Shown here: in pieces, positions 1 to 36,435 of the stretch | Layout of the letters: each line of letters opens with the position of its first letter | Position numbering within the stretch: position 1 is the stretch's first letter | Assembly: GCA_003731675.1 (NCBI GenBank) | Contig: RCNQ01000060.1 | Coordinates: forward strand, 1 to 36,435 | DNA from: Bacteroidetes/Chlorobi group bacterium ChocPot_Mid | GTDB lineage: Bacteria > Bacteroidota > Ignavibacteria > Kapaibacteriales > UBA2268 | Direction: 5' to 3' | Length of the DNA: 36,435 bases | Translations under genes and position numbers: made by a program | The notes under the pieces: generated by a model | Database searches by the model: none | Seen by the model: only the letters and a program-made list of their open reading frames with translations | What the model was told of the DNA's origin: nothing

Positions 1-771
1 AGTGATGAATTGAATTACAATGTTTTGCATAATCAAATAATTAAAACGACGCTTAATAATCTACTGCATATTAATGAACTTGACAAAACCATCCGAGAAA
101 ATTTGAGAGAATCATACAAAAAGATGAATGAGATTGATTTAATCAAAATTGAAAATAAGCATTTCGGTACAGTCCAGCTAAACAGGAATAATCGTTTCTA
201 TGATTTTTTGATGAAGATATGTGAATTGATACATTATAACCTTGAGATTGATGAATCCTCTGGAAATTATAGATTCATTGATTTTATAAGACACGAGCGA
301 AAGATGGCTACACTATTTGAATCTTTCGTAAGGAATTTTTACAGAATTGAATTGCCTATTCATGATCCAAAAGCAATAATAAAAAGAGAAGATATCTATT
401 GGGTAAATGAATGTAATAATAGAGTTCAGAATTCTTATTTTCCTGAAATGGAGACTGATGTAAGTATAATACTGGAAAATAGAAAAATAATTATAGAAAC
501 AAAGTACTATCCGAAAACTTTGGTGGAACATTATGATAAAAAGAAGATAAGAATAGACCATATAAGACAGTTATATGCGTATTTAAAAAATTCTGAAACA
601 AATTCTGATGATTCCTACAATACTGAAGGAATTTTGTTGTATCCCGAAACAGAAGAAAAGATTGATACAGTTGAAAATATATCAGGACATATATTTAAAA
701 TTAGAACAATAAACCTCAATCAAAACTGGAGAAAAATCCATGAGGATTTAATCAATATGGTTTTAAATTAA
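1..771 (+). CDS. mcrC: McrC-like subunit of a McrBC-type modification-dependent restriction system, C-terminal part (5' end lies outside the window)
   Basis: The frame is open from nt 1, so the TTG at 10 is not a real start. McrC-like motifs are present in order: MATLFESFVRNFY, then a PD-(D/E)xK-type core (METDVSI ... IIETKYY, i.e. D..ExK), then DHIRQLYAYL. Recognition is from memory of McrC family alignments. Confidence 0.7.
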   Translation, partial: SDELNYNVLHNQIIKTTLNNLLHINELDKTIRENLRESYKKMNEIDLIKIENKHFGTVQLNRNNRFYDFLMKICELIHYNLEIDESSGNYRFIDFIRHERKMATLFESFVRNFYRIELPIHDPKAIIKREDIYWVNECNNRVQNSYFPEMETDVSIILENRKIIIETKYYPKTLVEHYDKKKIRIDHIRQLYAYLKNSETNSDDSYNTEGILLYPETEEKIDTVENISGHIFKIRTINLNQNWRKIHEDLINMVLN

Positions 772-834
772 TTTTTCTATTCTGTCAGTTTTTCATGAGA
801 CACTAAAAATCAGATTAATCAGATTAATCGGTGG

Positions 835-1743
835 TTAAGACTTTGAGGTGATGTCTTTGAGTGCTTCTTTGATATGAGTAAATTTGAAAACGAAACCGTT
901 ATCAATAGCTTTTTGGGGTATTGCTCTTTGTCCTGCTAAAACTATTACCGATGATTCACCAAGTAAAATTCTTAAAATCAGGGAGGGAACTTTGAAAAAA
1001 GAGGGTCGTTTCAATACTTTACCAAGTACTTTTGCAAATTCGTTCATCTTTACCGGATTTGGTGCAGTAAAATTTACGGGTCCTTTTATACTTTCATTTT
1101 CCATTACCCATCTGTATAGTCTTACTGTATCTTCAATGTGAATCCATGGCATCCATTGATTACCTGAGCCCAAAGGTCCACCAATAAATAATTTAAACGG
1201 CAGTAACATCTTTGCTAATGCACCTCCTTTTTTGTCGAGCACAATACCTGTTCTTGCAGTTACCACACGACATTTTCCCCAAAGCTTGAAAGCTTCCTCT
1301 TCCCACTTTTTACATACTTCAGCGAGGAAATTTTTTCCGGGTTGTGACTTTTCAGTAATCACAGTATCGCCTTCATCATTGTAAATACCTACAGCAGAGG
1401 CATTTACGAAAACCTTCGGAATGTTGGAGGATTTGTTGACAGCTTCGACTAAGGCATTTGTGGTTTTAGTCCTGCTTTCAAGAATAATTTTCTTGTAAGA
1501 TTGACTCCATCTTTTAGAGGCGATTGAAGCACCTGATAAGTTGATAACAGCGAAACTGCCATCAATAGCATTTTGAAAATCATCAGAATTAAACAGGACA
1601 TGTTCTTGGGCATGTGGAAGAATTTTTCTGGACTTTTTCAAATCACGAGATAAAGAAACAACAAAATACCCTTCGTCAGCCAACAATTTTACGAGCCGTT
1701 TACCGATTAATCCAGAAGCTCCTGCAATACAAATTTTTTTCAT
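835..1743 (-). CDS. YfcH/TIGR01777-type NAD-dependent epimerase family protein (SDR39U1-like, C-terminal DUF1731)
   Basis: N-terminal Rossmann motif MKKICIAGASGLIGKRL. C-terminal segment LLGESSVIVLAGQRAIPQKAIDNGFVFKF is typical of the YfcH family. I start at the ATG at 1743 (MKKICIAG) rather than the longer ORF start at 1776. Confidence 0.8.
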   Translation of the reverse strand: MKKICIAGASGLIGKRLVKLLADEGYFVVSLSRDLKKSRKILPHAQEHVLFNSDDFQNAIDGSFAVINLSGASIASKRWSQSYKKIILESRTKTTNALVEAVNKSSNIPKVFVNASAVGIYNDEGDTVITEKSQPGKNFLAEVCKKWEEEAFKLWGKCRVVTARTGIVLDKKGGALAKMLLPFKLFIGGPLGSGNQWMPWIHIEDTVRLYRWVMENESIKGPVNFTAPNPVKMNEFAKVLGKVLKRPSFFKVPSLILRILLGESSVIVLAGQRAIPQKAIDNGFVFKFTHIKEALKDITSKS

Positions 1744-1837
1744 ATTAATCAAAAAAAATGAGCGATGAAAATTCAATCGCTCAAATTACAAAAAATATTT
1801 TAAAAAGTGTCAGCTTTTTACTAACAGCTTTCTGATT

Positions 1838-2284
1838 TTACTCTTCACTGATAACCCAAATCTTGAGATTAGCAGTAATATCGGTGTGAAGTCTGACTTT
1901 AACATCGAAAACGCCTAATGTTTTGATAGCATCTTCAATAATAATTTGTCGTTTATCTATTTCGTATCCACGCAATTCAAGTTCCTGAGCTATCATTTGT
2001 GAAGTAACAGAACCATAGAGGCGACCTTCTTCTCCAACCTTCATAGGAATACTGATTTGTAAATCTGCGATTTGAGCAGAAATTTTCTCAGCATCGGCTT
2101 TTTCGAAAGCACGGATTTTTTCAAATTGTTTTTTCTCTAACTCAAAAATTCTCAGGGCGTTTGGTGTTGCATGGTATGCAAGCTCTCTTGGAATTAGATA
2201 ATTGCGAGCATATCCGGGCTTAACGTTAACAATTGAACCCATTTGCCCAAGATTATCAACATCTTGTCTTAATATTACTTTCAT
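1838..2284 (-). CDS. rplI: 50S ribosomal protein L9
   Basis: MKVILRQDVDNLGQMGSIVNVKPGYARNYLIPRELA is the canonical L9 N-terminus. The ORF also allows an ATG at 2296 (MANSMKV...); I chose MKVIL by family consensus. Confidence 0.92.
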   Translation of the reverse strand: MKVILRQDVDNLGQMGSIVNVKPGYARNYLIPRELAYHATPNALRIFELEKKQFEKIRAFEKADAEKISAQIADLQISIPMKVGEEGRLYGSVTSQMIAQELELRGYEIDKRQIIIEDAIKTLGVFDVKVRLHTDITANLKIWVISEE

Positions 2285-2350
2285 AGAATTTGCCATTTAT
2301 AAATTTAATAATATTCTTAATTTTAAATACTTAATTAATCCGTTGGGATA

Positions 2351-2788
2351 TTAAGCATCAACAGCTTCTTTTTCAGTCTGAACGACATCTTGCTTAGGTT
2401 CGATTTTGATACCCTGACCAGCCGCTTCTTCAAGACTTCTTGCTAATCTTTCTTGTTGTTCAGCTGCTCTTTTAACTCTGAACTCACGTAACTTAGTAGA
2501 AAGTTGCAAAGTTAAATGCCTCAAAACGGTATCTTCAAGCACCATAAATCTTTCCAAAATAGGAATAGTGTTGCTGTTAGCATCAAAAATCATATGCACA
2601 TAATAGCCGTTATACTTTTTGTTAATCGGATAAGCAAGGCGCCTTCTACCCCATTTGTTGATTTCCTGCACCTGACCACCATGATTTTCAATATAACCGG
2701 CAACCTTCGAAATAACAGTTTCAATGTCGTTATCTTCAAGTGCTGCGTTGATTATAAATGTCGTTTCATAAAGACGACGTTCACTCAT
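2351..2788 (-). CDS. rpsF: 30S ribosomal protein S6
   Basis: RLYETTFIINAAL ... WGRRRLAYPINK ... GYYVHM are S6 signatures. An SD (AGGTGA) lies 4 nt upstream of the ATG on the minus strand. Confidence 0.92.
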   Translation of the reverse strand: MSERRLYETTFIINAALEDNDIETVISKVAGYIENHGGQVQEINKWGRRRLAYPINKKYNGYYVHMIFDANSNTIPILERFMVLEDTVLRHLTLQLSTKLREFRVKRAAEQQERLARSLEEAAGQGIKIEPKQDVVQTEKEAVDA

Positions 2789-3074
2789 ATTATCACCTAT
2801 ATAGTTATAAAACTAACTTCTACATTACATTTTTGTGAAGTTACTCATCAAAGAACTACAAATTTATTGTTTTTTCTGAAATTAGCCAAATATTATTTCA
2901 TTATTTTTAAAATTATTTTTAATAATTATAAGATTTAGGTAATTTTATTAGAAATCTTTTGAAAAATTGATATTTTTGGGTTATTTGAAAAATTAAAATT
3001 GCTATTTTAATATTTTATGATAAATTTTCTTTATGTGAAGAGAGACTTATTGATAATGTAACTTAATAAATGAA

Positions 3075-5201
3075 ATGAGAAGAACAGTTTCAAATACTTA
3101 TCTTGTTTTTTCTTTAGGACTTACTTCTGTTATCTTTCAGATAATAATTCTCAGGGAATTGCTTTCTGTCGTCAATGGTAATGAGCTTTCAGTAGGAATT
3201 TTTCTGTCAATATGGTTGTTGTTAACAGGTCTGGGGGCTAAAGCTTCAGTTTTAATTAAGATAACAGAGACCAAAAAAATTATCGGCATTTTTCTCATTT
3301 TTACGATTCTTCCATTTTTCTCAATAATTTGTTTCAGGGTATTGTGGTATTCAATTTTTATCCCTGGTGAGATGATTGGTATTGTTCCGTTATCCTTTGT
3401 CATGTTGTTTTTATTATTACCATTCACCTTTATTTCAGGTGCATTATTTACACAGCTAAGTTCATGTAATAATGAAAAAACAAGGATAGGATACAACTAT
3501 TCGATTGAAACTTTTAGCAGTATGTTAGGTTCTATTCTGGCAGGATTAATATTAGTCTATTACTTCAATTCACTGCAGATTATCATTCTTGTAACGATTG
3601 CTAATTTGTTGCTGTTAATTTATTATTCATTCATAAATGATAAGCAATTTTACTCTATAATTTGTTGCTTTCTGCTTTCTGGTTACATAAGTTTATTTCT
3701 TCATGATATTGACCTTGATACAAAAAACTTTCTTTTTCCCGGGCAAAAACTTATTGAACATCGGGATACGCCTTATGGAAATGTGGCAATCACAAGGACA
3801 GGAAACCAGCTAAATATGTTCGAATCCGGGATTTTATCTGCTTCCAGTAATAATATAATAAATAATGAGGAAACTGTACATTTTGCAATGGTTCAGCATC
3901 CGAATCCCAAAAAAATACTGATAATGGGAAATGCTGTTTTTGGAATTATTGATGAAATTTTGAAATATAAACCTGATATTCTTGATATTATTGAACAAAA
4001 TGAATATCTCAATGAAATTGATAAAAAATATTATAATTCCAGTAAAAAAAATTCTGATGTTGTTAATTTTATCTTTAATGACCCCAGATTATTTCTTTCA
4101 AAAGAGATGAGGCAATATGATGTTATCATATTAAATACACCTGCTCCTATTACAGCACAATTGAACAGACTTTATACCACAGAATTTTTTCAGCTATTAA
4201 AAAAGCATTTGACTTACAAAGGAGTCATTTCTCTTAAAATGCCTGCAACTGAAAATTATATAGGAAAAAATTCTGTTGTTTCACAATCAATCATCTATAA
4301 CACTTTGAAAAATGTTTTCAAAAAAGTTATAATTATACCGTCTTCTTCCAATCATTTTTTTGCATCTGATTACAATCTTACTTACAGTATAGCAAAGGAA
4401 ACTGAATCAAGAGGTATCGAAACAAAATATGTCAATAAATTTTATCTGAATGAATTCTCTATTCTTCAAAGGGCTGATTTCATTATTGCATCTTTGGACA
4501 GCAATGCTGAAATCAATACTGATTTCAAACCCGTTGCTTTTTATTCAAACATTGATTACTTTTTAAGCTATTTTGAAACAAATAAAATCTGGATAATCAT
4601 AGCACTGCTGATAGTTTTTCTTGCGATTATCATTAGGTTGAACATATCCGATTTTATTATGTTTTCGACAGGATATGCTTTAATGCTATCGGAAATAATT
4701 CTAATTTTCAGTTTCCAGATACTTTTCGGGAATTTATATCAGATTATCGGAATTATTTTTGCACTTTTTATGCTTGGAATGTCATGTGGTGCTATGTTTA
4801 TTCATAGAAAAAGTAATAAACTAAAATTTCTTACTCAAAGAAAGTCAATCAGCTTAATGCTTTTTTTATTTGCTGTAATGCTTACTGTACTGCCATTTAT
4901 AAAAACAATTGCATATTTATTATTGAATGAGTATCTTATTTATACGGTTTTATTTGCGTTGATATTTGTCATCTCATTTTTAGCTGGAGGACTTTTTACT
5001 AATTTATCTTTACAATACGAAAAAGACAATTCGATAATAGTCGCAAGACTTTACAGTTCGGATATGTTCGGTTCAGCTTTTGGGGCAATATTGCCGTCTT
5101 GCTTCCTGCTTCCAGTGTTAGGCATTGAACTGACAAGCTTAACAGGAATTGCTCTGATGCTCATCTGTCTTTTTCTTTTCGTTGTTAAGAAAGCTAATTA
5201 A
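3075..5201 (+). CDS. Polytopic membrane protein with a central spermidine-synthase-like domain (fused MFS/spermidine synthase type)
   Basis: Hydrophobic multi-TM blocks at both ends flank a soluble segment with aminopropyltransferase-like motifs: TPYGNVAITRTGN, the glycine-rich ILIMGNAVFG, and DVIILNTPAP. Confidence 0.65.
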   Translation: MRRTVSNTYLVFSLGLTSVIFQIIILRELLSVVNGNELSVGIFLSIWLLLTGLGAKASVLIKITETKKIIGIFLIFTILPFFSIICFRVLWYSIFIPGEMIGIVPLSFVMLFLLLPFTFISGALFTQLSSCNNEKTRIGYNYSIETFSSMLGSILAGLILVYYFNSLQIIILVTIANLLLLIYYSFINDKQFYSIICCFLLSGYISLFLHDIDLDTKNFLFPGQKLIEHRDTPYGNVAITRTGNQLNMFESGILSASSNNIINNEETVHFAMVQHPNPKKILIMGNAVFGIIDEILKYKPDILDIIEQNEYLNEIDKKYYNSSKKNSDVVNFIFNDPRLFLSKEMRQYDVIILNTPAPITAQLNRLYTTEFFQLLKKHLTYKGVISLKMPATENYIGKNSVVSQSIIYNTLKNVFKKVIIIPSSSNHFFASDYNLTYSIAKETESRGIETKYVNKFYLNEFSILQRADFIIASLDSNAEINTDFKPVAFYSNIDYFLSYFETNKIWIIIALLIVFLAIIIRLNISDFIMFSTGYALMLSEIILIFSFQILFGNLYQIIGIIFALFMLGMSCGAMFIHRKSNKLKFLTQRKSISLMLFLFAVMLTVLPFIKTIAYLLLNEYLIYTVLFALIFVISFLAGGLFTNLSLQYEKDNSIIVARLYSSDMFGSAFGAILPSCFLLPVLGIELTSLTGIALMLICLFLFVVKKAN

Positions 5202-5270
5202 ATAATAAAAACTTAAAACTTTATAATTTCCGTCTCTAACTCGAATTAATTTTTTAATTTGAAATTTAAT

Positions 5271-6350
5271 ATGAGTCAGGAACTTAATTCATACTTTGAA
5301 CCAAAAGACCAGCAAAGGAAGAAACATTCTGTTTACTTTCACATATTTCTTTTTTTGGCTACATTTCTTACGACAACAATAGCTGGTGTGCAGTGGGCGG
5401 GGGAAGATTTTACACATTTGGAAAACATAGCTTATGGGCTAACTTATGGAATTTTGATGATGCTGTTTTTTTTCTCCCATGAGTTTGGACATTATTTTGC
5501 GGCAAGATATCATAAAATCGATGCAACATTGCCATATTTCATACCTTTCCCACCTGCACCCGGGTTGATAGGACTATTCGGAACTTTCGGAGCAGTAATA
5601 CGGACAAGGTCACCTATTTTAACGAGAAAGGCATTGTTTGATATTGGAGTAGCAGGTCCTATCGGTGGATTTATAATGTCTTTGATATTCTTGATATATG
5701 GCTTAATGACATTGCCAACAATTGATTTTATTTATCAAATTCATCCTAATTATTTGGTATTTAACAATGGGGATATACCTGTTCAAGGGTTGTTTTACGG
5801 AGACACGCTATTGTATTCAATTTTGAGTAGTGTCTTTGCAAATCCAAATGGTTTTTTACCACCGATGAATGAAATATACCATTATCCTTTTTTGAATGTG
5901 GGTTGGTTTGGTTTGTTCGTCACGACATTAAACATGATGCCGATAGGTCAGCTTGATGGGGGGCATATCGCTTATGCCATGTTCGGAAGAAAGATTCAGG
6001 GCAAAATAGCAAAGATTTTTTGGTGGCTGATTATGATAATGGGTGCTTTTGGTGTCCTCAATATCATTCATGAAACTCTTGAATTAGAGCATATTGGGAC
6101 ATCATATTATTTCTTGAAACAAATTTTTTTTCCAGCACTGGATTTCATCAAAGTAAATGCACCATTTCTATACAAATCTTGGACTGGCTGGCTTTTTTGG
6201 GGTGTTATTACCAGACTATTTATTAAACTTGACCATCCACCAATAAGAGATGACGAGCCATTGAGCAGAAATCGGATGATTGTTGGTTGGATTTCGATAA
6301 TAATATTATTTCTTTCATTCTCATACAATGGTTTATATTTTATTGAATAA
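5271..6350 (+). CDS. Site-2 protease family (peptidase M50) intramembrane metalloprotease
   Basis: HEFGHYFAARYH (HExxH inside a TM segment) plus NMMPIGQLDGGH (the NxxPxxxLDG motif of M50). ATG at 5271; the ORF track begins at a TTG at 5259. Confidence 0.85.
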   Translation: MSQELNSYFEPKDQQRKKHSVYFHIFLFLATFLTTTIAGVQWAGEDFTHLENIAYGLTYGILMMLFFFSHEFGHYFAARYHKIDATLPYFIPFPPAPGLIGLFGTFGAVIRTRSPILTRKALFDIGVAGPIGGFIMSLIFLIYGLMTLPTIDFIYQIHPNYLVFNNGDIPVQGLFYGDTLLYSILSSVFANPNGFLPPMNEIYHYPFLNVGWFGLFVTTLNMMPIGQLDGGHIAYAMFGRKIQGKIAKIFWWLIMIMGAFGVLNIIHETLELEHIGTSYYFLKQIFFPALDFIKVNAPFLYKSWTGWLFWGVITRLFIKLDHPPIRDDEPLSRNRMIVGWISIIILFLSFSYNGLYFIE

Positions 6351-6355
6351 TTATA

Positions 6356-7870
6356 CTACTTAGGGACTGCCCATAAAGGGAACTGATTCGGATTGATGCC
6401 GAGCATGAAGTCTCCAAGGTAATAAAACAGCACAGATACCAAAATTACTCCAATAATATCCAATAACAGACCGGTTTTAAACATCTGTCTTATCGTTACT
6501 TTTCCTGAACTAAATACAATTGCATTTGGTGGGGTACTTACCGGTAGCATAAAAGCTAATGAAGCAGACAAAGTTGCAGGTATCATTAAAAGCATCGGAT
6601 TTAGCTTCATTGCAAGTGATAATGCGGCAAGTATGGGCAACATTGTTTGAGTTATTGCAGTGTTAGATGTAAATTCTGTCAATACAGCCATAGTTATACT
6701 AATAATCATTATCATTAACAAAGGTGGCAGTCCTTTGATTATTTCCAATTGATTACAAATCATTTGGGACAAACCAGATGACTGAAATCCAGAAGCAAGA
6801 GCAAAGCCACCACCAAAAAGCAAAATTATCTCCCAAGGCAATTTACCGAATGCATCCAGATTCAGTAATCTTTTACTCTTAAAATTCTTCGATGGTATAA
6901 CGAAAAGAATAAGGGACATAAAAATTGCTACTGTCGAATCATCAACGAACTTGTTATTGCCGAGGATACTCGACCATCCGCTAAGTGTTGCAAAACCAAA
7001 ATTCAAATCTGTCCGAAAAATCCATAACAATGCAGTCAAGACAAATACAACCAATACCACCCACTCTTCATAACTGGTTTTTCCTAGTGTCAAAAATTCA
7101 TCTTTGACCATGCTTTTGCTAATCACTGCATTATTCTTAACTCTGTAAAGTATTTTAGTCATCAAAACCCATGCAACCAGCAACATAATTACGGTTATTG
7201 GCAGAACAAGCAAAGTCCACATACCAAAACTGATTTGGGGTGCATCAGGAAAACTTATCTGAAATATTCTTACAAAAGCAAGGTTAGGTGGTGTGCCGAC
7301 CAAAGTAGCAATTCCTCCCAAAGATGCACCATAAGCAATGCTTAGCATAATAGATACGGCAAATTTGTCGGCATCTTTACCAGCATGCAACTGATTCATC
7401 TTAGTTACAACTGATAATCCAATCGGTAACATCATCAGAGCTGTTGCAGTATTGGAAATAAACATTGATAAAAAAGCTGATGCAATCAAAAATCCAAGTA
7501 CTATTCCCGAACTCCCTGAACCTAAAAACATAATTATAAGCAAAGCAATTCTTCTATGCAAATTCCAGCTTTCCATTGCAATGGCAATTAAAAATCCTCC
7601 GACAAATAGGAAAATTGTATTATTGAAATACTCAGATGCAACAGAACCAGCTTCGGAAATTCCCAATAAAGGGAAAAGAACAATCGGTAACAAAGAAGTA
7701 GCTCCCAACGGTATTGCTTCACTAACCCATAGAACAGCCATCATAATAGCTACCCCAGTCATTTTCATAGCGAGTGAATCGGTACTGCTATTACTTATAA
7801 AGATGAAAAACATTAAGAATAGTATTGCAAGAATTAATGCTATACTTTTACCTGTTTTATTTTCGCTCAT
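6356..7870 (-). CDS. DASS/SLC13 family sodium-coupled anion (di/tricarboxylate or sulfate) symporter
   Basis: Highly hydrophobic, 504 aa. Duplicated hairpin motifs SNTATALMMLPI and SNTAITQTMLPI, plus PVSTPPNAIVF, are typical of the DASS family. Confidence 0.85.
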   Translation of the reverse strand: MSENKTGKSIALILAILFLMFFIFISNSSTDSLAMKMTGVAIMMAVLWVSEAIPLGATSLLPIVLFPLLGISEAGSVASEYFNNTIFLFVGGFLIAIAMESWNLHRRIALLIIMFLGSGSSGIVLGFLIASAFLSMFISNTATALMMLPIGLSVVTKMNQLHAGKDADKFAVSIMLSIAYGASLGGIATLVGTPPNLAFVRIFQISFPDAPQISFGMWTLLVLPITVIMLLVAWVLMTKILYRVKNNAVISKSMVKDEFLTLGKTSYEEWVVLVVFVLTALLWIFRTDLNFGFATLSGWSSILGNNKFVDDSTVAIFMSLILFVIPSKNFKSKRLLNLDAFGKLPWEIILLFGGGFALASGFQSSGLSQMICNQLEIIKGLPPLLMIMIISITMAVLTEFTSNTAITQTMLPILAALSLAMKLNPMLLMIPATLSASLAFMLPVSTPPNAIVFSSGKVTIRQMFKTGLLLDIIGVILVSVLFYYLGDFMLGINPNQFPLWAVPK

Positions 7871-8099
7871 AATTTTATCAATATATAATAAATATTTTCA
7901 CAAATTACAAAAAATCTTATATTAGTTTCTTCTTGTTACCGAAAAATATCTTCAAAAATTATTTTTTTGAAACAAAAAAGACTATTGATTCGTAAAATGG
8001 AATAATAACAGTTCAAAAATATCATAATGTTGAGACTACGATAACTATAATGTTGAACTCATAATAAATTTGTAAAACATATATTATGAGGAAAATAAA

Positions 8100-8552
8100 A
8101 TGAAAAAGTTCAAAAATTTAAACACTATTTTACTATTTTCAATTTTTGTTTTATTAATTACATCATTTGCATGCAACGAAGCCAGCAGAACAAATGATAT
8201 GGTTGCTCCTGGATACGAGGATTGTGATTTTCTTTTACTTGCTAAAAAACACTCTTTGAATTGCTTCCCGGGAGAGAGCGGTAAATTCGATATATCAATT
8301 CTGCCCGGAAGCAAAATCACTACACCGATAAAACTTAGCATTGAAGCAGACCCTTGTTTAAAAGCTAAACTCAGCAAAACTGAAATAACTGAAGAAGACC
8401 TTAGTGCTTATATCAGCTTTTGTACCAGAACTACATTCAAAGACTGCAAATATACAATTATAGTTAAGGCAGATTACAACGGCAAGAAAATTCAAATACC
8501 GTTAAATCTTGAAGTGATTGGTTCGGATAAAGTAGTAAAAGAGCCTTGTTAA
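8100..8552 (+). CDS. Small hypothetical lipoprotein
   Basis: Signal peptide with a lipobox-like LLITSFAC. GAGGA lies about 9 nt upstream of the ATG. No family recognised. The overlapping minus-strand ORF (8084..8377) has no such signals. Confidence 0.6.
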   Translation: MKKFKNLNTILLFSIFVLLITSFACNEASRTNDMVAPGYEDCDFLLLAKKHSLNCFPGESGKFDISILPGSKITTPIKLSIEADPCLKAKLSKTEITEEDLSAYISFCTRTTFKDCKYTIIVKADYNGKKIQIPLNLEVIGSDKVVKEPC

Positions 8553-8584
8553 GAATACTTAGTTATTATAAGATAGTTACTGAT

Positions 8585-8623
8585 AGTAGAAAGTGGAAAG
8601 TGGAAAGTGGAAAGTATTCTACT
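8585..8623. repeat. 7-bp tandem repeat (AAGTGGA, about 3.6 copies, 8591-8615) enclosed by a 7-bp inverted repeat (AGTAGAA 8585-8591 / TTCTACT 8617-8623)
   Basis: Read directly: gatAGTAGAAagtggaaagtggaaagtggaaagtaTTCTACTgac. It lies between the convergent lipoprotein gene and recN. Confidence 0.85.
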
Positions 8624-8748
8624 GACTGTAAATTTATAAACTCTTCAAAATAATTTTCGATTTAATTACAGTATGTAATTTCGGAAGGAAAGATTCATTC
8701 AATAAAAAGTAGGATAACTCAGTGAACTTCAATTATCTAAATACAGGA

Positions 8749-10464
8749 TTACTGAACCTCGGCATCAACAAGCTCTCTTGCACTTTTTAAAGATGACTCA
8801 GTAATATTTTCACCACTGATAAGTCTGGCAGTCTCTTTGAGTTTTTCCTCTTTGGTAAGTGAATGTGCTGAGATGATTGTCCTGCCGTTGGTTTCGAACT
8901 TTTCCACGTGAATGTTTTTATCAGCTAAAGCACAAATTTGAGGTAAGTGAGTTATAGAAATAATCTGATGTTTCCGGGCAAGCTTTTTCATTGCAAAGCC
9001 GACTTTTTGAGCAATTCTTCCGCTAATGCCAGAGTCAATTTCATCAAAGACAAGCATAGGTAAATTTTCACTATCTGCAGCAATAGACTTAATCGAAAGC
9101 ATCACTCTTGATATTTCTCCTCCAGAAGCAGTCAAAGCAAGTGGTTTGGGTGATTCACCCTTGTTAGTCGAAATATAAAATTCAACAATATCCCATCCAT
9201 TATCGAACAACCTCACATTGCCAGATTTCGTAGTGACAGACAAAATATATTTATCATCTGAATTGTCATTTTCTTGATTGAAAATCACTTTGAATTCTGA
9301 ATGTGGTACACCAAGTTCAATTAAAGTATTTACAACCTGCTTTTCTAAAACAGATGCGGATTGTTGTCTTTTTCGTGAAAGTTTTTGGGCTTTTTCTTCG
9401 ACTATTTTCTTGTGACTTAGTATCTCTTGCTCCATTCGTCTTATTTCATCGTCAAAATTTTCGGCAAGCTGTAGCTCAGATATCAGTTCCTCACGTTTGA
9501 TAACTGCATTTTTTATACTGCCATATTTTTTGGTCAATCCTTTAAGAGAAACATATCTTTCGCGAAGTTCCTCGACAGATAAGGCATCAAAATCAATTTC
9601 TGATTTGTAACTACTTGCAAAATTTGAGAGCTCTTCAATATTAACAAGAATACTGTTGAAATCATTTATAAATTGTTCGAACTTAGTATCAATCCGTACT
9701 ATTTGATTCAGTTGCTTACGTACAATTTGCAGTTTGCTGTAAACAGAGTTTTCATCATCAAACAAAATTGAATAGATTTCGGAAGACAGCTGAAAAAGCA
9801 ACTCCGCATTTTCTTTGATTCTGAGTTCATTTTCAATTAGAATATCCTCATCAATTTTCGGATTTATCTTGTCAATTTCCTTCAATTCAAAATTGATATA
9901 ATCTATCCTGTCCTTGAGACTTTTTTCCTTCTTTTTGGTTGTATGCAGATTTTCGATTTGTTCTTTGAGTTTGACATAAGAAGTATAATAATCATTTTTT
10001 AAATCAGAAACTTTGGCAAAAATATCAAGAAGTTCAATATGACTTTCAGGTTTGAGAAGAATCTGGTGGTCGTGTTGCCCATGGAAGTCAACAAGAAAAT
10101 CACCAAGCTTTTTCAAAGAATTTATCTGAACAGGTGTATCATTAATAAATGCCCTGCTGTTTTTCTCAGTGATTTCCCTTCGAATAATTACTTTCTCATC
10201 TTCTAAATCGAAACCTTCAGTTTTAAACCAGGCTATCACATTGTTTGATGGGGGAATATTAAAGACACCCTCAATAATAGCTTTCTTCTCACCTTGCCTT
10301 ATATATTCGGTAGAAGCTCTTTCTCCTAAAAGCAACATTAAAGCATCAACAATTATAGATTTTCCTGCACCCGTCTCACCAGTAATTATATTCAGTCCTT
10401 GATGAAAATCAAGTTCAAGTTCAGGAATAAGAGCAAAATTCTTTATGTAAATTTTTTCGAGCAT
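8749..10464 (-). CDS. recN: DNA repair protein RecN
   Basis: N-terminus MLEKIYIKNFALIPELELDFHQGLNIITGETGAGKSIIVDAL (Walker A). Long coiled-coil middle. C-terminal ASGGEISRVMLS (signature) and MLVFDEIDSGISG (Walker B). Confidence 0.95.
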   Translation of the reverse strand: MLEKIYIKNFALIPELELDFHQGLNIITGETGAGKSIIVDALMLLLGERASTEYIRQGEKKAIIEGVFNIPPSNNVIAWFKTEGFDLEDEKVIIRREITEKNSRAFINDTPVQINSLKKLGDFLVDFHGQHDHQILLKPESHIELLDIFAKVSDLKNDYYTSYVKLKEQIENLHTTKKKEKSLKDRIDYINFELKEIDKINPKIDEDILIENELRIKENAELLFQLSSEIYSILFDDENSVYSKLQIVRKQLNQIVRIDTKFEQFINDFNSILVNIEELSNFASSYKSEIDFDALSVEELRERYVSLKGLTKKYGSIKNAVIKREELISELQLAENFDDEIRRMEQEILSHKKIVEEKAQKLSRKRQQSASVLEKQVVNTLIELGVPHSEFKVIFNQENDNSDDKYILSVTTKSGNVRLFDNGWDIVEFYISTNKGESPKPLALTASGGEISRVMLSIKSIAADSENLPMLVFDEIDSGISGRIAQKVGFAMKKLARKHQIISITHLPQICALADKNIHVEKFETNGRTIISAHSLTKEEKLKETARLISGENITESSLKSARELVDAEVQ

Positions 10465-10465
10465 T

Positions 10466-12784
10466 CTATTCTTTTCGCAATAAAATTAATCCGACTAACG
10501 ACAAGCATATTGCTCCGAGCATAAGATATAAACCAATTGTAAATTTTTCTGACTCATATTTCAAATCAACCTTATGTGTGCCTTTTGGAATTTGTACAGC
10601 ACAGAAAGAGTAATTTGCTTTTAATATTTTTGACTTCACACCATCAACATATACTTTGCGGTCAGGATACCATATTTCACTGAATACCAAAACACCGCTT
10701 TTTGGAGTACTGACGCTACAAGACAAACTATTATTCTGAAAATCGTTAATTGTAACTTTCCCCATTGACAATGAATCAAAATATTTATTATTCGTAACAA
10801 TATTTTCCTCAAGAACGACAGTTTTAGAATAATCTATAACAGAATTTTGCATAGTATTTTTTATTTTTTCGGGAGTTGATATGATTGTATTGTAAGTCAT
10901 CCATGCTCTCGGAAAATATCCTTTCCTTTCCACAAAGCCGAATTGCTGAGTTTCAGGATTAAACGAGATTTCATATTTAACATTATACAAATCGTGGATA
11001 GTTTTAACATCAGTTGGTGGAGGGATATGATTAAAAACTAACTGATTGTAGCCCTCAACGAGCATTATTTTATCAATCATTCCTTGGTTTCTCATCATTG
11101 CCATATAGCTTGGATTATAATGTCGCATTGATATTCTGAATAAATTATTCTTATCCTTCGGGACGAACAAATCCTTTAATTGCTTATTGAGTTTGTAGGA
11201 ATTTTCAGGATTATTGGGACTGCTATTAAAAGATGCCCCCTGGGTGTATAAGTCAATAAAAGTTAATATTATTAAAATTACTCCTGCCGCAATGGGTTTT
11301 AAAATGTTTTTATATAAAAGCAATAAAACAATAACGACACATAAAATGAAAACAAGAGCAATTGTACCATAACTTTGAATATTTGATATATATTGTTCGG
11401 GAGAGTCGAGTGATTTCAGTAAAGCTCCGCTTGCAATAAGAATAGAAAACAGCAAGGGGACAGATGAAGCAATAATGATTTTTAAAATGAATTTTTTATT
11501 TGAAATATTTTTAATAATTGTATCAAACCCGAAACCAGCTAATATTGAAAAAGCAATAACAGAAAAAAACATAATTCTTGCAGGTATTCTGAGTAATCCG
11601 AAAAATGGAAGATTGTAAAATATTTTAAATAAAAAAAAGTTATCACCAAGTGCGAACAATAAGCCAAAGATAGATATAAAAATCAGGAAAGCAGTCATTC
11701 TGTTTTTATATCCGCTTAATATTGCTATTAATCCAAGAATCAAAGCAGTCAGACCAAAATAAAAAGCTGTGTCCCAATAGTAGTAATAAGGTTTGTTGTC
11801 TAAATAATAGGGAACACTTTTGTCACCACTGCCTTCGGTAAATCCAAATAATTTTGGGACCAAAGAAGTATAAATTTGTTCAAATTCAAGAGAACCTTCA
11901 GTAGCGGCTTCATAAGTAGCTTCGGCTCTTTTTGAATAATTTGCCAAATCTTGGGACGGGAGATATTGAACAGAAAAAATACATAACGAAATAATAAAAG
12001 GTAAAATTCCTGCAATAATAAATTTCACGGATTCCTTTGTTTTAAATCCGTTTTTTCTAATCTCAGCTACGAAATACCATAGGAATAGGAGTCCCAGAAA
12101 AAGTGCCTGGTATAAAATTGTTTGAGGATGTCCAGCAAGCATACTAATGCCAAAAATCAAACCTGAAAGAATGCCAAATTTAATCTTGTTTTCAGTTATT
12201 GCTTTAAGGAAGAATAAAATGACCAATGGGAACCATGCAAGATGATAAACCATCATAGGATGTATAACATGTAATACCAAAGACAAAGAAAAAGCATAAG
12301 AAATTGAAGCGATAATTGAACCAATGGAAGAGACCTTCAAATATCTTGTTAAAAAATACATGTTTAACTGTGCTATGAGAAAATGCAGGATGATAATAAA
12401 TTGTAAACCCCAAACTGATAAATGTCCTCCTGAATCAAGAAAAATCATTGTCAATCGGTTCAAAGGATAAAAGAATCCAACCTGTAAATCAGAAAAGAAT
12501 GGCATACCACAGAAAGTATAAGGATTCCAAAATGGTATTTGTCCGTTGGAAAATGACTGTGCTGCAAAAGTTTGTATAGGGTAAAATTGCTCAACAAAAT
12601 CTTCCCAGAAAAAAGTATTGCTAAACAATTGGTCCCAGAAGAAAATTGCTGTTGTTACTAAGAACAAAATTGAAATTATCCAGAAAGGTAAATCCTTTAG
12701 TTCAATTTTGACAGATTGATTGTCTCCGGTTTTTTTTGTTAATCCCGGATTTTTCCCGCTATGTTTTATTGCTTTCTTTGCCAT
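10466..12784 (-). CDS. Large polytopic membrane protein, YfhO-like / GT-C-type glycosyltransferase architecture
   Basis: 772 aa. Many TM segments fill the first ~520 aa, followed by a soluble domain and a terminal TM helix. The call rests on architecture only. The stop codon is 1 nt from the recN start. Confidence 0.5.
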   Translation of the reverse strand: MAKKAIKHSGKNPGLTKKTGDNQSVKIELKDLPFWIISILFLVTTAIFFWDQLFSNTFFWEDFVEQFYPIQTFAAQSFSNGQIPFWNPYTFCGMPFFSDLQVGFFYPLNRLTMIFLDSGGHLSVWGLQFIIILHFLIAQLNMYFLTRYLKVSSIGSIIASISYAFSLSLVLHVIHPMMVYHLAWFPLVILFFLKAITENKIKFGILSGLIFGISMLAGHPQTILYQALFLGLLFLWYFVAEIRKNGFKTKESVKFIIAGILPFIISLCIFSVQYLPSQDLANYSKRAEATYEAATEGSLEFEQIYTSLVPKLFGFTEGSGDKSVPYYLDNKPYYYYWDTAFYFGLTALILGLIAILSGYKNRMTAFLIFISIFGLLFALGDNFFLFKIFYNLPFFGLLRIPARIMFFSVIAFSILAGFGFDTIIKNISNKKFILKIIIASSVPLLFSILIASGALLKSLDSPEQYISNIQSYGTIALVFILCVVIVLLLLYKNILKPIAAGVILIILTFIDLYTQGASFNSSPNNPENSYKLNKQLKDLFVPKDKNNLFRISMRHYNPSYMAMMRNQGMIDKIMLVEGYNQLVFNHIPPPTDVKTIHDLYNVKYEISFNPETQQFGFVERKGYFPRAWMTYNTIISTPEKIKNTMQNSVIDYSKTVVLEENIVTNNKYFDSLSMGKVTINDFQNNSLSCSVSTPKSGVLVFSEIWYPDRKVYVDGVKSKILKANYSFCAVQIPKGTHKVDLKYESEKFTIGLYLMLGAICLSLVGLILLRKE

Positions 12785-12955
12785 AATTTATATAATAAGG
12801 TAATAAAAAAAATGTAATTTAATTATGATAAGAGAAAGAAGCAAATTAAGATTAATAAAATTTATCAATTATATGTGAATTTTAAACTATTAAATTATTT
12901 TATAATAATCTTTTTTCATAATTTGTAAAATAATTGATGTAAATATTCAGAATTT

Positions 12956-13711
12956 ATGAAAATAGATAAAGAAAAATTAATGGAATATAAACCACACGCA
13001 TATATCTTTGGGGGATTTTGTGTGTCGTTGTTAATTATTTTTTTTATTTTGGATTCATGGATTTTGCCAGCATGGATTCACGGAGGGGAAATTGTTACTG
13101 TGCCTGATGTTACGGGACTTCCGTTACACGAAGCGCAAGCCAAACTTGAGCAGGCAGGACTCAATTATCATATCTATACGGAACAAAATAATGATGAGTA
13201 TCCTGAGAATTATGTTATAAATCAAAATCCAAAACCTAAAAGGATGGTAAAAAGTGGTCGCCATATCAATTTGACTATAAGTAAAGGTGGTGAACCTGTG
13301 ATAATGCCAAATATAATGTTCAAGCCACTGAGGTATGCAAGGGTGGCACTGATGGAAAGGGGGCTTTACATAGGTAATATTGAATATGTATTTAGCGATT
13401 CGGTGGGAGTGGACACAGTAATTAGTCAAAATATCAGACCGGGAAAGACTATTTCATTTGGCGATTATGTTAATCTGGTTGTAAGTAAAGGTATGGAAGC
13501 TGAAATTGAGGTACCAAATCTGACTGGAAAGACATTGGCTGAGGTAGAGGCGATTCTTGAAGCATCAAATCTTCAATTAGGAACAATAAACAGTACTTAT
13601 GATGAAATTTATGCTGCAACATATTTGCGAAACACAGTTGTCGGACAATTTCCTTCGCCGGGGAATGTTGTTGTTAAAAATACAAAGATTGATATAACAT
13701 TTTTCAGATAA
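12956..13711 (+). CDS. Membrane-anchored PASTA-domain protein (three PASTA repeats, no kinase or PBP domain)
   Basis: An N-terminal TM helix is followed by three repeats of the PASTA pattern: VTVPDVTGLPLHEAQAKLEQAGL ... INLTISKG; VIMPNIMFKPLRYARVALMERGL ... VNLVVSKG; IEVPNLTGKTLAEVEAILEASNL. Confidence 0.85.
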   Translation: MKIDKEKLMEYKPHAYIFGGFCVSLLIIFFILDSWILPAWIHGGEIVTVPDVTGLPLHEAQAKLEQAGLNYHIYTEQNNDEYPENYVINQNPKPKRMVKSGRHINLTISKGGEPVIMPNIMFKPLRYARVALMERGLYIGNIEYVFSDSVGVDTVISQNIRPGKTISFGDYVNLVVSKGMEAEIEVPNLTGKTLAEVEAILEASNLQLGTINSTYDEIYAATYLRNTVVGQFPSPGNVVVKNTKIDITFFR

Positions 13712-13714
13712 AGC

Positions 13715-14629
13715 TCAAGTCATTTTTTCAGCTTGATTTTTTGAAATAGTGAATTCATCTTCAGAGGATTCATCTTCGGATTCCTCATTTAAATAGTCAA
13801 TGTCATATTCTTCTGAAGAATCGAGCTTTGTAAGATTTACATCATCATCTGTATTGTCATCTGTAAAATCCGGAATGCCATAAACTTCATCAATGGTTTC
13901 CTGAATTGCTTTTGCATTTTCCTCATCAGTTAAGTCCAAAGTAACTTCAATGTGAGAAGTAATGTTGCTTTCGTCAGAAGCAATATCTTCAATTTCTCGG
14001 AGTTTTGGTAAGTCTTCCAGACTTTTCAGACCAAATGTTTTTAAAAATAAGGGTGTGGTTCCAAATAAAAGTGGTTTTCCGAGAGCATCTTTTCTGCCAA
14101 CAATTTTAATAAAGTTCTTTTCTAAAAGTGTATTAACTATTTCATTGGAGTTTACCCCTCTAATCTGTTCTATTTCAGCTTTGGTAACCGGTTGTTTATA
14201 GGCGATGATTGAAAGTGTTTCGAGAGATGCTTGTGAAAATTTTCTTTTAGATTTGGTTCTTGTCAATCTTTGCAAGAGTTCGCCATACTCCGGACGTGTA
14301 GCGAATTGGTATCCACCGGCAATATTGATTATTTGAAATGGTCTGTTTGTTTCAACAAGGTCAATATTGATTTCATTGATTAGTTCCAGAAAGTACTCAG
14401 GTGCAATATTGTATTTTTTCATTATTTCCTGAGCAAAAGAGATTTGCTTTGGTTTATCGTCACTGTTTTCTGAATCTCCATCATCGAAATTTAAAGTTGC
14501 TATATTGACAATCAGCAAGTCAAATAAATATTTCAAAGTTAATGGTTCTTCAGCGGCAAAAAGGAGTACTTCAATAGCTGATTTTTGTTCATCTTTTGAT
14601 AAATTTAAAAAAGGTGGTTTAATTTCCAT
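13715..14629 (-). CDS. scpB: Segregation and condensation protein B with an internal insertion and a long acidic C-terminal extension
   Basis: IEVLLFAAEEPLTLKYL, IAGGYQFATRPEYGELL, SQASLETLSIIAYKQPVTKAEIEQIRGV and GKPLLFGTTPLFLKTFGL are ScpB winged-helix signatures. It lies 12 nt downstream of scpA. Confidence 0.9.
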   Translation of the reverse strand: MEIKPPFLNLSKDEQKSAIEVLLFAAEEPLTLKYLFDLLIVNIATLNFDDGDSENSDDKPKQISFAQEIMKKYNIAPEYFLELINEINIDLVETNRPFQIINIAGGYQFATRPEYGELLQRLTRTKSKRKFSQASLETLSIIAYKQPVTKAEIEQIRGVNSNEIVNTLLEKNFIKIVGRKDALGKPLLFGTTPLFLKTFGLKSLEDLPKLREIEDIASDESNITSHIEVTLDLTDEENAKAIQETIDEVYGIPDFTDDNTDDDVNLTKLDSSEEYDIDYLNEESEDESSEDEFTISKNQAEKMT

Positions 14630-14641
14630 ATCAATTTAATT

Positions 14642-15415
14642 CTAATTATTTTCAATATTCATATTAGTTTCATATACCAAATCAGAGTCAAATACATTAT
14701 CAGGTCGTTCTATGATTACGATATCCTCAAAATGAGAATCCTGAACGATGAAAATCAGTTTATCCTTAATCATTTCAAGAATAGCAAGAAAAGTTATCAA
14801 AATATTGCTTCTATTTTCATTTTTTACTAGGTTAAAGAAACTTAGTCTCTTATTAATCTTAAGAGTTTGTAATATTAAAGATGCTTTTTCAGCGATGGAA
14901 ACTTTTTTAATATTAACAATATGTTCTGTAATAACTCCCTGACTTCTTTCGATAGCAATTTTGAATGCTTTCAATAAATCAAATAATGTAGAATTTTCAT
15001 AATATACATCATCTGGATTTTCTGACTGCGGAGAACTTTCAGCAAAAAGTTTTCTATAATACACATATTTTTGATTTTCTGCCATACTTTGTAAGTCAAA
15101 TGAAGCTTCCTTGAATTGTTTGTATTCGATAAGTTTTTGTACTAAAATAGTTCTGGGGTCTTCAATTTCTTCACCATTTTCATTGATAGCTTTTGGTAAC
15201 AACATTTGTGCTTTGATGTACATAAGTGTAGTAACCATAACAAGGAATTCTCCAGCAAGTTCCAAATCGAAAAAGCGCATCAGGCGAATATATTTAAGAT
15301 ATTCCTCTGTTATCTTAGCTATCGGAATATCATAGATATTCAATTCGTCGCGTTTTATAAAGTAAAGCAACAAATCAAACGGTCCTTCAAAATTCGGTAA
15401 CCTTATTTTATACAT
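14642..15415 (-). CDS. scpA: Segregation and condensation protein A (kleisin)
   Basis: FEGPFDLLLYFIKRDELNIYDIPIAKITEEYL is the conserved ScpA N-terminus. It is adjacent to scpB. Confidence 0.9.
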   Translation of the reverse strand: MYKIRLPNFEGPFDLLLYFIKRDELNIYDIPIAKITEEYLKYIRLMRFFDLELAGEFLVMVTTLMYIKAQMLLPKAINENGEEIEDPRTILVQKLIEYKQFKEASFDLQSMAENQKYVYYRKLFAESSPQSENPDDVYYENSTLFDLLKAFKIAIERSQGVITEHIVNIKKVSIAEKASLILQTLKINKRLSFFNLVKNENRSNILITFLAILEMIKDKLIFIVQDSHFEDIVIIERPDNVFDSDLVYETNMNIENN

Positions 15416-15456
15416 ATTTCATTTAAAAAAATTGTTAACCTTATATTATATATATA

Positions 15457-16572
15457 TCAGTCCAAAACAGGTTCAATGTAAACTCTGCTAACTCTTGCTG
15501 AAATTGCAGTAGTGATTTCATAAGGGATGGTGCCAACCCAACCTGCAATTTCATCAGCAAGGATTTCCTCGCTACCTTGCTTTCCGATTAAAACGACTTC
15601 ATCACCTGGTTTTACTTCATCATCATTGCAATCAACCATTATTTCATCCATACAAATAGAACCAACTACAGGATACCTCTTGCCATTAATGAGGCACTGT
15701 GCTCTTCCTGTGAGAGTTTTGAAGTAACCATCTCCGTATCCTATTGGGACGGTAGCGATGGTTGTAGGTTTTTTTGCAACAAATAGTCTGTCGTAACTGA
15801 CAGATTCTCCAGCTTGAATTCTGCGGGTTACAACAACCTGACTTTTTAAAGTCATAATTGGTTTGACTTTTAATTTTTCTCTTACTTCGGCAGAAGGAGC
15901 ATAGCCATAAAGAGCTAAACCGGGACGGACTAAATTGAAATAAGCATCAGGCAGGTTTGCAATCGCACCGGAGTTTGAAGCATGAATGTATTTAAATTCA
16001 AAGCCAGCTTCTTTCAATTGAGTAAGAGTCTGATTAAAAAGTTTAAGTTGTTTTTTTGCATAGTCGATGTTGGTCGGTGAAGTTGCAAAATGAGTACAAA
16101 TACCGTGCATATCAATATTAGGTAATTTGCCATACTGTTTCATAAATTCCACAGCGTTATCGGCATCAATCCCATCTCTGTGCATTCCGGTATCAATCAG
16201 GAGATGTGTTTTCACTAAAACATTTCTTTTTTGAGCTTCTTTTGATAAAGCTAATAAAAACTCCTCAGAAGAGATGGCTGACTGTAAATCATATTTGCAG
16301 AAGTATTGAGCTTCATCAGGGAATGATGGAATTAAAACAATAATCGGTTGAGTATCACCGGATTCTCTTAGCATAACGCCTTCATTAGCGAAAGCAACTC
16401 CGAGGAATTCAATTCCATCATATCTTAATATTTGTGCAGTACCTAAAAGTCCGTGACCGTAGGCATTGGCTTTAACGATTGCCATTATAGCCGAACCCGG
16501 AGAAAGTTCACGGATACGTTTGATGTTATATCTTAAATTTTTCTTGTTAATATACGCTGTTGTAGTTCTCAT
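15457..16572 (-). CDS. alr: Alanine racemase
   Basis: AIVKANAYGHG contains the PLP-binding lysine motif. The C-terminal part (VSYDRLF..., PIGYGDGY, GSICMD) fits Alr. I start at the ATG at 16572 (MRTTTAYINKKNL); the ORF extends to 16599. Confidence 0.92.
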   Translation of the reverse strand: MRTTTAYINKKNLRYNIKRIRELSPGSAIMAIVKANAYGHGLLGTAQILRYDGIEFLGVAFANEGVMLRESGDTQPIIVLIPSFPDEAQYFCKYDLQSAISSEEFLLALSKEAQKRNVLVKTHLLIDTGMHRDGIDADNAVEFMKQYGKLPNIDMHGICTHFATSPTNIDYAKKQLKLFNQTLTQLKEAGFEFKYIHASNSGAIANLPDAYFNLVRPGLALYGYAPSAEVREKLKVKPIMTLKSQVVVTRRIQAGESVSYDRLFVAKKPTTIATVPIGYGDGYFKTLTGRAQCLINGKRYPVVGSICMDEIMVDCNDDEVKPGDEVVLIGKQGSEEILADEIAGWVGTIPYEITTAISARVSRVYIEPVLD

Positions 16573-17069
16573 AAATATTTTTTTATATCTGAAATTCAAT
16601 TCAAAATTAAGTATAATTTTTGATTTTACACATATTCATTTGAGAAAAACATCAAACAATCAATTTTTTTAGTCAGTTTTAAAAAATTTTTTAAATTTTT
16701 TTTATGGAATTTTTTTTGAGTTTGATGGTGTAAAGTGTAAAAATATTTTTTCAGAAGGAGACAAATTAAAAATTATAAGATAAAAACAATTTTTTTTCAA
16801 AAGATGTTAATCCTCCGAGAAGCTGATAAACAGTAGGTTTTCAAAGAATATTTATTATGTGAGATATTATTTAAAAAAAAAAATTAATATAGGAAAGAAA
16901 AAATTTGGAAGTAAATTTTTTAAAAATAATTTTGATGAAAAATTTTGGTAGAAAAGGTGTGGATAAATTTTTGATAAAAAAATAAAAAAAAATATTTTAT
17001 ATCTTAAATCTCTTTCGTAATTTTGAGTTAGGCATAAAGTAAAAATGTTGAAAACTTTAAAGGAATTTT

Positions 17070-18935
17070 ATGAAAGTCGGGCCGTTTGCAAATTTAACGC
17101 CGTTAGATTTTACTAAAAAGAAAAATTTAGAAAGACAAAAAGAAGCATTAAAATTAGTTCGTAAGAAATTAGGAAAAGAGTATCCGAATCTAATTGATGG
17201 TAAACCATCTGTAACCGAAAAGAAGACATATTCAATTAATCCAGCAAATCCAAAAGAAATAATTGGTATTTTTCAAAAGGCAGGTAAACAAGAAGCAGAG
17301 CAAGCAATAGAATCTGCAGCGAAAGCATTTGAAACTTGGAAATATGTACCTGCGGAACGAAGAGCGAAATATCTTCTGGATGCGGCAAAGATTTGTCGCA
17401 AGAGAAGATTTGAGATAAATGCATGGATGATTTCCGAAACAGGAAAGAATTTTGCTGAAGCTGATGCTGATACTTGTGAAGGTATAGACTTTCTCGAGTT
17501 TTACGCACGTGAAGCAATCCGGTATTCACAGGAGCAACCATTGACTCCATATCCGGGTGAAAAGCTTAGCTACTTTTATATTCCCTTAGGTGTTGGTCTT
17601 TGCATACCACCATGGAATTTTCCATGGGCAATTATGCTTGGTATTACAACAGCTGCAATTGTAGCGGGTAATACTGTGGTTATGAAGCCATCATCTGATT
17701 CACCAATGATGGCAAGGTTACTTACTGATATTTTGCATGAAGTTGGTTTGCCAAAGGGAGTTTTGAATTTCTTAGTAGCAAGTGGAGCAGAAGCAGGTGA
17801 TTTTATGGTCGAACATCCAAAGACAAGATTTATTACCTTTACAGGTTCAATGGAAGTTGGACTCAGAATCAACGAACTGGCAGCAAAGAAATCCGAAGGA
17901 CAGATTTGGATTAAAAGAGTAATTGCTGAAATGGGAGGTAAGGATTCTATCATAGTTGATTCGGAAGCAAAGATTGAAGATGCAGTAAAAGGTGTAACCG
18001 TATCTGCATTTGGGTTCCAGGGGCAAAAATGCTCTGCGTGTTCAAGGGCAATTGTTGACAAAAAAGTTTATGACGAATTTGTCGCAAAACTAAAAGTTGC
18101 AGTGGAATCTTTACAATCAGGTGATCCACAAGAAAACTTTTATTCCGGTCCTGTTATTAATGCGGCTTCTGAGCGTTCCATATTGGATTATATCGAAATT
18201 GGGAAAAAGGAAGGTAAGTTATTGACAGGTGGATATAAAATTCAGGAACTACCGGGTTATTATATTAAACCAACAGTGTTTATTGATATTGACCCGATGG
18301 CAAGATTATCTCAGGAAGAAATTTTTGGTCCGGTGTTAGCAGTTATAAAAGCTGAAAATTATGACCATGCTTTGCAAATTGCAAACAACACACAATATGG
18401 ACTGACTGGGGCAGTTTACTCAATGAACAGAGCAAAACTCGACAGAGCAAGAAAAGAATTTCATGTAGGTAATCTTTATTTAAATAGGAAATGCACTGGT
18501 GCCGTCGTAGATGTCCATCCGTTCGGGGGATTCAACATGAGCGGAACGGATTCGAAAGCTGGCAGCCGTGATTATTTATTGCTCTTTTTACAGGGCAAAT
18601 CTGTATCTGAACTAATTACTAATATCACAAAAGGGGTTAATATGCCAACAGCAAAGAAACCAGCAGCTAAAAAAGCTGCTCCAAAGAAACCAGCAGTTAA
18701 AAAAGCTGCTCCAAAGAAACCAGCTGCAAAAAAAGCTGCACCAGCTAAAAAAGCTGCACCAGCAAAAAAAGCCGCTCCTAAAAAAGTAGCTAAGAAAGCA
18801 GTTGCAAAGAAAACTACAGCTAAGAAAACAGTAGCTAAAGCCGCTCCTAAAAAAGCTGCACCAAAAAAAGCCGCTGCTCCTAAAAAAGCTGTAGCAAAAA
18901 AAGCTGCACCAAAAAAACCAGCAGCTAAGAAGTAA
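17070..18935 (+). CDS. pruA: L-glutamate gamma-semialdehyde (1-pyrroline-5-carboxylate) dehydrogenase fused in frame to a Lys/Ala/Pro-rich histone-H1-like tail
   Basis: RocA/PruA-type aldehyde dehydrogenase motifs: ETGKNFAEADADTCEGIDFLEFYAREA, EMGGKDSIIVD, GFQGQKCSACSRAIV, HPFGGFNMSGTDSKAGSRDYLLLFLQGKSVSE. There is no stop codon before the AKKAAPKKP repeat tail. An SD (AAAGGA) precedes the ATG at 17070. Confidence 0.9.
   Translation: MKVGPFANLTPLDFTKKKNLERQKEALKLVRKKLGKEYPNLIDGKPSVTEKKTYSINPANPKEIIGIFQKAGKQEAEQAIESAAKAFETWKYVPAERRAKYLLDAAKICRKRRFEINAWMISETGKNFAEADADTCEGIDFLEFYAREAIRYSQEQPLTPYPGEKLSYFYIPLGVGLCIPPWNFPWAIMLGITTAAIVAGNTVVMKPSSDSPMMARLLTDILHEVGLPKGVLNFLVASGAEAGDFMVEHPKTRFITFTGSMEVGLRINELAAKKSEGQIWIKRVIAEMGGKDSIIVDSEAKIEDAVKGVTVSAFGFQGQKCSACSRAIVDKKVYDEFVAKLKVAVESLQSGDPQENFYSGPVINAASERSILDYIEIGKKEGKLLTGGYKIQELPGYYIKPTVFIDIDPMARLSQEEIFGPVLAVIKAENYDHALQIANNTQYGLTGAVYSMNRAKLDRARKEFHVGNLYLNRKCTGAVVDVHPFGGFNMSGTDSKAGSRDYLLLFLQGKSVSELITNITKGVNMPTAKKPAAKKAAPKKPAVKKAAPKKPAAKKAAPAKKAAPAKKAAPKKVAKKAVAKKTTAKKTVAKAAPKKAAPKKAAAPKKAVAKKAAPKKPAAKK
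18642..18935 (+). other. Histone-H1-like Lys/Ala/Pro repeat domain. It may also be translated on its own from an internal ATG at 18642.
   Basis: MPTAKKPAAKKAAPKKPAVKKAAPKKPAAKKAAPAKKAAPAKK... (97 aa). AAGGGG sits 5 nt upstream of the ATG at 18642. The enzyme domain normally ends 2-3 residues after the VSE motif (from memory). Confidence 0.6.
18654..18743 (+). repeat. Three near-identical 30-bp in-frame tandem units (AAGAAACCAGCAGCTAAAAAAGCTGCTCCA), followed by degenerate 15-18-bp units to about 18932
   Basis: Units at 18654-18683, 18684-18713 and 18714-18743 differ at only a few positions. They encode KKPAAKKAAP. Confidence 0.9.
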
Positions 18936-18950
18936 TTCAATTATTCGATA

Positions 18951-18988
18951 ATTGGGCTGCTCCTGAAATTGGTCAGCCCAATTTTTTT
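18951..18988 (+). terminator. Rho-independent terminator downstream of pruA
   Basis: Stem TTGGGCTG (18952-18959) pairs with CAGCCCAA (18974-18981). The loop is 14 nt, and TTTTTTT follows at 18982-18988. Confidence 0.8.
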
Positions 18989-18990
18989 AT

Positions 18991-19785
18991 ATGATTGAGA
19001 TTACCGATGTTAATGATTCAAGAATCGGATGCTACCGAAACTTGAGAAGTGTTTTTTTTCCTCACTCCAAGAATAATATCTTACTTTCAGAAGGTTCCAT
19101 CACTACAAAAAAGTTGTTGCAAAGCAATCTTGATGTTTTATCTTTTTTTGCATTGCCTACATTTTATGATTTATTTGCTGAAATGTTCAAGCAAAAAAAT
19201 ATTCCTGAAGAATCCCAATTTACTGCTGAAAAGAGTATTATGAGTCTGATTGTCGGTTTTCGTTTGCATCAGGGAATTATGGCAATAGGAAGAATACCTG
19301 AACAAACTGCTTTACTTGATTTGAAATCTCCGATTGTTGTAATGAATGGAATTGTGAATTCCGAAAATGTGGGAGCAATCATTCGAAATGCAGTTGCCTT
19401 TGGTTTTAAATCAATTGTTTATGATAAAGCGACGAGTAGTCCATTTTTAAGAAGAGCAGTGAGGGTTTCAATGGGGACAGTATTCTCTGTTAAGCATTTT
19501 CAATCCATGAATTTATGTCAAGATTTAAAAGAATTAAGTACGAAGAGTAAATTTGAAATAGTTGCATCGGAAATAACACATAATTCAATTCCAATTGATA
19601 GATATGAATTTAAAAAAGAATCTGTCATTATTTTCGGTTCTGAAGGGACAGGTGTTTCAAAAGAAGTTCTTTCGATATGTGACAAAGTAATTCACATACC
19701 TATTTCTGAGAACGTTGAATCAATTAATGTTGCTTCAAGTAGTGCTATAATTTTCAATAATTTTAAGAAAATAAATCGTGTTTAA
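18991..19785 (+). CDS. TrmH/SpoU family RNA 2'-O-methyltransferase
   Basis: SpoU motifs: GIVNSENVGAIIRNAVAFG, IIFGSEGTGVS, IPISENVESINVASSSAIIF. Confidence 0.85.
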   Translation: MIEITDVNDSRIGCYRNLRSVFFPHSKNNILLSEGSITTKKLLQSNLDVLSFFALPTFYDLFAEMFKQKNIPEESQFTAEKSIMSLIVGFRLHQGIMAIGRIPEQTALLDLKSPIVVMNGIVNSENVGAIIRNAVAFGFKSIVYDKATSSPFLRRAVRVSMGTVFSVKHFQSMNLCQDLKELSTKSKFEIVASEITHNSIPIDRYEFKKESVIIFGSEGTGVSKEVLSICDKVIHIPISENVESINVASSSAIIFNNFKKINRV

Positions 19786-19865
19786 AAAATAATTTTGCAA
19801 CCAAATATCTTGATTTGTGTTAATTTGGTAATGGAATATTACTTATTAACAAATTTTGATGCGGT

Positions 19866-22800
19866 ATGAAAAAAATATTACTTATTATTTGTTTTTTTAT
19901 TAGTATTAGCTTAACTAATAACAATATTTTTTGCAATGATGAACATTCGTGGGGACAAATTCTGAATGATAATTCTCTTATGCAAACAATAACAACATCC
20001 AATCCAAATGCGACTAAAGAGACAAAATGTATTTTGAATTATCTATATTCATTGAGTAAGAAAACCAATAAAAAAATTATAAGCGGACAAATGACATATA
20101 ATGGAATTGATGAATCTGTTGCATACGATAGTTTAATTGTAAAACTTCATGATAAAACAAATAAATGGGTCGGTATTGTCGGAGCAGACTATGAAAGAGA
20201 TTATCCACAAAAATTATATAAAATTCTTGAAACAAATAAACCATTAATTTCTCACTTTCGGCAAGGTGGTTTGGTCGCATTGATGTGGTCTGCAAATAAT
20301 CCATGGACTGGTGGGAATCAGAATGATTTAAGGAACAGCGAAAATCTTTTAGACCTAATAACAAATGGAACAACTGCCAATCAAAAGTGGATAGCATATC
20401 TTGATAGTATAGCAGTGGGTTTAAAACAGCTTCAGGATTCAGGAGTTGTCGTTCTTTGGAGACCATTACATGAGATGAATGGTACTTGGTTCTGGTGGGG
20501 TTCAAAGTCAACAACTTTACCTGATAGAAATGATTACATTTCTGTATGGAGACACATGTATAACTATTTTACTTATTTCAAAGGATTGAACAATATTTTA
20601 TGGGTTTATTCTGCAACAGCAAAATCAAAAAAAGTCTCAAATCCGGCTTTCAAGGATGAATTGAATAATTATCCGGGTGATGAATATGTTGATATAATTA
20701 GTGTTGATATTTATTCCGATACTTTAGACGTTGTTAATTACAATCAATTGAAATCTAAAGGCAAACCATTGGTTATTTCAGAATTTGGACCTGACCGCAA
20801 TACAGTTTTAAATAAAATTCAGTCATTTGATTATATGTCATTAATAAATCAGATTAAGTCAAAATATCCTGATTTTGTTTATTGGGTTTCATGGAATGAT
20901 TTTGTTACTAATGGTGGAAAAGATACAGTTTATTATTCCCCAATGAATCAAATTAATGGCAAACAGCTTTTAGAAGATGGTTGGGTAATAAATCGAGATG
21001 AAATTGGTTGGCAGGATAGTTGCAATATTGATGTTGAAAAAAATGCTTTGCTTGAACCCGAAGACGGAAAAGTATATCATGGCGTACAGACAATGACTTT
21101 TGCAGATAATCCAGACCCACTCGCAGGATATTTAAATGCTTTAAATGATTCAACAATTCAACCTGCTGTTCGAGGTTTCTTTTTCAGTGTTCCTGGTGAA
21201 CGTGGTCCGGCTAATACATTAAAAGGGCTAAATAATTTTTTTCACATTGCTGACTCAGTTGGATTCATACCCGAATTAAGTTTGTTTTTTGTTGATAACA
21301 GAAGTGCAACAGATAGCATAATAGCAGTATCAAATACACATGATTGGATACTTGACAGTATAATAACTTTATGTAAAAATTATAATCGGAAAATGTTTCT
21401 TCGAATAGGTGGAGAATTTAATGGTTCTGGACCTGGTTGGAATGGAGGAGGATATCATCCATATTACTATGTAACAATGTTCAGAAAAATTGTGAATATG
21501 TTTGCGAGCAAAGGTTTTAGGGATTCAATTGCTGTTAACTGGTGCTATGAACCAGATGCTCCCAATGATTTTGATTCAGTTGATACACGTGGAGCAAGAT
21601 GGTATCCGGGAGATGATTATGTAGATTGGTTTGGTTTGGATGTTTTTGATGCTTCTCATTTTGACCAATCATTGCCGAATGGTACAGGTAGAAACTTAAC
21701 CAAAAAAGGTAAATCCGAAAGATTTCTTGCTATGGCAAGGGAAAAAGGCAAACCAGTTTTCTTGAGTGAGACGTCTGCGAAAGGAATAAATATAAGTTCT
21801 GATAATCAAGATGGTATCAACGATTGGAACAACTGGTTTGCAAAGTTTTTCGAGTTTATTGATGTTCACAAAGAGATAAAAGGTTTTTGCTATATAGATG
21901 CAAACTGGCCTGTTGGTGCTTATCCTAATTGGGGTGATGCGAGGATAGAAAATAATACGTATGTTACCGAAAAGTACATTGAAGAAATGCGAAAACCTAA
22001 GTATATTAATTTGTATAAAGAGGTCATTGTCCAACCTGAAGATACTTTGCCCTTAACCGAAATGGGAGAAACAAAATGGAAAAGTTATGAAGGCGGATTA
22101 TATCCGAACGGCGAAAACGCGAGACCTGATGCTCATAATAGTGCCGGTATTGACTTTGCAAATTCAATAGTTCCATTGGATAATACTGGAGTGCCAAATG
22201 ATAAAGGTAAAATTGTTTTGTTATCAATTGGGATGTCGAATTGCACACAGGAATTTTCTGCTTTTAAGATGATAGCTGATACTTTTCAAATGAAGAATCC
22301 TAAATTGCAGATTGTTGATGGTGCACAAGGAGGTCAAACAGCTTCTATAATCAAAGACCCGTTAGCTAACTTTTGGACAGTTGTTGAGCAAAGATTGCAG
22401 CAACAAAATGTAACTGCTAATCAAGTACAGGTGGTTTGGTTAAAGGAAGCTAATGCACAACCAAACCAAGCATTTCCTGTTCATGCTCAAATGCTGAAAA
22501 GTGATTTGAAAATAATTGTTCAAGTATTAAAAAACAAATTTCCAAATTTAAAAATAGCTTATCTGTCGAGCAGGACATACGGCGGTTATGCCACATCAAC
22601 TCTTAATCCTGAACCTTATGCTTATGAATCGGGATTTTCAGTAAAGTGGCTCATTGAAGAACAAATAAGTGGTGATGATTCATTGAGATATTCTGGTGAA
22701 AGTCCAAAAGCTCCATGGTTATCTTGGGGTCCTTATCTTTGGGCAAAGGGAGAGAAAGAAAGAAACGACGGGCTATTCTGGTTAAGAGAAGATTTTGGAA

Positions 22801-23174
22801 CTGATGGCACTCATCCTTCAACGTCTGGTAGATTGAAAGTAGCTAAATTATTGCTTGATTTTTTCGTTAATGATGAAACTTCAAAACCATGGTTTCTTGG
22901 TAGTGATGTTAGAGTAAATGATTCAAATAAACAAGATAATATAATAAGTATTTATCCAAATCCAGCATCGGATTATATTGAATTAAAACTTTCTGAAAGT
23001 TTCGAACTTTCGGAAAATAATAGTATAAAAATCTATAATACTCTTGGGCAATGTGTTTTATCTGTTGGAGCAAATTCTAATGAGCTCAAACGAATTGATG
23101 TTTCGAATATGCCTATCAGTATTTATTTTGTGATTGTTGGTTCTGAAACAAAAAAAATTGTTATTGTAAAATAA
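19866..23174 (+). CDS. Secreted multi-domain carbohydrate-active enzyme: GH26 mannanase-like domain, a second GH26-like (clan GH-A) domain, an SGNH-type esterase-like domain and a T9SS C-terminal sorting domain
   Basis: Signal peptide MKKILLIICFFISISL. Domain 1 has WRPLHEMNGTWFWWG, YVDIISVDIY and KPLVISEFG (GH26 acid/base and nucleophile contexts). Domain 2 has LRIGGEFNG, YVDWFGLDVFD and KPVFLSETS. Domain 3 has IVLLSIGMSNC and DGTHPS (SGNH blocks I and V). The C-terminus (nt 22941-23171) reads IYPNPASDYIELKL...IKIYNTLGQCV, a T9SS CTD. Confidence 0.8.
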   Translation: MKKILLIICFFISISLTNNNIFCNDEHSWGQILNDNSLMQTITTSNPNATKETKCILNYLYSLSKKTNKKIISGQMTYNGIDESVAYDSLIVKLHDKTNKWVGIVGADYERDYPQKLYKILETNKPLISHFRQGGLVALMWSANNPWTGGNQNDLRNSENLLDLITNGTTANQKWIAYLDSIAVGLKQLQDSGVVVLWRPLHEMNGTWFWWGSKSTTLPDRNDYISVWRHMYNYFTYFKGLNNILWVYSATAKSKKVSNPAFKDELNNYPGDEYVDIISVDIYSDTLDVVNYNQLKSKGKPLVISEFGPDRNTVLNKIQSFDYMSLINQIKSKYPDFVYWVSWNDFVTNGGKDTVYYSPMNQINGKQLLEDGWVINRDEIGWQDSCNIDVEKNALLEPEDGKVYHGVQTMTFADNPDPLAGYLNALNDSTIQPAVRGFFFSVPGERGPANTLKGLNNFFHIADSVGFIPELSLFFVDNRSATDSIIAVSNTHDWILDSIITLCKNYNRKMFLRIGGEFNGSGPGWNGGGYHPYYYVTMFRKIVNMFASKGFRDSIAVNWCYEPDAPNDFDSVDTRGARWYPGDDYVDWFGLDVFDASHFDQSLPNGTGRNLTKKGKSERFLAMAREKGKPVFLSETSAKGINISSDNQDGINDWNNWFAKFFEFIDVHKEIKGFCYIDANWPVGAYPNWGDARIENNTYVTEKYIEEMRKPKYINLYKEVIVQPEDTLPLTEMGETKWKSYEGGLYPNGENARPDAHNSAGIDFANSIVPLDNTGVPNDKGKIVLLSIGMSNCTQEFSAFKMIADTFQMKNPKLQIVDGAQGGQTASIIKDPLANFWTVVEQRLQQQNVTANQVQVVWLKEANAQPNQAFPVHAQMLKSDLKIIVQVLKNKFPNLKIAYLSSRTYGGYATSTLNPEPYAYESGFSVKWLIEEQISGDDSLRYSGESPKAPWLSWGPYLWAKGEKERNDGLFWLREDFGTDGTHPSTSGRLKVAKLLLDFFVNDETSKPWFLGSDVRVNDSNKQDNIISIYPNPASDYIELKLSESFELSENNSIKIYNTLGQCVLSVGANSNELKRIDVSNMPISIYFVIVGSETKKIVIVK

Positions 23175-23452
23175 CGATTATTTTAATAATCGAAGAATTT
23201 AATACATAATTATATTATCATGTTGAATTTAAGGAATGTAAGACAGAGTATCTGTATGTTGGTTCAGTGAAAAGCTAATATCTATAATTAAAAGAACTTA
23301 AAGGTCGAATTATTATCTTGTTAATCAATGATGTTTGAATTATTAATAATAAAATTAATATATCGTTCCAATTTTTATTTTAAGAAATTTATTTTATTCA
23401 CATTTTTTTTTTAATTTACTTGTTGTATTAAAAATAAATTGAAGATAAAATA

Positions 23453-24784
23453 ATGGATGTTGAATTGTTAGCCAGAATACAATTCGGTATAACTGCCGGA
23501 TTTCATTTTTTGTTTCCACCGATGAGTATCGGTTTGGGAGTAATACTTGTAATAATGGAGTGGCGTTTTCTTAGAACAAAAAATATGCTTTACGAGAGAA
23601 TGGCAAAGTTTTGGACAAAAGTTTTTGCTTTGACATTCGGAGTTGGTGTAGCCACAGGTATAGTTATGGAGTTTGAATTCGGAACAAACTGGGCTACATA
23701 TTCAAGGTATGTAGGTGATATTTTTGGTTCACCACTTACCGCAGAAGCAATTTTTGCTTTTTTTCTTGAATCAACATTTTTAGGGATTTTGATTTTTGGT
23801 TGGAATCGGGTCAGTCCAAAAATGCATTTTTTTTCGACATGTATGGTTGCTCTTGGTGCAACTCTAAGTGCTTTTTGGATTATAGTAGCAAACTCATGGA
23901 TGCAAACTCCGGCAGGATTTCATATTGTTAATGAAGGTGGAATAATGCGTGCCGAAATTACTGACTTTTGGGCAATGGTATTCAATCCTTCAACTATTGA
24001 AAGATTTTCTCATGTAATAAGTGCATCATGGTTGACAGGAGCTTTCCTTGTGATGAGCGTTGCTGCTTATTATTTGGTAAAAAGGAGACATATTGATTTT
24101 GCAAAATCTTCGATGAGAATTGCTTTGTTTTTAGCTACTCTTGCGGCATTTTTGCAGCTTGAGACAGGTCACAGAAGTGCTATGGAAGTAGTGAAATATC
24201 AACCTGAGAAGCTTGCAACTTTCGAGGGGCATTTCAACACAGCTGTTTTAGATTTGTACTTTATCGGTTATCTGGATGTTGAAAATGAAAGGATAATTGG
24301 TTTGAAGTGGCCAGGGTTTTTATCTTGGTTGATTTACGGTGATTTTTCTGCTCCTGTCAAAGGTAGAAATGACTTTCCTAAAGATGAATTACCACCTATT
24401 CAACTTCCATTTCAGACTTATCATATTATGGTTGCTATTGGAATGGCATTTATAGGGATTGTCTTATTTAGCATCTTTTTGCTATGGAGAAAAAAACTTT
24501 TTGAAACGAAATGGTATTTGAAACTTTTGATACCTGCATTTGCATTGCCACATATAGCGAATCTTTGCGGATGGATTGCCGCTGAAGTTGGTCGTCAGCC
24601 ATGGGCTGTTTATAAAATATTAAGGACTGATGATGCGATTTCTAAAGTTGTAGCATCTTCAGAAGTTTGGTTTTCATTAATTCTATTTACAACAATTTAT
24701 ATTGTTTTATCAATTTTATTTGTATTCTTATTGTTAAAGAAAATCAAGCATGGACCTGAAGAATTTGAACCGTTAACCATGTAA
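23453..24784 (+). CDS. cydA: Cytochrome bd-type quinol oxidase subunit I (short Q-loop form)
   Basis: LARIQFGITAGFHFLFPPMSIGLG (His18), LTAEAIFAFFLESTFLG, FSHVISASW (His187), KYQPEKLATFEGHF, HIMVAIG and GWIAAEVGRQPW all fit CydA. Confidence 0.9.
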   Translation: MDVELLARIQFGITAGFHFLFPPMSIGLGVILVIMEWRFLRTKNMLYERMAKFWTKVFALTFGVGVATGIVMEFEFGTNWATYSRYVGDIFGSPLTAEAIFAFFLESTFLGILIFGWNRVSPKMHFFSTCMVALGATLSAFWIIVANSWMQTPAGFHIVNEGGIMRAEITDFWAMVFNPSTIERFSHVISASWLTGAFLVMSVAAYYLVKRRHIDFAKSSMRIALFLATLAAFLQLETGHRSAMEVVKYQPEKLATFEGHFNTAVLDLYFIGYLDVENERIIGLKWPGFLSWLIYGDFSAPVKGRNDFPKDELPPIQLPFQTYHIMVAIGMAFIGIVLFSIFLLWRKKLFETKWYLKLLIPAFALPHIANLCGWIAAEVGRQPWAVYKILRTDDAISKVVASSEVWFSLILFTTIYIVLSILFVFLLLKKIKHGPEEFEPLTM

Positions 24785-24864
24785 TAATTATTTCTTAATC
24801 TGAAATAATTTGCATATATTAAAATTTTGAAATTGTGTTAATTTAAGTATTTTTGGAGTAGAAA

Positions 24865-25710
24865 ATGAAAATATATTTTATTATATTCATTTGTGTGATT
24901 TTCTTTAGCTTTAACTCTTGCTATGAGCCGATACAAGGTTCTGGAGTTGTTGTCAGACAAGAGATTACCGGATTGAGTTCATTCAATTCTATTATTTTGA
25001 AAAATATGGCAAAAGTGTATGTCTCATCTGGGTCACCACAAAAAGTTGAAATTGAAGTTGATGATAATTTTCTTGATAATGTACTTGAAAATACTTCGGT
25101 TTCGATAAAGAAATTAACAATTTCCTCAAAAGGAATCATTGCTCCTTCGGTAATGAATGTTTACATCACTATACCTGACATTTCTGAATTGACCAACAAT
25201 GGTAGCGGAAAAATTATTATGCAAAATTCGTTTATTCAGGGGAGTACATTATGGTTAAACTTAACCGGTTCAGGTAATATAGAATTAATGGATTTTGTAA
25301 CAACAGATTGTCAGATAACGAATACTGGTAGTGGTGCAATTCTTATTGATTCACTTGGTGCTTTTAATACTATTAATCTTTCTCTAAGTTCAACCGGTAT
25401 AATAGCAATTAACAAAATATATTCAAAATTTCTTCAAGATACATGTTCTGGTTCAGGAAGAATACTCGGAAAGTCAGGCAGTTCAATGAATGGAAAATAT
25501 TTACTTTCCGGAAGCGGTATTATTGATTTGTCAGGAGTTTCTGCAGTAAATGCGATGGCGTCTAATAGTGGTTCGGGTAGAATTTTACTTAAAGCAACAA
25601 ACAAACTTGATGCTAAAATTTCTGGTAGCGGAAATATTGAATATTGGGGAAATCCACCTGATTTGACACAGAAAATAACCGGGACAGGTAAGCTGATTAA
25701 GAAAAATTGA
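24865..25710 (+). CDS. Secreted DUF2807-like (head GIN domain / putative beta-helix) protein
   Basis: Signal peptide, then periodic motifs: NGSGKIIM, TGSGNIEL, TGSGAILI, SGSGRILG, SGSGIIDL, SGSGRILL, SGSGNIEYWG. This pattern is characteristic of DUF2807. GGAG lies 7 nt upstream of the ATG. Confidence 0.7.
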   Translation: MKIYFIIFICVIFFSFNSCYEPIQGSGVVVRQEITGLSSFNSIILKNMAKVYVSSGSPQKVEIEVDDNFLDNVLENTSVSIKKLTISSKGIIAPSVMNVYITIPDISELTNNGSGKIIMQNSFIQGSTLWLNLTGSGNIELMDFVTTDCQITNTGSGAILIDSLGAFNTINLSLSSTGIIAINKIYSKFLQDTCSGSGRILGKSGSSMNGKYLLSGSGIIDLSGVSAVNAMASNSGSGRILLKATNKLDAKISGSGNIEYWGNPPDLTQKITGTGKLIKKN

Positions 25711-25779
25711 CAAAGATAAATCTTGCAATTTTTTAAACTGCTAAATTGGACTATTAAAATTAATTTTCCTGGTTGCTTG

Positions 25780-26907
25780 TTATCTCAGCATATATAGTTT
25801 ACCGTCATCACATCCGAAATAAATTTTTCTTTCGAAAATCACACAGCCACCAGTGATGGGTCCGCCTGTTTTATAATCGAAATATAATTTTCCAGTTCGT
25901 TTGTCGAGTGCGTAAATTTTATTGCCAAGGTCTCCGAAATACAGGACGGAATCGCAAATAATTGGTGATGAATAAGTCTCTGCATCTGTTTTATATGTCC
26001 ATTTCATTGTTCCGGTTTTCTTTTCAATTGCATAAAATAAATTACCGAAACCACCAACATATACCATGTTTTTATCAATTGCAGGAGAAGAGAACACAGA
26101 GCTTTCTGTAGCACATTCCCATCTTAATGCTCCTGTTTTTGAATTCAGAGCATATACATTTTTTCCCCAAGCACCAAAAAAAACTGTTGAATCATCGAGA
26201 GCAGGAGTTGAAGAGACACCTTCTTTTACCTGATATTTCCATAATTCACTGCCGTCTTTAATTTTCAGAGCATGCATATAACCAAAAGTATCACCAATGG
26301 AACCTATGTACAGTAGAGAATCTTTTAAAGCTGGACTTGAGCGGACTTCAGCTCCAATTTTCACTTTCCACACTTCAGTACCTTTAAGTGCATCCAAAGC
26401 ATAACAGAAACCATCGTTGCCTCCGAAGTAGAGCTTTCCTTTGAACTCCAGCGGAGAAGACCAGATGTAATTATTAGTTTTATATTTCCATCTCAATGAA
26501 CCATCGGTTCTGTTCAGGCAATACATATATTCATCATCGGAGCCGAAAAATATCAAACTGTCATTTAAAAATGGATTACTTGATATGTCCGAACCAACTT
26601 TATATGACCATAGAACTTTATGATTTTTCAAACTTATTGCATAAAGATTATTCGTATTGCCGCCAATGTATAAAATTGAATCATAAATTACAGGAGATGT
26701 TTTTATTGGTTCAATTGTTTTTAGAATGATGCTGTCTTTATTGATTTTTGTAATAGCTTTATCGTCGAAAATTCCCTGTCTTTGTATTCCGTTACGAAAC
26801 ATTGGTACAGTTTTAATTATTTTTACAGGTGGAGCATCACCGCAACCCATAACAAGCATCAAGGCAAATAAAGTCAATGCTTTTATGATTATTATATTAT
26901 TTCTCAT
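25780..26907 (-). CDS. PQQ-like beta-propeller repeat lipoprotein (BamB-like fold)
   Basis: Lipoprotein signal ALMLVMGC. Reiterated blades follow the pattern LYFGGNDGFCYALDALKGTEVWK / VFFGAWGKNVYALNSKTGALRWE / VYVGGFGNLFYAIEKKTGTMKWTY. Confidence 0.8.
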   Translation of the reverse strand: MRNNIIIIKALTLFALMLVMGCGDAPPVKIIKTVPMFRNGIQRQGIFDDKAITKINKDSIILKTIEPIKTSPVIYDSILYIGGNTNNLYAISLKNHKVLWSYKVGSDISSNPFLNDSLIFFGSDDEYMYCLNRTDGSLRWKYKTNNYIWSSPLEFKGKLYFGGNDGFCYALDALKGTEVWKVKIGAEVRSSPALKDSLLYIGSIGDTFGYMHALKIKDGSELWKYQVKEGVSSTPALDDSTVFFGAWGKNVYALNSKTGALRWECATESSVFSSPAIDKNMVYVGGFGNLFYAIEKKTGTMKWTYKTDAETYSSPIICDSVLYFGDLGNKIYALDKRTGKLYFDYKTGGPITGGCVIFERKIYFGCDDGKLYMLR

Positions 26908-27319
26908 AATTTAATTACTTTATTATGAAACATACCTAAAGTTCAAATATAAGAAAATTTATTGAAATGGAAGAAGTCTGAAGCAATGATTAATCTGATT
27001 GAATGAAAACATTGATTACCGTTCAATTATTGTACTAAGTTGTAAATAGTAGGTAAAAATGAGCATTTTGTAACTATTTTTATTCATGTGATTTAAAAAC
27101 TTCCATAAAATATTTGTACCAATTGTACCGAGTTTTTGCAATTTTCATTTTCCTAGGTCAGTTATCTGTTTTCTGTTAATTCATACAACATTAAATTATA
27201 TTGCAAAGAACATGCTGAACAAAATTAAGGGATGGGAATGAAACGTAATTTATTTTATTTTGAAATGGTTTTTATTTTGTTTTCGGTGAGAACGTGAAAA
27301 AGCGAAACGTGAAACGAAA

Positions 27320-27368
27320 GACAGAAGTCAGGAGACAGAAGTCAGGAGACAGAAGTCAGGAGACAGAA
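27320..27368. repeat. 14-bp tandem repeat GACAGAAGTCAGGA, 3.5 copies, inside a ~90-nt purine-rich tract (27293-27385)
   Basis: Copies at 27320-27333, 27334-27347 and 27348-27361, plus a partial copy at 27362-27368. Reiterated GAAACG lies upstream (27303-27316) and reiterated ATAGAA(A/G)A downstream. Confidence 0.9.
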
Positions 27369-27501
27369 AATAGAAGATAGAAAATTTAGAATTCAAGTCA
27401 AATTTTCCATCTTTCAAAATATTGAAAATATTATTTGGAAATGTGAGAAATATTTCGTAAATAGAAAAAATATTTATTAACAAAATTTATTAATAATTTT
27501 T

Positions 27502-27508
27502 AAGGAGG
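27502..27508 (+). promoter_or_regulatory. Strong Shine-Dalgarno site (AAGGAGG) for the 27514 CDS
   Basis: taAGGAGGatgttATG, with a 5-nt spacer. Confidence 0.75.
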
Positions 27509-27513
27509 ATGTT

Positions 27514-28128
27514 ATGATATTTCCCGGTGGCTGGAACGATTTGGTAGTGCAAGAACCAAAGCGAATAAAACCAATCATCTCAGTTGCACAAATCCACGAT
27601 GGCTCTGCTTATTACAATGGTGAAGTTGTTCTTAGTTCAGAATATTTTTTACCTTCAGGTGGCAGTTGGACAAGTAACCCCTTTGTCTTAACAGACGAAC
27701 CAAAAGTTGTTGCCGTTAACAGTGGTATATTCTTTAATGAAGGTTTTAGGGCAATGGCTATGAATCAACAAACCAAAATGTCGAATATAAGCGATGCACC
27801 ACCACCTATGAGCAATTTACTTTTTTTATATGGTAATAAAAATGGTGATTTGAAATATAGAATTGAAATCTATATAAACTTTGGTTTAAGCGAATTTCCT
27901 TATGTGGAATTGTCGGTAATGGAGAATGCTGCAGGTACAGGTGGAGCAAATGGTGTTGTCGAAGTATTTCGTTTTGAAAAATCGAATTTTACCGGATTAC
28001 ACACATTGCATCTGTTTTTCGACAATTATTTTGGTCATGTAAATCTAGGATTAAGAGCAGAAGATTCACTTTCTAATTCATCAATATTTGAGATGAAATG
28101 CGTCATATTGGATGCTGAAACTATCTAA
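27514..28128 (+). CDS. Hypothetical protein, 204 aa, no recognisable family, no signal peptide
   Basis: Long ORF with a near-perfect SD. The stop codon overlaps the SD of the next gene. The composition looks mostly beta-strand-like. One Cys. Confidence 0.75.
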   Translation: MIFPGGWNDLVVQEPKRIKPIISVAQIHDGSAYYNGEVVLSSEYFLPSGGSWTSNPFVLTDEPKVVAVNSGIFFNEGFRAMAMNQQTKMSNISDAPPPMSNLLFLYGNKNGDLKYRIEIYINFGLSEFPYVELSVMENAAGTGGANGVVEVFRFEKSNFTGLHTLHLFFDNYFGHVNLGLRAEDSLSNSSIFEMKCVILDAETI

Positions 28129-28139
28129 AGGAGAACTCC

Positions 28140-28892
28140 ATGAACACTTATTACAATAGTTCTCCGAGTATTGATATGATTTTGCCAAAACCAAAATCAG
28201 CAACATCTTCAAAACCGGGATGTGTTAATTGCGGTTTGGATATAATTTCACCGGGTATAACAAAAACCGATATCTTGAATTCACCAAGTTACCAGTTAAT
28301 AATGGGTGATCAATTGATGAGTACTCTACATCCCAATAAACCACCATGGTATAATCTTGAGCTTTGGATTTCTGAATTATTTTGGAGTGATGATGCTTCA
28401 AAATGGAAATGCTTAAAATTCGACAAAGAAAGAAAAAGATGGTATTATGATAATAGATATGAATTAGATGCTAGGCCAGTAGTAGTAAAATATCAAGTAT
28501 CTGAATTAGACGGTATGAAAATTTCTTCAGGTTCATTGATTATACAAAATATGACAAAAGTTCAATCTGATACCGAACACGGTCTAGACGCGACTAGGAA
28601 ATTTCCTATTAGAGTACCAACAGATAGAAGAGTTAAAATTGATATTTGGATTATTCTTCCATGTGGTGTTTGTTGTAATATTGATATAGAACATTCACAA
28701 CCTGGTAAAAAAAGAACAATTCATAGAGAATTTACTTTTAATTATGATGATTATGTCATTGAAGAAGAAAGAAAAAAATTTGGAATTTGGGTAATTGAAA
28801 GATCAGTTGTTCATGATTATGATGATATGGGTTGTATTGATGATCATAATTGTCCAATGCCAGAAACAAAGATTCCAGATCCGATTGAATAA
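28140..28892 (+). CDS. Hypothetical protein, 250 aa, Trp- and Cys-rich, no recognisable family, no signal peptide
   Basis: An SD (AAGGAG, 28128-28133) overlaps the upstream TAA, with a 6-nt spacer. Eight Cys, including CVNC (28/31), CGVCC (175/178/179) and C-x5-C (232/238). Seven Trp. Confidence 0.75.
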   Translation: MNTYYNSSPSIDMILPKPKSATSSKPGCVNCGLDIISPGITKTDILNSPSYQLIMGDQLMSTLHPNKPPWYNLELWISELFWSDDASKWKCLKFDKERKRWYYDNRYELDARPVVVKYQVSELDGMKISSGSLIIQNMTKVQSDTEHGLDATRKFPIRVPTDRRVKIDIWIILPCGVCCNIDIEHSQPGKKRTIHREFTFNYDDYVIEEERKKFGIWVIERSVVHDYDDMGCIDDHNCPMPETKIPDPIE

Positions 28893-28922
28893 TGTGTAAT
28901 ATTGAATTATTTTCCGAATGCT

Positions 28923-30074
28923 ATGAAAAGAATTTCATTAGTAATATTATTATTTGTTTATTATAATTTATATTCACAAATAACGTTCGAATCTGAATCA
29001 GACAAAAATTGCTATTACAATTTTCTTAATAATGATATTAAAATCGAAGAAGGATTAATTAAAAATGAGAAAGAAATTTCTACAAATTCTGATACTTTGG
29101 AATTTGAAATACTTGATTCATTTGATTTGCATCGAGATCATTTGCATGATTTAACTTATGGTGATGGATTTTTATGGATTATAAGAAGTAATGAATCTGA
29201 ATATGATACAATATTTAAAATTAATCCTGTTAATGGAGAGATTGTTAATTTGTATCAAATACCCCTTCCTTTGTCTTACTGGTCGCAAGGTTTAGCATGG
29301 GATAGTACGTCTTCAGGTGGTCCATACTTTTGGTTTACAACTGATAATCCAAAAAATGAAATATATCAAATGAAAGTTTCTGATTTTGAAATAATTAAGA
29401 GATTTAAATCACCAGAAATTTATTCATATGGCATAGATTTCCTAGATAGTTGTGTCTGGATTACAGTAAGTGGAAATAATGCTAAGCTATTTAAATTTAA
29501 TATAATTACAGAAATCTTTGATACTATTATTAATTTAATAGAGAACTCTAATAGGTTTTGTTTTAGTAGTAAAAAATCGTTAATTTGGGTACATCAACAT
29601 AATTTTCCCTTCAATATGAATTTAGTGTTTCTATTGGATATAAAAACAGGGTTATCTTTAAAATGTTACAGAACACCACTAATAAATTTTGCCGGAATAA
29701 CGATTGATAAGAATTCTTTAAATGGACCATTTCTATGGTTTTCAGATTTTAGAACTGGCATGATTTATAAAGTTAAAGAACCTATTATCAATAGTATTGA
29801 CACAAATATTATTCAAAGAAACAATATTACTATTATTACAAACCCATTTGAAGACGAAGCAACACTTAAAATAGAAATCCAAAATAGTTCATTAGTCAAG
29901 TTAGATGTTTTCGATTTACTTGGCAAAAAAATTATTAATTTAGTTGATGAATATCTCAAATCTGGAACTTATGAATTCACTTTCGACGGCTCTTCTTTAG
30001 CCAGCGGTGCATATTTCTTAGTCCTGCAGGCAGACGGAAAAGTGGAAACAGGTAAGTTGGTTTTGATTAAGTGA
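28923..30074 (+). CDS. T9SS-secreted protein with a beta-propeller-like repeat region (possibly glutaminyl-cyclase-like fold) and a C-terminal sorting domain
   Basis: Signal peptide MKRISLVILLFVYYNLYSQ from the ATG at 28923 (the ORF opens at a TTG at 28902). Repeated blade-like motifs: HDLTYGDGFLWII, SQGLAWDS..YFWFT, SYGIDFLDSCVWIT, FAGITIDKNSLNGPFLWFS. The C-terminus (nt ~29826-30071) reads ITNPFEDEATLKIE...GAYFLVLQADGKVETGKLVLIK, a T9SS CTD. Confidence 0.7.
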   Translation: MKRISLVILLFVYYNLYSQITFESESDKNCYYNFLNNDIKIEEGLIKNEKEISTNSDTLEFEILDSFDLHRDHLHDLTYGDGFLWIIRSNESEYDTIFKINPVNGEIVNLYQIPLPLSYWSQGLAWDSTSSGGPYFWFTTDNPKNEIYQMKVSDFEIIKRFKSPEIYSYGIDFLDSCVWITVSGNNAKLFKFNIITEIFDTIINLIENSNRFCFSSKKSLIWVHQHNFPFNMNLVFLLDIKTGLSLKCYRTPLINFAGITIDKNSLNGPFLWFSDFRTGMIYKVKEPIINSIDTNIIQRNNITIITNPFEDEATLKIEIQNSSLVKLDVFDLLGKKIINLVDEYLKSGTYEFTFDGSSLASGAYFLVLQADGKVETGKLVLIK

Positions 30075-30094
30075 TACTTGGAATTTCTATGATA

Positions 30095-32347
30095 TCACAC
30101 CTTCTCCAGCTTTGCAAACTGAAGCATGAGGACTTTTTTGCCTACTGAGTTGAACTGCACTACTGCTTTGGCATTATTGCCCTCGCCTGCCATAGCAAGA
30201 ATTTTGCCTTTTCCGAATTTGGAGTGCAGTACCATGTCGCCTGTCTTAAAATTGAATTCATCAGATGGAACAGTATTATCATTTGTTTGTTTTCCTGAAG
30301 GAAATACAATTTGTTTTTTCTTTTCGGAATTCAAAAAATTATTCAGGATATCTGGTTTCGGTTCATTCCTTTTTGTTAAAGCTGAAAGACTTTGCAGATA
30401 TTTTCTGTCAATTTCGTTAATAAAATGTGAGGGTGCATTTTCAATGTAGCTACCGAATCGCATTCTTCGTTGTGCATAGGTTAAAAATAACTTTTGTTCG
30501 GCTCTTGTAATTCCAACATAAAACAATCTTCTTTCTTCTTCCTCTTCATCTTTGTTCATATCGGTTCTGCGGAGAGGGAAAAGACCTTCTTCAAGCCCTG
30601 CTATGATAACAACAGGGAACTCCAATCCTTTTGCAGAATGCAAGGTCATCAGCTTAACCTGATTTTGCGATAAATCTTTTTCGTCAATGTCTGTCATTAA
30701 TGTCATTTGTTGTAGATAATCGTCCAATGTAGCATCAGGTTCGCGTTTGAGGAACATGGATATATCTGATAGGACTTGTTGAATGTTATTCCATCTGTCT
30801 TGTGCTTCGCTTGTTCCCATTTCCTGATACATTTGGAGCAAGCCTGTTTCTTCGATATAATCAATAGCGAGTTGTGCCGGATTAACTGAATTTTTCAGAT
30901 TAATGTATTTTTGAATCATCATAGCAAAATTCATTGCTGAATTAATAGCTCTTGATTGCAGATTGATATTTCGTTCTGATTGATAGAATGCATCGAACAA
31001 AGATATTTTATGAGCTCTTGCATATTCTGTAATGTGTCTGATTGATGTAGAACCTAAACCACGGGGAGGTTCATTGACTACACGTAGCAATGATTCTTCG
31101 TCCAGTTGATTGTAAAGTAATTTCAAGTATGCGAGTGTATCTTTGACTTCTTTACGTTTGTAAAATGATATACCTCCGATTATAATGTAAGGAAGATTGT
31201 GTTTCCTGAAAGCATTTTCAAGAGCGAGTGATTGAGCATTGGTTCTGTACAAAACGGCAAAATCCTTGTTGGAATACTCGCTGTTTTCCTTTGTAAGAGA
31301 TTTGATTTTTTCTACAATATCTTCAGCTTCGAACCTTTCATCTAAACTTGATATGACTTGTATCAATTCACCTTCGGGATTGTCTGTCCAAAGTTTCTTT
31401 TTCATTTGCCGCAAATTGTTTTTTATAACGGAGTCTGCAGCAGCCAGAATTATTTTTGTAGAGCGGTAGTTTTGTTCCAATCTGATGACTGTAGCATCTG
31501 AATAGTCTTTTTGAAAATCGAGAATATTTCTAATATCGGCACCTCTCCAGCCATATATGCTTTGAGCATCATCACCGACTACACAGATATTTTTGTGTTT
31601 TCTTGCGAGCAGATTGATAATAACATATTGAGCGCGGTTAGTGTCCTGATATTCGTCAATCAATAAGTATTTGAATTTGTTTTGATATTTTTCAAGGATA
31701 TCAGGATTTTTTTGGAGTAATCGTATCATATTCAAAAGTAAGTCATCAAAGTCCATAGCATTGGCTTGCTTCAAACGCTTTTCGTATCTTTCAAAGACGA
31801 AACCAGTTTGCTTGTCAATGATATTATCGGCAGTATTTTGGTAAACATCCCAATCAATCATGCGGTTTTTTGCCGAAGAAATCCTGTGTCTGATACCTTG
31901 AGGATTGAATTTTTGGTGGTCAATATTTTCTTCATTCAATATTTTTTTTATTAAGCTTAAAGAGTCATCTGTGTCGTAGATAGAAAAGGAACTTGAATAA
32001 GACAATAGCTCAGCTTCAAATCTTAGGATTTTTGCAAAGACTGAATGAAAAGTTCCAGCCCAAATTTTTTTGGCAGAATCTTCGGAGACTATTTTAGCAA
32101 TTCTGCCTTGCATTTCTCTTGCTGCTTTGTTGGTAAAAGTCAAAGCCAAAATGTTATATGGAGCAACACCATTTTCAATAAGATGTGCAACACGATGAGT
32201 AAGGACTCTGGTTTTACCGCTACCTGCACCTGCAATTACAAGGAGAGGACCTTGTATGTGTTGAACGGCTTTTACTTGTTCAGGGTTTAGTCCCTTAAAT
32301 ATATCTGAAGGATTACTATCTGTATTTTTTACGAGTTTTAATGCCAA
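30095..32347 (-). CDS. pcrA: ATP-dependent DNA helicase PcrA/UvrD (SF1A)
   Basis: LNPEQVKAVQHIQGPLLVIAGAGSGKTRVLTHRVAHLI (motifs Q/I), LLIDEYQDTN (motif II), VVGDDAQSIYGWRGA (III), TLHSAKGLEFPVV, YVGITRA (VI), and a C-terminal Tudor-like FKTGDMVLHSKFGKGKI domain. Confidence 0.92.
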   Translation of the reverse strand: MALKLVKNTDSNPSDIFKGLNPEQVKAVQHIQGPLLVIAGAGSGKTRVLTHRVAHLIENGVAPYNILALTFTNKAAREMQGRIAKIVSEDSAKKIWAGTFHSVFAKILRFEAELLSYSSSFSIYDTDDSLSLIKKILNEENIDHQKFNPQGIRHRISSAKNRMIDWDVYQNTADNIIDKQTGFVFERYEKRLKQANAMDFDDLLLNMIRLLQKNPDILEKYQNKFKYLLIDEYQDTNRAQYVIINLLARKHKNICVVGDDAQSIYGWRGADIRNILDFQKDYSDATVIRLEQNYRSTKIILAAADSVIKNNLRQMKKKLWTDNPEGELIQVISSLDERFEAEDIVEKIKSLTKENSEYSNKDFAVLYRTNAQSLALENAFRKHNLPYIIIGGISFYKRKEVKDTLAYLKLLYNQLDEESLLRVVNEPPRGLGSTSIRHITEYARAHKISLFDAFYQSERNINLQSRAINSAMNFAMMIQKYINLKNSVNPAQLAIDYIEETGLLQMYQEMGTSEAQDRWNNIQQVLSDISMFLKREPDATLDDYLQQMTLMTDIDEKDLSQNQVKLMTLHSAKGLEFPVVIIAGLEEGLFPLRRTDMNKDEEEEERRLFYVGITRAEQKLFLTYAQRRMRFGSYIENAPSHFINEIDRKYLQSLSALTKRNEPKPDILNNFLNSEKKKQIVFPSGKQTNDNTVPSDEFNFKTGDMVLHSKFGKGKILAMAGEGNNAKAVVQFNSVGKKVLMLQFAKLEKV

Positions 32348-32588
32348 TTTTAAATTTCCATATAATTAAATTATACAATTTAAAAACAAACAATGAATAA
32401 AAAGAAAGATTGAATAACTTGTGAAAAAATTATAAAATAATCAGAAAAAAAATTATTGAAGATAAAAGCTGTGAAAAAAGGTACAAAATTACAACTTTAC
32501 TGATATTTTCTGTACTGCAAATACAATATATTTGCTAATTTTATAATCTTTAAAATTACAGAATTACAAAAAGTATAAGGTGAAAAAA

Positions 32589-34013
32589 ATGTACAATCTG
32601 GATACTATTATATCATTGGCAAAAAGGAGGGGACTGGTTTTTCAATCTTCAGAGATTTATGGTGGTTTGAATGGATGCTGGGACTTTGGTCCTTTGGGTG
32701 TAGAACTATTGAAGAACATCAAGGAAGAATGGTGGAAAGCTATGACTTACAGAGAGGATATAGAAGGTATAGATGCCTCGATTTTAATGCATCCACGCAC
32801 ATGGGAGGCAAGCGGGCATATCAGCCAGTTCACCGACCCGATGATTGATAATAAGCAAAGTAAACTCAGATATAGAGCGGATAATTTGATTGAAGAATTC
32901 ATTGATAAACTTCGTAAGAAGAAAAAAAATGACAAAGCAGATGAGCTGGAAAAAAAGCTGGCTTCGGCAAAAGAGCCTGAGGATTATTATAACTTAATTG
33001 TTGAATATGAAATCTCCGACCCGGTATCAGGGAGTAAAGAATGGACTGAAGTAAGACACTTCAATCTAATGTTCAAGACTTTCATTGGTCCTGTTGAGGA
33101 TTCATCTGCGGTGGTTTATTTGCGACCTGAATCAGCTCAGGGAATTTATCTTAATTTCAAAAATGTAATGGATACAGCACGGCAAAAAGTGCCTTTTGGT
33201 ATTGCTCAGATTGGTAAAGCTTTCAGGAATGAAATAAATACTAAGAATTTTTTGTTCCGCACACGAGAGTTTGAGCAAATGGAAATGCAATACTTTGTAA
33301 AGCCCGGAACAGAGATGCAATGGTACGATTACTGGAAGCAACAGCGTTGGGATTGGTATATTAAAATGGGAATAAATCCTTCATCATTGAAGTTTAAAGC
33401 TCACGAAAAATTAGCTCACTATGCCAACAGAGCTGACGATATAGAATATTTTTTTCCATTTGGCTGGGGTGAAATTGAAGGAATTCATTCGAGAACTGAT
33501 TACGATTTGAGTCGTCATCAGGAATTTTCCGGTAAGAAGCTGGAATATGTGGATACAGTCAATCAGGAACGTTTTACACCTTTTGTAGTTGAGACTTCCG
33601 GGGGAGTTACACGTTCATTTATGGCTTTTTTATGTGATGCTTACAAAGAAGAAGAAGCTCCTGATGCAAATGGTAAAATGGAAATGCGGGCAATTCTGAA
33701 ATTTTCTCATAAACTTGCACCAATCAAAGCCGCTGTATTTCCATTGGTCAACAAAGATGGAATGCCTGAAAAAGCAGAGTTGATATACAAAGATTTGCAA
33801 AAAAGATTTAAGGTTACTTACGATACTTCAGGTGCTATAGGGCGCAGGTACAGACGTCAGGACGAAATAGGCACTCCGTTTTGTATAACAGTTGATGGTC
33901 AAACATTTGAAGATGATACCGTAACAATACGTGACCGTGATTCAATGGTTCAGGAAAGAATTTCTTCATCAAGAGTAACGGAATATATCAATGAGAAGTT
34001 GATAAATTGCTGA
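32589..34013 (+). CDS. glyQS: Glycine--tRNA ligase (homodimeric class II type)
   Basis: RRGLVFQSSEIYGGLNGCWDFGPLGVELLKNIKEEWW, YLRPESAQGIY, FGIAQIGKAFRNEI and FRTREFEQMEMQYF fit GlyQS. An SD (AAGGTGA, 32577-32583) lies 5 nt before the ATG at 32589; the GTG at 32580 sits inside that SD. Confidence 0.92.
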   Translation: MYNLDTIISLAKRRGLVFQSSEIYGGLNGCWDFGPLGVELLKNIKEEWWKAMTYREDIEGIDASILMHPRTWEASGHISQFTDPMIDNKQSKLRYRADNLIEEFIDKLRKKKKNDKADELEKKLASAKEPEDYYNLIVEYEISDPVSGSKEWTEVRHFNLMFKTFIGPVEDSSAVVYLRPESAQGIYLNFKNVMDTARQKVPFGIAQIGKAFRNEINTKNFLFRTREFEQMEMQYFVKPGTEMQWYDYWKQQRWDWYIKMGINPSSLKFKAHEKLAHYANRADDIEYFFPFGWGEIEGIHSRTDYDLSRHQEFSGKKLEYVDTVNQERFTPFVVETSGGVTRSFMAFLCDAYKEEEAPDANGKMEMRAILKFSHKLAPIKAAVFPLVNKDGMPEKAELIYKDLQKRFKVTYDTSGAIGRRYRRQDEIGTPFCITVDGQTFEDDTVTIRDRDSMVQERISSSRVTEYINEKLINC

Positions 34014-34059
34014 GGATAATCAATTTTTGATAATTAAATAATCATTTAAAGTTATTCGT

Positions 34060-34848
34060 ATGGAAATTAATTTAAATAATAGAACTGCTTTGGTATGCGG
34101 GAGCAGTCAGGGTATCGGTAAGGCGATTGCATTTCAATTTGCGAAAGTTGGTGCAAATGTAATTATGGTAGCAAGAAATGAAGATTTGCTGAGGGAAAAT
34201 TTAAGGTTACTTACAAACAACGGTTCACAAAATCATTCATTTGTCAGAGTGGATTTTTCTGAACCTGAAAGAACTGTTGGGAAAATTGAGGAACTTGTTG
34301 TTATGAATGGGCATATTGATATTTTAATTAATAACAGTGGAGGACCTGCACCAGGTAAAATCGGCGATGCTAAAATTGAGAGTTTAAGAGATGCATTCAA
34401 TCAGCATATAATTACTTCACAGATGATTGCCCAAAAATTGATACCTGGTATGATTTCCAATAAGTTCGGGAGAATAATTAATATTGTCTCAATTGGAGCA
34501 AAGCAACCTATTGAAAATTTGGGAGTATCTAATGTAATTCGAGGAGCAATGGCAAGTTGGGCAAAAACATTATCACGAGAATTAGCTCCATTTGGAATAA
34601 CGGTAAATAACATATTACCGGGTTACACCTTAACAGAAAGATTAACATACCTTTTTCAAACGAGAGCAAAGCAACAAGGGAAAAGTTTCGAAGAAATATC
34701 TGATGTAATAAAAGCCAGTATTCCTGCTGGAAAGTTTGCTGAACCTGAGGAATTAGCTTATGCCGCATGTTTTCTTGCTTCTGATTATGCGTCTTATATA
34801 ACAGGAATTAATTTACCGGTTGATGGTGGCTTTTTGAGTTGTCTTTGA
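34060..34848 (+). CDS. SDR-family oxidoreductase of the BKR-like subgroup lacking the canonical YxxxK
   Basis: ALVCGSSQGIGKAIA (cofactor loop), NNSGG, NIVSIG. SNVIR stands where YxxxK is expected. The C-terminal ITGINLPVDGG is typical of SDRs. Confidence 0.8.
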   Translation: MEINLNNRTALVCGSSQGIGKAIAFQFAKVGANVIMVARNEDLLRENLRLLTNNGSQNHSFVRVDFSEPERTVGKIEELVVMNGHIDILINNSGGPAPGKIGDAKIESLRDAFNQHIITSQMIAQKLIPGMISNKFGRIINIVSIGAKQPIENLGVSNVIRGAMASWAKTLSRELAPFGITVNNILPGYTLTERLTYLFQTRAKQQGKSFEEISDVIKASIPAGKFAEPEELAYAACFLASDYASYITGINLPVDGGFLSCL

Positions 34849-35061
34849 ACTAAGAAAATTTTAGAAAAACATTATTCTATTATTATATTGTACTTAGTTT
34901 ATAAAGCTGAGAAAAAAATATAATATGAGAAAATATTCATTTTTTTCTTGTTTTAATTAAATTTTTCAAGTATTTTGCAATCAAATATTTAGATTTTTTT
35001 GATAAATATTAAAAAAATATTTTGAAATTAGCTAAAAGTTTTGCATTTTTGGATTTAGACG

Positions 35062-35087
35062 ATTCTCTTAAGCAGCATTAAGAGAAT
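35062..35087. other. Perfect 10-bp stem / 6-nt loop hairpin in the long ftsQ upstream region
   Basis: ATTCTCTTAA (35062-35071), gcagca, TTAAGAGAAT (35078-35087). No T-run follows, so it is not a classic terminator. Confidence 0.6.
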
Positions 35088-35287
35088 TAGGGACGAGAAA
35101 AAATTCATTTTTTAAGAATAAACTTAATATGAATTTAGCATTTTTTTTAATTAAATAATATTAAATTTATCTCTGCACATGCAAAAAATGTGTGGTGGAA
35201 AGAGATTTTGTATAATTAGAAGTGTGAATGAGCAGCACGTTTGCACATTATTTTGTCTTTTAAATTATTCGAACAAAAAATAATTTG

Positions 35288-36097
35288 ATGCAGAGGGGAA
35301 TATTAAATAGAATTCTAAAGAGGATGTTCAGCAAGGAAAATCGCTTGTTTTTGTATCTGTTAATTATTATCCTTACAGTGCTTTTTATTTCTGCTTATGC
35401 AAATAAATGGTCATCAAAGCAATCCATACAAAGTTTCATCATTACGGGAAATAAGTTTATTCCGACGGAGGAATTGTTAGGAAATGTTGATTCGGCATTG
35501 ATAGATTGTAGTAGAGATGAACTCGAACTTTTGGATTTGAAGGATAAGATTGTGAAACATCCATTTGTTATGAGTTCTTTCGTCATGCAAAAAGGAGCTA
35601 ATTCAATTGAAATCGAAATTAATGAGAGGAAACCTGTTGCAATCTTAATTAAGAATGATGGGAGTTTATGTTACAGTGATTTTTTTGGGAATATACTACC
35701 ATACCGTCTTTCGTTGAAATTTTGCGGACTTCCTGTGCTGAGAAATTTTTTTGTTAATGGTATTTTAGATAGTGCGGGATTGAAAGATGCAATTGAAATT
35801 TTGAAGGAAATCCGGAAACCTGAATTTGCTAAAATATCCAGTATAATTTCTGAAATTGAATATCAAAAAGGTAGTTTTAATTTTATATCATCAGATTATT
35901 CTTATCCAATTATTTTTGGATGTGCTAATAATATAAAGGTAAAACTTGAAATACTTGATGATTTTTATAATAATGCATTTTTTGAATTAGATGCTAAAGA
36001 TATCAGATATGTTGATGTCAGATGGAACGAAAGAATAATTGTTCAGACAAATAGCGATTATTTAAATACATTGATACAAGCAAATGTGTTGCAGTAG
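35288..36097 (+). CDS. ftsQ: Cell division protein FtsQ (POTRA-containing)
   Basis: N-terminal TM helix (LFLYLLIIILTVLFISAYA), then a POTRA-like segment (IQSFIITGNKFIPTEELL ... VKHPFVMSSFVMQKGANSIEIEINERKPVAILI). It lies immediately upstream of ftsA. Confidence 0.8.
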   Translation: MQRGILNRILKRMFSKENRLFLYLLIIILTVLFISAYANKWSSKQSIQSFIITGNKFIPTEELLGNVDSALIDCSRDELELLDLKDKIVKHPFVMSSFVMQKGANSIEIEINERKPVAILIKNDGSLCYSDFFGNILPYRLSLKFCGLPVLRNFFVNGILDSAGLKDAIEILKEIRKPEFAKISSIISEIEYQKGSFNFISSDYSYPIIFGCANNIKVKLEILDDFYNNAFFELDAKDIRYVDVRWNERIIVQTNSDYLNTLIQANVLQ

Positions 36098-36141
36098 TTT
36101 TTAAATTAAGAAAGAAGTTTAAAAATAAATGGAAGTTAGTT

Positions 36142-36435
36142 ATGTTAGGTAAAAAGCAAACACCAAAGAACGGGACACAGGTTAAGCAACAGATTTCTGT
36201 TGGTCTTGATATAGGGACATCAAAAGTCTGTGCATTAGTAGCTTCACCTGGTGACCGCATCAATACTTTGAATATCTTAGGTATTGGTATAACCGACAGT
36301 GATGGCTTGAACAGAGGAGTTGTCGTTAATATCGAAAAAACAGTCAGAACCATTAAGAAAGCAATCGAACAGGCGGAGCAACAATCAGGTTGTGAAATAA
36401 AGGAAGTGATTGTAGGTATTGCAGGTGACCACGTT
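36142..36435 (+). CDS. ftsA: Cell division protein FtsA, N-terminal 98 codons (3' end runs off the window)
   Basis: My own translation from the ATG at 36142: MLGKKQTPKNGTQVKQQISVGLDIGTSKVCALVASPGDRINTLNILGIGITDSDGLNRGVVVNIEKTVRTIKKAIEQAEQQSGCEIKEVIVGIAGDHV. This carries the actin-like phosphate-1 motif and FtsA N-terminal signatures. It is absent from the ORF track because there is no stop in the window. Confidence 0.88.
   Translation, partial: MLGKKQTPKNGTQVKQQISVGLDIGTSKVCALVASPGDRINTLNILGIGITDSDGLNRGVVVNIEKTVRTIKKAIEQAEQQSGCEIKEVIVGIAGDHV

Follow-up and report, generated by a model that had tools for sequence, protein, structure and literature searches.

In bacteria, H1-like Lys/Ala/Pro tails are known mainly from proteins of DNA transactions and from organisers of storage granules. 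The KPAA domain of AlgP binds DNA non-specifically, and AlgP localises to polyphosphate granules (PMC9239181). Non-specific DNA binding was also described for the PAKKA motifs of MLDS, where the mutation of Lys to Glu abolishes binding (PMC5504291). Moreover, the lysine repeats of TopA and the PAKKA repeats of Ku are reported to modulate DNA binding. Hc2 (HctB) contains Lys/Ala-rich pentamer repeats in variable copy number (PMC2848022).

Here we analysed a stretch of 36,435 nucleotides from the Bacteroidetes/Chlorobi group bacterium ChocPot_Mid (contig RCNQ01000060.1), hereafter the window, in which a tail of this type sits on a core catabolic enzyme. A preliminary description of the locus had noted that a proline-catabolic enzyme tethered to DNA or RNA would be unusual, and we agree that the fusion is unusual for such an enzyme. 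The fusion itself is real, as it is encoded by one uninterrupted open reading frame and recurs with this architecture in six further assemblies.

The enzyme and its tail

The pruA reading frame (17070-18935, + strand) codes for 621 amino acids. A complete L-glutamate gamma-semialdehyde (P5C) dehydrogenase (P5CDH) domain of the PruA/RocA type (17070..18611; aa 1-514) is followed by a 10-residue linker, LITNITKGVN (18612..18641), and a 97-residue Lys/Ala/Pro tail with its stop codon (18642..18935). In profile searches NF002852 matched aa 4-514 with 769.2 bits (cut-off 648; profile positions 3-512 of 514), and TIGR01237 matched aa 12-515 with 705.1 bits (cut-off 659.65; profile positions 7-510 of 511). 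Both profiles thus scored above their cut-offs with near-complete coverage, which places the protein in the PruA/RocA family. Pfam Aldedh matched with E=3e-138, and the structures 3QAN, 3RJL and 2BHP matched the enzyme part at E<=1e-165, with the 3QAN alignment reaching residue 516. The domain ends in the motif DYLLLFLQGKSVSE, whose last residue is E514 (18609-18611). The segments EMGGKD and FQGQKCSACS align to 3QAN without gaps, and their columns are invariant in an alignment of 32 sequences. They contain E287 and C321, which we take to be the catalytic Glu and Cys known from aldehyde dehydrogenases. As encoded, the pruA product is a single polypeptide predicted to comprise the full P5CDH, the linker and the tail.

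The tail (M525-K621; 18642-18932, with the TAA stop at 18933-18935) contains 37 Lys, 36 Ala, 14 Pro, 5 Val and 4 Thr. This corresponds to 38% Lys, 37% Ala and 14% Pro, without Asp, Glu, Arg or aromatic residues, in agreement with the H1-like composition described before. The net charge of the extension beyond E514 is +38. AlphaFold2 gave a pLDDT below 50 and zero secondary structure over residues 525-621, which predicts disorder. The two remaining + frames across the tail are interrupted by stop codons. Tandem Repeats Finder detected repeats with 30-nt units (3.1 copies; 91% matches), 18-nt units (93%) and 15-nt units at 18652..18917 (+ strand). These units code for KKAAP or KKPAA, that is, short Lys-Pro-Ala tandem repeats within a long C-terminal low-complexity region.

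A likeness to Hc1, Hc2 and BpH1 stands for the composition and fails for family membership, as none of the curated H1-like families matched the tail above its cut-off in the profile searches. The best profile, Pfam HC2 (PF07382), reached 29.6-31.3 bits (cut-off 40), NF038053 for the Burkholderia-type histone H1-like protein 28.5 bits (cut-off 80) and NF038052 for Hc2 17.6 bits (cut-off 135). At E<=0.01 the whole protein matched four Pfam families (Aldedh, HC2, LuxC and Ribosomal_60s), of which HC2 alone matched the tail; no winged-helix or Linker_histone domain was among these matches. Likewise, the resemblance to the Lys/Ala/Pro-rich, acid-free C-terminal tail of eukaryotic H1/H5 is one of composition only. 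A homology search with the tail alone scored 8000 candidates, none of which passed; because HMMER corrects for composition bias, this search is uninformative on free-standing homologues.

The gene is framed by conserved candidate expression signals. Upstream of pruA, a putative Bacteroidota-type promoter -7 element, TAATTTTG (17018..17025, + strand), is kept in all five long-tail loci for which DNA was at hand, and TAnnTTTG-like motifs precede many genes of the window. The Shine-Dalgarno (SD)-like AAAGGA (17059..17064, + strand) lies 5 nt before the pruA start codon with an anti-SD duplex energy of -5.7 kcal/mol, and the same five loci have either AAAGGA or AAGGGA at this site. Downstream of the stop codon we read a conserved intrinsic terminator in the sequence (18954..18988, + strand), a GGGCTG…CAGCCC stem followed by a T-run, with the compensatory change GGGCTA…TAGCCC in L081. 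An automated terminator scan missed this stem, presumably because its 14-nt loop exceeds the 3-8-nt limit of the scan. Ribosomal protein S6, also encoded in the window, has an ordinary C-terminal extension that is not Lys-rich.

Conservation and origin of the tail

Six other relatives, assembled independently from different samples, carry the same fusion (full lengths 608-640 aa). Their tails of 96-128 aa differ in length by whole codons, and the frame is kept. Identical P0001 proteins were found on contigs from two different samples, which was also the case for P0006. The long-tail loci with DNA comprise the window and those of P0001, P0003, P0004 and P0006, and dS between the window and the other four ranges from 0.68 to about 2. 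With the fusion present in six other assemblies and at this divergence, a recent stop loss or an assembly error, which the preliminary description had considered, is refuted. In the enzyme part, pairwise dS among the long-tail loci runs from 0.27 to >2 (saturation) at a dN/dS of 0.05-0.10. Despite sequence drift, the seven long tails retain 36-43% Lys, and acidic residues are absent from six of them, the exception being one Glu in P0002. The tail of P0006 is a Thr-rich variant. There are 37 single-nucleotide changes by which the 97 tail codons could acquire a stop. By our arithmetic, about 8 nonsense hits are expected neutrally at dS=0.68, the value for the window against L083 alone, and none was observed in the seven lineages. 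The long-tail architecture has been kept across well-diverged lineages and is under purifying selection against truncation. Its carriers are uncultured, Ignavibacteria/Kapabacteria-like bacteria that form a small clade.

The linker had been interpreted as a former intergenic region. Instead, ELITNITK is homologous, at the protein and the DNA level, to the coding C-termini of untailed relatives (SEKITKITKRK, AEKITKITKK, SEKITDITK and SEVITDITPIKNKKNKK, each followed by the stop codon). Similarly, the linker corresponds to EKITKITK(RK) plus stop and to EVITDITP… of untailed and short-tail relatives. Seven of its ten residues (LITNITK) match coding sequence of untailed relatives, whose stop directly follows ITK(RK). 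Moreover, the sister lineage P0014 has a Lys-rich tail of 35 aa without Met, and its junction TPGYKAPAK aligns with TKGVNMPTAK. Judged by this homology, the linker was already a coding C-terminal extension in the ancestor and does not derive from intergenic DNA.

Extension lengths are graded along the tree, which was built by a distance method (neighbour-joining), from 11 to 14-17, 35 and finally 96-128 aa. A second, independent clade is graded from 9 to 14 and 21-29 aa, and its Lys-rich tails (14-29 aa) have no ATG. The preliminary description had suggested a comparison of orthologous loci for a separate pruA with a small H1-like gene; none of the relatives examined has such a gene in the interval from pruA to the SpoU methylase gene downstream. 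In the untailed L085 and L009, pruA with its stop and terminator is followed by the SpoU gene 50-150 bp on, with nothing between. Among 80 loci scanned in all, none of the untailed Ignavibacteria/Kapabacteria-type loci had a Lys-rich ORF within 4 kb of pruA, and the only other matches were found in two distant loci (L043 and L065). The whole window encodes no other Lys-rich protein or ORF. When metagenome contigs were scanned for exact DNA patterns encoding KKAAPKKPA(A/V)KKAAPKK with codons that end in A or T, neither a free H1-like gene nor a further pruA fusion was detected; the only two matches were unrelated genes, for a GH57-tail protein and a SWIB protein. Most likely, the tail grew in place by duplication of 15-30-nt units rather than by capture of an independent H1-like gene. 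A short basic C-terminus (…EKITKITKRK) would have been lengthened stepwise through duplication or slippage of such units. The stepwise course, which we infer, depends on one sister sequence (P0014) and the neighbour-joining tree.

The putative internal start codon and the block upstream of it

The SD-like AAGGGG (18631-18636) and, after a 5-nt spacer, the in-frame ATG of M525 (18642-18644) are present on the + strand where they had been described. The duplex energy at this site is -7.5 kcal/mol compared with -5.7 kcal/mol at the start of pruA itself, and lies between the 1st and the 5th percentile of 241 internal in-frame ATGs. All five long-tail loci with DNA share the arrangement AAAGGGG-N5-ATG (ACA AAA GGG GTN AAN ATG) without variation. 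At the sequence level, a conserved candidate for an internal ribosome-binding site with a start codon, as expected of a nested gene, is present.

Upstream of the ATG we found a block of 41 codons (codons 483-523; 18516..18638, + strand) with low synonymous variation and conserved rare codons, which is confined to the long-tail clade. Within it, 12 of 38 informative codons vary, compared with 237 of 338 elsewhere (Fisher p=5.7e-6), the minimum of the whole gene. For synonymous differences, long-tail pairs have an end/body ratio of 0.50, compared with 1.03 in 426 untailed pairs, and the second, short-tail clade lacks the block. Its CAI-like index is 0.53-0.58 versus 0.68-0.75 for the gene body. 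The synonymous drop peaks 30-80 nt upstream of the ATG and not over the putative ribosome-binding site; it could also be caused by a rare-codon pause or by recombination.

Further candidate features were rejected. RNA structure has no support as an explanation of the block, as the minimum free energy is ordinary (z=-0.44) and RNAalifold yielded 0 compensatory pairs. An internal promoter was not recognised either: near 18560-18640 there is no sigma-70-like site on the + strand, and the block lacks the TAnnTTTG motif, though the genome uses it. An antisense ORF (18572-18940; 122 aa, Ala/Phe/Gly-rich) is open in all five loci, as is a second antisense frame, because low-complexity sequence has this mirror effect; a plausible start or promoter was not found for it.

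A model with the fusion as the only product leaves the invariant SD-ATG, the clade-specific synonymous constraint and the rare-codon cluster unaccounted for. The invariant internal SD-ATG may additionally yield a free 97-aa tail.

Readings of the locus and comparison with known systems

With moderate confidence we favour a P5CDH made as one polypeptide, whose tail, grown in place and kept by selection, would act as a non-specific electrostatic tether to polyanions. This mode is modelled on the KPAA/PAKKA tails of AlgP, PhaF, MLDS, TopA and Ku. The tail would leave catalysis unchanged, and its role would be electrostatic rather than sequence-specific. P5CDH assembles as dimers or hexamers; therefore, there would be 2-6 tails on each particle, each with a charge of about +36 to +54. 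Such a multivalent enzyme would bind polyanions of the cell, with nucleoid DNA or RNA as the most probable and polyphosphate as a possible ligand. The choice of ligand among DNA, RNA, polyphosphate or anionic membrane is our guess, read off the composition.

A different origin, in which a separate small H1-like gene downstream joined pruA after loss of its stop and the linker is the old intergenic region with its ribosome-binding site, draws on the SD-like motif and the ATG, which lie exactly where the tail begins, and on the Met conserved in all long-tail proteins. Free-standing H1-like proteins starting with MATAKKPAAKK… are indeed known in other bacteria. However, the homology of LITNITK to the coding ends of untailed relatives, the Met-less junction of P0014, the direct succession of pruA and SpoU in L085 and L009, the absence of Lys-rich ORFs near pruA in the untailed Ignavibacteria/Kapabacteria-type loci and elsewhere in the window, and the evolution of Lys-rich tails without any ATG in a second clade largely refute this origin, which we judge very improbable. 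Even less credit can be given to a functionless, runaway low-complexity expansion at a permissive C-terminus or to an artefact of assembly or sequencing. Both would suit a tail that is built of slippage-prone tandem repeats, differs in length between lineages and can be assigned to no family, but neither agrees with a fusion found in seven independent lineages and many samples with the frame kept through all length differences. Nor do they fit the lack of truncations at dS 0.3 to >2 in the face of 37 one-step routes to a stop, or the near absence of acidic and aromatic residues (one Glu in seven tails) while the sequence diverges; moreover, the alternative + frames are closed by stops, and the terminator right behind the tail stop is conserved with a compensatory change. 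The tail could also direct P5CDH to the anionic cytoplasmic membrane or to an acidic partner such as proline dehydrogenase (PRODH) instead of nucleic acid. The enzyme would then stay near the source of its labile substrate, which amounts to channelling without the PutA fusion. Proline dehydrogenase itself is associated with the membrane, and in Thermus the monofunctional PRODH interacts with the monofunctional P5CDH. The two independent origins of Lys-rich tails on this enzyme hint at an enzyme-specific benefit, and the P5CDH module accepts C-terminal additions in PutA. We nevertheless consider such targeting improbable, given that the tail has no hydrophobic or amphipathic element and that all characterised KPAA/PAKKA tails are reported to bind DNA or polyphosphate. 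The window holds no proline dehydrogenase gene as a possible partner, and neither do the fetched loci, so that there is none to check for a complementary acidic region.

If ribosomes also start at the internal SD-ATG (18631-18644), a free 97-aa H1-like nucleoid protein might be the main or an equally selected product, with the fusion as a co-product or by-product. This is possible, if rather unlikely. It draws on the AAAGGGG-N5-ATG, which is unchanged in the five long-tail loci despite dS up to saturation and is close to the conserved AAAGGA/AAGGGA-N4-5-ATG of pruA itself, on a duplex energy that surpasses the one at the pruA start and is matched by few internal ATGs, and on the synonymous minimum upstream, which is seen neither in the untailed pairs nor in the ATG-less short-tail clade. 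Furthermore, in-frame internal starts that give C-terminal fragments are known from SpaO-short, the Cas10d small subunit and retapamulin ribosome profiling. On the other hand, SD motifs are not the general start signal of this genome (5 of 26 starts have one), real starts and internal ATGs have equal mean duplex energies, and 1% to 5% of internal ATGs reach such an energy by chance. The block peaks away from the ATG, and neither a recognisable promoter nor a stable or covarying RNA structure accompanies it. The invariant Met is not exceptional on its own, because protein-level conservation extends over the whole linker; the tail of the sister lineage has no Met, and pruA never regained its stop codon. 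A further-reaching reading, likewise possible if rather unlikely, takes the 3' end of pruA as a nested gene whose ribosome-binding site and ATG evolved in the long-tail lineages within the low-complexity tail; the locus would then make both a nucleoid-tethered P5CDH and a free 97-aa H1-like chromatin protein, with the rare-codon, low-dS block tuning their ratio.

Shorter versions of the tail evolved twice on this enzyme. With extensions of 4 to 128 residues, the locus presents an unusually clear series in which to follow the birth and lengthening of a polycationic disordered tail, and it can be used to ask whether cells park metabolic enzymes deliberately on the nucleoid, RNA or polyphosphate. 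A similar tail was noticed in passing on a GH57 glycoside hydrolase in metagenome contigs, a hint that enzyme-tail fusions may be more widespread among uncultured AT-rich bacteria. Should the internal start be used, the locus would also exemplify the rise of a new small chromatin protein by internal initiation in a low-complexity tail. Two products would mean that a nucleoid-associated protein was born from the disordered tail of an enzyme, and that proline/glutamate catabolism is coupled to chromatin or polyphosphate organisation.

Among the described systems, the trifunctional PutA of enterobacteria is a proline-catabolic enzyme that also binds DNA, and its P5CDH module shares homology with the present one, as seen from partial matches to NF008772 and NF008869 and from PDB 4NM9. 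However, PutA binds specific operators via an N-terminal ribbon-helix-helix and has a PRODH domain. Both are absent from the protein described here, which begins with P5CDH, and the PutA profiles stayed far below their cut-offs (NF008869, 382 bits versus 747; NF008772, 317 versus 1750) and were matched over their P5CDH part only. SpaO-short and the Cas10d small subunit share with this locus an internal SD and in-frame ATG near the 3' end of a larger ORF and a potential product of about 100 aa; they were shown by experiment, whereas here the case consists of sequence conservation and synonymous constraint only. The chlamydial Hc2 (HctB, PF07382) is a free-standing developmental nucleoid protein, in contrast to the present tail, which sits on an enzyme and scores below the cut-off.

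AlgP (AlgR3) and PhaF of Pseudomonas resemble the pruA product in that long C-terminal Lys/Pro/Ala tandem repeats, predicted to be disordered, follow a non-histone N-terminal module. Their repeat number varies between strains, as the tail length does between lineages here. Their N-terminal partner is a small helical or phasin domain instead of a 57-kDa metabolic enzyme. The repeat units, KPAA there and KKAAPKKPA(A/V) in the window, are not homologous in sequence. Similar tails occur in Actinobacteria, where PAKKA/AKKA low-complexity tails on the folded domains of HupB/Hlp, TopA, Ku, MLDS and DdbA are reported to add non-specific DNA affinity (PMC5714199, PMC3553676, PMC3643593, PMC5504291). 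These carriers belong to high-GC hosts and are DNA-transaction or structural proteins except for MLDS, a lipid-droplet protein, whereas the carrier here is a proline-catabolic aldehyde dehydrogenase of an AT-rich bacterium of the Bacteroidota/Ignavibacteria group. MLDS and PhaF demonstrate that such tails can tether DNA-unrelated cargo to the nucleoid.

A P5C dehydrogenase with a lysine-rich extension

A single pruA open reading frame of 621 aa covers positions 17070-18935 (+). In profile searches residues 1-514 represent a complete monofunctional L-glutamate gamma-semialdehyde (P5C) dehydrogenase, scoring 769 bits against NF002852 (cut-off 648) and 705 bits against TIGR01237 (cut-off 659.65). 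Both matches stop at most two positions short of the profile ends, and the Pfam Aldedh match has E=3e-138. The nearest solved structures, the Bacillus and Thermus P5CDHs 3QAN, 3RJL and 2BHP, align up to residue 514-517, and the catalytic motifs EMGGKD and FQGQKCSACS are invariant in the alignment. As a PruA/RocA family member the enzyme is unremarkable.

The enzyme part closes with DYLLLFLQGKSVSE (E514, 18609-18611, +), beyond which the frame stays open. It continues through the linker LITNITKGVN (18612-18641, +) to the ATG of M525 (18642-18644, +), the first residue of the tail, which ends at a TAA (18933-18935, +). We confirmed the SD-like AAGGGG (18631-18636, +) that had been described 5 nt ahead of this ATG. 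From M525 on, the tail consists of 97 residues in KKAAPKKPA-type repeats (37 Lys, 36 Ala, 14 Pro, 5 Val, 4 Thr; no Asp, Glu, Arg or aromatic residues), and the extension beyond E514 has a net charge of +38. AlphaFold2 gave residues 525-621 a pLDDT <50 and no secondary structure. The underlying DNA is built of tandem units of 30, 18 and 15 nt, and stop codons close both other forward frames across it. An antisense ORF of 122 aa (18572-18940, -), rich in Ala, Phe and Gly, is a mirror image of the tail and stays open across the five long-tail loci; it is most likely an effect of low-complexity sequence, since a second antisense frame is open as well.

Directly after the tail lies a terminator (18954-18988, +; GGGCTG…CAGCCC plus T-run). 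In the most distant relative, L081, the stem reads GGGCTA/TAGCCC, with both sides changed and pairing kept. A consensus scan did not pick up this hairpin, presumably owing to its 14-nt loop.

Conservation and origin of the tail

Relatives were sought among 5.8 billion proteins. The same architecture was found in six of them, P0001 and P0002 (both 608 aa), P0003 (622), P0004 (638), P0005 (621) and P0006 (640), which share 81-92% identity with the window protein and stem from JGI, NCBI MAG and Logan assemblies. Identical P0001 proteins occur on contigs of two different samples, as do identical P0006 proteins. The enzyme parts of the five loci with DNA differ by pairwise dS of 0.27 to >2 (dN/dS 0.05-0.10), which indicates well-separated lineages rather than copies of one assembly. 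All tail-length differences keep the frame. Moreover, 37 one-step routes to a stop exist among the 97 tail codons, and we calculated a neutral expectation of about 8 nonsense hits at dS=0.68 for two lineages alone; none was found in the tail across all seven lineages. The P0006 tail is clearly different and Thr-rich, yet has 43% Lys and no acidic residues. From the missing stops and this retained character it follows that the tail is translated and under selection. Neutral drift is thereby ruled out, and so are the assembly error and the recent stop-codon loss that the preliminary description had considered.

Most of 120 orthologues terminate 4-7 residues past GKSV (…SEKI(K)(K)). Many relatives have alternative ends, namely …SEKITKITKRK, …AEKITKITKK, …SEKITDITK and …SEVITDITPIKNKKNKK, each followed by the stop, and the window ELITNITK matches these coding ends codon by codon. 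This contradicts the earlier view of the linker as a fossil intergenic region. Neighbour-joining of the enzyme domain groups the long-tail proteins in a single clade, whose sister P0014 bears a 35-aa tail (…ITRVTPGYKAPAKPKAKKTLKKRTPKKVVKKK before the stop); its junction aligns with …ITNITKGVNMPTAKKPAAKK and has Ala at the Met position. The next outgroups carry extensions of 11-17 aa. A second, unrelated clade with different downstream genes shows a separate series of 9, 14 and 21-29 aa (EKIVKYNAPAKKVAAKKK…).

The conserved gene order comprises a divergent alanine racemase gene upstream of pruA and a SpoU methylase gene downstream. In the untailed loci L085 and L009 the pruA stop and a terminator are followed by the SpoU gene 50-150 bp on, with no small gene in between. 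No Lys-rich ORF was found within 4 kb of pruA in untailed Ignavibacteria/Kapabacteria-type loci or elsewhere in the window; among the 80 fetched loci only the distant L043 and L065 gave other such matches. The simplest reading, based on a distance tree with a single sister sequence, is that a short basic C-terminus was elongated in place via repeat duplication.

Some further observations concern the loci themselves. L001 (CAZEHW010000029.1) and other TPA MAG records have Ignavibacteria-type pruA and gene order. Several carry the title 'uncultured Hyphomicrobiales bacterium' and one that of 'Desulfobulbaceae', which probably reflects mislabelled bins. In the window, a cytochrome bd oxidase subunit I gene (23453-24784; PF01654, 543 bits) is followed by a DUF2807 protein (24865-25710) and no obvious subunit II gene, and an ORF at the window edge (10-771) matches only the C-terminal part of a McrBC restriction-component profile (positions 125-318 of 318).

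The internal start site and the block upstream of it

The fusion protein is certainly encoded; no lineage has a stop codon between enzyme and tail. The preliminary description had suggested that the internal ATG may also be used, yielding a free tail as a second product. AAAGGGG-N5-ATG is invariant in 5/5 loci, its anti-SD duplex (-7.5 kcal/mol) is stronger than that of the pruA start, and among internal ATGs its rank falls between the 1st and 5th percentile. The pruA start likewise uses a conserved motif, AAAGGA or AAGGGA followed by N4-5 and ATG. However, an SD motif precedes only about 5 of 26 starts and is not the general start signal of this genome; real starts average -1.6 kcal/mol in duplex energy, the same as 241 internal in-frame ATGs, and promoters look Bacteroidota-type (TAnnTTTG). 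Such a motif lies upstream of pruA at 17018-17025 (+). Similar ones (TAAATTTG, TAATTTG, TAATTTTG) recur upstream of window genes, for example those starting at 2788(-), 8100, 12956, 19866 and 24865. We regard a second product as rather unlikely and retain it mainly because of the sequence directly upstream of the ATG.

There, synonymous variation unexpectedly falls to its gene-wide minimum over codons 483-523 (18516-18638, +), the last ~40 codons of the ALDH domain: 12/38 informative codons vary vs 237/338 elsewhere (Fisher p=5.7e-6). The block/rest ratio of synonymous differences is 0.50 in long-tail pairs vs 1.03 in untailed ones (426 pairs; 5th percentile 0.76), and the second clade, whose short tails lack an ATG, does not show the effect (33/38 codons vary). 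The block is a conserved cluster of rare, G/C-ending codons confined to the long-tail clade and not seen in short-tail sisters (CAI-like index 0.53-0.58 vs 0.68-0.75 in the gene body; GC3 0.43 vs 0.26). It contains no unusually stable RNA fold (z=-0.44), no detected covariation and no forward-strand promoter of either type. Candidate explanations are a signal tied to internal initiation, a translational pause ahead of the sticky tail leaving the ribosome, gene conversion between lineages affecting the 3' block, or an antisense element.

Possible role and comparison with known tails

P5CDHs form dimers or hexamers (3QAN and 2BHP families), so each particle would show several tails (about +36 to +54 charge). 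By analogy with other polycationic tails, the protein would most likely be a multivalent binder of polyanions, expected to partition onto nucleoid, RNA or polyphosphate. A tail directed at the membrane or at PRODH is a weaker alternative, because it has no hydrophobic element. Lys-rich tails arising twice independently on P5CDH suggest an enzyme-specific benefit.

The tail stays below the cut-offs of PF07382 (HC2; 29.6-31.3 bits, cut-off 40), NF038053 (28.5, cut-off 80) and NF038052 (17.6, cut-off 135), the Pfam matches include no winged-helix or linker-histone domain, and the tail is outside every curated H1-like family. Elsewhere, L091 (metagenome contig Ga0074195_1003288) encodes a 588-aa GH57 glycoside hydrolase (7559-9325, -; PF03065, 242 bits) with a Lys-rich C-terminal tail of ~190 aa (end …KKAAPKKPAAKKAAPKKKVVKKAVAKK…; HC2 37 bits, below cut-off), next to a 425-aa ORF for a putative glycosyltransferase. 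This adds a second example, from an uncultured AT-rich bacterium, of a metabolic enzyme bearing an H1-like tail. L090 encodes a 136-aa SWIB/MDM2-domain protein (1370-1780, -) with an N-terminal KKPAAKKAAPKKPAAKKAAPKK segment.

In its possible mode of DNA binding the window protein is not PutA-like, because it lacks the ribbon-helix-helix and PRODH domains of PutA. The KPAA domains of AlgP and PhaF bind DNA; AlgP is located on polyphosphate granules and sets their spacing (PMC9239181). In MLDS, lipid droplets are anchored to DNA by PAKKA motifs, which no longer bind once Lys is mutated to Glu (PMC5504291). Non-specific DNA affinity is also what lysine repeats add to TopA and Ku, and the H1-like domain to DdbA. 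All these tails resemble that of the window protein in composition and repeat style. A full-text literature search returned no paper tying P5C dehydrogenase to an H1-like or lysine-rich tail. Thus, the H1-like polycationic tail is of a known kind, and P5C dehydrogenase is a new type of carrier for it.

Follow-up and report, generated by a model that had tools for sequence, protein, structure and literature searches.

A three-gene cassette of the Ignavibacteria group that looks like an undescribed toxin-delivery module

Three consecutive genes, here called A, B and C, in a 36,435-nt stretch of DNA from Bacteroidetes/Chlorobi group bacterium ChocPot_Mid (contig RCNQ01000060.1; hereafter the window) look like an undescribed bacterial toxin-delivery module. 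In our best explanation, A-B-C represents a single cassette of a polymorphic effector system whose occurrence is restricted to the Ignavibacteria/Kapaibacterium/Chlorobiota/Bacteroidetes group. The division of labor that we propose is tentative and falls short of probable: A may act as the constant carrier (or adaptor) of a polymorphic effector, B, whose cognate immunity-like partner would be C. The constant part, A, would be a beta-sandwich of about 200 aa that is made in the cytoplasm, co-translated with B, and bound to the N-terminal module (~55 residues) of B, which it would then hand to an export route whose genes lie elsewhere in the genome. B would be the cargo, with an exchangeable Cys-rich C-terminal domain, and its probable site of action is outside the cytoplasm of the producer; C would be an exported, T9SS-sorted partner specific to the B domain of the window and most simply of an immunity type. 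The data below show that the genes are real, that A is constant and B modular, that gene order is conserved, and that the third gene carries export signals; binding of A to B, secretion, a toxic effect of B and a protective one of C are what we infer from them.

Layout of the locus

A and B are real genes under purifying selection, as dN/dS is 0.03 for A (against a 90%-identical relative; dS ~1.8) and 0.095 for B (against a 67%-identical relative). A first-pass annotation made from the sequence had called them a translationally coupled pair. The pair is genuine and tightly coupled, and the coordinates, the Shine-Dalgarno sites and the 11-nt junction, in which the site of B overlaps the stop codon of A, are as first described (Table 1). 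Junctions are short in relatives too: 0 nt in L012 and L013, 11 nt in L001 and L008, and 12-15 nt in L024, L049 and L020. A convergent UvrD gene lies 3' of gene C. A public gene call, P0006, starts B at Met13 (238 aa); the start at 28140 is better supported, because the residues SPSIDM that precede Met13 are kept in P0007, P0008 and P0009.

Table 1 Features of the cassette and its leader (positions in the window)
Feature	Position	Strand	Remarks
Leader tandem repeat, purine-rich	27319-27368	no strand	perfect, 14-nt x 3.6, unit AGACAGAAGTCAGG
Conserved proximal leader of A	27414-27513	+	includes TTGAAAATATTATTTGGAAAT at 27423-27443
Shine-Dalgarno AAGGAGG of gene A	27502-27508	+	
Gene A	27514-28128	+	204 aa, ATG start
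Shine-Dalgarno AAGGAG of gene B	28127-28132	+	overlaps A stop TAA (28126-28128)
Gene B	28140-28892	+	250 aa, ATG start
B N-terminal module, residues 1-55	28140-28304	+	SPSIDMILPKPK...GCVNCGLDIISPGITK.DI.NSPSYQ
B variable C-terminal domain	28305-28892	+	Cys 91, 175, 178, 179, 232, 238
Gene C	28902 or 28923 to 30074	+	start 9-30 nt past B end

The unusual repeats already noticed in the leader of A proved to be a perfect tandem array, every unit of which (AGACAGAAGTCAGG) contains an SD-like AGGAG; the close relative L001 has another, different purine-rich repeat at the equivalent position. Nearer to A, the element TTGAAAATATTATTTGGAAAT is found again in L001 and L007 and is a candidate promoter or operator. 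The leader matched no Rfam family at the gathering score, and no terminator-like sites were found.

A constant gene and its exchanged partners

Family and fold of A. Gene A is a member of an unannotated family that comprises at least 96 representative clusters (E<1e-3) and is found in metagenome-assembled genomes (MAGs) of Ignavibacteria, Kapaibacterium, Chlorobiota and Bacteroidetes. We located 33 A loci in MAGs of this group, with several copies per genome. A sits on bacterial contigs of 60-650 kb. GTDB species representatives contained no close relatives of A, the distant branch alone being represented there; no relatives were found in IMG/VR contigs; and a word-indexed search of 5.8 billion proteins returned five homologues each for A and B. 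Neither protein matched Pfam, NCBIfam, PADLOC or PHROGs even at E<=1 or gave a significant match to PDB sequences, and 62 A family members likewise had no Pfam or NCBIfam match. The pair had been described as family-less, which holds for the curated libraries and fails otherwise, given the size of the A family and the modular build of B. The pair is absent from all of the curated family, defense and structure-sequence libraries queried, and it is part of an undescribed functional module, as suggested at first pass.

An AF2 model of A built from the 62 sequences is a confident beta-sandwich (pLDDT 93.4, vs 54 for a prediction from five sequences). Foldseek comparison of this model with the PDB returned generic Ig-like sandwiches only (query-normalized TM <=0.34) and no specific relative, and a search of BFVD with the fold gave no specific match. 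The A of the window stops where the beta-sandwich does, with a single Cys, no tail and no signal peptide. The first pass had noted no signal peptide or TM helix in either protein, and neither A nor B contains a 19-residue stretch with a mean Kyte-Doolittle value above 1.55. Matches of the A profile to the Ika8/Tako8 designed propellers and to encapsulated ferritin in the PDB were short and repeated or weak, had no passing stretch, and were judged spurious. Short contigs, Lys-rich tails and a weak match of B to an ssRNA-phage coat protein (E 0.051) prompted a reading as a viral capsid or small integrated virus; it was dropped because A sits on long bacterial contigs, has no IMG/VR relative, and has no specific fold match in BFVD.

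Gene order is kept across relatives. Co-occurrence of the two genes, a check suggested at first pass, was found in 28 non-redundant loci, in which an A homologue is followed by a same-strand gene of at least 180 aa, and the order holds at A identities as low as 25-40% and despite differing flanks. Overall, the strand of the gene after A agrees with that of A in almost every locus. These flanks are unrelated housekeeping genes that change from locus to locus, as expected of a dispersed cassette. The gene after A belongs to at least six unrelated families, whose products are enzyme-like, 250-640 aa long, and have an N-terminal hydrophobic segment in one of the 28 loci. Intact HExxH motifs occur in those of L019, L025 and L033. 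Some of the others contain 15-28 Cys and the invariant motifs CxxHDxxC and CCxxHDxxxxC, and some match Phage_lysozyme below the threshold (E 4e-4 to 2.5e-3). None of the C-terminal domains in this position matches a catalogued toxin family, the B of the window included. The toxin-like features of relatives consist of short motifs and one sub-threshold Pfam match, a counterpoint to our reading. In the Cys-rich partner family f2, with its CCxxHD motif, the pattern PCxG...CCxxHDxxxWC suggested a phospholipase A2; Pfam and PDB-sequence profile searches gave that identity no support, leaving it as a lead, and a protein search seeded with the f2 core to extend the family returned one protein. The motif F[ND]FGPxLGP[LI] of distant B families is enriched (11/36 vs 4/483, by a regex defined post hoc) and has no detectable relation to the N-terminal module of the window type; homology of that module to this motif or to lanthipeptide leader boxes was rejected as lacking statistical support.

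B itself combines a conserved front end with an exchanged back end. Residues 1-55 are common to proteins with three different C-termini (P0007/P0008, which are of the window type, P0009, and P0010), and DNA homology between the window and L001 spans the leader, A and codons 1-55 of B and ends at 28303, the block 27414-28303 being 82% identical. The C-terminal domain is confined to P0007 and P0008, with a distant version in P0009, has a dN/dS of 0.15, and matched no family or PDB sequence. The build expected of a polymorphic toxin, in which the N-terminal region is kept while unrelated C-terminal domains replace one another, is present in this type of B. We propose that residues 1-55 form a docking or targeting module and that the remainder is a putative effector domain. 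The eight Cys of B (residues 28, 31, 91, 175, 178, 179, 232 and 238, forming CxxC, CxxCC and Cx5C) and its seven Trp were counted as previously reported, and the cysteines of all three motifs are kept among B homologues. We found no evidence that the protein is cytoplasmic or has a metal-binding or redox center, as had been suggested; a disulfide-rich extracytoplasmic protein would fit its Cys pattern, the up to 28 Cys of B-position proteins in relatives, and the export of the third gene product.

The first-pass annotation missed this swapping of the C-terminus, as it did the third gene and the link of A to lanthipeptide precursors described below. C is propeller-like, with a C-terminal sorting domain at residues 313-387 (Por_Secre_tail PF18962, E 5.9e-8; TIGR04183, E 4.4e-9), and its body has a weak Pfam match to DUF6923 (E 0.044), with Reg_prop in the L001 counterpart. 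Its true start is likely the ATG at 28923 (MKRISLVILLF...). From this residue, Met8 of the longer frame, the N-terminus reads MKRISLVILLFVYYNLYSQ, which we judged by eye to be a signal peptide and which a crude hydrophobicity test for N-terminal segments scored as negative; with this signal peptide and its sorting domain, C has both features of T9SS type A cargo. In both L006 and L001 a counterpart of C again follows a B of the window type; C evolves fast, its counterparts being 47% and 26-31% identical to it. More broadly, an N-terminal hydrophobic segment is encoded by the gene after B in 19/23 loci, vs 37% of other ORFs (Fisher p 2e-5). This gene matches the B family: f4 pairs with f24, f7 with f55, and C with the window type; L001 has two B-plus-partner pairs in succession. 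These pairings suggest that C could be the cognate immunity-like partner of B, with the counterpoint that an immunity protein on the surface via T9SS would be unusual.

Lanthipeptide-associated A domains and alternative readings

About 20 members of the A family carry variable C-terminal tails, 14 of them with 2-7 Cys. In L052/L053 an A with a tail rich in Cys, Ser and Thr (P0019) lies directly upstream of Peptidase_S41, LanC and a split LanB, and in L055/L056 another (P0031) lies directly upstream of LanC, with no LanB. In both clusters, A copies that lack a tail come first and the tailed ones follow; the A domains of the tandem precursors in L055 are identical, their tails divergent. The tail of P0031 contains an FNLD box and that of P0017 the box LxLxKx5L, a leader motif of Bacteroidetes class I lanthipeptides (PMC7268733). 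Given these tailed forms, two of them beside LanC or LanB/LanC, the A domain also acts as the unchanging N-terminus of products that are exported.

These clusters raise the alternative of a RiPP-type module, in which A would be a stand-alone long leader or scaffold domain and B a substrate, its CxxC segment or Cys-rich body being modified and exported by enzymes encoded elsewhere, so that the system would yield a modified product and no toxin-immunity pair. We find this doubtful: no LanB/LanC, radical SAM or other RiPP enzymes occur in the 36-kb window or in the flanks of 30 stand-alone-A loci, the A of the window lacks a tail, neither A nor B there combines a Ser/Thr/Cys-rich core with an FNLD or LxLxKx5L box, and the proteins in the B position are far above RiPP core size. 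Moreover, a profile of the B N-terminal module did not detect the tails, for which BLASTP gave a loose likeness only (E 0.14). In a more far-reaching reading, which we regard as unlikely, the A domain would be the recognition handle of an undescribed export pathway of the Ignavibacteria/Kapaibacterium/Bacteroidetes group, serving small lanthipeptide-type peptides fused to it in cis and folded, disulfide-rich protein toxins in trans via the short N-terminal docking module; if true, a single carrier would be common to RiPP and polymorphic-toxin biology.

Anti-phage defense or abortive infection, with A as a constant sensor and B as an interchangeable effector, would also account for a constant partner with effector swapping and for several cassettes per genome among housekeeping genes. 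It is very unlikely in our view, given that A, B and C have no PADLOC-DB 2.0 match at E<=1, IMG/VR contigs hold no relatives, no nucleotide-binding or nuclease domain is present, and the product of the third gene is exported; a lysozyme-like domain or a content of 15-28 Cys would also fit a cytoplasmic suicide effector poorly. We give little credence to the earlier view of a stoichiometric cytoplasmic two-protein complex in which the Cys motifs of B hold a metal or redox center: the tight translational coupling and the retention of the motif cysteines agree with it, but there is no rubredoxin, zinc-ribbon, thioredoxin or Fe-S match at E<=1, the Cys-bearing domain is swapped for unrelated domains in close relatives, and partner families in the same position have hydrolase-type motifs. 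Least credible, and largely refuted, is the notion of lineage-specific hypothetical genes with no joint function that are adjacent from shared descent only. Homologues are indeed few in the word-indexed search, but adjacency is kept down to ~25% A identity, across unrelated flanks and several MAG lineages, junctions remain short, and selection is strong.

Significance and comparison with known systems

The polymorphic effector cassette is our preferred reading. If it is true, it would represent a new organization of the weapons that bacteria use against each other, in a group that is little studied and largely uncultured, and would bring a new 200-aa beta-sandwich carrier, a new short module for targeting, and several new candidate families of toxins and immunity proteins, all of them absent from Pfam, NCBIfam and PADLOC. 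It also raises the question of how diderm Bacteroidota-like bacteria export such products. An A domain at the head of lanthipeptide precursors would add a third, structurally different domain to the long-leader concept (NHLP, Nif11) and would help genome miners find unusual RiPP precursors that length filters drop.

In T6SS cassettes, Eag-DUF1795, Tap-DUF4123 or Hcp/PAAR genes lie upstream of cargo effectors, and exported immunity genes lie downstream. The present cassette has a like order, with a constant small protein, a signal-less putative effector, and an exported type-specific partner; it likewise exchanges effector C-terminal domains, occurs as several dispersed copies per genome among housekeeping genes, and has a constant protein that is also found in 'evolved' forms with C-terminal extensions. 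Unlike those cassettes, A lies outside the DUF1795/DUF4123/DUF2169/Hcp/PAAR families and its model is not Hcp-like. No T6SS gene, Hcp/VgrG/PAAR component, DUF1795, DUF4123 or DUF2169 protein, or other known secretion apparatus was found in the window or in any flank, and neither A nor B has a known trafficking domain; for Ignavibacteria, the sole hint of a T6SS comes from transcripts reported in a single MAG (PMC8099898).

Gene C alone resembles T9SS cargo, in its N-terminal signal peptide and type A C-terminal sorting domain, and differs from it in a propeller-like body with weak Pfam matches only. The tailed relatives of A recall long-leader RiPP precursors, of which the NHLP (nitrile-hydratase-like) and Nif11-like families were reportedly described by Haft et al. 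in 2010: here, too, a conserved N-terminus precedes variable, short Cys/Ser/Thr-rich tails beside LanB/LanC. In contrast to those leaders, A is a beta-sandwich of ~200 aa with no sequence relation to NHLP/Nif11 (the NCBIfam leader models gave no match for A at E<=1), and in the window it stands as a separate gene with neither tail nor core and with no RiPP enzymes nearby.

Polymorphic toxin systems, reportedly set out by Zhang, Aravind and co-workers in 2012, differ from the cassette in that its N-terminal module is only ~55 aa with no known trafficking domain, its C-terminal domains have no catalogued toxin match, and it includes an additional constant gene, A. The cassette shares with them a conserved N-terminus followed by variable C-terminal domains, tandem toxin-partner pairs (in L001), and repeats that flank the cassette (in L006).

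Genes of the window cassette

Both ORFs of the coupled, cytoplasmic pair described in the first-pass annotation, here called A and B, were recovered in the same place, each with its own Shine-Dalgarno sequence: AAGGAGG lies 5 nt upstream of the A ATG, and AAGGAG overlaps the TAA of A, 7 nt upstream of the B ATG. Neither protein has a hydrophobic segment fit for a signal peptide or membrane helix, and B carries 7 Trp and 8 Cys (CxxC, CxxCC, Cx5C and one single Cys). A and B are real genes; dN/dS was 0.03 for A against a 90%-identical relative, with synonymous sites near saturation, and 0.095 for B against a 67%-identical relative. The unit also contains a third gene, C, for which the ATG (MKRISLVILLF...) is a more likely start than the TTG; Pfam and NCBIfam assign a T9SS C-terminal sorting domain to its product, and a convergent UvrD/PcrA gene follows. 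G+C content is 36% in A, 27–28% throughout C and in the 3' half of B, and 33% in the window. The remaining genes are housekeeping: ScpA, ScpB, a RecN-like protein, alanine racemase, aldehyde dehydrogenase, SpoU methylase, a GH26 enzyme, cytochrome bd subunit I, a class II aminoacyl-tRNA synthetase and a short-chain dehydrogenase/reductase of enoyl-ACP-reductase type. No secretion apparatus or RiPP enzymes were found among the genes of this 36-kb window.

The leader of A holds a perfect purine-rich tandem repeat with an SD-like AGGAG in each unit. In L001, the locus of the 90%-identical relative, a different, much longer purine-rich repeat (GGGAGAAGGGAAAA-like), read as an 84-aa ORF by a public gene call, occupies the same position; the repeat varies between the two loci while its flanks are conserved. 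The window, L001 and a further relative locus (L007) all retain the element TTGAAAATATTATTTGGAAAT about 70–90 nt ahead of the A start; it is a candidate for the cassette's promoter or operator.

Features of the window and of relative loci (L numbers)
Location	Coordinates	Strand	Feature
Window	10-771		Edge ORF matching the C-terminal part of McrBC (restriction system component)
Window	17070-18935		Aldehyde dehydrogenase with Lys/Ala-rich, histone-H1/HC2-like C-terminal tail
Window	18652-18917		15-30-nt tandem repeats encoding that tail
Window	19866-23174		Exported 1102-aa GH26 enzyme with T9SS sorting domain, near the cassette
Window	23453-24784		Cytochrome bd oxidase subunit I, no adjoining subunit II ORF; DUF2807 protein gene next
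Window	25780-26907	opposite	Exported BamB/PQQ-type propeller lipoprotein, directly upstream of the leader
Window	27319-27368		Leader tandem repeat, 14 nt x 3.6
Window	27423-27443		TTGAAAATATTATTTGGAAAT, candidate promoter or operator
Window	27514-28128	+	A (204 aa)
Window	28140-28892	+	B (250 aa)
Window	28303		End of DNA block shared with L001, at B codon 55
Window	28902 (TTG) or 28923 (ATG)-30074	+	C
L001	7700-7890		Leader repeat
L006	269-370; 2232-2333		102-bp copies of the 3' end of the C gene
L008	7909-9240	minus	Single-AAA ClpB/ClpV-like ATPase (AAA_2 + ClpB_D2-small, 443-451 aa), about 750 nt upstream of A and divergent, 77-aa ORF between; one locus only
L052	2813-10417		Class I lanthipeptide-type cluster: Peptidase_S41, LanC, split LanB
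L055	717-4341		Class I lanthipeptide-type cluster: LanC alone

A constant gene and its changing neighbors

The pair had also been called family-less, which is accurate for curated libraries but not for A at large. With a cutoff as loose as E≤1, neither A nor B matched anything in Pfam, NCBIfam, PADLOC or PHROGs, and neither had a significant match among PDB sequences. A word-indexed search of 5.8 billion proteins found five relatives of each protein, and a profile of the relatives of A retrieved 96 proteins at E<1e-3 (49 at E<1e-10) from 1.84 billion cluster representatives. These are mostly ~200 aa and carry no Pfam domain, and A belongs to a sizeable family without annotation. With an alignment of 62 sequences, AlphaFold2 predicted a ten-stranded beta-sandwich with one long helix (pLDDT 93.4, pTM 0.86; pLDDT 54 from five sequences only). 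Foldseek searches of this model against PDB and BFVD returned only generic Ig-like sandwiches at a query-normalised TM of ≤0.34 (RhoGDI, SoxYZ, the sulfite oxidase C-terminal domain and Y_Y_Y domains of hybrid two-component sensors); the fold class is therefore ordinary and has no specific known relative. A distant branch of the family occurs at 33 loci in GTDB species representatives, commonly in several copies per genome and mostly in Candidatus Kapaibacterium, Chlorobiota, Ignavibacteria and Bacteroidetes MAGs, with Armatimonadota or Proteobacteria labels on a few bins. The window's own branch was absent from these representatives and found in metagenomes only, one member being labelled 'Bacteroidetes/Chlorobi group bacterium ChocPot_Mid'; no relative turned up in IMG/VR viral contigs.

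To compare neighborhoods, we called ORFs in all retrieved loci, identified A homologues with the family HMM and clustered neighboring proteins by all-against-all BLASTP (clusters f2, f3 and so on). Co-occurrence held up: across 28 non-redundant loci, the gene after A shares its strand and encodes a protein of 180 aa or more, and the gap between the two runs from an overlap of 40 nt to about 300 nt (usually <130 nt). Only 1/28 of these proteins has an N-terminal hydrophobic segment. Flanking housekeeping genes differ at each locus. The proteins in the B position form not one but several unrelated families: f3, the window type; f2 (437–603 aa directly after A, plus one stand-alone 266-aa copy in locus L049), with 15–28 Cys, a hydrophobic segment, invariant C..HD..C and CC..HD....C motifs and SCLCGG..PT; f4/f7 (313–411 aa), of which three members keep an intact HExxH (HELVH, HEMLH, HELIH) and the others have a degenerate one; f54; f84; and a 638-aa Gly-rich protein that matches Phage_lysozyme below threshold (E 4e-4 to 2.5e-3) and has three A paralogues flanking it. 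At the N-terminus, several of these families have in common the short motif F[ND]FGPxLGP[LI] and, after it, a linker rich in Gly and Pro.

The next gene downstream encodes an N-terminal hydrophobic segment in 19/23 loci, compared with 37% of other ORFs (Fisher p 2e-5), and its type goes with that of the partner: f4 pairs with f24, f7 with f55; behind f2 come lipoproteins, exported propellers or small proteins resembling outer-membrane barrels, behind f54 come BNR/Sortilin propellers that bear T9SS tails, and behind the window-type B comes C. C changes much faster than A or B, being 47% identical where B is 67% identical and 26–31% identical where A is 90% identical.

B itself is modular within the window's clade. 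Its relatives P0007 and P0008 are full-length, whereas P0009 and P0010 share only residues 1–55 (76–84% identical) and then diverge into different sequence. Window and L001 DNA align as one uninterrupted, 82%-identical block that begins 100 nt ahead of A and extends across A and the junction into B. L001 has a single A followed by two successive B + partner pairs: B1 (P0010), a 140-aa lipoprotein-like protein, B2 (P0009) and a C-like T9SS protein. In relative locus L006, the 3' end of the C gene, which encodes the T9SS sorting domain, also occurs as a copy just upstream of B, so that a direct repeat encloses the B–C unit; a further B-like gene comes after it. This arrangement suggests cassette insertion or duplication via recombination at the sorting-domain sequence. 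One 185-aa protein (P0044) joins the N-terminal half of an A protein to the C-terminus of a partner of f2 type; it reflects either a natural deletion that fused the two genes or an error of assembly.

A domains at lanthipeptide genes

About 20 family members bear C-terminal tails after the A domain, 14 of them with 2–7 Cys. P0019 (tail ...SLNLNKEVITQHSKPLLSLTNTGTIKITCNQNSCNPDNTCFSCVSCGDKCF...), preceded by a second A paralogue, lies directly upstream of genes for Peptidase_S41, a LanC-like protein and a split LanB (Lant_dehydr_N + Lant_dehydr_C). P0031, whose tail includes RFNLDNV, is accompanied by a near-identical paralogue with a divergent tail and by a tail-less A, with a LanC-like gene directly after. 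P0017 contains an exact LxLxKx5L, the leader motif of Bacteroidetes class I precursors (PMC7268733), and is followed by an erythromycin-esterase-family protein, not Lan enzymes. In some lineages, then, A domains form the constant N-terminal part of apparent lanthipeptide precursors. They are comparable in principle to the long leaders of NHLP and Nif11, with which A has no sequence kinship (NCBIfam) and which were reportedly described by Haft et al. in 2010. The apparent precursors in L052 and L055 are 280–300 aa (an A domain plus a Cys/Ser/Thr-rich tail), a size that would escape length-filtered RiPP mining. The tail of P0056 (290 aa) consists of three tandem ~28-aa units (RTITIEEAIAESGGHQQGS.P.GG...), resembling a multi-core precursor.

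We also considered the N-terminal module of B as a lanthipeptide leader box. It resembles the P0019 tail (SPSIDMIL/SPSLNLNK, GCVNCG/SCVSCG), but its profile matched nothing outside its own clade and none of the tails, and BLASTP of B(1–58) against the P0019 tail gave E 0.14. The identification lacks statistical support, and the resemblance is therefore a lead, not a result.

Possible roles of the cassette

The window cassette belongs to an undescribed, lineage-restricted family of three-part cassettes. It is real and of greater interest than 'two hypothetical proteins', though otherwise than the first-pass annotation had guessed: its metal or redox centre in B found little support, as did a defence system. 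The chief alternative is that stand-alone A has a RiPP-type role; the absence of modifying enzymes next to stand-alone copies of A weakens it, as do the size of the partner proteins and their enzyme-like motifs. The comparative data support a constant A, a partner that is exchangeable and lacks a signal peptide, a third protein that is exported and tracks partner type, and A domains able to bear variable tails in cis. A does not belong to DUF1795, DUF4123, DUF2169, Hcp or PAAR, the surroundings of the cassette contain no T6SS or other apparatus, and no catalogued toxin domain was found in it; a transcript report for one MAG (PMC8099898) is the only hint of a T6SS in Ignavibacteria.

We propose that these may be carrier-linked polymorphic effector cassettes, a type beyond which the lanthipeptide-precursor link could lift them. 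A would bind the N-terminal module of B and hand B to an export route encoded elsewhere, the Cys-rich C-terminal domain of B would act outside the cytoplasm, and C would be the cognate partner of B, most simply an immunity protein. The pattern in the comparative data follows the logic of polymorphic toxins and that of effector cassettes built on a constant carrier or adaptor, for which the known parallels are the Eag/Tap/Hcp/PAAR modules of T6SS, where exported immunity proteins accompany cargo or 'evolved' effectors.
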